64,000 bases of DNA from Squalus acanthias (taxonomy: Eukaryota), in contig CM059431.1 of assembly GCA_030390025.1 (NCBI GenBank), positions 159,280,001-159,344,000 on the forward strand, in the 5' to 3' direction. The notes below the pieces were generated by a model. That model was not told the origin of the DNA. It searched no databases and worked only from the letters and a program-made list of their open reading frames with translations. This document shows positions 1 through 64,000 of this stretch, piece after piece. Position 1 is the stretch's first letter. Every line of letters begins with the position of its first letter. The position numbers and the translations under genes are program-made.

Positions 1-424
1 AAAACGAGCCTTATTCCTGAGGTAGAGAATATTCTGCAGGGAAATATGGAGCTTGTGATCATTGATGAATTAAATGATCCTTCAGTAGGTTTTACACTCT
101 GGCGGTATAATATTATATTTATTCACCGATTTTTGTTTAATATTTTGGATTTGCTCAGATTTGTTATTAAATTCTGGTAGTTTGTGACTATGATATCTAT
201 CCACACACAATATATGTCTGGATGTGATCCCTCTGATCTCTATGGGCTGTGACATTGTCCGTGTGTTACTGGTGATGTGTCCTGTTTGGTGCTTCTATTT
301 GAATATATTGACCATATCTCTCATGGTGTCAGCACCTGAGGAATCAGCACTGTAGCAGGTGAGGTCACTTACCACTGTTCCACTAATATTAACACTTATG
401 AATAATATTATGAATCATGTAACT

Positions 425-456
425 TTAAACAGTGAGATGATGCACAACATTGATTT
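425..456 (-). CDS. Candidate terminal coding exon of the small membrane-protein gene ((E)INVVHHLTV*)
   Basis: Minus strand tatattccAG acceptor at 458-457; phase-1 frame compatible with the TM exon reads to TAA at 427-425; a GTAAGT donor follows at 372. Alternative acceptors exist (~1275, ~34), so the assignment is uncertain. Confidence 0.3.
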
Positions 457-1885
457 CTGGAATATAATTAGGGGTCTGACAATCTCAGAATTGGCCATTA
501 ATATACAAGTGGTAGATTTAACTGCTGTTTTACAATCACAATTCTCCACTTGTGCGCGTGTCTCGCTGTGTGTGTTCACACACGCGCGTCCAATCAAACT
601 CTCAGTCAGCGTCCTTTCCTTTCCCCACTGGGGAAATATAGTTTCAGTCTCGGATCAGTAATTTCTCCAAAATATAGTTGAAGTTATTTTGCGAAATTAA
701 TTTAGAACTAAGTTTGAGACATTGTAAAACTCAGTTATCTGCTGTTTCATACCTAGTATAATAAAGACATAAGCCACATAAGTCACAACAACAACTTGCA
801 TTTCCACAGCTTGAGTGGAGCACAAACGCCGGCATGGTCTGGTTGGGCGGAATCGCCTGTTCTTTGAGGTATCTCCTACGTAACCGCATGTAATTCACAT
901 TTCGCTCTCCATACTTTTCCCGCATCGTACCCTACTTCATCCGGGCATTTGCCTACTTCATTTTTTGTTAATTCTGCCTCCCCATGCTTCACTAACTCCT
1001 TATGGTTCACATGTATTTCGTTATTCCCTCTATTCCCCCCGCCGACAAAGATACTTCCTCTTGACGTTGCTCACTTAACCGGAATCCTGCTGTGATTTTC
1101 CTGAAATTAATTTATCAGATAATAAAATAGTTATCTTCCCTTTATTGGCAGGGATGTTGCGTTGTCAGTTTACGGGGGCGTCCGACTCGAAACCCATCGA
1201 TTGATGAATGATACATTCATTTATTTCCCTTAACTCCAAGATCAAGCGGGTGCTCAAAAGTACAAGACATACCACTGAACAGCGAAAGGAAACGGTGATC
1301 GGGTTAACAAGTGAATTGGAAATATTGTGAACTCAATTGCAATCACACAAATTTTTGTGGATATCATTACACCGAGTAATAAGGAAATAATTTTGGGAAA
1401 ACAGTTTGCGATATGAATAGAAAATAATCACGCAGCCATCAATAATTTAGCCAATGCATGACTGTAGCTGGTATAATTAAAGAACTGATAGTACATCACT
1501 ATAAAACTCAGAGGGATTTGCGGGAGTCGGGTCGGAGAAAGGCGTGAGAGGTATCTCTATTAATAAAGACAAAACCTCATCATCAACAACTTGCATTTGT
1601 ACGACGTCTTTAAAGTGGAAAATAAAGGAGTTTTACTGAAGCAAGAACGCACACATCCGGGACAACAAAAATGATAATAAGGGTTCAAGAAGATGTAGAT
1701 GAATTGCAGTCAAAAAAGTAGGTTTTTGATCATAAGTTTAATGATTGCCAGGGGACGTAGAGGTGGATAGTTTAGGGAGAGAATAACAAAGTGAGTAGTG
1801 TATTTCTTTTACTCCACCAAAAATGCAACTGGTTATTTCACTATTTGTATTTCCTGCATCATTACTGTCGGCGGTGCAATCTTAC

Positions 1886-2014
1886 CGCGATTTTTCTGGT
1901 TTGGCCAACAACACGTCACCAGAACTCCTACTGCTCCCAGCAGTATTGCAACTGAGAATGCAACCGTGACGATTATCTTGCCTTGTTCGTCCATTATTGC
2001 AGTATCGTCAATCT
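1886..2014 (-). CDS. Transmembrane exon of an unidentified single-pass membrane protein ((E)IDDTAIMDEQGKIIVTVAFSVAILLGAVGVLVTCCWPNQKNR)
   Basis: atttacAG acceptor (2016-2015) and G|GTAAGA donor (1885-1884); 129 nt, phase 1-1, open frame; ~21-residue hydrophobic helix followed by CC and basic residues; internal ATG (1994) in strong Kozak context (ATAATGG). Confidence 0.7.
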
Positions 2015-2119
2015 CTGTAAATGATAGAATATGTTTGAGATTTATTTTTCAAATATTCATTGACAGTCCCAATAGTCTCAAACAATTCGGAAAGCTGCTG
2101 TTATTTCATAACACTCAGA

Positions 2120-4105
2120 GAAAAAAAGACTCTAAGAGAAAGATGAACCATACGTGAATATGTAAGAAAGTAAAGGATGGTGTCAACTTGAGAATAAACG
2201 CATATAATGTTGCGAAGAATAGTGGAAGGACAAGGATTGGAAATGTTTAAAAACCAGCAAAGGATGACTAAAAAATGATAAAGAGAGAGAAGATAGCTTA
2301 TGAGAGTAAGCTAGCATAAATATAAAAACAGATAGTAAGAACTTCTACAGGTATATAAAAAGGAAGAGTGTACCTAAAGTAACGTTAGTCCCCCAGAGGA
2401 ATAGTCTGGGGAATTAATAATGGGAAACAGATGAATGGTAGAAATATTGAACAAATATTTTGTATCGGTCTTCACGGTACAAGACACTAAAAGCTTTCCA
2501 ATAATGGATAATCAAGGGGCAATTGGGTTAGGGGGGACTTCAAACAATCAATGTCACTAGAAATTACCAGGCAAATTAATGGAACTAAATTTGGACAGCC
2601 CCCCTGGTCCCGATAGCCCGCATGCTAGAGTCTTAAAAGAGGTGGCTGCAGACATAGTGGATGCATTGGGTGTAATCTACCAACATTCCCTTGGTTCTGG
2701 AGAGGTCATAGCGGACTGGAAAACCGCAAATGTAACGCCCCTATTTAAGAAGGAAGGAGCCAGAAAGCAGGCAGCTATCGACCAGTTAGTTAATATCTGT
2801 CATTGTGAAAATGCTGGAGTCCATCATTAAGGAAGTGGTAGCAGGAAATTTAGAAAATCGTAATATAGTCAAGCAGAGTCAGCATGGTTTTATGAAAGGG
2901 AAATTATTTTTGACAAATTTGCTGGAGTTCTTTGAGGATATAATGAGCAGGGTAGATAAAGGGGAACCAGCAGATGTGTATTTGGATTTTCATAAAGCAT
3001 TCGATAAGGTACCAAATAAAAGGTTCCTACACAAGATAAGAGCTCACGGGGTTGGAGGTAATAAATTAGCATGGATAGATGATTGGCTAAAAAACAGAAA
3101 AAAGAGAGTCGGGATAAATGGGTCATTTTCAGGTTGGCAAACTGTAACTAGTGGGGTGCCGCAGGGATCAGTGCTTGGGCCTGAACTATTTACAATCTAT
3201 ATTAATGATTTGGATGATAGGTCTGAGTGTAATGCAACCAAATTTGCTGATGATACAATGATAGGTGGGAAAGCAAGTTGTGTGGAGGAGGCAAAGAATT
3301 TCCAAAGGGGTATAGATAGGCTAAGTGAGTGGGCAGGAATCTGGCAGATGGAGTATAATGTGGGAAAATGCGAGGTTATCCACGTTGGTAGGACATTTAA
3401 AAAAAAAAAAATATTTAAATGGGGAGAGATTACAAAATGCTGAGGTACAGAGGTATCTGGGGGTCCTTGTACATGAATCACAAAATGTTATCATGCAGGT
3501 ACAGCAAGTAATTAGGAAGGAAAATGGAATGTTGGACTTTATTGCAAAGGGAATGGAGTATAAAAGTAGGGAAGTCCTTTTACAACTGTAGAGGGCGTTG
3601 GTGAGACCACACCTGGAGTACTGTGTACAGTCTTGGTCTCCTTATTTAAGGAAGGATATACTTGCATTGGAAGAAGTTCAGAGAAGGTTCACGAGGCTGA
3701 TTCCGGAGAGGAAGTGGTTTTCTTATGAAAAAAAGGTGCAGCAGGTTGGGCCTATGCTCATTGGAGTTTAGAATAATGAGAGCGGACTCATTGAAACATA
3801 TAACAATTCTGAAGGGGGAATCTAGAACTAGGGGCATAATTTCAGACTAAGGGGGCACCCTTTTAAAACGGAAATGAGGAGGAATTTCTTCTTTCAGAGA
3901 GTCGTGAATCTTTGGAATTCTCTGCCCCAGAGAGCTGTTAATGACAATATTTAAGGTGGAGACAGACAGATTTTTGAAAGGTAAGGGAGTCAATGGTTAT
4001 GGGGAGCGGGCAGGGAAGTGATGCCAAGATGAGATTAGCCATGATCTTATTGAATATCGGTGCAGGCTCGAGGGGCCAAATGAGCTACTCCTGCTCCGAC
4101 GTCTT
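2120..4105 (+). mobile_element. 5'-truncated, decayed CR1 LINE (ORF2 RT and 3' end)
   Basis: ORF pieces with QHGFMKGK, DFHKAFDKVP, GVPQGSVLGP, KFADDT; CR1 3' UTR and TTATG-type tail near 4090-4120. Confidence 0.9.
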
Positions 4106-4469
4106 ATGTACTTATGTTATGTTCTTCCGTTTATCGTTTGTCTACCTCATTATTCAGTTTACATTTTGATCTCCTCTGCTGTTTTCACCGTTTTTCTTTG
4201 TCAGGTGACCTTAACTTTGTGGATTTCTGCACTTTGCCTGAATAAGGTGCATATAAAGTATGCACAAGAGATTTATCAGAGAAGAATGTGTGCCACGGTT
4301 GGGCTGACTGTGCATTGGGTGATCTTCTGTTAGTTCACCAAATGACCGCGACACATAACACTGGACAACCTGTAATATATTCAAGTCTATACATGTTCCG
4401 ACATCGCCATTTAGTCCTGCTTCTGGGCTTTGATTCGTTACGATTTTCCTATTCTAATGCTAATCTGAA

Positions 4470-5080
4470 CAAATTGGCTGCTGTATTTGCTTACTTGTGC
4501 CACCAGGCGGCGCTGCTTAGCACCAGAAGCTGCTTTTTCCCAATTGACGGGCCAAATTTATCGGTGGGCATGACGGGGTACACTGAGAGTACACTGTCAT
4601 ACCGCCTTAGAAAATGACCACAAGTTCGCGTTTTCCGCATGCGCTTCAATAGGCGCTAAATACCGAACTTGTGATGCCTTAACAGATGATTTGCACCAAC
4701 GCGGAAATACTCATACTGGAATAGTGTTGGGCTAATTGCCACTAACTGCCCGGCAATTACGTATGAAGATTTTACTGTTGGTGTAAGCAGTTGCAGGAGC
4801 CTGTTTCACTGTGAAAGGGATCCAGTTGTGTTGAATATTGAGAACAATCAGCGGATATAGTTGCAAGCAATAAAACTTTAACCCTAAAACGTGCACAATA
4901 TTCAAATTGTTCCGTGAGTTTAAATAAAATTGAAGTGATACTGTTACCAAAATACCACCCACAGAAACAAACAACATGTACCGAACACATACCACTTCAA
5001 ATAACCTAAGAATTAAAGGGGTTTTTTCCGCAGAGAAGTAGGCTGAATGTGGTCGCTCCACCGATTTCACAGTGCCTCTG
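4470..5080. mobile_element. Probable decayed non-autonomous DNA transposon (MITE-like)
   Basis: Internal motif aagttcgcgttttccgcatgcgc (~4622) resembles the reverse complement of the 61470-61500 segment of the Harbinger-like MITE; termini not clearly recognisable. Confidence 0.3.
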
Positions 5081-5504
5081 AAATGATTGGTAATCGTTCT
5101 GGTATAACTTTACAATAAAATACATGTCTCTAGTGGCAACATTTAGAAATATTAATAATAAAAAAAATATGACAGTTAATATTTAAAATGATCAATGTTT
5201 TCTGCACTCCAAATGTATGATCAAGAACTGGGCATCTGACAAAGATCATTTATACTTCCTCCAAATGTATGAAATAAAACCATTTTCCTATTTAATTATT
5301 TTATATAATACATTTAAAGCTGCCCCACAGCTGGTGTGCTAGGTGCATGGTGTATAGTAAATCAAAAGGTGCATTGCCAACGCCTTTTTGTGCTGCTGAA
5401 TCCCAATCCATCGGAAAGTTACTGCGACATTTTAATATTTTGTTCACTAATGGACATTTGACAGGATATTAAATGCTAGCCTTAGAAGAATAAAAAAAAA
5501 TTAC

Positions 5505-5615
5505 CTGATTTACATAAACTATTTACACATCCGGAATTTGAAAGCCGGGATGGTGAAGTACAGCACAAGCAATTCTTTGGGCTGGCAAAACACTCTGCAA
5601 CGCTCTTCAATGTTC
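5505..5615 (-). CDS. Candidate Cys-rich extracellular exon ((G)TLKSVAECFASPKNCLCCTSPSRLSNSGCVNSLCKS)
   Basis: Polypyrimidine tract ttccttttcttatttgctctgAG (weak GAG acceptor) and CAG|GTAATT donor; 111 nt, phase 1-1, open, 6 Cys; splices in frame to the TM exon at 2014. Confidence 0.55.
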
Positions 5616-6016
5616 CTCAGAGCAAATAAGAAAAGGAACAAGATCTTAGTATAAAATATAAATAACTTAAAGTTTAATAAAAATCCCAAGTGATAGACAC
5701 TGTTATAAACTCAATAGAAGTTTGAACAGATAAACTATCTATTTCAATTTAGTAAATATTTAAATTATTATTACCCCCTGACGGTCAAAGGACGAAAATG
5801 TTTCGATTGACCTCAAATTATAATTTGTTTCATTCAAGTGGAAATCAGATGCCAAAATATTATTGGTATTTTGTTACATAATCGTACCAAAATGCTGATA
5901 TATTAAATATGTCCAAGTACCAGTTTAATTAAAAGTTTTAAATTATAATTTCAATGGAAGGATCTGCAGGAAATTTCTGTAGGTGTGGCTTAGATGTGAA
6001 AAATTTTGTGGGCGTG

Positions 6017-7958
6017 TCATAGTCATAGAGTCATAGAGTTATACAGCACAGAAAGAGGCCGGCCATCAAGCCCTGTCTGTTCTAATCCCATTTTCCAAGA
6101 CTTGGTCCGTAGCATTGTGTGCTATGGCGTTTCAAATGCTCATCTAAATGCTACTTGAATGTTGTGAGGGTTCCTGCATCTGCCAGCCTTTCAGGGAGTG
6201 AGTTCCAGATTCCAACCACGCTCTGGGTGAAAAGGTTTTTCCTCAAATCCTCTCTAAACCTCCTGCCCCTTAGCTTGAAACTATGTCCCTGGTGATTGAC
6301 CCCTCTACTAAGGGGAAAAGTTCATTTCTATCGACCATATCTATGCCCCTCATAATGTTGTACACCTCAATCTGGTCCCCACTCAGCCTTCTCTGCTCTA
6401 AGGAAAACAACCCCAGCCTGTCCAGTCTCTCTTCATAGCTGAAGCGCTCAAGCCCAGGTGACATCCTGGTGAATCTCCTCTGCACCCTCTACAATGCAAT
6501 CACATCATTTCTATAGTGTGGCGACCAGAACTGCACTCAGTATTCCAGCTGTGAACGAATTAGCATTTTGTACAGCTCCATCATAACTTCCCTGCTCTTA
6601 TATTCTATGCCTCGGCTAATGAAGGCAAGTATCCCATATGCCTTCGTAACCTCCTTATCTACCTGTCCTGCTGCCTTCAGGGATCTATGTACATGCACAC
6701 CAAGGTCGCTCTGATGCTCTGTCCTTCCAAAGGTCCTACCATTCATTGTGTATTCCCTTGCCTTGTTAGACCTCCCAAAATGCATCACCTCACACTGTTC
6801 AGTGTTAAATTCCATTTGCCACTGTTCTGCCCATCTGAGCAACCTGTCTATATCGTCCGGTAGCCTGAGGCTTCCCTCGCGCTATTTACCACTCCACCAA
6901 TGTTCGTGTCATCTGCGAACTTACTGATCATACCTCGTACATTCATATCTAAATCATCAATGTACACTACAAACAGCAAGAGACCCAGCACCGATCACCC
7001 GCGGTACACCACTGGACACGCGTATCCAGTCACAAAAACAATCTTCGACCATCACCCTCTGCCTTCTGCCATTAAGCCAATTTTGGATCCAATGTGCCAA
7101 ATTGCCCTGGATCTCATGGGTTATCACCTTCTTGACCCATCTCCCATGCGGGACCTTGTCAAAAGCCTTACCGAAGTACATGTAGACGACATCAACTGCA
7201 CTACCCTCATCCACACACCTAATCACAACCTCGAAAAGTTCAATCAAATTGGTCAGACATGATCTCTCCCTGAAAAGCCATGCAGACTATCCTTGACAAA
7301 ACCTTGCCTCTCCAAGTGGATACTAATTCTGTCCCTCAGAATTGTTTCCAATAATTTCCCTATGACTGATGTTAGGCACAATGGCCTGTAATTCCCTGGT
7401 TTATCCTTACTACCCTTCTTGAATAATGGTACTACGTTAGCTGTCATCCAGTCCTCTGGCACGTCCTCTGTGGCCAGAGAGGTTCAGAAAATTTGTGTCA
7501 TAGCCCCTGCAATCTCCTCCCTTTCCTCACACAGCAGCCTCGGATACATCTCGTCTTGGCCCTGGGTATTTATCCACATTTATGTCAGCTAAAACTGCTC
7601 GTACCTCCACCCTCTCAATGCTAATGTGTTCAAGTATATCCCAATCCGCCTTCCTGATCTCTATGCCTACATCGTCCTTCTACATAGTGAACACAGCTGC
7701 AAAATATTCATTTAAAAATTCACCTACATCTCCCGGCTCTACACACAGATTGCCACTTTCGTCCCTAATTGGCCCTACTCTTTCCCTGGTTATCCTCTTG
7801 CCCTTAATGTACTATCAAAACAACTTCGACTTTTCACTTTTTTTGCCTGCCAGTGTTTTTTCATGCCCCCTCTTCGCTCTCCTAATTTCTTTTTAATGTA
7901 CCCCCCTGCACTTTCTGTACTCCTCTAGGGCTTCCACTGTTTTTAGTCCTTTGTATCT
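6017..7958 (-). mobile_element. 5'-truncated CR1 LINE
   Basis: Reverse-strand ORF2 fragments (PEDWMTANVVPLFKKG, KAFDKVPHGR, WQMEFN, QRRFTRM); GACTCTAT-type tail at 6017-6040. Confidence 0.9.
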
Positions 7959-7959
7959 G

Positions 7960-8972
7960 GAGGGGAACGGGTGAGAGCAGAAGTGCGAGAAATAGAACAG
8001 ACACAGTCAAGAGCTGTGTCAACTACAGTAGAGGGGAATCCTCGGTTGAGGAAAAAGGAAGACATGTCGGAAACATTTCTTTAGAATGTGGCATCGTTAG
8101 AGCGGATGTGGTGGAGACGGAGAAACTGGGAGAATAGAATAGAGTACTTACAGGAAGCGGGGTGGGAGTCAGTGGGCTTATAGTGAATGTTTGTCGAAAG
8201 CTTATCCCCATAGATGAATACAGCGAAGTCGAGGAAGGGAAGGGAGGAGTCGGAGATGGAGCATGTGAAGGTGAGGTAAGGGTGGAAATTGGTAGCAAAG
8301 TGAGTGAAATGTTCTAGTTCAGGGCGAGAGCAGGAAACAGCACCAATACAGTCATCAATGTACCAGAAATAGAGGTGAGGGAAGAGACCTGTGTAGGACT
8401 GGAACAACGAATGTTCCACATACCCCACGAAAAGGCAGGAATAGCCAGGACCCATGCGGGTTCCTATCGCATCAACTTTAATTTAGAGGAAGTGAGTGGA
8501 GTCAAAGGAGAAGGCTTTCAATTTGAGAACACGTTCAGCCAGGTGAAGGAGGGTGTTGGTGGAAGGGGACTGGTTCGGCTTTTGTTCAAGGAAGAAGCAG
8601 AGCGCCCTCAGGCCATCCTTGTGGGGGATGGAGGTGTAGAGGGATTGGACGTCCATAATGAAATGGAGACGGTTGGGGCCACGAAACTGGAAACAGCTAA
8701 AGTGGTGGAGGGCGTCGGAAGAGTTGCGGATATAGGTGGGAAGAGACTGGACAAGGGGAGAAAAAATAGAGTCGAGATAGGAAGAGATAAGTTCCGTGGG
8801 ACAAAAACAGGCTGTAACGATGGGTTGTGGATATTAGGAAGGAGGTAGAAACGTGCTGTGCGGGGTTGGGGAACTATGATGTTGGCGGCCATGGAGGGAA
8901 GATATCCAGAGGAGATGTGGTCAGTGACAGTCTTGGAAACGGTGGCTTGATGTTTGGTAGTGGGGTCATGGA
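7960..8972 (-). mobile_element. Penelope-like element, RT fragment
   Basis: ORFs PQPRTARFYLLPNIH and MGPGYSCLFVGYVE...YIDDCIGA...LPFLD...IHYKPTDSH...SQFLRL, characteristic of Penelope-type RT. Confidence 0.85.
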
Positions 8973-9223
8973 TGGGTATCCTGGCACCAATCGTTGAAGG
9001 TGGCAGAACAGGTTGAGAAAGCAGTTAAAATGCTTACCGGATCCTGGGCTTCATGAATTGAGGTATCGAGTACAAAAGCATGGAATTTATGATGAACCTG
9101 AATAAAACACTGGTTCGGCCTCAACTGCGGTATTGTGTCCAGTTCTGGGCACCGTACTTTAGGAAGGATGTGATGGGCTTAGAGAGGGTGCAGAAAAGAT
9201 TTACGAGAATGATTCCAGGGACG

Positions 9224-9778
9224 CTCAGAGCGTCGGCGGGAGTTTCAAAGGCGGCAGTGGGCATATAAAAGGCTCCAGAGACCAGGTAAGGCCTCAGAGC
9301 GTCGGCGGGAGTTTCACCGGCGGCAGTGGGCCTATAAAAGGCTCCAGAGACCAGGTAAGGCCTCAGAGAGTCGGCGGGAGTTTCAGCGGCGGCAGTGGGC
9401 CTATAAAAGGCTCCAGAGACCAGGTAAGGCCTCAGAGCGTCGGCGGGAGTTTCACCGGCGGCAGTGGGCCTATAAAAAACTCCAGAGACTAGGTAAGGCC
9501 TCAGAGCGTCGGCGAGAGTTTCAGCGGCGGCAGTGGGCCTATAAAAGGCTTCAGAGACCAGGTAAGGCCTCAGAGCGGCGGCGAGAGTTTCAGCGGCGGC
9601 AGTGGGCCTATAAAAGGGTCCAGAGACCAGGTAAGGCCTGAGAGCGTCGGCGGGAGTTTCAGCGGCGGCAGTGGGCCTATAATAGGCTCCAGAGACCAGG
9701 TAAGGCCTGAGAGCGTCGGCGGGAGTTTCAGCGGCGGCAGTGGGCCTATAAAAGGCTCCAGAGATCAGGTAAGACCTA
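9224..9778 (+). repeat. 8 x 69-bp tandem monomer array in CR1 5' UTR
   Basis: Unit ctcagagcgtcggcgggagtttcagcggcggcagtgggcctataaaaggctccagagaccaggtaaggc; (c/t)aggtaag recurs at 9283, 9352, 9421, 9490, 9559, 9628, 9697, 9766. Confidence 0.95.
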
Positions 9779-10003
9779 CCAGTCTCCGAACTCGGAGGGG
9801 AAAATAATCGAAGTGTGACGTCACCAAAAAACAGGTAAGTGATTGGTTGGTGAGTATTTCTCTCTTTTTAAGCTTAAATTCTGTGGTGTTAAATTTCTAG
9901 GGTCTCTGTGGTGCAGTGGGGACAGTTGGTAAATAAAGTGCCCTAGAGTATATCTGTAACTGGGTTATTGAATACATTTTTAATTTAATTAAGGGAGTAG
10001 GTC

Positions 10004-10978
10004 ATGACAGGTGAGATCAGCCCCGTGTTATGCTCCTCTTGCTCCATGTGGGAATTCAGGGACGCTGCCAGTGTCCCTGGGGACCACGTGAGGGAGAAAT
10101 GCATCCAGCTGCAGCTACTTGTAGACCGCATTGCGGCGCTCGAGCTGCGGGTGGATGAGTTTTGGAGCATACGCGATGCTGAGAGGGTCCTGGATAGCAC
10201 GTTTAATGAGTTGGTCACGCCGCAGGGTAGGGCTGCACAGGCAGAAGGGAAATGTGTGACCATCAGGCGGAGCAGCAGAGGCAGGCAGGGAGTACAGGGA
10301 ACACCTGCGGTCATCCCCCTTTCAAACAGGTATACCGATTCGGATACTGTTGAGGGGGATGACTCACCAGCGGAGAGCGGCAGCAGCCAACTTCCTGGCA
10401 CCAGGGTTGCTTCTGCTTCTCAGAAAGGGAGGGAAAACAGTGGGAGAGCAATAGTGGTAGTGGAATCTATCGTAAGGGGAACAGATAGGCGTTTCTGTGG
10501 CCGTAAAAGTGACTCCAGGATGGTTTGTTGCCTCCCTGGGGCCAGGTTCATGGATGTCACTGAGCGGCTACAGGGCATCCTTAAGGGGGAGGGTGAGCAG
10601 GCAGAGGTCGTGGTTCACATTGTGAACAACGGCATAGGTAGGAAAGGGGATGAGGTCCTGCATCAAGAATTTAGGGAGCTAGGCAGCAGATTAAAGAGCA
10701 GCACCTCAAAGTTTTTAATCGCTGGATTACTCCCAGTGCCACGTGCTAGTGAGGATAGTAATAGGAGGATAGAACAGATGAATGCGTGGCTAAAGAGTTG
10801 GTGCAGGAGGGAGGGTTTTAGTTTCCTGGATCACTGGGCCTGCTTCTGGGGAAGGTGGGACTTGTACAAGTCGGACGGTTTTCACCTGAACCAGAGTGGG
10901 ACAAATAGCCTTGCGGGGAGGTTTGCTAGCACTGTTGGGGGGCGGGGGGGGGGGGGGTTAACTAACTTGGCAGGTTGA
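10004..10978 (+). CDS. CR1 ORF1 protein (Zn-finger/leucine zipper + SGNH esterase-like domain)
   Basis: 324 aa open ORF: CSSCSMW...KCIQLQLL, VCCLPGAR, VVVHI..N.IG, DGFHLN; some conserved motif residues altered (GDS to VES). Confidence 0.85.
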   Translation: MTGEISPVLCSSCSMWEFRDAASVPGDHVREKCIQLQLLVDRIAALELRVDEFWSIRDAERVLDSTFNELVTPQGRAAQAEGKCVTIRRSSRGRQGVQGTPAVIPLSNRYTDSDTVEGDDSPAESGSSQLPGTRVASASQKGRENSGRAIVVVESIVRGTDRRFCGRKSDSRMVCCLPGARFMDVTERLQGILKGEGEQAEVVVHIVNNGIGRKGDEVLHQEFRELGSRLKSSTSKFLIAGLLPVPRASEDSNRRIEQMNAWLKSWCRREGFSFLDHWACFWGRWDLYKSDGFHLNQSGTNSLAGRFASTVGGRGGGGLTNLAG

Positions 10979-13900
10979 TGGGATTCAGAGTGGAGCTACA
11001 ATAGGGGGTGATGTACAGTCAAATATAGAGAAAAAAAACAAGTCAGCTTGGAAGACAGGGCAAACATGTAAGAGCAAGGCTGGAAGGCATCTATTTTAAT
11101 GCAAGGAGTCTAGCGAATAAGGCGGATGAACTGAAGGTGTTGATAAACACATGGGAGTATGATATTGTTGCTATCACGGAGACATGGTTGAGGAAGGGCC
11201 AAGACTGGCAGCTCAATATTCCGGGGGACAGAATCTTCAGGCGAGACAGAGGGGGGTGTATAAGAGGAGGGGGTGTCGCAATATTAATTAAGGAATCAAT
11301 GACAGGCATAAGGAGGGATGCTTTATTAGCAGGTTCCTCCAATGAGGCTATATGGGTGTAGCTTAAAAACAAAAAAGGGGCAAGCACTTTGCTGGGAGCG
11401 TACTATAGGCCCCCAAACATTCAGTAGGAGATAGAGGAACAGATATGGAGGCAAATCTCAGAGAAATGTGCAAATTATATGTTAATAACAATGGGGAATT
11501 TCAACTTCCCCAATATTAACTGGGATAGTCAGAGTGTGAAAGGCTGAGAGGATTCAAAATTCTTAAAGTGCATCACGGAGAGCTTTTTGAGCCAGCATGT
11601 AGAAAGTCCTACAAGAGAGGGGGCATTACTGGACCTAATTCTAGGGAATGTGGCCGGCCAAGTGGAAGAAGTGCTAGTAGGTGAGCACTTTGGTGACAGT
11701 GACCATAATACGGTGAGATTTAAGGTGGTCATGGAAAAGGACAGGGATGGGCCGGAAATAAAGGTTCTAAATTGGGGGAAGGCCGATTTTAATAGGATAA
11801 GGCAGGTTCTGGCCAAAAGGGACTGGGATCAGCTGCTTGTAGGAAAATCCAAATCCGGGCAATGGGATTATTTTAGAAGGGAAATTGAGATCATAAAATG
11901 GCAGCATGTTCCCGTAAAGGTCAACGGTGGTTCCAAAAACCGCAGAGAACCTTGGATGTCAGGGGATATACGAGAGTGGATCAGGAAAAAAAGTAGGGCT
12001 TTTGGCAGATACAAAATGCTAAAGATGGAGGAAGCACTAGAGGAGTACAAAAAGTGCAGGGGGATTCTTAAAAAAGAAATAAGGAGATCAAAGAGGGGCC
12101 ATGAAATAACACTGGCGAGCAAAATAAAGGAAAATCCTAAGATGGTTTATAAGTATATTAAGGGTAAGAGGATAACTAGGGAACAATAGGGCCCATTAGG
12201 GACAAAAGTGGCAATCTGTGTGTGGAGCCGGATGATGTAGGTGGGGTCCTAACTGAATTTTTTGCATCTGTTTTCACTATGGAGAAGGACGATGCAGACA
12301 TAAATTTAGGGCAGGGGGACTGTGATATACTCGAACATTTTTACATCGAGAGGGAGGAGGTGTTGGCGGTTTTACCAGGTCTAAAAATGGATAAATCCCC
12401 ATGTCCGGACGAAATGTATCCCAGGCTGCTGTGTGAGGCAAAGGAGGAGATTGCGGGGGCTCTAACACATATATTCAGAAAGTATCTGGCCACAGTGGAT
12501 GTGCCAGAGGACTGGAGAACCGCTAATGTAGTACCATTATGCAAGAAAGGGAGTAGGGAAAAACCGGGGAACTTCAGGCCAGTGAGCCTAACATCAGTGA
12601 TAGGAAAATTATTGGAAAAAATTCTGAGTGACAAAATCAGTCTCCACTTGGAGAGGCAAGGATTAATCAGGGTTAGCCAACATGGTTTTGTCAAGGGAAG
12701 ATCATGTTTGACTAATTTGATTAAATTTTTTGAGGGTGTAACTAGGTGTGTGGATGAGGGTAACGCAGTGGATCTGGTATAGATGGATTTCAGTAAGGCC
12801 TTCGATAAAGTCCCGCACAGGAGACTGGTCAAGAAGCTAAGAGCCCATGGAATCCAGGGTGCCTTGGCACATTGGATACAAAATTGGCTCTGTGGCAGAA
12901 GGCAGAGGGTGATGGTCGAAAGTTGTTTTTGTGACTGGAATCCTGTGGCCAGTGGGGTACCACAGGAATCGGTGCTGGATCCCTTGCTGTTTGTGGTCTA
13001 CATTAACGACTTGGATATGAATGTAAAAGGTATGATCAGTAAGTTCGCGGATGATGCAAAAATTGGTAGGGTGTTAAATAGCGAGGAGGGTAGCCTCAGT
13101 CTGCAGGACGATATAGATGGGTTGGTCAGATGGGCGGAACAGTGGCAAATGGAATTTAATCCGGAAAAGTGCGAGGTGATGCACTTTGGAGGGATTAACA
13201 AGGCAAGGGAATACACAATGAATTGTAAGACCTAAGGCAAGACGAAGGGTCAGAGGGATCTTTGTGTGCAAGTACACAGATCCCAGAAGGCGGCGGAACA
13301 GGTGGAAAAGGTGGTAAAAAAGGCATATGGGATACTTGCATTAATTAGTCGAGGCATAGAATATAAGAGCAAGGAGGTTATGATGGAGCTGTATAAAACA
13401 CAGGTTAGGCCACATCTGAAATACTGTGTGCAGTTCTGGACGCCACACTACAGGAAGGATGTGATAGCTTTGGAGAGTGTGCAGAGGAGATTCACCAGAA
13501 TGTTACCTGGACTGGAGTGCTTCAGCTATGAAGAGAGACTGGGCAGATTGGGTTTGTTTTCCTTGGAGCAGAGGAGGCTAGGGGGGAAAATGATTGAGGT
13601 GTACAAAATTATGAGGGGCATAGGTACGATGGATACTAAGGAGCTTTTTCCCTTAGTGGATGGCTCTATAACAAGGGGGCATAGATTCAAGGTAAAGGGC
13701 GGGAGGTTTAGAAGGGATTTGAGAGAGAACTTTTTCACCCAGAGGGTGGTTGGAGTCCGGAACTCACTGCCTGAAAGGGTTGTGGAGGCAGGAACCCTCA
13801 CAACATTCAAGAAGCATTTGGACGAGCACTTGAAATGCCATAGCATACAAGGCTACGGACCAAATGCTGGAATATGGGATTAGATTAGACAGGGCTCGAT

Positions 13901-14449
13901 GGCCGGCGCCGACACGATGGGCCGAAGGGCCTCTATCCGTGCTGTATAACTCTATGACTCTATGAGGGACTTCAATTACGTGGTTAGACTGGAGAAGCTG
14001 GGTTTGTTCTCCTTAGAGCAGGGAAGGCTGAGAGGAGATTGTATTGAGGTGTTCAAAATCATGAGGAATCTGGACAGAGAAGATAGAGAGAAACTGTTCC
14101 CATTGGCGGAAGGGTCGAGAACCAGAGGACACAGAATTAAGGTGATTGGCAAAAGAAGCAAAGGCGACGTAAGAAAAAAACTTTTTTAAGCAGCGAGTGG
14201 TTAGGATCTGGAATGCACTGCCTGAACAGGTGGTGGGGGCACATTCAATCACGGCTTTCAAAAGGGAGTTGGATAAGTATCTGAAGGAAATACATTTGCA
14301 GGGCTATGGAGAACGGGCGGGGGTGTGGGACAAGCTGAAGTGCACTTGCAGAGAGCTGGCATGGGCTTGACCAGCCGAATGGCCTTCTTCCATGCTGTAA
14401 CCATTCTATGATAGAAAACAACTCTTAAAGAATGACAGAAGGCAAACGT

Positions 14450-14521
14450 TTCCTCGTGGTCTCATGGTTAGGATTCGGCTCTTTCACAGCCTAAATTCGC
14501 GTTCGAAACACAGTCAGGAAA
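14450..14521 (+). pseudogene. tRNA-Glu(TTC) pseudogene
   Basis: ttcctcgtggtctcatggttaggattcggctcTTTCacagcc...gttcgaaacacagtcaggaaa aligns to the vertebrate tRNA-Glu pattern (A box, TTC anticodon, GTTCGA) and is followed by a T-run; T-arm and variable region are degenerate. Confidence 0.75.
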
Positions 14522-14579
14522 TTATTTTTATTTATTTTATGATTTATGAGGGCACTGTGGTTGATGTGGAAGAGATTAC

Positions 14580-15698
14580 GGGGTTGGGGGTAATGTATTA
14601 GAATGGATAGAGGATTGGCTATCTAACAGAAAACAGAGTCGGGATAAATGGGTCATTTTCAGGTTTGCAAACTGTAACTAGTGGGGTGCCGCAGGGATCA
14701 GTTCTGTGGCCTATTTACAATCTATATTAATGTCTTGGATGAAGGGACCGAGTTTAATAAGCCAAATTTGCTGATGATACAAAGATAGGTGGGAAAGTAA
14801 ATTGTGTGGAGGACGCAAAGAATCACCAAAGGGATATAGATAGGCTAAGTGAGTGGACACAAAACTGGCAGATTGAGCATAAGTGGGAACATGCGAGGTT
14901 ATCCACTTTGGTAGGAAAAAAAATATATTATTTAAATGGGGAGAGATTACAAAATGCTGAGGTACAGAGGAATCTGGGGGTCCTTGTACATGAATCATAA
15001 AAAGTTAGCGTGCATGTACAGCAAGTAATTAGGAAGGCAAATGGAATGTTGGCCTTTATTGCAAAGGATATGGTATACAAAAGTAGGGAAGACCTGTTAC
15101 AACTTTACAGGGCGTTGGTGAAACCACACCTGGAGTCGTGCATAGTTTTCGTCTCCTTATATAGGGAAGGATATACTTGCACTGGAGGCAGTTCAGAGAA
15201 GGTTCACGAGGTTGATTCCGGAGATGAAGGGGTTGTCTTATGAAGAAAGTTTGAGTGGGTTGGGCCTAAACTCATTGGAATTTAGAAGAATGAGAGCGGA
15301 TCTTACTGAAACATATACGATTCTGAAGGGGCTTGACAGGGTAGATGCAGAGAGGATGTTCCCCTCGTGGGAGAATCTAAAACTAGGGGGCACAAATTCA
15401 GAAAATGGGGGCACCCATTTAAAACGGAATTGAGGAGGAATTTCTTCTCTCAGAGGGACGTGAATCTTTGGAATTCTCTCCCCCAGAGAGCTTTGGAGGC
15501 TGGGTCATTGAATATATTTAAGGTGGAGATAGACAGATTTTTGAATGGTAAGGTATCAAGGGTTATGGGGAGCGGGCAGGGAATTGGAGGTGAGGCCAAG
15601 ATCAGATCAGCCATGATGTCATTAAATGGCGGAGCAGGCTCGAAGGGCCGGATGGCCTACTCCTGCTCCTATCTTCTATGTATCTATGTATCTATGTA
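14580..15698 (+). mobile_element. CR1 3' fragment
   Basis: GVPQGSV, KFADDT, RNFFSQR motifs; (CTATGTAT)n tail at 15675-15698. Confidence 0.9.
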
Positions 15699-15939
15699 AT
15701 AAAATTTGAACTGGATCGGAGAATAATTGGGATAGGTCTTCGATGGGATAGAAAGCCAATAGAAAAGTGAACTGCTGACATCAGCAATGGCTGGAAGATA
15801 TGTTATAACTGTAGATGAATTAGGAGAATTCCCAATTAACAGATTGCTATTTTAGAGTATAATAAAGATATGGGGTGAAATTCGACTTCTGTGGGACATA
15901 AAATAAGTGCACCGAGAAAAGAAAATCGGGAGATGTGTA

Positions 15940-18790
15940 TAACATAGGAGTACGAGTAAGCCATTCCTCTACTCGGGCCTGCTCCGCCATTCAGTTAGAG
16001 CATTGCTGATCTGTATATCAAGTATATTTCGCCCTCCTTGGTTCCAGTTCCATATCCTTTAATAACCTTACCTAACAAACATCTTACAATTTATGTTTTG
16101 AAAATTTCAATTGACCTAACATTAGCATCTTTTTGGGGAGAGTATTCCAGTCTTTCCACAACACTTTGTGTGAAGAAGCATTTCCTGGCATCATGCTGAA
16201 CGACCTAGCTCTAATTTTAAGGTTCTGCCCCCCTGTTCTGGACTCCTCCACCAGAGGAAATAGTTTATGTCGAGCTTATCTTTCAAATCATTTAATCATC
16301 TTAAACACATCAATTGGATCACCACTTAATCTTCTAAACACAAGAGAATACAAAGCTAGTTCATGCAATCTGTCCTCATGTTGCAATTTTTTAGCCCCGG
16401 TATCAAACTGATGAATCTGCATTGCATCCCCTGCAAGGCCATTGTATCCTATTGAGGTGCGGTTCCCAACACTGAACACAATAACATAGGGTCTAACCAG
16501 AGCTCTGTAGAACTATATCATACCTTCGAACCCTATGTATTCCAGACCTCTTGAGTTATAGAAACATAGAAGATAGGAGCAGGAGTAGGCCATTCGGCCC
16601 CTCGAGCTTGCTCCGCAATTAGATGAGATCATGGCTGATCATCCAAACTCAGTACCCTGTACCTGCCTTCTCCCCATATTCCTTGATAACTTTAGTTTTA
16701 AGAAATATATCTAACGCATTCTTGAATATATTTAATGATTTGGCCTCAACTACCTTCTGTGGTAGAGAATTACAGAGGTTCAACACTCTCTGGGTGAAGA
16801 AATCCTTCCTCATTTCTGTCCTAATTGGCTTACCCGTGATCCTTAGATTATGACCCCTGGTTCTAGACTTTCCGACCATCGGGAACATTCTTCCCGCATC
16901 AAGTTTGTCCAGACATGATAGAATTGTATATGTTTCGATGAGATCCCATCTCATTCATTTATACTCCAGCGAGTATGAGCCCAATCGACCCAATCTCTCC
17001 TCATATATCACCCCTGCCATCCCAGGTATCAGCCTTGTGAATCTTCGCTGAACTCCTTCCATGGCAAGAGCATCCTTCCTCAGATAAGGCGACCAAAACT
17101 GCACACAATACTCAAGGTGTGGTCTCACCAAGGCCCTGTACAACTGCAGCAGGACATCTCTGTCCCTATACTCAAACCCTTTCGCAATGAAGGCCTTCGT
17201 CACCGCCTGCTGCACCTGCATGCTTTCCTTCAGCGACCGGAGCACAAGGACAGCCAGGTCTCGCTATACTTCCCCTTCTCCCAATCTATTGCCATTCAGA
17301 TAATTGTCTGCCTTTCTGTTTTTGACACCAAAGTGGATAACCTCGCATTTATGCTCGTTATATTGCATCGGCCAGGCTTCTGCCCACTCACCCAACCTGT
17401 CCAAATCATCCTGGAGTTTCTCGGTATCCTCCTCGCAGCACACACTCCCACCCAGCTTTGTGTCATCTGCAAACTTGGAGATATTACACTTAGTTTCCTT
17501 ATCTAGATCATTAATGTATATTGTGAATAGCTGGGGTCCAAGGACCGATCCCTGCGGTACCCCACAGGTCACTGCTTTCCACTCGGAAAAAGACCGATTA
17601 ATTCCTACTCTCTGCTTTCTGTCCGCCAACCAGTTCTCTATCCAAGTCAATACCTTGCCCCCAATCCCTTGTGCCTTAACCTTACACGCTAATCTCTTAT
17701 GCGGGACCTTATCAAAAGCCTTTTGAAAGTCCAAATACACCACATCTACTGGTTCTCCCTTATCTATTTTCCCAGTTACATCCTCAAAAAATTCCGGTAG
17801 ATTAGTCAAGCACGATTTACCTTTTGTAAATCCATGTTGACTTTGTCCAATCCTGTCACTGTTTTTCAAGTGCTCAGATATTACATCCTTTATAATGGAC
17901 TCTAGCATTTTCCCCACTACCGATGTCAGGCTTACCGGTCTGTAATTCCCGCTTTCTCTCTACCACTCTTTTTGAATAGTGGGGTAACATTAGCTACCCT
18001 CCAATCCATGGGTACAGTTCCAGATTCCATCGAATGTTGGAAGATGATCAGCAATGCATCTATTATTTATAGGGCCACTTCCTTAAGTACCCTAGGATGT
18101 AGATTATCAGGCCCTGGGGATTTATCGGCCTTCAATCCCGTCAATTTCCCTAACGCCATTTCCCTGCAAATACTGATTTCTTTCAGTTCCTCCCTTTCAT
18201 CAGACCGTATGTTCTCCAACATCTCTGGGAGGTTATTTGTGTCCTCCTTTTTGAAGACAGAACCAAAATATGCATTTAATTGGTCTGTCATGTTTTTGTT
18301 CCGCATTATAACTTACCCCGCTTCTGACTTCAAGGGACCCACAGTTGATTTCACTAATCTTTTTCTCTTCACATATCTATATAAGCTCTTACAGTCAGTG
18401 TTTATGTTCCCAGCCAGCTTACTTTCATATTCTATTTTCCTCTTCTTAATTAATCCCTTTGTCCTACTTTGCTGAATCCTAAACTGCTCCCAATCCTCAG
18501 GGTTACCACTTTTTCTGACCAATTTATATGCCCTCTATTTGAATCTTATGCTATCCCTAGTTTCCCTTGTTAGCCACGGTTGCGTCACCCTGATAAAGGG
18601 GAACATTCCATTTGCCTGTTAATTATCTTTTTATATCTGGCCACTAGCTTTTAGTGATGTCTGTATTTGGGCCCTAAACCTATCTGTTCGTCCACAGTTC
18701 CTAGATTCACGCAATATTGGAAATAATCTGATCTATAATTCTTGGGACCAAAGTGTATGGCATCACTTTCCCACATCTGCCACAGTTTTA
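15940..18790 (-). mobile_element. Old CR1 3' fragment (15940-16556 + 18591-18790) split by a younger CR1
   Basis: Reverse-strand CR1 C-terminal motifs (LYSLVFRRLSGD) continue across the younger insertion. Confidence 0.7.
16557..18590 (-). mobile_element. 5'-truncated CR1 LINE
   Basis: Reverse ORFs 17264-17917, 16955-17245, 16649-16954 with complete RT motifs; CTATGTTT tail at ~16557. Confidence 0.92.
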
Positions 18791-18799
18791 CCCATGGAG

Positions 18800-19375
18800 C
18801 ACAGAACCAGGGAAGTTATGATAAACATTTAGCCATTGCCGGTTAGGCCTCAGGTGGAGTATTATTTCCAATTCTCGGCACCATACTTTGGGACTGCTGT
18901 TAAGGCCTTGAGGAGTGTGCAGAGATCAGTTGCTGTAATGGTACTAGAGATTCGGGGCTTAGGTTACATGGGGAGACTAGAGAAGCTGCGATTGTTCTCC
19001 TTAGAGCAGAGAATATTACGGGTAGATTTAATAGAGGCGTTCAAAATAATCACTTTTTTGAAAAAATAATTGAGGAGAATCTATTTACACTGGCAGCAAG
19101 GTCGGCAATCAAAGGACATACATTTAATGTAATTGGCAAAAGAGCCAGAAGTGAAATGAGGAGTTTCTTTCATTATGATCTGGAATGCACTGCCTGAAAT
19201 TGTGATGGAAGCAGGTTCAGTAGTACATTTCAAAAGTGAATTGGATAAATACTCAAAGGGAAGAACATCGCAGGACTATATCGAGAGTGCAGATGAGTGG
19301 GACTAAATGGATTGTTCTTTCAAAGAGCCGACACAGGCTCGATGAGCCGAATGGCCTAATTCTGCATGATTCTAG
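18800..19375 (+). mobile_element. CR1 3' fragment
   Basis: VRPQVEYYFQFSAPYF...LFSLEQR; CR1-like 3' UTR with ATTCT tail. Confidence 0.8.
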
Positions 19376-19639
19376 GATATCGAATTCTAACGCTTTGATT
19401 CTAAACCTGTTATAAACGACAAATATACTTGAATATTATTTTACAGCAGCAGGCATTTAGCGTGTGAGATTGCATTTGCAAGTTTTATTCTGTTAATTGA
19501 CTCAACTGTCAATAAATGAATTTTTGGTCAAAAATAATTGATACCAGATCCACTATTGTTAGGTTAACAGTACGATTGATTTTCCGGTAAGAATAGCAGT
19601 GAGACTATCAGAACTCATCATTATTATGGAGTAAATCGG

Positions 19640-20290
19640 ACACCAACCTACAGAGTCCGCACACGTGGAAATAGGGAAGTAGCTGTACGGTTTTGCCTAC
19701 TCCACCACAAGCTTCGCTACAACGGTAAACCGCTGATAGATTCAATATGAATGGTACTTGCACACTAGATAAACAATAAACACGCCAGAAAAGTTAAGGC
19801 ATGTTCACTTAAGTGTAAGTGAATCTTTCGCGGAGTAGTAAACAACATCACTGGCATTAACAATTTACTTTCACAAGTGTGGAGTCGCATTCCTTCACAT
19901 TTTAATTATTGTTGGAGATTTTAAAAAAAACTCTCAATTTCTCTTTCTGTTTCTTTTATCTCTCTCTTAATTGGAACTTATGTTCTCTCTCTTTCTCTTA
20001 ATTTCGGTTTCTGCACATGATTTTAAATTCAATTAAATGTTCTAATTTTCACTTCCTGTTTAAACTCTGGGTGTCTCAGTAAGGATTTATCAATATGATT
20101 GGTTGAGGAGACACGCTGTTCCTCGCCCTGTCCACAGAGGTCCCAGGTCCCCTGGAGAGGACGCCACGGTGAAATGGATTTCTAATTACCGCAGGCAGCA
20201 GAGGAAAAGCCAGCTGAAATTTTGTGGGCCGCTGTAAGCAAAATGAACAGTGAGCGCCGATCATTCGCCGCTGAGCGCAAAATCCGGGCC
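19640..20290. mobile_element. Probable decayed Harbinger-like MITE
   Basis: Ends aaaatccgggcc|aat, similar to the TIR + AAT target of the 61387-62100 element; absent from the paralogous region at 51320-52510; left end unclear. Confidence 0.4.
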
Positions 20291-20377
20291 AATTTTCTTT
20301 GCACTACTTCACAAATAAACGGCAATTTCGCTGAATTAAAACACCAAAATGGTGCTCAGAATATTTCACGTCCTTAC

Positions 20378-21055
20378 CTTCTGCTGCGGTTCCTTTGTGT
20401 AGTTCCAGATATTCTGGGTTAATTAGCGTTGTGGGTTCTGGCGGTTAATGAACACACCCTGGTTAAAGGTCAGTTACACAACACAGTCATGAACACAACC
20501 TTCAGTCAAGATCAGCCTGATCATTAAAATCCCTCCTCGGCATGATTCCTGGTGCAGGTCTCGATCTGAATCACAAATGGTCTGATGCAAATTGAAATAA
20601 TTCAACTTTTACGCAAAGTTATTAATCCAAAGTGTGGTAACAATGAATACATATTATCCTAGCTCTTCCATCTGCTGTTCAGAAGACCCCACAGTGAAAA
20701 AGGGATCTGTAGCCGGGATCTAATTTAATTACTCACCATAAAAATACGTATTAAAGGACTATGAAAGGGAAGAGATAGGGTGGGACAAAGATCGATGATT
20801 ATAATCTCCGGCAAATAGTCTCTAGTTAATGAGTAACAGTTTGGGCCTTTATCAGGTTGGTCGAACCCATGGTTATCAGGCTCCAGGTTTCACGTACTGG
20901 AACTACTGAGCAAATGTGTTGGTTAAACTCCGCTTCATCGGCCTGTTAACTTGTAGTGCTGGTGATGTAATATCCCATTTTAATTTAATCTTTCTTTGAA
21001 CTGTTTGCCAACGGATTTAATTTATTGTGAGAGTGAGAAACTCTGAACATTAAAT
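20378..21055 (-). promoter_or_regulatory. Promoter + short non-coding first exon, copy A
   Basis: AAG|GTAAGG donor at 20377; HNF1-like GGTTAATGAACAC (20443) and GTTAATGAGTAAC (~20826); DR1/HNF4-like GGTTAAAGGTCA (20461); blocks conserved with copy B; no ATG between the proximal HNF1 site and the donor. Confidence 0.55.
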
Positions 21056-21539
21056 TAAATTGTGAACCAGAATTTTTATTTAATATGAATGTTAAAAGTT
21101 CATGTTACATCTTGTGACACCTCTGTGTCTCTTCCCTTTCCTGCTTCTCTGTGCTGCTGCTCCCAGTCTGTTTCCGGCTCCCCCTGCTTCGTGCCTGAAA
21201 TCACTGCCTTTTACCTGTCTGTTGCTCTCGCTTATTCAGCTCCTTAGTTTTAATGTTTGCTTCCCTTCGCAGCCGGATCCATTTTTCTTTCTTTCCCGGT
21301 TTCCATTCCCATCAGCTCTATGTCTTATTCTGCCGTAACTTCACTTCCGCAGATGTATTTTGATTCCACCTGCTCAATGCCTGAATGTCACATTGCACCT
21401 GTAAACGCCTGCAGCTCTACAATCTTCCTACGTCCCTAACACTCTCCTCAACCATTTATTCAGTCCCCCACCTGCAACAATCCTAATTGACCCTTTGCCC
21501 TTCCTTTCCTCCTCTTCTTCAAGCTGAACTCTGAAGAAT

Positions 21540-23815
21540 TACAAAAATGAGTACAGGAGCACTTTCTTAATCGAGATGTTTCTAGCCCAACGAGGAAGGA
21601 AACAGTTCTTGGGAATGAAGTAGGACAAGATCGGATTGTGTTTAAGTGGAAGATTATCTGGCAAATAATTAAGTTTTTCAGAAGTTATGGGATGGGTCAA
21701 AGAAAAATCAACAGTGAAAAAAACCATTTGGAAGAGAGCCAATATCATTGATTTGAGGAGACAACTGGCACAGGTGCACTGGAAACAAAAACTGGCTGAA
21801 GAAACATTAAATAAGCAATGCCAATCCTTTAAGGCAGAGAGTGTTCGGGTACAAACCAAGCATCTTCCCATAAAGAAGAAAGCATGAGCATTCAAAGCTA
21901 GAGCTCCATGGATGACAAAAGCAATAGAGCTTAATATAAAACAGGAAATGGATGTTTATGACAAATATCAGGTATAGAATGCAATCGAAAACCAGGTACA
22001 TTACAGATAGTGCAGGGTGTATGAAAATTGATTTCAAAACTGCAATGAGAGCGTATTAGAAATGATTAGCAGGTAACATAAAAGGAAACCCAAACACTTT
22101 TCTAAACATATAAAAAGTAAAAGTTTAGTTTAAAGAATGGTGGGGCCCATTTGGGGCAGAATGGGAAATGTCCTCAGGAATCAGAAGGTGCTCTGAATGA
22201 GTACGTTGCATCTGTCTTCACAAAAGAGGAGGAATAAGATAATGGTGGAGCAGAGGAGCGAGCTGTCTTGCTATTAGATAGGATATTGGATAGGGTAAAG
22301 GTAGGTAGAAATGCGGTGGCATCACTTAAAATCAGAAATTCAGCGGGTCGAGATGGGATACATCCCAGCTTGTTGACGGGACCTAGGAGTGAGTTAGCAA
22401 AAGCACTAACCGTAATCTTTAAATTGGAGAGGTGCCAGATGGTTATCGGATTGTAAAAACGTTGCATCCTTGTTCAAAAAGGTGAGAAGTGTAAATCAGG
22501 TCAGTCAGTCAACTTCAGTGGTGGGAAAACAACTAAAGACCGGGGGAAAGGACATTCATTCTCACTTCGGGAAGCATGGGTTAATAAGGGACAGCCAGCA
22601 CGGATTTGTTAAAGGCAAATTGTGTCTGACTAACCTGATTAAGTTCTTTGATGAATTAACACAGAGGGCTGATGAAGGTAGTGCAGTAGATGTTCTATAT
22701 ATGGACCTTCAAAAGGCATTTGTTGAAGTACCCCGTATCAGACTTATTCGGAAAATAGGAGCACTCAGTATTACACGGAGGGTGGTAACTTGGGTACCAA
22801 ATTAGCTGAGGGATAGGAGGCGGAGATTATTATTGAAAGAATGTTTAATTTCTGACTGTAGAAAAGTATGCAGTGAGGTCCGAAAAGTGTCGAAATTAGG
22901 ACCATTGCTTTTCTGTTAATATATAAATTGCGGCCGATACAAAACTGGGAAACGTAGTAAATAGTTAACATGATAGCAGTGGACTTCAGGAGCATGTAAA
23001 CAGACTGGTGAAATGGGCAGACACATGACAGATGCTATTTAATGTCATACATTTAACTGTGAAGTGATGCACTTTGGGAGAAACAAAATGGCGAGGCAGT
23101 ATAATCGAACTGGTATTTATTTGAGGAGGTGCAAGAGCAGAGGGAACTGTGTTGCATATTCACAGATATTTGAAGGTGGCAGGGCAAATTGAGCAGGTGT
23201 TTAAAAAGCGTATGGGATACCTGGCTTTGTAAATAAAGGCATTGAAAACACAAACAAGGAAGCCATGCTAAACCTTTCTAAGTCTATGGTTTGGCCTGAG
23301 CTGGAATATTTTGTATTTTGTACAATTCTGGGGAGCAAACTTTAGGAAGGATGTCAAAGGTCTGGAGAGTGTACAAACGGGGGCATACCAGGATGATACC
23401 ACTGATGAGCGACTTCAGTTATGTGGAGATTGGAGAAGGTTAGATGGTTCTCCTTAGAGCAGAGAATGGTACGGAGCAACCTAATAGATGTATTCGAAAT
23501 CATGAGGGGTTTTGATAGAGCAGGTAGAGAGAAAATATTTGCTCTGGCATGTCTGTAGGTAACTAGAGGCCATACATTTAAAATAATTCATAAAGGAAAT
23601 TGTTAAGAGCTGGAATGCAATACTTGAAAGGGTGTTGGAAGCAGATTCCATAGGAACTTTTAACAGACAATTGGACATGTACTTGAAGAGAACTCATTTG
23701 CAGGGTTATGCGGAAATATCTGGGGCATGGCACTTTATTAGACAGCTCTTTCAAAGAGCCGAAATAGGTGTAATGGTCCAAATGAACTCATTCTTTGCTG
23801 TATGATTCTATGATT
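21540..23815 (+). mobile_element. Old, heavily decayed CR1 ORF2
   Basis: DSQHGFVKGKLCLTNLIKFFDE, DLQKAF; ATGATTCT tail at ~23800. Confidence 0.85.
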
Positions 23816-26800
23816 ATATTCTACGCTCCGTGCCCGATCTATCTCATTTTCATCCGCCCTCTTGGTCTATATCTGATTCTCGTCCTGCTTTCCTTTCCAT
23901 CTGTCCCATGCCTGATGATCTTTTCTCCTTCCTTTTCCATCCTGCTGCATACCTAAATCGCCATTCACCAAATAAGATACAGCAAAGCAATTCTAAGTAT
24001 TCCAGCAGCAGGTAAGAACATAAGAACATAAGAAATAGGAGCAGGCGTAGGTCATTTGGCCCCTCGAGCCTGCTCCGCCATTCAATAAGATCATGGCCGA
24101 TCTGATCTGGCCTCAGCTCCACGTTCCTGCCTGTTTCCCATAACCCTTGACTCTCCTGTAGCTCAATTATCTCCACCTTAAATATATTCAATGACTCTGC
24201 CTTCACAGCTCTCTGAGGTAGAGAATTTCAAAGATTCACGACCCTCTGAGAGAATAAATTCCTCCTCATCTCCGTCTTGAATGGGCGACCCCTTATCCTT
24301 AAACTATGTCCCCTAGTTCTGGAGTCCACCACTAGGGGAAACATCCTTTCAGCATTTACCCTGTCAATCCCCCTCAGAATTTTATGTTTCAATAAGATCA
24401 CCTCTCATTCTTCCAAACTCAAATGAGAATAGGCCCAACCTGCTCAACCTTTCCTCATAAGACAACCCTTCTTTCACAGGAATCAACCTCGTGAACCTTC
24501 TCTGAACTGCCTCCAATGCAAGAAGATCCTTCCTTAAATAAGGAGACCAAAACTGTACGCAGTACTACAGGTGTGGTCTCACCAACGCCCTGTAAAGTTG
24601 TAGCAAGATTTCCCTACTTTTATTCTACATCTCCCTTGCAATAAAGGCCAACATTCCATTTGCCTTCCTAATTACTTGATATATCTGCATGCTAAGTTGT
24701 TTGTGTTTCATGTACGAGGACAACCAGATACCTTTGTACCGCAGCATTCTGCAGTCTCGCTCCATTTAAATAATATTTTGCTTTTCCATTCTTACTACCA
24801 AAGTGGATAATCTCACATTTTCCCAAATTTTACTCCATCTGCCAATTTTTGTGCCCACTCATTTAACCTATCTATATCCATTTGCAGACACTTGATGCCC
24901 TCCACACAGCTTGTTTTCTCACCTATCTTTGTATCCTCAGCAAACCTGTCTACAGTACACTCGGTCCCTTCATCAAAGTCATTGAAATACATTGTAAATA
25001 GTTGAGGCCCCAACACTGATCCCTGTGGCACCCCACTAGTTACAGTTTGCCAACCTGAAAATTACCCATTTATCCCACTCTCTGTTTTCTGTTAGTTAGC
25101 CAATCCTCTATCCATGCTAATATATTACCCCCAACACAGTGAGCTCTTATCTTGTGCAGTAACCTTTTATTTGGTACCTTAGCGAATGCCTTTTGGAAAT
25201 CCAATTACGCTGCATCTACTGATTCCCCTTGATCCACCCTGATCGTTACATCCTCAAACAACTCAAATAAATTTTTCAAACACGATTTCCCTTTCATAAA
25301 GCCATGTTCACTCTGCTTGATTGTACTATGATTTTCTAACAGTCGTGCTGCTACTCCCTTAATAATGGAATCAAGCATTTTCCCAATGACAGATGTTACA
25401 TTAACTGGCCTATAGTTTCCTGATTTCTGTCTCGCTGCTTTCTTGAAAAGGAAAGTTACATTAGCGGTTTTCCATTGCGCTGGAAACTTTCCAGAATCTA
25501 GGGAACCTTGGAAGATTACAACCAATGCATTCACTATTTCTGCAGCCACTTATTTTAAGACGCTAGAATGCAGGCCATCAGGCCCAAGGGATTTGTTAGC
25601 CTTTTGTCAAATTAGTTTGCCTAGTACTTTTTTTCTAGTGATAGTGATTGTTTTAAGTTCCTCCCTCACATTTACCCCTTGATTATCTATTATTAATGGG
25701 ATTCTTTTAGTGTATTCTGCCGTGAAGACAGCTGCAAAATATTTGTTCAAAGTCTCTGCCATGTCCTTGTTTTATAGAAACATAGAAATATAGAAACATA
25801 GAAAATAGGTACAGGAGTAGACCATTCGGTCCTTCGAGCCTGCACCGCCATTCAATGCGTTCATGGCTGAACATGCTACCTCAGTACCACATTCCTGCTT
25901 TCTCGCCAGACCCCTTGATCCCCCTAGTTGGGAGTGTTATATCTAACTCCCTTTTGAATATATTTAGCGAACTGGCCTCAACAACCTTCTGTGGAAGAGA
26001 ATTCCATAGATTCACCACTCTCTGGGTGAAGAAGTTCCTCCTCAGCTCAGTCCTAAATGGCTTCCCCTTAATCCTTAGACTGTGACCCCTGGTTCTAGTT
26101 TTCCCTAACATTGGGAACATTCTGCCCACATTTAATTTATCTAAACCAGTCAGGATTTTAAATGTCTCTATAAGATCCCCCCTCATTCTTCTGAACTCCA
26201 GAGGATACAAGTTCAGTTGACCCAATCTTTCTTGATATGTCAGTCCGGCCATCCCAGGAATCAATCTAGTGAACCTTCGCTGCACTCCCTCAATAGCAAG
26301 AATGTCCTTCCTTAAGTTAGGAGACCAAAACTGCGCACAATACTCCAGGTGTGGCCTCACCAAGGCCCTGTACAACTGCAGCATCACCTCCCTACTCCTG
26401 TACTCAAATCCCCTTACTATGAAGGCCATCATTCCGTTTGCTTTCTTGACTGCCTGCTGCACTTGCATTCCCACCTTCAGTGACTGATGTACCATGACGC
26501 CCAGGTCTCGTTGCACTTCCCCTTTCCCTAATCTGCCACCATTCAGGTAATAGTCCGCCTCTCTATTTTTACCACCAAAGTGGATAACCTCACATTTATC
26601 CACATTGTACTTCATCTGCCATACATTTGCCCATTCACCCAACCTGTCCAAGTCACTCTGTAGCCTCCTAGCATCCTCCTCATTGTTCACACAGCCTCCC
26701 AATTTAGTGTCATCCGCAAATTTGGAGATATTACATTTAATCCCTTCGTCCAAATCATTAATATATAATGTAAACAGCTGGGGTCCCAGCACCGAAACCT

Positions 26801-27555
26801 GCGGTACCCCGCTGGTCACTGCCTGCCATTCTGAAAAGCACCCATTTACTCCTACTCTTTGTTTCCTGTGTGCCAACCAGTTCTCAATCCACGTCAACAC
26901 ATTACCCCCATCCCATGTGCTTTAACTTTGCTCACCAATCTCTTGTGTGGGACCTTGTCGAAGGCCTTCTGAAAGTCCAAATACACCACATCTACTGGTT
27001 CCCCCCTGTCCACCCTATTGGAAACATCCTCCAAAAATTCCAGAAGATTTGTCAAGCATGATTTCCCTTTCACAAATCCATGCTGACTTGGACCTATCAT
27101 GTCGCCACTTTCCAAATGGTCTGTTATGACATCTTTAATAATTGCTTCCGTCATTTTACCCACGACCGATGTCAGGCTGACTGGTCTATAATTCCCTGCT
27201 CTCTCCCTCCCTCCTTTTTTAAAAAGAGGGGTTACATTGGCCACCCTCCACTCCATCGGAACTGATCCAGAGTCTAAGGAATGTTGGAAAATGATCGTCA
27301 ATGCATCCACTATTTCCAAGGCCACCTCCGTAAGTACTCTGGGATGCAGACCATCAGGCCCCGAGGATTTTTCAGCCTTCAGTCCCATCAATTTCCCCAA
27401 TACCTTTTCACGACTAATAAGGATTTCACTCAGCTCCTCCCTCTTACCAGATCCTCTGACCCCTTTTATTTCCGGCAGGTTGTGTGTGTCCTACACAGTA
27501 AACACCGAACCAAAGTACGTGTTCAATTGATCTGCCATTTCCTTGTTCCCCATTA

Positions 27556-27982
27556 CATAGAAACATAGAATCTAGGAGCAGGAGTAGGCCATTCGGCCCG
27601 TCGAGCCTGCTCCACCATTCAATACGATCATGGCTGATCATCCAAATCCAGTACCCTGTCCCTGCTTTAATCCCCACAGTACACATATCCCACCCTACCC
27701 CCGTAACCCCACATATTTAATTCCCCCTAACATATCCCATCCTATCCCCATAACCCCACATATTTAATCCCCCCTAACACTAAGGGTCAATTTATCATAG
27801 CCAAATCAACCTAACCTGCACATTTTTGGACTGTGGGAGGAAACCGGAGCACCCGGAGGAAACCCACGCAGACACGGGGAGAATCTGCAAACTCCACACA
27901 GACAGTCACCCGAGGTCAGATTCGAACCCGGGTCCCTGGCGCTGTGACGCACCAGTGCTAACCACTATGCCACCCTGTTGCC
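27556..27982 (-). mobile_element. tRNA-derived V-SINE (HE1-like) with CR1-derived 3' tail
   Basis: Minus strand: A box tggcatagtggttagc, B box gggttcgaatc, V-domain gtgtggagtttgca...ttctccccgtgtctgcgtgggtttcctccgggtgctccggtttcctcccac, then a CR1-type tail; internal ~45 bp duplication at ~27685-27780. Confidence 0.9.
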
Positions 27983-29280
27983 CTGTTTCCGACTGCAGGG
28001 GACCTACGTTTGTTTTTACTAACCTCTTTCCTTTTACATATTTATAGAAGCTTTTGCAGTCCATTTTAATGTTCTCTGCAAGCTTCCTTTCATATTTTAT
28101 TTTCCCTGCCCTAATCAAACCCTTCGTCCTCCTTTGCTGAGTTTTGAAGTTCTGCCAGTCCCCGGGTTTGCTGCTACTTCTGGCCAATTTGTATGCAACT
28201 TCCTTGGTTTTAATACTATCCCTGATTTCCCTTGTTAGCCATGGTTGAGCCACCTTCCCTTTTTTATTTTTACGCCAGACCGGGATGTACAATTGTTGTA
28301 GTTCATCCATGCGATCTCTAACTGTCTGCCATTGCCCTTCCACTGATAGCCCCTTAAATATTGCTTGCCAATTTAACCTCGCCAAATCACGCCTCATACC
28401 CTCAAAGTTGCCCTTATTTAAGTTCTGGACCATGGTCTCTGACTTAACTGTTTCCTTCTCCATCCTAATGTAGAACTCCACCATACTATGTTCACTCTTC
28501 CCCAGGGGGCCTCGTACCACAAGATTGCTGATTAGTCCTTCCTCATTACACAACACCCAGTCCAGGATGGCCTCCCCTCGAGTTGGTTCCTCAACATATT
28601 GGTTTAGGAAACCATCCCTTAAACACTCCAGGAAATCCTCCTCCACCGTATTGCTTCCAGTTTGAGTTGCCCAATCTATATGCATATTAAAGTCACCCAT
28701 GATAACTGCCGTGCCTTTTTTGCACGCACCTCTGATTTCCTGTTTCATACCCTCCCCCACCTCACCACTGCTATTTGGAGGTCTGTACACAACTCCCACT
28801 AACGTTTTCTGCCCTTTGGTGTTCTGCAGCTCAACCCATATTGATTCCACATCCTCCAAGCTGATGTCCTTCCTAGCTATTGCATTAATCTCGTCTTTAA
28901 CCAGCAATGCTACCCCACCCACTTTTCCTTTTATTGTATCCTTTCTGAATGTTAAATACCCCTGGATGTTCAGTTCCCAGCCTTGATTGTTCTGGAGCCA
29001 CGTCTCTGTAATCCCAATCACATCGTATCCGTTAACATCTATTTGCACAGTCAATTCATCCACCTTATTACGGATACTCCTTGCATTAAGACACAGAGCC
29101 TTTAGGCTTATTTTATTAACATCCTTTGTCCTTTTAGACTTATGATTTAGTATGGCCCTTTGTGTTTCTTGCCTTTGTTTACTCGGCCTTCCCCTATTGC
29201 TTCTCACCCTTCTAACATTTGTTTCTGACTGCATATTACTTCCCCTGTTTCGCTACATAGGTTCCCCTTCCCCTGCCATA

Positions 29281-30225
29281 TTAGTTTAAATCCTCCCGAA
29301 CTGCTTTAGCAAATATTACCCCGAGGACATCGGTTCCAGTCCTGCCCAAGTGCAGACCGTCCCTTTTGTACAGGTCCCACTTCCCCCAGAACTGGTTCCA
29401 ATGCCTCAGGAATTTGAATCCCTCCCTCCTGCACCACTGCTCAAGCCACGTATTCAATCTCACTATCCTGTTCTCTCTATTCTGATTAGCACGTGGCCCT
29501 GGTAGCAATCCAGAGATTACTACCTTAGAGGTCCTACTTTTTAATTTAGCTCCTAGCTCCCTAAATTCTGCTTGTAGGACCTCTTCCCGCGTTTTACCTA
29601 TATCGTTGGTACCTACATGCACCACGACAGCTGGCTGTTCACCCTCCCTCTTCAGAATTTTCTGCAGCCGCTCCGAGACATCCTTGACCCTTGCACCAGG
29701 GAGGCAACATACCATCCTGGAATCTCGGTTGCGGCCACAGAAACTCCTGTCTATTCCCCTTACAATTGAGTCCCCTATCACTATAGCCCTACCACACTTT
29801 TTCCCGCCCTGCTGTGCAGCAGAGCCAGCCATGGTGCCATGAACCTGGCTGCTGGTGCCTTCCCCTGGTAGGCCATCTCCCCCAACAGTATCCAAAGCGG
29901 CATACCTGTTTTGGAGGGAGATGACCACAGGAGACTCCTGCACTACCTTCCTGATATTGCCCTGCTTCTTGGTCACCCATACACTGTCTGTCCTAGCCTT
30001 TAACTGTGGTGTGGACAACTCACTAAATGAGCGATTCACCGAGTTCTCGGCATCGTGCATGCTCCAGAGTGAGTCCACCCGCAGCTCCAGCACCGCCATG
30101 CGGGCTGTCAGGAGCTGCAGCTGGACACACTTCCCGCACACGTAGTTGTCAGGGACACTGGAAGTGTCCCTGGTTTCCCACATGGCACAGGAGGAGCATG
30201 AAACGGGTCCAAGACTTCCTGTCAT
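29281..30225 (-). CDS. CR1 ORF1 protein (intact, Zn-finger + SGNH esterase)
   Basis: 314 aa: CSSCAMW...CGKC, IGDSIVRG, HVGTND, DGLHL. Confidence 0.9.
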   Translation of the reverse strand: MTGSLGPVSCSSCAMWETRDTSSVPDNYVCGKCVQLQLLTARMAVLELRVDSLWSMHDAENSVNRSFSELSTPQLKARTDSVWVTKKQGNIRKVVQESPVVISLQNRYAALDTVGGDGLPGEGTSSQVHGTMAGSAAQQGGKKCGRAIVIGDSIVRGIDRSFCGRNRDSRMVCCLPGARVKDVSERLQKILKREGEQPAVVVHVGTNDIGKTREEVLQAEFRELGAKLKSRTSKVVISGLLPGPRANQNRENRIVRLNTWLEQWCRREGFKFLRHWNQFWGKWDLYKRDGLHLGRTGTDVLGVIFAKAVREDLN

Positions 30226-32443
30226 GACTTAACCCTTATGTTACTTTATTACTAAATTTTAAACTTATTTATCTTAGGTCCAGGAGTTAAGTCCCTGAAA
30301 ACAAAATATAAAATCGAACCTACCTTTTAAATTATTAATTCCCCAGTCTCAGCCTCGAAGGGACCAACACTTTTTTTTTAGCTACTCTCTTCCTTATATA
30401 TACTTGGAGAAGCTTTACTGTTTGTTTGTATATTTCTTGTTAGTTTACTCTCATAATCTATTTTCCACCTTTTTATTATTTTTTAGTCATCCTTTGCTGG
30501 TTTCTAAACAATTCCAAATGTTCTGGCATACCACTTATCTTAGTAGCATTATATGCATTTTCTTTCAAATTGATACCATCCTTAACTTCCTTAGTTAGCC
30601 ACGATGGTTCATCCTCCTCGTAGAGTCTTTCTTTCTCACTGCAATATATTTTGTTGAGAGTTATGAAATATCTACTTAAATGTCTGCCACTGCTTATCTG
30701 CAATTTTACCTTTAAATCTATTTCCCCAGTCCACTTTAGCCAACTCTGCCTTCATACCTTTGCAATTGCCTTTAGTAAAGTTTGAGACACTATTTCCAGA
30801 CTAAAGTTTCTCACCCTCAAATTGAATGTGAAAATCTACATTCTATGATAACACTTCCTGGAGAATCCTTTATCATTAATTAGTCCTATCTCATGACACA
30901 TTACCAGATCTAAAATAGCCTGTTCCCTGGTTGGTTCCACAACGTATTGTTCTAAGAAAACGTCCCGAATACACTCTATGAACTCATCCTCAAGGCTACC
31001 CTTGCCAATTTGATTGGTCTAATCTATATGGAGATTAAAATCGCCAATGATTATTGCAGTACCTGTCTTACAAGCCCCCATTATTTATTGATTTATACTC
31101 TGTCCTAACGTGTAGCTACTGTTAGGTGAACTATAGACTACTCCCACCAGTGAGTTCTTTCCCTTACTATTTCTTATCTCCACCCAAACTGATTCTACAT
31201 CTTGATCTTCCGAGCCAAGTTCATTTCGCACGCATCCTTTATGAACAGAGGTACACCACCTCCTTTTCCTTTCTGCCTATACTTCAGAAATGTCAAATAT
31301 CCCATGAAATTCAGTTCCCAGCCTTGGTCACCTTGCAACCACATCTCTGTAATGGCTATCAGATCATACCCATTTATTTCTATTCGTGCCGTCAATTCAT
31401 CTATCTTGTTACGAATGCTGCGTGCATTTAGATAAAGTGCCTTAAATCGTGTATGTTTACGATTTTCCCTATTCTGACCCAATTTGCTCGTGCACACTTA
31501 CGTTTGTACGCTCTGTCCCTTCCTGTCGCACTCTGGTTATCATTACCCTTAGCGCTACCTTGCACTATTGCCATGTCCATTCTCGCTAACTTTCTAAATT
31601 ACCCCAAACCTGACACCACACCCCCACCCCCCGCCCCCGTCCACTTTTTAGTTTAAAGCACTATCTGTAGTCCTAATTATTCGATTCGCCAGGACACTGC
31701 TCCCAACATGGTTGAAGTGAAGCCCGTCCCAACAGAAGTATTCCCTCTTTCCCCAGTACTAGTGGCAGTGCACCATGAATCGAAATAAATTTCACCCACT
31801 CCAAGTTTTTAGCCAACCATTCAATGCTCTGATCTCACTGACACTATGCCAATTTGCTCGTGGTTCAGGTAGCAATCCAGAGGTTATTAGCTTTGGGGTT
31901 CTGCTTTTTAATTTGGATCCGAGCTCCGGGAACTCCCTCAGCAGAACCGCATTCCCAGTTCTACCTATATCGTTGTTTCCTACGTGGACCACGACAACTG
32001 GAAACCACTTCCCACCCCCGCACCCCGCCCCCCCCCCGCCCCCGCCACTGCAAGTACTCCTCCAGCCGCGAGGTGGTGTATTTGATCATGGCACCGGACA
32101 GGCAACACAACCTTTGGAACAATCGGTCGTGGCTGCAGAGAACAGTATCTATCCCCATGATTATACTGCCCCTAGCTCAACTACATTTACTTTCACACAC
32201 CCCACTTGAATGGCCTGCTGCACCATGGTGCCATGGTCAGCTTGCTCATCCATCCTGCAGGTTTTTCCCTCATCCACACATGAAGCAAGAACTTCATAAC
32301 TGTTGGACAAGGACAAAGGCTGAGGCTCCTCCAGCACGGCACCCGGGGACCCCTTACCTGCCTGAGTTGCAGTCCACACCCACCTGACCCCGAACACTAA
32401 CCAGAACTGTGCCACTACCTAACGGAAGGGGCGTGACTGCCTC

Positions 32444-33904
32444 TGTCAGATTCTCAACATTCACAGATCCCCAAAACTCGAAGACAACCGTAAGGAAAAT
32501 ACTTTGGGCTCCTTTCTAGCTATTACAGGGTGCTGAAGGGCATTGGGTCTAACTGGAGGTCCCTTTGAGCAAAAAGCAAGATTTGGACTTTTCAAACATG
32601 TAAGGGAGAAAAGGCTGTGAAGGAAGGTGGGTTCAAACTCTGTAAAAAAAAGTGTGGGTATTGGAGCTAATGGGAACTGTCTGGGGAACTGCATGATCTC
32701 GCTGCGAGTTTAAATCGGCCCCTATCAGACATTAGCATCCTAACAATAAACCCGAGGAAAACCAGTCTCCACCCCAAGTTACAGAATCCATTAAGACATG
32801 CATGAAACAGATTACTTCGGCCTACTCCATAGAAATCAAAGGCCCAGCCAAGAAAACCCAAAACATAAGAACAATAAAACTCCGATTAATTGGCAAATTG
32901 ACAGGATGGGGGTCATCCCAGAATCACTTCACACCTTAACAAACCAGTTACCGTTAACGAGCCCGCCAAAACCATCAAAGACCGAGACCTGATTTGGCAC
33001 GCAGATAAGGAAGCTTCAATGGGTATAATTGAAGGCCCGTTCTCAACTTGTAAAAGAAGAAGAGGAAGGAAGAACAAGAAGACATTTGACGGAGGCATTC
33101 TCCGCAACACAGTTCAAAAACCAACACCATTTAGCATTCCGTGTCCAGCAAGGAGGTCGACAACTCGAAGGCTGGACCATCCAACAAAGTACGCCGACAC
33201 GTGAAGAAACCAGAACGACCGCCTCAGTGATCATCGGACACCTCGCGGCAACAAGGCCCTCAAGAAACAACCAACCAAACAACAAGTATTAATATTTGGT
33301 CCACCACGCCCAAAGAAAACCAACTCGAAGAAAACCGAAGAACCACAAAGTTTCCATTCTACAATCTATTCTTGACTTACCCCTGGGTAAGATTTTCCCT
33401 TAAAAAACTCTAAACCCTACTTCCAAACCAAAGAAAAGTGGGTACCCACCTGATAAATCCAATACGCATCCTATCGCATCAGTGGACTCGCGAAGACTGA
33501 CCAGATACGCAGTTGAAGTCCTCTACCGCGTATGGGGTACGGCAGACACCAACCGACATATAGAGTGAACCCCAACACCGCGAACTAACCTAACAGTCAA
33601 GGATTCTGGTGAGTATCATCCTTGGTCCTCTGGAGTCCAACTAGCTAGTAAAGTGGAATTGCGAGGGACGACGTACTCTTGCAATGTGATTTCCCTCGCT
33701 TGTACCGAAGTGTACCCCCACTTTTAGAGTTTTTAGAGTGTTTGTGTTGTGTTTTACTCTCTTGAATAAAGATCAAAGTCCTTGAATCAAAACCAGTTGT
33801 CTGCTGCACTTTTTATCACAACCCCCAAATAAGTCCAAAGTCTAGAACCAAGGGAGTGGGAGCGATTCGAACCGCTCAGAAGAGAGGTGAAGCTTTCACA
33901 AACC
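32444..33904 (+). repeat. 5' LTR (~1.46 kb; last bases and PBS TGG deleted)
   Basis: Colinear with 43471-44135 + 48498-49320; CTG|GTGAGT donor at 33609; AATAAA at 33765. Confidence 0.92.
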
Positions 33905-33918
33905 GACCGTGGCAGGAC
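33904..33918 (+). promoter_or_regulatory. Primer-binding site, tRNA-Arg-like
   Basis: CGACCGTGGCAGGAC matches the complement of a vertebrate tRNA-Arg 3' end as I recall it (TGGCGACCGCGGCAGGAC) with one mismatch; the TGG is lost in a small deletion. Confidence 0.65.
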
Positions 33919-33971
33919 CTTGGCAAAAGGGATGTGATGCAGTTGACACTGTTTTTGAGGAGAGAACCAAG

Positions 33972-35722
33972 ATGGAAGAGAGAATTTCCTCTTATGTGAT
34001 CGAGAAAGTGAACATAACCAAGAAATGGTTACTCAGTCTGTTGCGTGCTGAGCGTCCAATAGACGCTGCAGCTAAATGGACTTAGAGCAAGGACGACAAG
34101 AAATCTGTGGAAAAGGCCATCTGGTTGATCTGCTCCCAGCGACAGATCCAACTGTTAGACAAACGTGTTGAGGCACTTAAGGCAGAACTGCAGGAGTCTG
34201 CTCAGCTGTCTGAAGCAAGGGCCCTAGCAGGGGAAACATTACTGAATGAGTTAACAATCCGAAATCAGGAAAAAATGCAGCTAGTGGATACACACAGAAA
34301 CAGGCAGGAATATTTTCAGTGCCAGGTCACCGAAGCTAAAACCAGTGAACTGGTGTTGCGGGAAGAGAACACTCGCCTGGCCAAACAAGTAAGAGAGAAG
34401 GAGGAGAGGTTGAGAGGCGTCCAGGCCGCTTCCAAGATAGCAAACACGAGGGGGTATGAGGCGGCAGATGACGGTCCCTGCCAGAAACAAATCGGGAGCT
34501 TGATCCTTGGTCTGTCCAGGGCGAAAGGCGTGGTATGCCTACTAAGCCCGGGTGCGGACCGGGTGGAACTGGAAATGCAAAGGCAAACTTTTCGGACGCC
34601 ACCTGTGGTGCCGGGGAACCACCCGGTTTTGCAGCAGGAGGGACGGACAATTTGTGAGGCTGGCAGGGAGAGTAAACCACCACCTGTGGCGACGGGTTTT
34701 GAGTCGATTAGGCAGCTGGGAGGGGAGGGCGAACCAATGCAGGAAACGACGGAGCCGGGGCCGAAGTGCCCGTTCCGGCAGCAAATGTTTGGCACGCCTG
34801 GTCGTGGTGGGGGTCAAGTACCCCTTGAAATCCAATTTGTGGCTCCGCATGGCACCCAACAGCTTAAGTCTATGATAAAAAACCTGGGCAAGCTCACCCA
34901 AAAAGGAGACCCCTCAGTCCACTTCATGGAAGTGGAACAGGCAGCGGGTATCAACGACTGCGATGATGCCGTACTGGCAAAAATGCTCCTGTTCTCCCTA
35001 GATAGCAAAATTTACCAGTCCTTCTCTGCAGAGATTAAAAGAGGGCAGTGTGGATACGCTGCTATCCGGGAGGAAGTTCTGGAGGCCATGGGAATTAATG
35101 AAGGTTGTCCCTTCTCCTGGGTGGAGAAGACAACCCAGCTAGTAGGGGAGACCCCACAGGCATTCACAGACCGACTGTGGCCTGTATACAGGAGTGCCTG
35201 TAATGGGGTTATCGACCGGGCTCACCTGAATCAGAATGAGCTGGCCCACTGGCTCCGAAGCCTAGTGGCAAACAGCTTGCCACGGATCAGGGCCAATCTG
35301 AGCTGCGGTTTGACTCGAACGACCCCGGTGTCACCGAGGAGACAGTGATCAGACCACTGGCCCTGGCTTACCGGAATGGTAGAGGAACAGAAGAGCACCC
35401 ACCTGAGGGAAAGGTCCACGAAATAAGGCCTAGTAAAAGGAAAAAGTGGCACCAGGAATGGAGTAACCCTTCCGGCACGAATCGTAACTGCTTCGGTTGC
35501 GGGAAGATTTAGCATTGGCGAAAAGACTGTAGGAATCCGTGGAAGTATAACGTAGGGAAGAACTCCCCAGCTCCTGCCCCAAGCAGCGAAGCACCGACCA
35601 CTTCCCCCACGCTAGACTCGGTCATGGCCGTAATCCGAGCTCCAGTCAACGGCCCGGTGAAAGTTGCCACCGCCACTGGTGCTTTAGCCCCATTGCCCCC
35701 ATCCCCCAACTCAGACTCATGA
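33972..35722 (+). pseudogene. gag: gag (N-terminal coiled coil, capsid-like region, CCHC knuckle)
   Basis: ATG 33972 is in frame with ORF 34107-35348 (two stops between them); heptad-rich QLLDKRVEALKAELQE...; CFGCGKI*HWRKDC at 35489; ends at TGA 35720. Confidence 0.8.
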
Positions 35723-38700
35723 CTGGAACCAGCGCAGCCTGTCTACCTGTGTCTCTTGGAGTACGACGCATGGAAGAGAACACTCGTTAAGATGGAAGTG
35801 GAGAAGCTGAAAGTGACTTATCTGTTAGATACTGGAACTTTCAGCACCATAGTCTATTCAGCGAACTCCGCCGCCTCACCTCTGTCTAATGGGGTCCCGT
35901 ACAGTTTAATGGGGTTTACAGGTAACGAGCAGGCTGGCTCGTTCTCCATCCCGCTGTCTATTCAGTTAGGAGCACTCCACATCAAGTGGACCTGTGTCCT
36001 GATGAACTGGGAATGGGAAGGGACGGGGATCCTGGGGGCCAACTTTATCACAGGCCATAGGATTCTAGTGGATCTTAGGAACCACTGTCTGTGGGGAGCA
36101 TGTACCGGCAGAGAAAGTGAAGTGGCAGTCATCCCAGGGAAACAGGGCAAGGGGACCTTTTGCACCCTGAAACCAAAGGAAGGTTACGAACTCGAACGAA
36201 TGGTCAGTAACACTCCGATGGCATACCAGGCATTTGTGCGAGTTCACCTCGCAGCATTTGCCACTCACAAGCACGATTATGGGAGGCTAAACGGGGTCGA
36301 GGTTATTGTCAGCGGGGACCCCATGACCCAACGACAGAAGCAATACAATTTCCCCAGGGAGGCAGAAGCCGACATGGAAAAGGCCATGGCTTCTTTAGTA
36401 ACACAGGGGGTATTGAGATCGATAGCCACCCACGTAAACTCTCCACTGTGGCCGGTTAGAAAACCAAACAACTCCTGGAGGGCCACAGTGGACTATCGGG
36501 TACTCAACCGTAACATCTCCGCCTGTGCACCCACGGTAGCAGCCGTCGCCGACCTCATCAGAAGTATCCCAGCATCTGCGACGACTTTCAAAGTGCTGGA
36601 CATTTCCAACGGGCTTTGGTCCATCCCTTTACGAAGACAGGACCAGTACAAGTTCACCTTCACTTTTAAAGGACAACAGTACACCTGGAACTGCCTACCT
36701 CAGGGCTTCCACAAGAGCCCTAGCATTTTTCACCAATGCATGGCGAATTGTTTGAATGGCTTCAGCCGGCCCCGTCAGTTGATACAATATGTGGATGGCC
36801 TACTCCTGTTCACCGATGAGGGAGCGGAACACGGTCCACTACTGGCTGAACTGCTGGAGCTGCTCCGGCAAGAAGGCTTCAAGGTAAACCCCAAAAAGTT
36901 ACAGATCGGTCAACTGGAAGTAAAATTCCTAGGGCTAACTGTGCGCGCTGGGGAAAGGGCCATCGTCAAAGCTAGGAGGGAAGCAGTGCAGAGTTACCAG
37001 CCCCCAACACAGTCAAAGGAGTGAGATCCTTTTTAGGGCTAACCAGGTACTGCAGAGATTTTATTGAGGATTATGCAGACACCGCAGCCCCTCTGCTCCG
37101 ACTCCTACACAGGGTGTGGAGTGGGACTTGGACGAGGGTTGCGAGGCAGCCTTTCTCAAGTTAAAGAAAGATCTGCAGACCGCGCCGGCTCCAGGGGCTA
37201 TTGATGGGGAGAGTAAGTTTTTCCTGGAGGTGGCAGCCAGCGGGGACAGTCTGAGTGCCGTGCTGCTCCAAGAGAGGCACGTCCGGCTGAGACCGATGGT
37301 TTACTCCTCCAGGATACTCACCGATGTGGAGAAGGGCTATTCCAACTGTGAGAGGCACCTCTTCGCCTCTCACTGGGCTGTGAAAAGATCACTGATCTTC
37401 ACAGGCACATCTCCCATCACCCTGCTCACCAATCACACGACCACCCAGATGCTCCTAGATGGGAGAATCGAAGACGGGACAGTGAGCAGTGCCCGTATTG
37501 CTCGCTGGACCCTGCTTCTCTCCAAGATGGACCTAAGGGTGAAAGGTCTCTGCGAGCCGAAGCTCGCGGCCAAAATGATCTACCCAGGGACAGCCCACCG
37601 GTGTTCCATTGAAGTGGTATGGGAAGTTATCTTGTTTTTCGGGCCGGGATACACCCCACAGGCCGCGAAATCTACGTGGACCGTTCGAGCACAGTATCTT
37701 CTGGCAAGCAACTCACCGGGTGTGGATTTTATGACCAGGAGGAAGGCATTGCCCTGGCAATTAAACTCCCCATCCCCATGAGCGCCCAGCAGGCTGAACT
37801 GTCCGCGGTAGTGTACCTGGTTACACACCCCGAGAAGTTCCCTACACCATACACGATTTGCTCGGACAGCATGTTCACATGCAATTCGTGTACGCAGTAC
37901 CTCGCCATCTGGTCCCGTCGCGGAAATAACTCCGCTGAGGGGAGACCCCTCACCATAAAGCCCCTGTTGGAGAAAATCATGCGGCTGTGGGGGAGGAAGG
38001 GAAGGTCTATATCCATAAGGTCAAGGCCCATTCAAAGACAGAGCCCAGGTGGGAGAGTAACTGTAAGGCAGACGAGCAGGCCAAACAGGGGGCCAGGGAT
38101 GGAGTATTCTGCGATCCGTAGCAAATTGGTCCGGTAGCCGCAATCCGGAGAAAGGGAGGCACCTAAGGGGTAGCCTTGGCCCCGGACTTAAAACAGGCCC
38201 AAGCCCAGGATACCCTCCTCAAGGCCTTCCTGAACGCCCTTGAAAAAGGGGAAAAAGATAAAGGGCTTGTACGGCACAGCAGCCATCACCTTTAAGAAAG
38301 GCATGCTGTTCAGGGGGGAGCAGTGGGTGGTGCCGCTTAGAAGGGAATTCCTTCAACTGGCCCATGAGGGTCCAGGAGCGGGGCATCCCGGACCTGAGAC
38401 CACCTGGCAACGGATGGAACAGACAGGATGGTAGCCAGGACTGAGGAAGAAGTCTGCGTGTTTTGTGTCGGCTGTTTGGTGTATGCTGCTAACAATCCAG
38501 ACTCCCAGAAAAGGAAGGTATCTATGGGACTCATCAGGAGGGTAGAAGGACCATGGCAGTCGATCTAGGTCGATTACATCAGGACCCTACCCACCGCCCA
38601 GGGAGGATTTAAGTACTAACTAGTCCTTGTCTATGGGTTCTCTAAGTGGGTGGAAGCGTTCCCATGCCGTACTGCTATCGCATTGCGTACGGCTAGGATT

Positions 38701-40532
38701 CTGATCAGGGAAGTTGTCTCATGATGGGGACTACCGCAGTATGTGGAGACCGACCATGGGAGGCATTTTACCGGGCAGGTCATGCAGAAGACCCTCAGGG
38801 TACTCGGCATCGAAGGGAAATGGCACATCGCCCACAACCCGCAGTGATCGGGTCCTGTGGAGCGGTTAAACCATACCATTAAGGAAAGGCTACTGAAGGA
38901 AATGGGAGACTCGCCCAAGAAGAGGGTAGAGAGACCTGGGTGTTCTTGTACACCAGTCACTGAAGGCGAGCATGCAGGTGCAACAGGCGGTCAAGAAGGC
39001 AAACGGTATGCTGGCCTTCATAGCAAAAGGGTTGGAATACAGGAACAGGGATACCTTGCTGCAGCTGTACAGGGCACTGGTGAGACCACACCTCGAGTAC
39101 TGTGTACAGTTTTGGTCGCCTTATCTGAGGAAAGATGTTCTTGCCATGGAGGGGGTGCAGCGGCGATTCACCAGGCTGATACCAGGAATGGCGGGATTGA
39201 CCTATGAGTAGAGACTATGTAGTTTAGGGATGTACACACTGGAGTTTAGAAGATTGAGAGGGGACCTCATAGAAGTGTATAAAATTCTGACAGGTCTAGA
39301 CAGACTAGATGCAGAAGGAATGTTTCCCTTGGCGGGTGAGAACAGAACTAGAGCACATAATTTAAGGATAAGGGCTAAACCATTTAGGACAGAAATGAGG
39401 GGAAATGTCTTCATTCAGAGGGTGGTGAACCTGTGGAACTCATTGCCACAGGGGGCAGTGTACGCCAGCTCATTAAATATATTTAAGAGGGAATTAGATA
39501 TATTTCTACAGGCAAAAGGGGTTAAGGGTTACGGAGAGAAGGCGGGGACGGGATACTGAATTGGAGGATCAGCCATGTTCTCATTAAATGGCAGAGCAGG
39601 CTCGAAGGGCCGGATGGCCTACTCCTGCTCCTATCTTCTATGTAAAAGTCTTACCGTTGTTCCTAATGGGGATCCGAGCTAGCCAGTCAAAAAGTACGGG
39701 GTATTCCCCACACCAGCTAATGACTGGCAGGATTATGCGGACCCCCACCCATGTGCTAGCCCCGGTGCTCAGGGAGGGTCAGCTCAGTAAGGTGAACCGG
39801 TACAGCTTCGTCAGGAATCTGTTTGAAAAACTTAAACAGGTTCACTGGCAGGCTGCTAGCAACATGGGAAAACAGCATCGGAGTAACCGACTGCTGCTAG
39901 AACCCCGCAAGCACCACGAGTGGGAGATAGGGGATCAGGTCATGGTTAGGAATTTTGCCCGAGTAGGGAGTTTCGAACCACTGTACATGGGGCTGTACAG
40001 CTTTGTCGACAAGTCAGGCCTCATGGTCTACGCCATAACGATGCCCCGCCGGACAAAGTGATTCCACATGAACCAGTGTAAGCTGCTTAAACCCAAAGGG
40101 GAACAGCCAGCAAAGGCGATACGCCCTAAATGTAGAGATCCTCAGCAAGCAGCTGTGGCAGACTCACAGAACACACCGCTAGGGGCAGTGTGCTGTAGCA
40201 CAGGAGGGGCCACCCCACCAACTATGTGGGACTCGGACGCACCCTCGGTACCGGGAGTCCTAAGAAGGTCTCCTCGCACACCACAGCCAGAACTACCGTG
40301 GACACCAGAGCTTCAATGGTTCAGCCCAGCAAGGGCTGCGACCCGAAAGAGAATAGCCAAATTCAGGGGTCATTCCAAGAAAATGGTTCCCCAGGCAGCG
40401 GCCACAGGCTGCGAGGAACCCACAGGACAGGACAGTGCCTTGCAGCCACACCAAATGGGGCGGTGTGCTGTAGCACAGGAGGGGACACTCCCCGGATTAT
40501 CAGGGATTCAGGGAAACCCTCAGTTGTTTTAA
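35723..40532 (+). pseudogene. pol: pol (protease, RT, tether RNase H, RNase H, integrase), frameshifted, with a CR1 insertion
   Basis: YLLDTG; NSPLWPVRKP..SWRATVDYR; LDISNG; LPQGFHKSPSIF; YVDG; FFLEVAAS..LSAVLLQE; IYVDRS...SAQQAEL...SDS...HKVKAH; H..PGAGHPG; VDYI...ETDHG...VERLNHTIK. Confidence 0.92.
38931..39641 (+). mobile_element. Short CR1 3' fragment inserted into the proviral integrase
   Basis: Flanked by GTAGA/GTAAA; integrase rejoins (SPKKRV..VLPLFLMGIRA); nearly identical to 56287-56990. Confidence 0.92.
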
Positions 40533-40829
40533 GAAGGACTCTCAAGGTCCTGCAGTACAGGCCACCTTACGCCCAGGCGTACAGGCTGCTCAGAAGCTGC
40601 AAGACAGAGGCCATACAGGATTTAGTCTGGCCGTCCAGAGACGGGCGGCGTATGTACAGAGTTTAAACTGTATTTTAGGTGTGTTTTACAGTTTTGGTAG
40701 TTTTAGTTTTAGTGAGTTTATTTTACCTAAGTAAGTTTAAATTTTCGAGACTCGATCACCTGTCAAGCCAAAGAACCTTCTCGGGACACGGCTATCTGTT
40801 TTGTGTGTCCCTACAGAGAGGAAATCTGC

Positions 40830-43177
40830 ATGACAAGGGTTCTGCTCCTGATCGCCCTGGTAGGGGTGAGCATCAGCGACGAAGGTGACGTTTAGGACTC
40901 CCACATTTATGTGTGCTTGGGAGAGAGAGCGCCGATCGTTACCGCTGGGGGTGGCAAACCGGGTGTGGAGGAGCTCGCTATTTACTTCCATGAGGGAAGC
41001 TGGCCAGGGTTGCTGGGGTTTAACTCTACAGAATACTCCAGCCAGACCGGGTTCACATACGGGGAGGCCTCCATCCCGTGCCCCAGGGTACAGGTCGTTG
41101 CTACAAGGGTCAGTGTCACTGAGGGGAAACATGTGTGTCTCACCTGCAAGGGTCGGATTCCCCTGGATAGGTGGTGGTGGCTCAGGAAGCTGAGCAGCGA
41201 CATAGGGGACCGTGCAGCTGGCTGGGAACGACTGGGGAACGACAGCTACCGGCCGATCACAGGGACCCAAGGGGGTGTGAGTGTTTGTTGGGACAAGTGG
41301 TGGGAGTCAGAACAGGGAATCTATGTCTGTATGTGGGTATCAGAGAGAGACTGCCCCACAGGCATATCCATCATCTTCTCCAGACAATGGCAAGATGCCG
41401 GGTAGGGGATGGGGGTGGGACTCTAGCCTACATGGGAGCACGCTCCCACACTCCCCGATCCCAGTCAACGCCACCGAACTAGTAGCACGCCCACGAAAGC
41501 CCCTGCCCACTCCCACGACATCACGGACAGTGATGGAGAGGTGTACTACAACCAACAAGGGACCAGAGAATGGGCTAGTGCAAGTGCCGACCGAAAATGT
41601 ACTCTGCCAGGGGGGAACAATATGCAATAGCTTCAGTTATCCTAAACCTTACCGAGGTAGACTTACCTGAGTGGTGTCCTAACGAGACAGAAGAGCTATA
41701 CCAGGCCCTGCTGAAAGAGTTGTTTAGGAAATTCTACGAATTCGACTTTGCCAACATAGACAAAGCAGAGCTGTACAAACTACACGCAGAGCACACTATG
41801 GGCGCAGGGAGACAGAGAAGGGGGACCTGAAACGATATTTTCACAACCTGCAATACAGGATCCTCTGTAATAAATAGCCTGGACGATATAGAACTGCAAA
41901 CACAGAAAAATGGTCTAAAAACACAACTGAGAAAGATCCTAACGGAAGAAAACACAGTTGTATGCTCAGAGCTACACGATGACCAAGCTATGACGGTCCA
42001 TTTAAAGGAGATTATTTCTGAGCTAGAGAGACACGCAAAAACAGTAAACGCACTCATACGGGAGGATAGGACTGCTTCGGATCAGGCTCCACAGAATGAG
42101 GTGTGTGTGCTATACGGGGCATGGTTGCTGGGCGAGGGCCGCAGCAATCTGGAGGATTTAAAACAAAGTTTAGTCCCCTCCTGGATTAGCAACAAACACC
42201 TCACAGCCCTCCTCCCGTTAAGCAATTCGCTGAGCCCATGTCAACTCCGCCTAGCCTCTGAAGCCTGCCCAGTCCCTGTAGATTGTGGGCGTTCCAATCA
42301 CTCTATCATTTGGATAGTGGTGAGGATGCCGGTCATGGGTGGGACAGCCCGTCCCGAAGCGGTATAAAGGGTGGATAACATTAGGGTCATTCAAGGGGGT
42401 GCACACGTCCGTTTCGCAGCGGTCCCACCTTATGTCATAAAGTGGGAGCACGCTATGACGGGTACTGACCTCTCCAGGTGCCGGAGCCGGGATGCACACA
42501 TAATACTGTGTCCCCAGCACTTGAATGCCTATTCTAGACCACAGTGCGGGTTTAAAGCTGCTGGCGCACAACCTATCAACTGTAGCATGGATGTAATGGC
42601 ACAAGGCCATGTTCCCCCACAGGTAGAATTCATAGGGGGTGGGACATTTCGTGTCACCAAAAGTGTGCCCCACTACCACCATGGACAGCACATCTGGTGT
42701 CCGGTAAGTGACAGTTGTTTCTGCTTTAAACCAGAGGCAGAAGTTCAAGTGGCCCAGGAACGGATTGTTCCCATTCCTGAACCCTCAACTGTTCACATCA
42801 CTGTCAGGGAAAACATTACTAACCTGCAAAACTATGTCACATTCTTCGGCTATAAGATTGCTCCTCTACCCGAACATTTTACCGCCCGACTCAAAGCAGT
42901 ACAAGTATCGCAAAAACATTTCTACACTCTGGAACAAAAGACAGTCGAGATAGGGGCCGAGATTTCAGGCATCATAATTCCACCCTGGTGGGATATTTTC
43001 GAAAATATAGAGGTCCCATTCTGGATCAGAATGGCTTCCCATATTTTAGTGGTCAGCCAGCTTGGCACACTTCTCTACTTACTGTGCACAAAATGCAAGG
43101 GAAAGGACAGAGTGTTCCGATCCCGACATGAGAAAGCATGGGACCAGCATTACAATAAAGCCTATGGCCAGGTTTAG
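40830..43177 (+). pseudogene. env: env: signal peptide, Ig-like domain, Pro/Thr stalk, F2-like subunit, furin site, F1-like subunit, TM
   Basis: Acceptor ttttgtgtgtccctacAG (40816) then MTRVLLLIALVGVSIS; RQRR at 41810-41821; heptad repeat; Cys cluster (CPVPVDCG, CRSRDAHIILCP...CGF...NCSM); TM ILVVSQLGTLLYLLC; stops at 40893, 41828 and 42365, plus frameshifts. Confidence 0.8.
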
Positions 43178-43470
43178 GGCGAGCCTGAATTGTTTTATTA
43201 AAATGAATAAAGTTTTTGTGAACGTTTATTATTATTTTTGCTATGTATGTAATACTTTCCAACTGGTGCAGGGGTGTGGGACCCCCTCCATGCTTGGATG
43301 TGAATGTAACTGGATTCTTACCTGTGCCTGCATCTGAGCACTACATCAACAGGGAAATGTGTGTTTTGGGTCTTAGATAGGTAAACTGCAGGGGAAGGTT
43401 GGTTCTCGAGGATCAGGAATTTTGCTCACCCGGTATGATACTCTAGCTGGTAAAGTATCACAGCGGGAAC

Positions 43471-46400
43471 AGTAATATTCTCAAAATTCAGAGATTCCCC
43501 AAAACACGAAGACAAACCCTAAGGAAAAAGACTTTGGACTCCTTTCTACCTATTACAGGGTGGTGAAGTTCATTGTGCCTAACCGGAGGACCTGTTGAGC
43601 AAAAAACAAGATTTGGTACTTTTCAAACATGTCTGGGCTTGTAAGGGAGAAAAAGCTGTGAAGGAACGTGGGTTCAACCTCTGTAAAAACAGTTTGGGTA
43701 TTGGAGCTAATCGGAACTGTCTGGGGAACCGCATGATCTCGTTGGGAGTTTAAATCGGCCCCTATCAGACATTAGCATCCTAAAAATAAGCCCGAGGAAA
43801 ACCAGTCTCCACTCCAAAGTTACAGAGCTCATTAAGACATGCATAAAACAGATTACTTCGGCATACCCTATACAAATCATAGGCCCAGCCAAGAAAACCC
43901 AAAACATAGGAACAATCAAACTCCGATTAAGTGGCACATCAACGGGATGGGGCCATCCTGGAACCAGTTCACACCTTAACAAACCAGTGACAGTTGATGA
44001 GCCCGCCAAAACTAACAAAGACCGAGACCTGATTTGGCGCGCAGATAAGGAACCTTCAATGCGTATTATTGAAGGCCCGTTCTCAACCTGAAAAAGAAGA
44101 AGAGGAAGGAAGAACAAGAAGATATCGACGGAGGCGGCGGACCTGGGTGGAGCGACAGCTGCGAGGCGGCGGCAATGAAAGGCGGCAGCGAGCAGGTAGG
44201 GCCACAGAGGCGGCGGACCTCGGTGGAGCCCCGAGAGCGGGAGAGAGAGAAGTAAAAAATAATCAAAGTGTGACGTCACCAGAAAGCAGGTAAGTGATTG
44301 GTTGGTGATTATTTCTCTTTTTACCCTTTTTCCAAACTTAAATTTTGTTGTTTATTGTTTCTAGTGTCTCTGTGGTGTTTGGGGGACAGTTGGTAAACGT
44401 GGGCCCTATATCATTTAATTATAGTATAATTGGTGGGATTGATTTGATTTAATCATGGCACCGTGGTATGCTCGGTGCCATGGTATGATTCTCCTGCGCT
44501 ACGTGGGAAATCGTTGACACTTCCTGTATCCCTGACGACCATGTGTGCAGGAAGTTTATCCAGCTGCAGCTACTGGCATATCGCATTGTGGCGCTGGAGC
44601 TGCGAATGGATACATACTGGAGCATTCGCGATGCTGTGGACCAAGTGGATAGCACGTTTATCCATTTGGTCACACCGCAGATAAAGTTTGCACAGGCAGA
44701 AAGGGAATGGGTGACCACCAGGCAGAGTACTAGGCACAGGCAGTTAGTGCAGGAGTCCCCTGTGGACATCCTCCTCTCAAACAGATATACCGCTTTGGAT
44801 ACTGTTGAGGGGGATGGCTTATCAGGGGAAGGCAGCAGCAGTCAACTTCCTGGCACCAGGGGTGGTTCTGCTGCACAGGACGGGAGGAAAAAGAGTGGGA
44901 GAGCTATAGTGATAGTAGATTCCATTGTAAGGTGAATAGATAGGCGTTACTGCGGCCGCAAACGAGACTCCAGGATGGTGTGTTGCCTCCCTGGTGCAAG
45001 GGTCAAGGATGTCTCAGAGCGGCTGCAGAACATTTTGGAAGGGGAGGGTGAACAGCCAGTTGTCGTGGTGCATATAGGTACCAACGATATAGGTAAAAAA
45101 CGGGATGATGTCCTAAAAGCTGAATATAGGGAGTTAGGAGGTAAATTAAAAAATAGGACCTCAAAGGTAGTAATCTCAGGATTGCTACCAGTGCCACGTG
45201 CTAGTCAGCGTAGAAATAGAAGGATATTTCAGCTGAATACGTGGCTAGAGTAATGGTGCAAGGGGGAGGGATTCAAATTCCTGGGAAAATGGAACCGGTT
45301 CTGAGGGAGGTGGGACCACTACAAATCGGACAGTTTGCACCTGGCCAGGACCGGGACTGATGTCCTTGGGGGAGTGTTTGCTAGTGCTCTGGGGGAGGGT
45401 TTAAAGTAAAATGGCAGGGGGTTGGGAACCTGAGCAGGGAGACACAGGAAAGGGAAACAAGGATGGAAGCAGAAGTCAGGAAGGAAAAATTCAAAGATGT
45501 CAGTCAGAGAAATCAAGGGTTTAAATCAAACGTGGCCACAGTAAATAATAATTCTAAAAGGTCTAAGAGCGTAAAACATACAAGCCTGAACGCTTTGTGT
45601 CTTAATGAGAGGAGCATTCATAATAAGGTGGATGAACTAGCTGCGCAAATAGAGGTAAATGAATATGGTATGATTGGGATTACGGAAACATGGCTCCAGG
45701 GTGACCAAGGCTGGGAACTCAACATACAGGGGTATTCAATATTCAGAAAATATAGGCAAAAATGAAAAGGAGTTCGGGTAGCATTGCTGGTTAAAGAGGG
45801 AATTAACACAATTGTAAGTAAGTATATCAGCTCTTATGATGTAGAATCTGTATGGGTAGAACTGAGAATTACCAAGGGGCAGCAAACGCTAGTGGGAGTG
45901 GTGTAGAGACCCCCAAACACTAATACGGAGGTTGGGGATGGCATTACAAGGGAAATTAGAGAAGCGTGCAATAAGAGCACAGCAGTTATCATGGGCTACT
46001 TTAATCTACATAAAGATTGGGCTAACCAAATTAGTAACAATACTGTGGAAGAGGAATTCCTGAAGTGCATACGGGATGGTTTCCTGGACCAATATGTCGA
46101 GGAACCAAATAGAGATCAGGCCATCTGAAACTGGGTATTATGTAATGAGAAAGGATTAATTAGCAATCTTGTTATGCGAGGCCCCTTCAGTCAGAGCGAT
46201 CATAATATCATAGAATTCTTCATTAAGGTGGGGGGTGAAGTAGTTGACTCAGAGACTAGGGTCCAGAATTTAAATAAAGGGAACTACGATGGTATGAGGC
46301 GCGAGTTGGGTAGGATTGATTGGGGAATGTCACTCAAAGGGTTGACGGTGGATAGGCAATGGGAAACATTCAAAGATCGCATGAATGAACTACATAATTT

Positions 46401-49320
46401 GTTTATCGCAGTTCGGCATAAAAATAAAGCTAAAAAGGTGACTCAACAGTGGTTAACAAAGGAAATCAGGGAGAGCATAAGATCCAAGGAGAGGACATAT
46501 AAATTCGCCAGAAAAAGCAGCAAACCTGAGGATTGGGAGCAGTATCGGATTCAGCAAAGAAGGATTAAAGGGATTAATTAAGAGGGGGATAAATAGAGTA
46601 TGAGAGTAAGCTTGTGTGAACATAAAAACTGAATGTAAAATCTTTTATAGATATGTGAAGAGAAAAAGATTGGTGAATTCAAGCGTAGGTCCATTGCAGT
46701 CAGAATCAGGGGAAATAATAATGGGGAACAAAGAAATGGCACATCAATTAAATACATACTTTGATTCTGTCTTCACAAAGGAGAACACAAATAACCTCCC
46801 AGAGATGTCGGGGAGCATAGGGTCAAATGAAAAGGAGGAAGTGAAATAAATCAGTATTTGTAGGGAAATAGTGTTAGGGAAATTGACGGGATTGAAGGCC
46901 GATATATCCCCAGGGCCTGATAATCTACATCCGAGGGTACTTACGGAAGTGGCCCTATAAATAGTAGATGCATTGCGGGTCATCTTCCAAAATTCTATAG
47001 ACTCTGGAACAGGACCCATGGATTGGAGGGTAGCTAATTTTAACCCACTATTCAAAAAAGGTGGTAGAGAGAAAACGGGGAATTATAGACCGGTAAGCCT
47101 GACATAGGTAGTGGGGAAAATGCTAGAGTCCATTATAAAAGATGTAATAGCAGAGCACCTGGAAAACAGTGACAGGATCGGACAAACTCAACATGGATTT
47201 ACAAACGTAAATCGTGCTTGTCTAATCTATTGGAATTTTTTGAGGATGTAACTGGTAAAATAGATAAGGGAGAACCAGTAGAAGAGGTGTATTTGGACTT
47301 TCAGAAGGCTTTCGATAAGGTCCCGCATAAGAGATTAGCGTGCAAAGTTAAGGCACATGGGATTGGGGGCAAGGTATTGACTTGGATAGAGAACAAGTTG
47401 GCAGACAGAAAGCAAAGAGTTGGAATAAATGGGCTCTTTTTCCGAGTGGCAGGCAGTGACTAGTGGGGTACCGCAGGAATCGGTCCTAGGACCCCAGCTA
47501 TTCACAATATATATTAATGATCTAGACGAGGGAATTAGATGTATTATCTCAAAGTTTGCAGACGACACAAAGCTAAGTGGGAGTGTGTGCCATGAGGAGG
47601 ATGCCGAGAAACTCCAATACTGTTTGAACAGTTTGGGTGATTGGGCAGAAGCATGGCAGATGCAATATAATGTGGATAAATGCGAGGTTATCCATGTTGG
47701 TGTCAAAAACAGGAAGGCAGATTATTATCTGAATGGCAATAGATTGGGAGAAGGAGAAGTGCAACGAGACCTGGGTGTCCTTCTGCACCAGTCGCTAAAG
47801 GTAAGCATGCAGGTTCAGCAGGCGTTTAAGAAGGCAAATGGTATGTTGGCCTTCGTAGCGAAAGGGTTCGAGTACAGGAACAAGGAGGTCTTGCTGCAGT
47901 TGTTCAGGGCCTTGGTGAGACCACACCTTGAGTATTGTGTGCAGTTTTGGTCGCCTTATCTGAGGAAGGATGTTCTTGCAGTGGAAGGAGTGCAGCGAAG
48001 ATTCACCAGGCTGATAATTGTGCTGGCAGGAATGACGAATGAGGAGAGCTTGGGTCGATTGGGCTTATACTCGCTGGAGTTTAGAAGAATAAAAGGGGAT
48101 CTCATTGAAACATATACAATTCTAACACGAGTAGAAAGACTAGATGCAGGAAGGATGTTCCCGATGGCCGGGGAGTCAGAACCAGGGGTCACAGTCTAAG
48201 GATAAGGGGTAAGCCATTTAGGACTGAGATGAGGAGGAAGTTCTTCACCCAGAGAGTGGTGAACCTCAGGAATTCTCTACCACAGAAGGCAATAGAGGCC
48301 AATTCATTAAATATATTCAGGAAGGAGTTAAATATATTTCTTAAAGCTAAAGGGATCAAGGGAAATGGAGAGAAGGCAGGGACAGGGTACTGAATTTGGA
48401 TGATCAGCCAATATCTCATTGAATGGTGGAGCAGGCTCGAGGGGCTGAATGGCCTGTTCCTGCTCCTATCTTCTATGTTTCTATGTTTCTATGAGGCATT
48501 CTCCGCAACACAGTTCTAAAAACATCACCGTTCAGCGTTTCCGTGTCCAGCCAGAAGTTCGACAGCTCGAAGGCCAGACCATGCAACAAAGTAGGCCGAC
48601 ACGTGAAGAAACCAGTATGATCGCCTCAGTGACCATCGGACACCTCGCGGCAACAAGGCCCTCACGAAAGAACCAACCAAACACCAAGTATCAATATTTG
48701 GGCCACCGCGGCCAAAGAAAACCAACTCGAAGAAAACCGAAGAACCGCAAAATTTTCATTCTACAATCTACTCCTGACTTATCCCTGGGTAAGATTTTCC
48801 CTTAAAAAACTCTAAACCAACTTCTAAACCAAAGAAAAGTTTGTACTCACCTGATAAATCCAATACGCACCCTACCGCATCAGCGGACTCGCGAAGACTG
48901 ACCAGATATGCAGTTGAAATCCTCTACCGTGTATGGGGTACGGCAAACACCAAACGACATATAGAGTGAACCCCAAAACCGCGAACTAACCTAACTGTCA
49001 AGGATTCTGGTGGGTATCATCCCTGGTCCTCTGTAATCCAGCCTAGCTAGTAAAGTGTGATTGGGAGGGGTGTCGTACTCTTTTAATGTTATTTCCCTCG
49101 CTTGTACCGAAGTGTTCCCCACTTTTAGTGTGTTAAGAGTGTCTGTGTTGTGTTTTACTCTCTTGAATAAAGATCAAAGTTCTTGCATCAAAAGCAGTTG
49201 TCTGCTGCACTTTTTATCACAACCCCTAAATAAGTCCAAGGTGTAAAAGCAAGGGTGTGGGAGCGAATCGAACCGCTCAGAAGTCAGAGGTGAAGTTGAC
49301 ACAAACCAAAACCCCTTACA
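43471..49320 (+). repeat. 3' LTR (43471-44135 + 48498-49320), interrupted by a CR1
   Basis: Follows purine-rich cagcgggaac; aligns with the 5' LTR; ends ...ccccTTACA. Confidence 0.92.
44136..48492 (+). mobile_element. Full-length decayed CR1 inserted in the 3' LTR
   Basis: GAGGC duplicated at 44131-44135 and 48493-48497; GC-rich 5' UTR, ORF1 and ORF2 pieces, (CTATGTTT)n tail. Confidence 0.95.
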
Positions 49321-49719
49321 CTCCTGTGTCAAAGTGTCCAGGTAACCTTCACTGATACCCCGGAATTTCTGCACCTCAGACTCCAGCTCAATAACTCTTA
49401 ACTGAAGTTCTTCAAGATGCAGGCACTTACTACAAACGTGGATGTCCGGGATCACAATGCTCTCCAGAAATTCGAACAAGCTACAGTTGCGGCACACTAC
49501 TTGCACTGCCGTCCCCATCACACTCAGTATGCGCATTAAGAATGCACATTACCTGCACAGCTCATCCCATGTTATCTTCACCGAATGCTGTTACAGACTC
49601 GAGAAATGGTACCGACAATAATGAACCACTGGCTGGCTAATGTTTCTATTCAATATGCTTTTCTGTTTGGTCACGCAGCTCCATGTTAAAAATCCACATC
49701 TGGTATCTTGCCTATGTTA

Positions 49720-51280
49720 TAGTTTCACTTGGTCTGAGCCTCATTCTAAGATTCAATTATGTCCCCTCGTTCTTGAGTCCCCAATGAGAGGTAACAGTTT
49801 CTATCTATCTATCATATTGAATCATTTTAACATTTTAACATCTCCATCCGATCATCTGTCAACCTACTACTCCAGGGAATACAATCCACATCTATGCAAA
49901 CTGTCAATCTGTGTGCACACCCTTTATCCTCACTCCGCCTCCTAACACCTGAACAAATTCTAACCCAAGTCAAAAAGATCCCATGCCCTCTCATTTTTGC
50001 AAGTTAAATTTTACGTGGAACCTTATCGAATGCTTTCTGGAAATCCCCGTAGATAACATACATAAATAAGCCTTTGTCTACCTTATTAGTAATCTCTCAA
50101 AAAGTCGCCGAGATTGGCAGACAAGAGTTACTTTTAGCAAATCCATTCTGGCTCTCTCTGTTCAGCTCATATTTTCTCAAGTATTTAGTCCTTCCATTCT
50201 TAATGATAGATTCTAGTAGCTTCCCCTCAACGAGCGTTATACTACAACACAGACACAGGCCATTCAACCCAACCAGTCCATGCGACAACTGGCAAGCATG
50301 AAGTTACTTTTTTTCTCTAATTCACCAATCTTAAATAATGGAATGGCGACAGCAATTTTCCAATTTTATGGCATAATAACTGAATCAAGAGAGCTTTGAA
50401 AGATTATAACTAATGCGTCTGTTATTCCCACCCCTTCTTCGTTTGGGACACTTGGGTGTATGCCATTAGGTCCTGCAGATTTATCTATCCTAAATCTTAT
50501 TTTCTTCTCCATTAACAGTATTACTTTTATTAATCCAGTTAGTTCCACCCCTTGATTTATTTGTAGTATCCCTTCTACCACTGGCATTTTGCCCTCTTCC
50601 TCTACTGTGTAAACCAATACAAAGTATTGGTTAAATAATTATGCTATTACGTTGTTAGCTATTGCAGCACCACATGTGTTTTTTTCTAATGAGCCCACAC
50701 CTAACTTAGCCACTTTCTTACTCTTAATATATTGATACAATGTTTTATTATTACCGTTCATATTAATTACAAGTATAATTCTTGTTCCCTTTTGGCAGCT
50801 TTTAATCATTTCTTTGTGCCCTTTGTTGTTTACTTTATTGGATCAGCTTTTTTCCTGACATTTGTGTAATTCCCTTCCTTATGTTTTATATTGTGTCGTA
50901 CCTCACTGGACAAGTGGATTTCTTCCTCTTTAGGGATATGACTTGGATCACCAGCGATGTCCTATCTACAAAAGCAAAGACAGACTGAATCCAACCAATT
51001 ACCGGCCTAGTAGTCCCCTGACAATGATCAGAAAAGTGATGGATGGACTCATCGATGGCGCCATCAAGCAAGATTCACTCATCAATAACCTGCTCACCAA
51101 CGCTCAGTTCGGGTGATACCCGAAATCCATGGATCCCAACTTGACACCAGGTGACCGTAACTCCCCGGGACAATAAGGCAGCACCAAGGAGCTCTGGTAT
51201 CCTGAGGTCAATGCAGGTTAAATAAACGTTTTCCGGCCCCTGGCTGGAAACTCTGTATTTCGATTCGATCATGGTTGTGG
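49720..51280. mobile_element. Old LINE fragments (CR1 on minus strand ~49720-50890; CR1/L2-like piece on plus strand ~50900-51280)
   Basis: GKLLESIIK...ESQNGFAKSNSCL and KSAGPNGIHP..DALVIIFQSSLD on minus; degenerate NP.NYRP on plus. Confidence 0.65.
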
Positions 51281-51541
51281 TTTATGTTGAAAAGTCTCGA
51301 CCTTTAACTTTTTGTTCAAAGCCGTGACATAATCGAGAACAATATATAAATCCTACTTACAGCTGTAGAATTTTAGCGTGTGAGTTTATATTTGGAAGTT
51401 TTGTTCTGTTAAATGGCGCAGCTTCCAATAAATTAATTTCTGAAAAGGCAATCTTTTCTTTTCTGAATAAATATTAGATACTACAAATTTTCAAAAACAT
51501 TAATGCCCTATAATTGCGCTCAGTGTATTCCGGGTCCTTAC

Positions 51542-52510
51542 CTTGTGCTGTAGCTTCAAATTCTGCTTCCAGGCTGTCCGTGTAAGTTAGCGTTGTGAGT
51601 TCAGCAGGTTAATGATTACACCCTGGGTGAATATCAGTTGTACACCACCGTCATAAACACGACCTTCAGCCTGAACAGTAAAATATCTCCCGCCCTGTTC
51701 TCTGGTGCACGGCTCGATCTAAATCACACACGCTCTCATTCAGGTTGAACTGTTCTGGTGAGTTACTGATCCTTTAACCAAAGTCATTAATTCTTGCTGT
51801 GGTAACAATTATCAAATGTCCGCCCGGCTCTTCCATCTGCGGTTCAGAAGACCCCGCAGAGAAATTGTGTTCTGTTGCAAGAAGCAGTTGCATGTCCTCA
51901 ATTCGATTTTATTGCTCTCCATAAAATCTCTTTATTATCGCAATATAAAATGCCACAGATAGCAATGGACAAAGGTCGCTGTTAGCTTCATAGATTCAAA
52001 CATCAGAGGGTAGGGCACAGTAATCTCTCAACACTGAAATGATAAGTATTTGGAATGATTTTCCATTTCGATCACTAGCTGTTTCTTTGTCCAGATTCTA
52101 ACTCTGGGTAAATGAACTACATTCGAATCCCGGTTCTATGAATCTCGGTCTCAGGCTCTTTATTATTCTAATCTAATCTGTTTGCCATGAATTTGTACAA
52201 TTAACGTCACGGGTTACTTTCCCATGAACAAAAGAGCAATGATTATATTTTCTGGCAGAAAGCCGCCAGTTAATGTGTTACATCCTTGGCCTTGATCAGG
52301 ATGTTGTTATCCATGAGTATCAGGGTCCGTGTTTCAATTACTGGAACTTAATCAGCAAATGTGTTTCGGTAAGCAAGTGAAGTTTTTGCATCAGCGGCCT
52401 GTTAACTTCTGCTTGAGGTGCTCGAATTTCAACTTTTGATTTAATCTTTATTCGAAATATTTAGTAGCGGTATAATTCATTGTGAGCCTGGGAAACTCTG
52501 AAAATTAAAT
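51542..52510 (-). promoter_or_regulatory. Promoter + short non-coding first exon, copy B
   Basis: AAG|GTAAGG donor at 51541; HNF1-like GGTTAATGATTAC (51607) and GTTAATGTGTTAC (~52269); colinear with 20378-21055. Confidence 0.55.
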
Positions 52511-52511
52511 G

Positions 52512-53560
52512 CATGGGCTCCTCGGTTACTGATAGCTCAACCATTGAAATAAACCTGCTTCTATCTATCCTGTCCCATCCGTCCATAATTTTAAACACAT
52601 CTATCATATCACTCCTTAATATGGCTTTATTCTGGTGAAAAAATAAGCTTTCTAAGTCTTTCTTTGTATCTGTGTAACCTGACAGCAACTAATAGCCAAG
52701 TGAATCTGATGCGCACGCTCGAAACAGGCTCAATATCCTTCCTAAAGCCTGCAGCTCGATAGTGCACACAGAAATTTACTGTGGGTCTTTTTTCAGGTTT
52801 TATATAGATACATTATTATTTCAGCGACTTTATTCTATAACTCTTGTGATTACACCTAGAGGCCCATTAGCTTTTCGACAGTCTAAACAACCTGAGGTGT
52901 TGCCTGTAACGTCCTGATATCGTGTACCCTCGAAGTCGCTCTGCTCCGCACAGCAGCGAATCTACCTCAATTCCGTGCACAATCGTAGCTGAATTTTGCA
53001 AGTATATATCAATTGACACTGACATTGATTCCAGTTGACCTTTTCAGCAAATTCCACAAATTTTAAATTTCCTCCGGCTTCTAAATATTAACGATATAAC
53101 ACTTTATGATATTTACCAATATATATCCTAAAGTGATAAATTGGTGCATTTTACACATTGCATACACTCTGGCAGAACTCTTGAAATTATTTGAAGGTTG
53201 CATTGAGTTTACCTGAAATGGTACGTTTTTTACTGAAATGAAGCGGCTGAAAAAGTGTGTTTGTGCCTCGCAGTATTCAGTTCTGGGGTCACTTCATTTT
53301 TGCATCATCTGCAGATATAGACTAAGGTCTATATTCAAGTTCGTAACAGAGACAGAAGTGGCCCCAGAACTGAATCCTGCGAGGCACTACCACACACTTC
53401 CAAACACTTCATTTCAGTACAAAACGTGCACGTTTCAGATAACCTCAATGCAATTTTCAAATAAGGCAATAGTTCTAACAGAGTGTATCCAATGTGTAAA
53501 AATACACCAATTAATCCCTTTGGGATATATATCTTTAAATCTGCTACAGACAAAATCTGG
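52512..53560 (-). mobile_element. Very old CR1 RT/3' fragment containing an inverted duplication
   Basis: SQDSVLGPLL (~53390-53355), KFA-like (~53050), ILRSDMIDVFKIMDGWDRIDR (~52620). Confidence 0.7.
53118..53535. repeat. Long imperfect fold-back inverted repeat
   Basis: Arms ~53118-53297 and ~53354-53535 are reverse complements (e.g. gtgcctcgcagtattcagttctggggtcacttc / gaagtggccccagaactgaatcctgcgaggcac); central hairpin atatagac-taag-gtctatat. Confidence 0.9.
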
Positions 53561-53699
53561 TGCTCTTCATTGGAAAGTGTATCAATGAAGGAGTTTTAGG
53601 GGTCCCGGGAGTCATACTTGACTATATAATTCGAAACATTGCCTCATTATCACCGGCAACACTTTTTGTTGAGGATAGTAATTGGGTGGTTATTTGCAG

Positions 53700-56600
53700 G
53701 GTACTCATTTTGTGTGGAGCCAAGAAACAGCAAGGGGCAGAAAACATTCGTGAGAGTTGTATATAGGCCCCCAAACAGTAGGTGTAATGTAGGGCAGAGT
53801 ATAAATCAGGAAATTAGAGGCGCATGTAAAAAGGGCAATACAGTGATCATGGGGAGACTATAATCTACATATAGACTGGGCAAACCAAATTTGCAGTAAT
53901 AGTGTGCAGGATGAATTCATGGAATGTATGCAAGATTGTTTTCTAGATCAGTATGTTGAGGAACCAAATAGGGAACAGGCTATTTTAGATCTAATATTGT
54001 GTAACGAGTAAGTGTTAATTAATAACCGTGTAGTAAAGAGGCATTTAGGGAGCAGTAAACATAATTTGATAGAATTGTATACTGATTTGGAAAGTGATTT
54101 AGTTAAATCCGAAACTCGGCTCTAAAATCTAAACAAATCAAACGACGTAGATATGAGGGGCGAGTTGGCAAGGAAGACAGGGAAGCTACATTAAAAGGCA
54201 TGATGGTAGACAAGCAATGGCTACCATTTAAAGAATTAATACATAATTTACTACAAATAAACCTTGCTTTATGGCATAAAAACCCCACAGGAAATGTGAT
54301 CCAAACGCGGCTAACAAGAGAAGTTAAAGTTAGTATTAGATCAAACGAAGAGGTTTGTAATCTTGACAAAATGAGTGGCAAGTCTGAGGATTGGAAGGAT
54401 TTTAAAATTAAGTAAAGGAGTACCAACAAATTGATGAAGAAAGGGAAAATAGAATATGAGAGCAAACTAGCGTGAGACATAAAAATAGACTCTAAAAGCT
54501 TCCATAGCTATGTAAAAAGGCAAAGATTAGCGAAAGTAAATGTTCGTTACTTACAGGCTGAGACAGGAGAAATTATAATGGGGAATAAGGAAATGGCAGA
54601 GAAATTAAACAAATACTTTGTGTCTGTCCACACAGAATAAGATGCTATATTGGACTGGGTACTGTGCAATGAGAAGGGACTAATTAGTAATCTTGTTGTA
54701 CGGGGACCCTTGGGTCAGAGCGATCATAACATGATCGATTTCTCACTCGAAATGGAGAGCGAAGAAATTGACTCAGAGACTAAGGTCCTGAATTTAAACA
54801 AGGGGAATTATGATGCCATTAGACGGGAACTGAGTAGGTCTGATTGGACAACGTTCCTGGGAGGACTGGAGGTAGATAAACAATGGCAAACATTTAAAGA
54901 TAGAATGTCAAAATTGCAAAAATTGTTTATACCAATCTGGCATAAAAGGAAATCTAAAAAGGTGACTCAACCGTGGATAACAGGGGGAATTAGAGACAGC
55001 ATAAAATCCAAAGATAGGGCGTATAAAATAGCCAAAAAAAGCGCCAGAGCGGAAGATTGGGAACAGTTTAAGATAGAGCAAAGGAGGACAAAGGGCTTAA
55101 TCAAGAGGGGCAAAATAGCTTACGAAAGCAAGCTGGCGGAAAATATAAAAACTAACTCCAAAAGCTTTTATAAGTATATCAAGAGGAAAAGACTGGTGAA
55201 AACCAAAGTTGGTCCATTGCAGTCAGATACGGGGGAATATATAACGGGAAATAAGGAAATGGCAGACCAACTAAATGCATACTTTGGGTCAGTCTTTACG
55301 AAGGAAGACACAAAAAACCTCCCTGGGATATCGGGAAAAATAGGGACATTGGCAAAGGACGAACTGACGCAAATCAATATCTCTAAGGATATGGTGTTAA
55401 GGAAGCTAAAGGGATTGAAGGCGGACAAATCCCCAGGGCCTGATAACATGCATCCTAGGGTACTGAAGGAGGTGGCCCTAGAGATAGCGGATGCACTAAG
55501 TATGATTTTTCAGAATTCATTAGACTCGGGAACAGTGCCCATGGATTGGAGGGTAGCTAACGTTACCCCACTATTCAAAAAGGGGGGTAGGGAAAAAGCA
55601 GGTAATTACAGACCTGTAAGCCTTACATCAGTTGTGGGCAAAATGCTGGAGTCCATCATTAAGGATGAAATAGCGGAGCACTTAACAAATGGGGACAGGA
55701 TAGGACAGAGTCAACATGGATTTACAAAGGGTAAATCGTGCTTGACTAATCTATTGGAATGTTTTGAGGGAGTAACTGGTAAAATAGATGGGGGAGAGCC
55801 AGTAGATGTGGTGTACCTGGACTTCCAAAAGGCCTTCGACAAGGTCCCACATAAAAGATTAGCATGGAAAATTGAAGCTCATGGGATAAAGGGGAAAGTA
55901 TTGACGTGGATAGAGAACTGGCTGTCAGATAGAAAACAGAGAGTTGGAATAAACGGCACATTTTCTGAATGGCAGGCAGTAACAAGTGGGGTACCACAGG
56001 GATCTGTCCTGGGTCCCCAGCTGTTCACAATTTACATTAATGACCTGGATCAGGGAGTCGGATGCAGCATTTCCAAATTTGCAGACGACACTAAACTAGG
56101 AGGGGGGGTGGGCTCAGAGGAGGAGACCAGGATGCTCCAGAGCGATTTGGACAGACTGGGTGATTGGGCGGATAAATGGCAGATGCACTATAATGTGGAC
56201 AAGTGCGAAGTTATCCACCTTGTGTGGAGGAACGGGAGGGCAAATTATTATTTAAATGGCAATAAATTGGGAGAGTGGGAAGTACAGAGAGACCTGGGTG
56301 TTCTTGTACACAGTCACTGAAGGCGAGCATGCAGGTGCAACAGGCGGTCAAGAAGGCAAACGGTATGCTGGCCTTCATAGCAAAAGGGTTGGAATACAGG
56401 AACAGGGATACCTTGCTGCAGCTGTACAGGGCACTGGTGAGACCACACCTCGAGTACTGTGTACAGTTTTGGTCGCCTCATCTGAGGAAAGATGTTCTTG
56501 CCATGGAGGGGGTGCAGCGGCGATTCACCAGGCTGATACCAGGAATGGCGGGATTGACCTATGAGGAGAGACTATGTAGTTTAGGGATGTACACACTGGA

Positions 56601-58680
56601 GTTTAGAAGATTGAGAGGGGACCTCATAGAAGTGTATAAAATTCTGACAGGTCTAGACAGACTAGATGCAGAAGGAATGTTTCCCTTGGCGGGTGAGAAC
56701 AGAACTAGAGGACATAATTTAAGGATAAGGGCTAAACCATTTAGGACAGAAATGAGGGGGAATTTCTTCACTCAGAGGGTGGTGAACCTGTGGAACTCAT
56801 TGCCACAGAGGGCAGTGTACGCCAGCTCATTAAATATATTTAAGAGGAAATTAGATATATTTCTACAGGCAAAAGGGGTTAAGGGTTACGGAGAGAAGGC
56901 GGGGACGGGATACTGAATTGGAGGATCTCATTAAATGGCGGAGCAGGCTCGAAGGGCCGGATGGCCTACTCCTGCTCCTATCTTCTATGTATCTATGTAT
57001 GTATGCAAAAAACTTGCCGGAAATAATGGAGAACCAAGGCGCTAACGAGAATGAGAAACTGAAAGACATTAGTATGAGTAAAAAATTAGAATTGGAGATA
57101 TTAATGGTACTGAAAGCCAATAAATCCCCGTGATCTGATGGCCTACATCCTTGGTTTTTGAAAGAATTGGCTATAGAAATAGTGGATGCATTGGTTGTCA
57201 TTTTCCAAAATTCCATAGATTGTAGAACGGTTCCCGCGGATTGAAAGGGTGTAAATGTAACCCCACTATTTAAGAAAGGAGGGAAAAAGAAAACGGGGAA
57301 CTACGGACCAGTTAGCCTAACATCAGTGGTGGAGAAAATGCTACAATCTATTATTAAGGATGTAGTAACAGAGCACTTAGAACATAATAATAGGATTGGG
57401 CAGACTCAACACGGACTTATGAAAGGGAAATCGTGTTTGTCATATATGTTGAGTTTTTGAGATTGTAACGAGCAGAATAGAAAAGGGGTTATCAGTTGAT
57501 GTGGTGTATTTGAATTTTCAGAAGGCATTCGATAAGGTGCCCGACAAGTGGTTATTAAACAAAATTAGGGCTCATGGGATTGGGGGTAATATACTAGCAT
57601 GGATTGAGGATTGGTTAATGGATAGAAAAAAGAGAGTACGAATAAACGGATCTTTTTCGGGTTGGCAGGCTGTAACTAGTGGGGAACGGCAACGATCAGT
57701 GCTTGAGCCTCAGCTATTCACCATCTATATCTATGATTTAGATGAGGGGACCAAATGTAATATATCCACGTTTGCTGATGATAAAAAGCTGGCTTGGAAT
57801 GTAATTTGTGAGAAGGATGCAAGGAGGCTTCAACAGGATATAGACAGGCTAAGTGAGTTTGTAAGAACATAGCAAATGGAATATAATGTGGAGAAATGTG
57901 AAGTTATCCACTTTGGTCGGAAAAATACAAAGCAGAGTATTTTTTAAATGATGAGAGATTGGGAAATGCTGTTCAGAGGGACCTGGGTGTCCTTGGACAC
58001 GAATCACTGAAAGTTAACATGCAGGTACAGCAAGCAATTAGGAAAGCAAATGATATGTTGGCCTTTATCACAAGAGCATTGAAGTATAAGAGTAAAGACG
58101 TCTTACTGCAATTATATAGGGCCCTGGTGAGACCACACCTGGAGTATTGTGTACAGTTTTGGTCTCATTACCTTAGGAAGTATATACGTGGCGTAGAGGG
58201 AGTGCAACAAAGGTTCACCAGACTGGTTCCTGGGATGGGGGATTGTCCGATGAGGAGAGATTGAGTAGACTAGGCCTATATCCTCTTCAGCTTATAAGAA
58301 TGAGAGGTGACCTCATTGAAACATACAATATTCGTACAGGGCTTGACACGGTAGATGCAGGGATAATGTTTCCCCTGGCTGGGGAGTCTAGAACCAGGGG
58401 TCACAGTCTCAGAATAAGGGGTCCGCCATTTAGGACTGAGAGGAGGAGACATTTCTTCACTCAGAGGGTGGTGATTGTTTCGAATTCTCCTACTCAGAGG
58501 GCTGTGGATGCTCAGTGAATAATTATATTCCAGACAGAGATCGATAGATATTTGAATATTAAGGGAATCAAGCGATATGGGGATAGTGCAGGTAGAAGAT
58601 CACCCATGATTTTATTGAATGGCAGAGCAGACTCGAGGAGCTAAATGCCTTACTCCTGCTCCTATTTCTTATGTCTTTAT
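53700..58680 (+). mobile_element. Older CR1 ORF2 (53700-54645 + 57003-58680) split by a young CR1
   Basis: Frame rejoins FVSVHTE*DA / KNLPEIMENQG; ATGC duplicated at the junctions. Confidence 0.88.
54646..57002 (+). mobile_element. Young 5'-truncated CR1 LINE
   Basis: ORF2 open for 556 aa (54650-56320) + 213 aa (56275-56916) with one frameshift; (CTATGTAT)n tail. Confidence 0.95.
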
Positions 58681-58845
58681 ATAAATCGATACGTTGCCTC
58701 ATTTTCAGCGATACACTTTTTTTGAGGGTAGTAATTGGGTGGTCATTTGCAGGGTAGGAAAAGAACGGCAGCGCCGGAATCCTCCGTGAGTGTGGTTGTC
58801 TCAAACTGGTTTTCATTGCTAAAGACACATCGGAGGAGTGCAATC

Positions 58846-58955
58846 TAAAGAAAGAAAGAATTAGCATTTATATAGCGCCTTTCACAACCTCAGGATGTCC
58901 CAAATGCTTTATATTCAATTAATCACTTGTTGAATTGTAGTCACTGTTGTACTGT
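58846..58955 (-). mobile_element. 3' tail fragment of an L2-partnered (DeuSINE-like) SINE
   Basis: aagaaagaaagaattagcatttatatagcgcctttcacaacctcaggatgtcccaaa...tgtagtcactgttgt resembles the reverse complement of L2/DeuSINE tails. Confidence 0.55.
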
Positions 58956-61038
58956 ACTCTACTGCACACCCACGGCACAGTGAGACAAATTACTTCACGG
59001 GGGTGGGGAGCACAGAAAAGTGTAGAAATGCAGTGGCATAGGTGATACGATGGTCATGCTGATAGACAGATGTTTCTGCAAACAGCGGCGTGAGTCTCGC
59101 ATGGTGTGTTGCCTCCCTGGTGCCATGGTAAATGCAATATTTGAACGGGTGTAGATCAGGTTGCGACGGGAAGGGGAACAGACAGCACTCGTGGTCCATG
59201 TTGTAACCAATAATGTAGGTAGATTGGGTTGTGAAGCTACAGACAGGTTTTGCAGGATCTCGGAACGATCTTAAAGAGCAGAACTTCAAAGTTAGTAAAC
59301 TCTTCATTCCGCCCATTGCCACCTACCAGCGAATAGAGGAGCAGTATAATGAAACAGGTTAACGCGTGGCTGGAGAAATGGTGCAAGAGGGAGAGCTTCA
59401 GTTTTCTGGTGAATTGGACCAGTTCTGGTGCATGATGCCCCTGTACAAGATGGACGGGTTGCACAGTAACAGGCAGGAACCAATATCCTCTCAGGAAGGT
59501 TAACTAGTGCTGTGGGTTATGGCATCAACTAATTTAGCAGATAGAGGGGGCAACAAAAGGAATGGCCAGTGAGGAGATACAAGGTTCACAGAGAACTGGG
59601 AGTGACAAACATTATCAGAATAAAGAATAGTTCAGAAAAATCATTGTATCAGTGGGAGAGCATATTGGTGGTAGTGATCATAATTCAGTTAGATTTAGGG
59701 TAGTTATGGAAAAGGACAAGGTTAGATCAGGAATAAAAGTTCTCAATTGGTGAAAAGCCAATTTTACTAAGCTGAAATGTGATTTAGCCAAAGTGGACTG
59801 GAGTTACAAACTTGAAGGTAAGTCAGTGTCAGAGCAGTGGGAAGCATTCAAGGAGGAGCTAGTGAGGGTTCAGAGCAAGTATGTTCCGTTAAAGAAAAAG
59901 TGTGGGCCTAACCGATTTAGAGCTCCCTGGATGTCAAGGTGCATACAGGGTAGTCTAAAGAAAAAAGGGAAGCTTATGACAGATAACGATGGCTCAACAC
60001 TGCAGAAACCTTAGAGGAGTAGAGAAAGTGCAGGGGTGAAATTAAAAAGGAAATCAGGAAAGCAAAGAGAGGGCATGAAAAAATATTGGCAAGTAAAATC
60101 AAGGGAATCCCTAAGATGTTTAAGGGCAAGAGGATAACTTAAGTAAGAGTAGGGCCTATTAGGGGCCATAAAGCTAACGTGTGTGTGGATGCGGAAGATA
60201 TGGGTATGGTTCCTAATGAATAATTTGCGTCTGATTTCACAAAAGAGAGGGATGGGGCAGACATTGCAATCAGGGAGGATGAGTGTGAAATATTAGATGA
60301 AATAAATATAGTGAAAGAGGAAGTATTAAGGGGTTTAGCATTTTTGAATGTGGATAAATCTGCAAGACCGGATGAAATGTTAAGAGAAGTAAGAGAGGAA
60401 ATAGCAGAGATTCTGACCATCATTTTCCAATCCTCTCTGGCTACAGGTTGTGATGCCGAAGGACTGGAGGACTGCTGAAGTGGTATTATGTTTAAAAAGG
60501 GAGAAAGGGTTAGACCAAGTAATTACAGGCCAGTCAGCCTAATCTCGGTGGTGAGAAAATTATTGGAAACAATTCTGAGAGACAGGGTAAATCCTCATTT
60601 CGAAAGACACGAATTAATCAGGGACAGTCAGCATGGATTTGTTAAGGGAAGATCGTGTCTTACTAACTTTATTGAATTTTTTGAGGGGGTAACAAGGAGG
60701 GTCGATGAGGGCAGTGCGTTTGATGCAATTTGGATTTTAGCAAGGCTTTTGATAAGGTCCCGCATGGCAGACTGGTCACGAAAATAAATGCCCATGGGAT
60801 CCAAGGCAAATTGACAAGTTGGATCCAAAATTGTGTCAGAGGCAGGAAACGAAGGAAAATCTTCGAAGGGTGTTTTTGTGACTGGAAGGTTGTTTCCAGT
60901 GGGGTTCGCAGAGCTCAGTATTGGGTCCTTTGCTTCTTGTTATATTTTTCAATGATTTGAACTTGAATGTAGGAAGTATGATTAAGAAGTTTGCAGATGA
61001 TACAAAAATTGGCCGTGTGGTTGATAATGAAGAAGAAA

Positions 61039-61244
61039 ATGAGAAGTCGCACAACACAAGGTTATAGTCCAACAGGTTTATTTGAAATCACAAGCTTTCG
61101 GAGCTATCGATCGACCCTTCATCAGGTGAAGGGGCGATCGATAGCTCCGAAAGCTTGTGATTTCAAATAAAACTGTTGGACTATAACCTGGTGTTGTGCG
61201 ACTTCTCATTTTTGTCCACTCCAGTCCAACACCGGCATCTCCGC
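61039..61244. mobile_element. Palindromic Penelope-type terminal fragment with hammerhead-like motif
   Basis: Near-perfect ~85 bp arms (61036-61121 / 61127-61212); 15-bp direct repeat ataatgaagaagaaa at 61024-61038 and 61245-61259; CTGATGA...GAAA on the minus strand. Confidence 0.8.
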
Positions 61245-61386
61245 ATAATGAAGAAGAAAGCTGTGCACTGCAGGAAGATATCAAAGGACAGGTCAGGTGG
61301 GCAGAACCGTGGCAAATTAAATTCAATCCGGAGAAGTGTGAAGTAATGCATTTGGAAAGGGCGAACAAGGCAAAGGAATACACATT

Positions 61387-62100
61387 GGGCCAGAAATTCG
61401 GGTCTCCAAGGGTGAGTAATCGATGGGTACTCACCCGTAGACCCAATGTAAGTGCAGTTTTAGGGCATGCACTGCGGATGCGCTGGAAACCGAAACTTCC
61501 GTTCCCTTGCAGGAAGGGCTTCGGAGGTCAAACGTGTGCACCGAAGAGGCAGCGCGCACGCAGCGAACTTCCGCTTTTTTTTACAGGTTTTGAAGTGAGG
61601 GTAAGTACGAAGAATCTGCACGGGAAAAAACCAGGTGCAAAGCCTGCTTTTAACAAAGTAAGTGCCGAATTCAGTGAAATTTCAACATTTTTTCTGCAGT
61701 TTTATCTTTTTTAAATACTTTAAAGAAAGGTCAGTTTATTTTTAGCTCCGTTAAAAACTGTAATTAATGTTTTCAAAAAAGTTAATTTTTGTTTACAATC
61801 GTTAATTAATGTAATTTATTGTTATTTAAAAAAATTAATTTTTTTTAAATGTATTTGTTGTTTTAGTTAGGTTTTGCGGGGAGATTCCCTGCTCCGATTG
61901 GCTCTCCATGGCCCACGTGATCCCAGGGGACGCTTCGAAATAACTGCGTCCCTGGGATACGCAAGCACTGCACGCCGGCAGCTGCAGGGGGCCCAGGACC
62001 GGAATCCCACTCGAGCCCACAGCACAACGGCAGGCGTGCTATGTTAGTGAAGGTCGGGGGCTTGCTCCCTCCGGAAGCCTCCGACCCGAATTTCTGGACC
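61387..62100. mobile_element. Non-autonomous DNA transposon (PIF/Harbinger-like MITE)
   Basis: 18-bp TIRs GGGCCAGAAATTCGGGTC / GACCCGAATTTCTGGACC (1 mismatch); 3-bp ATT/AAT flanks; the CR1 host rejoins across it. Confidence 0.85.
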
Positions 62101-63329
62101 AATAAATGGTAGGATACCGAGAAGTGTAGAGGAACAGAGGGACCTTGGAGTGCATGTCAACAGATCCCTGAAAGTAGCAGGGCAGGTAGATAAGGTGGTT
62201 AGGAAGGCATGCGGGACACTTGCCTTATTAGTCGAGGCATAGGATATAAGAGCAGGGATGATATGCTTGAACTGTATAAAACACTAGTTAGCCCACAGCT
62301 AGAATACTGCGTGTAGTTCTGGGTCACCACATTACAGGAAGAATGGGATTGCACTGGAGAGGGTGCAGAGGAGATTTACGAGGATGTTGCCTGGGCTGGG
62401 GAGTTTTAGCTATGAGGAAAGATTGGATAGACTGGGTTGTTTACTTTGGAACAGAGGAGGCCGTGGGGCGACTGAATTGAGGTGTATAAAATCATGAATA
62501 GCCTATATGAAGTGGATAGGAAGGACTTATTTCCCTTAGCAGAAGGTTCAATAACCAGGGGGCATAGATTTAAAGTAATTGGTAGGCTGTTTAGTGACGA
62601 TTTGAGGAGAACTGATTTCAACCAGAGGGTGGTGGGTGTCTGGAACTCACTGCCTGAAAGGGTGGTAGACGCAGAAACCCTCATCACATTTATAAAGTAA
62701 TTGGATATGCACTTGAAGTGCCGTAACCTAGAAAGCTATGGACCAAGAGAGAATTAAAGGATTCGAACAGGGATTCTAGGGAGAGAGGCACAAGAGCTTA
62801 TTTAATAACACTTTTGAGGGCGTTAGATCACTTACACCAATATTAAATAGTGTTCATAACGCCGGAGATCCAATCCTCCTGGATCCTATGTGATAGAATA
62901 GTGAATGCTGTGGAGAGGTGAGAGACGGCAAGGGTACAGCACCATGGACACAGTGACGGAGGATGTTATTCCCGACTCTGATCTGGGCAACTTGAAATAC
63001 ATTGGATCTACAGCACTGAAACTGGCCATTCGGTCCAAGTGGTATATGTTCGTATTTTTACTCCACTCGAGACTCCTCTCAATCTAATTACCTAATTCCA
63101 CTCTGCCCCGCACCCCTCCATTCCTTTCTTCCTCATAGATGCATCAAGCCTCTCTATAAATTTGACAAAGGTGAGTGCTTTCATCAGGGTCGAAGAGAGA
63201 ATTCGCTATTCTATCACATAGAATCCTGTTCCATTACCAGGCCTCCAATTTCCACTCCCATAATGCTGCTCATCCTGTGGTGTCTGTCCTCCCTACTCGA
63301 ACGCAGATCGAAGATTTATTTCAATGGAT

Positions 63330-63960
63330 GAACTTTCTACCTTCTCTGACTCTGCTCCTTATCCTTTCTCATTCCTCCTCATCACCATGATGCTGCACCT
63401 CAGAAAACTCATCTGCAGGCAAAAATTAATGTTTTATATGTGTGCCGGTGCCCCACAAGCTCAGTCTCTCCAACAGTTATTCAACGCATTCATTGCAGTG
63501 AATCAACTTGTCTAACCTTACGTTGTACAAGAGGTACAGTTTCCACTTGGGCTGGTTCAAGGCCACATGGGCCAATATTGAACCAACCAGAGCTGCTTCT
63601 TCTGCAGGCAAACCGAGTACTGTTGCATCAGCAGCAGATCTGAGAGGTCCAATGTCCACTTTTACAAATTTGCAGTGTCTCAAACCTCCAGTGTTGTGCT
63701 GCGATCGCCACCTCATGCACCTACTGTGACTATGCGAGGCTGCATCGCTTAAAGTGAAAGACAATTCTTGCAATATTTCCTGATTGCCTCAAAAATACAG
63801 ATGTCATTGAGGTAGTTGGCTGTTGAAGGCAGACAAACCCTGAAAGCAGGTTGAGCATTTTGAAATTCTCTCACTTTTTCCAAGCTTTTTGTACCAGTAG
63901 AATTAAACTCTGACATCTTTCTGGGGACCAAAACATACTGTTGCTTAGAAAAAGATGTGG
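63330..63960 (-). mobile_element. Possible hAT transposase C-terminal relic
   Basis: VLGLPAEEAA...NVRLDKLIH loosely resembles the hAT dimerisation-domain pattern (L.lPaSSAa.ER...rL...r..KLv); weak resemblance only. Confidence 0.25.
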
Positions 63961-64000
63961 GGCCCGAATGCGTCATGAATCCGAATGATGGCTCAATAAA

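Follow-up and report, generated by a model that had tools for sequence, protein, structure and literature searches.

In most discussions, F-type class I fusogens serve for fusion alone and are triggered by a separate attachment protein, and the paramyxoviruses do use a separate HN, H or G protein for attachment. In the gammaretroviral surface subunit (SU), for which the receptor-binding domain (RBD) of Friend MLV serves as the example, an N-terminal Ig-like beta-sandwich RBD is followed by a proline-rich region and a C-terminal domain.

F-like envelope proteins (Env) have also been published for retroviruses. For the lokiretroviruses, Wang and Han (2020/21; PMC7947760) report sequence similarity between Env and the F proteins of paramyxoviruses and pneumoviruses. 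The foamy virus Env gp130 (PDB 8RM0; Fernandez et al. 2024, PMC11468914) is described as an F-like core of domains I, II and III with an RBD in the same chain; the RBD, residues 217-543, adopts a fold not seen before and sits within domain III, immediately upstream of the SU/TM furin site. A leader peptide carries a second furin site. A preprint on the Envs of anamniotes (10.1101/2021.11.23.469661) covers gamma-type Envs only. Here we describe an endogenous retrovirus of Squalus acanthias whose Env appears to carry an Ig-like domain in front of an F-type core. The first-pass annotation of this DNA had presented such a single-chain attachment and fusion system as novel, which was an overstatement, given that F-like retroviral Envs are in print for the lokiretroviruses (PMC7947760) and the foamy viruses, and that foamy Env already joins an RBD and an F-like fusogen in one chain (PMC11468914).

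The provirus and its family

The window, a stretch of 64,000 nucleotides from contig CM059431.1, contains an old, dead endogenous retrovirus of about 11.7 kb, with LTRs that are about 90% alike. Its main parts are as follows, in window coordinates.

32450..33100, + strand: 5' LTR, ends approximate (direct repeats D1-D3, 88-93% identity, spacing 11040; pairwise alignment)
34086..40061, + strand: gag-pro-pol, decayed (ORFs, Pfam matches)
40830..43177, + strand: the whole env gene, broken by 4 stops and two +1 insertions
43490..44136, + strand: 3' LTR, ends approximate (direct repeats and pairwise alignment)

The gag gene has a CCHC knuckle, unlike foamy Gag, which is without one; in the window copy the knuckle is interrupted by a stop at 35510-35512. 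After gag, the order in pol is protease-reverse transcriptase (PR-RT), RNase H-like tether, RNase H and integrase, the last split by a LINE-like fragment inserted at about 38848-39560. Pfam matches to the window pol include RVT_1 (E=8e-29), RT_RNaseH (E=1e-16) and RNase_H (E=1e-9), and a dual RNase H (RT_RNaseH/RT_RNaseH_2, then RNase_H) is present both here and in the Pol of a sister family discussed below. The closest solved structure to the RT is foamy-virus PR-RT (E=4e-34), followed by MLV/XMRV (1e-28) and Ty3 (2.5e-20); this ranking among solved structures would fit either a basal retroviral or a loki-like position, the lokiretroviruses being placed by RT phylogeny as the sister clade of all other retroviruses.

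Searching the genome (42 rows) showed that the family occupies at least 40 loci, and the Ig segment is present in 39 of 40 distinct loci. The env gene lies downstream of pol, with about 310 nt between its end and the 3' LTR. No second glycoprotein gene was found in the window, and at the sister-family locus the only frames seen were gag, pol and env.

Layout of the env gene

The best explanation of the env gene is that it encodes a single type I membrane glycoprotein with the following parts in order.

40830..40877, + strand: signal peptide, the hydrophobic MTRVLLLIALVGVSIS right after the ATG at 40830 (read from sequence)
40884..41084, + strand: conserved pre-Ig segment, about 65 aa, with a G-x-N-S...S-S...Y block invariant in 13 sequences
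41085..41402, + strand: Ig-like (V/I-type) domain, the proposed receptor-binding head (hallmarks, sub-cut-off Pfam Ig_3, predicted fold)
41403..41541, + strand: Pro/Thr-rich linker with a NAT sequon, predicted disordered; the TAG at 41403 and a +1 insertion fall inside it
41542..41809, + strand: F2-like segment, beginning CTTTNKGP; alignments to distant relatives start here (query 224-236), and VIA pairs the model from residue 244 on with F from residues 23-36 on
41810..41821, + strand: RQRR polybasic (furin-type) cleavage site; the profile alignment puts RQRR at the hPIV3 F cleavage site, in a weak stretch
41822..43030, + strand: F1-like ectodomain, with fusion-peptide region, long HRA helix, beta-rich domains I/II and an HRB-like helix at 42875-42964
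43031..43087, + strand: transmembrane anchor, the hydrophobic MASHILVVSQLGTLLYLLC (read from sequence)
43088..43174, + strand: C-terminal tail, about 29 aa, with the stop at 43175-43177

The stops in the window copy are at 40893 (an in-frame TAG), 41403 (TAG), 41828 and 42365, and the +1 insertions are at about 41409, in the linker, and about 41608, in the F2-like segment. The first-pass annotation had the order of parts after the signal peptide right, although it mentioned neither the TAG at 40893 nor the pre-Ig segment, and of the two insertions it recorded the one near 41409 and missed the one near 41608. Its description of the linker as a mucin-like stalk overstated a segment of about 50 residues that is roughly one third Pro, Thr and Ser, with a single N-glycosylation sequon and a prediction of disorder (pLDDT <50 in both models). 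The pre-Ig segment also has pLDDT <50, and structural alignments of the model to V domains, made with VIA, begin at model residue 27; from the model, the pre-Ig segment may be the source of the first strand of the Ig sandwich.

Other copies and a sister family

All 30 of the fetched loci align over env codons 1-622 at 90.7-95.6% nucleotide identity. Over these codons, two of the 25 copies that were aligned are free of stops and of frame-shifting indels, and at three loci (L006, L019 and L028) an open frame runs from the Met across the head, the RQRR site and most of F1. The Ig head and the F part are in one continuous ORF in natural copies, bearing out the earlier reading of the gene as a single frame, and the Ig segment is best explained as an old, lineage-specific module of this Env clade and not as a recent insertion at the window locus.

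The same genome contains a sister family (locus L031) with an env that is 71.6% identical over 619 aa and has the same head, linker and F-like core. Amino acid identity between the families is 65% in the Ig domain, 49% in the linker, 72% in codons 238-345 and 85% in F1. Synonymous sites between the two are saturated (pS 0.55-0.88, hence the use of raw pN and pS for this comparison); the sister is a separate family, and the window family is the older, decayed one. Sister Pol has the order PR-RT-tether-RNase H-IN, and the frames are open in the fetched locus.

Within the window family, we estimated dN/dS by pooled NG86 over 300 pairs of 25 copies, the pairs being phylogenetically non-independent. 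The value is highest in the linker (0.47), followed by the pre-Ig segment (0.32) and codons 346-622 (0.30), and is lower in the Ig domain (0.24) and codons 238-345 (0.19); the Ig domain is similar to the F part. The low dN/dS of the head together with the strict conservation of its core residues (see below) shows that it is a folded, functional domain.

Relatives with the same head are found as gene models in Rhinoraja, Pristiophorus and Rhincodon. A word-indexed search with profile A4, built from 29 family sequences, returned 16 proteins, all of them close relatives, and no further distant ones. Two distant relatives, P0013 and P0028, gave no significant BLASTP match to the head (E 0.36 and 0.8), and hhalign of the head-region profile A3, which contained long rows, matched the F parts alone. 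When the head only was compared with four distant heads, hhalign probabilities were at most 0.9%, about the level of shuffled controls; the alignment with P0028 has E 0.026 and covers the Ig region in register. The automatic UniRef name of one distant relative is "Ig-like domain-containing protein."

An F-type fusion core

The assignment of the F2-like segment, RQRR site and F1-like ectodomain to the F type, made in the first-pass annotation, is supported by both profile and structural comparison. Profile A4 matched hPIV3 F0 (6mjz_A) among the PDB sequences with E=1.4e-5 and 26.9 bits, over F residues 254-476. The AF2 model that takes in the F part, built from a shallow alignment of 29 sequences, is of low confidence overall (mean pLDDT 51.5) and has helices at 352-444 and strands at 477-560. 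All 50 of the Foldseek matches listed for this model are paramyxovirus or pneumovirus F proteins, the best being 1ztm_C at E=1.2e-8 and the range extending to 5e-4, with TM-scores of 0.18-0.41. Superposition with VIA gave Z 7.5-9.4, a range that the tool calls middling, over 205-293 aligned residues; 49 of the 50 rows are F, and the other is foamy Env (8rm0_A, Z 7.8 over 233 residues). On the model side these alignments begin at residue 242-245; on the F side, 48 of the 50 rows begin at residue 6-36, the exceptions starting at residue 73 in one RSV F chain and 144 in foamy Env; thus, residues 1-243 constitute an extra N-terminal module.

The cleavage and anchor features of F are also seen in the sequence, in the form of the RQRR site, the HRB-like helix (42875-42964), the transmembrane segment (43031-43087) and the short tail. 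The F family model PF00523 was never reported by hmmscan for five window pieces, three natural ORFs, 14 relatives or the sister env, and thus the homology to F rests on the profile search and the fold. A phmmer search of the PDB sequences with a 655-aa natural ORF returned chance matches only (E>=0.14).

The Ig-like head and its possible origin

Between the pre-Ig segment and the linker, at window positions 41106-41330, is the Ig-like motif RVQVVATRVSVTEGKHVCLTC-x8-WWWLRK...WESEQGIYVC, in which two core cysteines are 61 residues apart and the pattern is Cys-x10-Trp...G-x-Y-x-C. The first-pass annotation had the spacing of the cysteines right and gave x9 in place of x8; it had also noted two extra cysteines, and these (in VCLTC and VSVCW) prove to be invariant in the relatives. 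C106, W117, G163, Y165 and C167 are invariant in all nine of the sequences aligned, which come from this genome, a skate and a sawshark, and the hallmark residues are conserved in the sister family as well (8 of 8 checked). Three N-glycosylation sequons are present in the head region.

An Ig-like segment is therefore present in the env frame as had been claimed: besides the conserved hallmarks, the predicted fold is that of a V domain, and Pfam Ig_3 matches below threshold. All 50 of the matches listed by Foldseek for the head model against the PDB are Ig-fold chains (E about 1e-4). Using VIA, 891 of 996 chains superpose at Z>=8; Z values of 9.4-10.0 are obtained with rmsd 2.4-3.1 over 88-98 residues, and the best match (Z 10.0, rmsd 2.6) covers 96 of the 107 residues of a VL chain. 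The matches include cellular V domains, basigin and CD79b, and the named ESM-Atlas neighbours of the head are members of the immunoglobulin superfamily (IgSF), with scores of 0.90-0.91. These comparisons support an Ig-like fold for the head, on a model of moderate confidence.

The head was originally proposed to be a captured host Ig domain, and on this account it came from a host IgSF gene and binds its receptor by mimicry of a host adhesion or immune receptor. In favour of this, the head has the canonical sequence hallmarks of the IgSF, which viral beta-sandwich RBDs do not usually show, the fold resembles the cellular domains named above, and the nearest viral look-alikes in BFVD are the Ig-like glycoproteins of herpesviruses, poxviruses and adenoviruses, which are generally held to be host-derived. 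However, when the whole protein was compared exhaustively with 1.84 billion representatives by phmmer, no host IgSF protein came up at E<=0.001, the 34 matches all being to parts of this env, and identity to the best structural matches is just 10-16%. The head is also common to the skate and shark relatives and the sister family, so that any capture must be old. We consider host capture rather unlikely, and the earlier claim of it is unsupported by these searches.

A broader scheme, which we offer as possible though on balance doubtful when all of its parts are taken together, is that cartilaginous fishes and at least one frog host an undescribed clade whose F-like Envs carry interchangeable, lineage-specific N-terminal heads. 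The window and sister families would have the V-type Ig head, two distant relatives would have Ig-like motifs that lack detectable homology to it, and others would have an unrelated Cys-rich head. A host IgSF receptor may be the ultimate source of the Ig head, in the very group of vertebrates in which adaptive immunity first appeared. If this scheme is true, these viruses provide a natural series in which an F-type fusion machine gains and swaps a cis attachment module.

Proposed function of Env

We think it fairly probable that Env consists of a built-in Ig-like receptor-binding head on an F-type class I fusogen, in which the Ig domain is probably the part that binds the host cell. In this mechanism the precursor would trimerise and be cut at RQRR, where the motif is seen and cleavage is presumed, to give an SU-like subunit (Ig head, linker and F2) and a TM-like F1. 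The membrane-distal head would bind a host cell-surface molecule; we infer this role from three observations, namely that no glycoprotein gene other than env is seen, that purifying selection acts on the head, and that the head changes more quickly than F1. Such binding, in cis, would then free the metastable F-like core to form a six-helix bundle and bring about membrane fusion, as suggested by its homology to paramyxovirus and pneumovirus F. With env as the only glycoprotein gene in the window, attachment by a built-in head is the natural interpretation, and to that extent the single-chain system proposed in the first-pass annotation stands, if not its novelty. Pneumovirus F and the F-like proteins of baculoviruses and errantiviruses can attach without a dedicated head, however, and thus a head is not strictly required.

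The head might instead serve mainly in immune evasion or shielding, as a decoy, glycan shield or immunomodulator, while the F-like core attaches as pneumovirus F does. The faster change of head and linker (65% and 49% identity between families, versus 85% for F1) and the three sequons of the head region would suit such a role, and the viral Ig-like glycoproteins in BFVD include CD200-like and IL-1-beta-binding immunomodulators. Faster evolution is equally expected of a receptor-binding SU, though, and purifying selection with core conservation fits both roles alike. We judge a mainly shielding role to be improbable, and prefer the receptor-binding head.

Confidence in the predicted fold

It is also conceivable that the head is not a true Ig domain, but a Cys/Trp-rich beta segment with a chance Ig pattern that AF2 has forced into a sandwich. 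AF2 can turn beta-rich sequences into Ig-like sandwiches, and the head model, from a shallow alignment of 13 sequences, has a mean pLDDT of 48.4, with the Ig core at 66-81 and four of the five models at 30-38. While AF2, Foldseek and VIA all give the Ig fold that had been anticipated, Pfam does not reach its cut-off: hmmscan of window pieces, natural ORFs and relatives found no Ig model attaining its gathering score, and Ig_3 scored 15.7 (window), 13.8 and 17.0 bits in three sequences (E 0.021, 0.083 and 0.0085), versus a gathering cut-off of 30 bits. Profile A3 of the head region had no matches among PDB sequences at E<=10, and the absence of hhalign similarity to the heads of distant relatives points the same way. 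On the other hand, Ig_3 is the only or nearly the best Pfam match for each of three separate family members, and the Cys-x10-Trp...G-x-Y-x-C pattern with its 61-residue spacing is invariant across relatives. The closeness of the VL superposition (96 of 107 residues at rmsd 2.6) and the ESM features also point to Ig, and a chance resemblance is in our view quite unlikely.

A domesticated host gene was considered and rejected, as LTRs, gag and pol are present, the family has at least 40 decayed copies, and four stops interrupt the copy in the window.

Comparison with known systems

Env of this family resembles paramyxovirus and pneumovirus F (PF00523; hPIV3 F, 1ZTM, 6MJZ) in fold and in the way its elements are ordered between the mature F2 N-terminus and HRB, with a polybasic site upstream of the fusion peptide and HRA. 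F begins directly after the signal peptide, whereas Env here has about 225 extra residues of head and linker, and its fusion-peptide region is more polar. The resemblance to gammaretroviral SU is in the N-terminal beta-sandwich RBD and the flexible Pro-rich linker to the fusion-contacting part. The gammaretroviral TM, however, is of the gamma type (ISD, CX6CC) rather than the F type, and the MLV RBD is without canonical IgSF hallmarks.

With the lokiretroviruses, as described in PMC7947760, this family shares a signal peptide, an RXKR-type cleavage site, a fusion peptide, a coiled coil, a TM anchor and a dual RNase H, although canonical retroviruses also have a dual RNase H. Env similarity to Mononegavirales F, a published criterion for a lokiretrovirus (PMC7947760), is found with the family profile, while PF00523 is not matched directly. 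The main text of PMC7947760 makes no mention of an N-terminal Ig-like head, and the word "immunoglobulin" does not occur in the main texts of PMC7947760 and PMC9040795; in the literature searched, we found no paper in which a retroviral Env of the F-like kind is described with an Ig-like head. With this family, retroviruses whose Envs resemble F at the sequence level extend to the cartilaginous fishes, a host class that is not listed for the lokiretroviruses.

The foamy-type layout, with its leader furin site and its RBD in domain III, is not that of the window Env, which has an Ig-like module N-terminal to F2, a plain signal peptide and RQRR as its single polybasic site. If the head proves to bind a receptor, this family would be a tractable system in which to study the triggering of an F-like core by cis attachment, as well as the swapping of head modules among related Envs. 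Foamy Env represents one way to build an RBD into an F-like core, by insertion in domain III, and the window family would represent a second and simpler way, in which a flexible Pro/Thr linker joins the core to an Ig-like head at the N-terminus.

The env gene and its provirus

The env gene belongs to a retroelement whose recognizable parts are listed here.

32450-44136: LTR retroelement, two LTRs of ~650 bp each, 88-93% alike
retroelement interior: PR-RT (Pfam RVT_1, E=8e-29)
retroelement interior: RNase H-like tether, with RNase H next (Pfam)
35480-35560: gag region, CCHC zinc knuckle (C-x2-C-x4-H-x4-C), with a stop inside at 35510-35512
~38848-39560: inserted repeat breaking the integrase region, by eye resembling a CR1/L2-type LINE ORF2 in its C-terminal part
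40830-43177: env gene, dead copy

The env gene lies downstream of pol, with about 310 nt between its end and the 3' LTR. No second glycoprotein gene was found in the window provirus, nor at the locus of a sister family (a second endogenous retrovirus family in this genome), where the frames are gag, pol and env only. Relative to a natural open copy, the window env has stops at codons 22, 192, 333 and 512 (40893, 41403, 41828 and 42365) and +1 insertions near 41409 and 41608. The Ig-like motif reported in the first-pass annotation is present at 41106-41330 (RVSVTEGKHVCLTC, 8 residues, WWWLRK, then WESEQGIYVC), with the core cysteines 61 residues apart. A copy about 335 kb upstream on the same contig (L002) has an env 99% identical to that of the window and shares its four stops (codons 22, 192, 333 and 512), which points to a segmental duplication post-dating the death of the provirus, not to two integrations.

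Several other features of the region were recorded. The CCHC knuckle and the main gag ORF are not in the same frame. The N-terminal part of this ORF (34086-34500) is a long charged heptad-like helical stretch (QIQLLDKRVEALKAELQ...); an SMC-like gene has been reported for some lokiretroviruses (PMC7947760). The LINE-like insert at ~38848-39560 had no significant Pfam match. Between the end of integrase and env (~40140-40560), two alike peptide stretches (GAVCCSTGG...TP...) occur in different frames at a spacing of about 270 nt, which suggests a degraded direct duplication, absent from a repeat search of the window at minimum length 80. Downstream of the 3' LTR, at 44936-46128, LINE-like ORFs are visible by eye, with an esterase-like (SGNH-type) ORF1 piece and an endonuclease/RT ORF2 start.

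Continuity of the reading frame

A search of the 3.7 Gb genome gave 42 rows (86-100% identity) from 40 distinct loci, a lower bound for the family; the complete Ig segment is present in 39 of these loci. Env codons 1-622 could be aligned in all 30 loci fetched (90.7-95.6% identity). Three natural copies read as one open frame of 622, 615 and 579 codons, running from the Met through signal peptide, head, linker and the RQRR cleavage motif into most of F1. Twenty-five copies entered the codon comparison; an insertion splits L009, the BLAST rows of L012, L021 and L024 do not cover the full range, L026 duplicates L025, and these five were left out. Two of the 25 copies have codons 1-622 free of stops and frame-shifting indels. 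The Ig segment is present in 39 of 40 loci, and single open frames join it to the F part in natural copies, which excludes the refuting outcome set in the first-pass annotation (head and F part as separate ORFs, or an insertion specific to this locus).

The Ig-like head

The window piece (E=0.021) and a metagenomic relative (E=0.0085) each match Ig_3 and nothing else in Pfam, and a natural ORF has it as one of three weak matches (E=0.083), with all scores below the 30-bit cut-off; none of the Pfam Ig models scored above threshold, and a profile of the head region had no match among PDB sequences. An AlphaFold2 model of residues 19-225, from an alignment of 13 sequences, has a mean pLDDT of only 48.4 (the remaining four models are worse), with a core at residues 80-150 reaching 66-81 and containing six strands where expected. 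Among the 50 matches listed by Foldseek against the PDB, there are only Ig-fold chains (VL domains, basigin, obscurin; E ~1e-4). The structure-alignment tool VIA gave Z of 9.4-10.0 and rmsd of 2.4-3.1, with 96 of the 107 residues of a VL chain aligned, and Z>=8 in 891 of 996 chains. ESM-Atlas feature neighbours with a name (scores 0.90-0.91) belong to V-set, I-set or ig clusters and are taken as leads only. With the hallmark residues kept and a predicted fold resembling Ig chains, the Ig-like head is real and conserved, and it very probably has an Ig fold. The segment of about 65 residues before the Ig domain is also conserved; VIA aligns the model from residue 27 onward, so the first strand of the sandwich may come from this segment.

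The F-type core

A profile built from 29 family sequences matches the hPIV3 fusion glycoprotein F0 with E=1.4e-5; the match spans domains I/II and HRB (F residues 254-476), and a weak second stretch aligns RQRR and the next segment with the cleavage site and fusion peptide of F. The model of the 622-residue protein has a mean pLDDT of 51.5, with 70-88 across much of residues 250-310 and 400-560. Only paramyxovirus and pneumovirus F proteins appear among the 50 Foldseek matches listed (best 1ztm_C, E=1.2e-8), and in VIA 49 F entries scored Z 7.5-9.4 and the Env of foamy virus (8rm0_A) scored 7.8, values that the tool grades as middling. PF00523 was never reported by hmmscan for window pieces, natural ORFs, relatives or the sister env. 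Profile and fold matches together bear out an F-type core. On the model side the VIA alignments begin at residue 242-245; on the F side they begin at residue 6-36 in 48 of 50 rows (the others at residue 73 of one RSV F chain and 144 of foamy Env). Thus, on the model, a complete F-like protein carries the first ~243 residues as an N-terminal extension. Further along come an HRB-like helix, a hydrophobic anchor of 19 residues and a short tail.

Selection and divergence

Pooled Nei-Gojobori dN/dS over 300 pairs of the 25 copies, which are not independent pairs, indicates that the head is under purifying selection. The sister family, on the same contig as the window, has an env 71.6% identical over 619 residues, at a distance where synonymous sites are saturated (pS 0.55-0.88); all 8 hallmark residues checked are kept. 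An outer part that evolves faster than the fusion subunit is the pattern expected for SU versus TM.

Table. Pooled dN/dS among copies, and amino acid identity between window and sister families
Segment; codons; dN/dS; identity
Pre-Ig segment; 19-85; 0.32; 54%
Ig domain; 86-190; 0.24; 65%
Linker; 191-237; 0.47; 49%
F2, cleavage site, fusion-peptide region; 238-345; 0.19; 72%
Rest of F1; 346-622; 0.30; 85% (F1)

Origin of the head

The closest env relatives are gene models of skates and sharks. An exhaustive phmmer search of the 622-residue protein against 1.84 billion representatives found 34 proteins at E<=0.001, all matching env parts and none a host IgSF protein, so the proposal that the head is a captured host Ig domain found no backing. 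Because the head is common to relatives in Rhinoraja, Pristiophorus and Rhincodon and to the sister family, any host capture would be ancient, with no trace in these searches. Four public gene models (P0004, P0005, P0011, P0016) join env pieces to zinc-finger, Niban-like or protease sequences, and are probably annotation chimeras of ERV fragments and host exons.

More distant F-core relatives, 21-39% identical, occur in Mustelus, Pristiophorus, Chiloscyllium, the frog Pelodytes and one further locus of this genome (L032), with other N-terminal heads; for those of Mustelus, Chiloscyllium and Pelodytes the identity is 21-33%. Those of Mustelus and Pristiophorus (P0010, P0019) are Cys-rich; those of Chiloscyllium (P0013, automatically named 'Ig-like domain-containing protein' in UniRef) and Pelodytes (P0028) have Ig-like motifs by eye, with no detectable homology to the window-family head. 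The F-core family thus extends to an amphibian and, from these sequences, seems to exchange heads.

Proposed role and comparison with known systems

The single ORF, the order of its parts, the cleavage motif and the kinship with F at profile and fold level are direct results. Cleavage of the precursor at RQRR would separate F1 from an SU-like subunit made up of head, linker and F2; the head would bind a host surface molecule, and this binding would trigger refolding of the F-like part in cis. Shielding or immunomodulation is conceivable as another role; the head is most likely a built-in receptor-binding module, albeit a putative one. In gammaretroviral SU a Pro-rich linker joins the N-terminal beta-sandwich RBD to the part next to the fusion subunit, a layout that parallels the head-linker-core order found here.

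The 50 BFVD matches listed for the head feature Ig-like glycoproteins from herpesviruses, poxviruses and adenoviruses; none of the 50 is retroviral or paramyxoviral. No paper that our literature searches brought up describes a retroviral Env with an F-like core and an Ig-like head. In foamy-virus Env the core is F-like, an RBD of novel fold is inserted in domain III and there is a leader peptide (PMC11468914), a layout unlike that of the window family. Sequence similarity of Env to F is part of the definition of lokiretroviruses (PMC7947760), whose reported hosts are lampreys, bony fishes, amphibians and reptiles (PMC7947760, PMC9040795); the main texts of these two papers mention neither cartilaginous fishes nor immunoglobulin. 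Among solved structures the window RT is closest to foamy PR-RT (E=4e-34), followed by MLV-type (1e-28) and Ty3 (2.5e-20), a ranking that fits either a basal retroviral or a loki-like position. The observation of the first-pass annotation is confirmed: this F-type retroviral Env carries an Ig-like head that is real and conserved. Its interpretation is supported in part, for a putative receptor-binding module and not for host capture. F-like retroviral Envs are already known, and the window family is a variant among them, not a separate kind.
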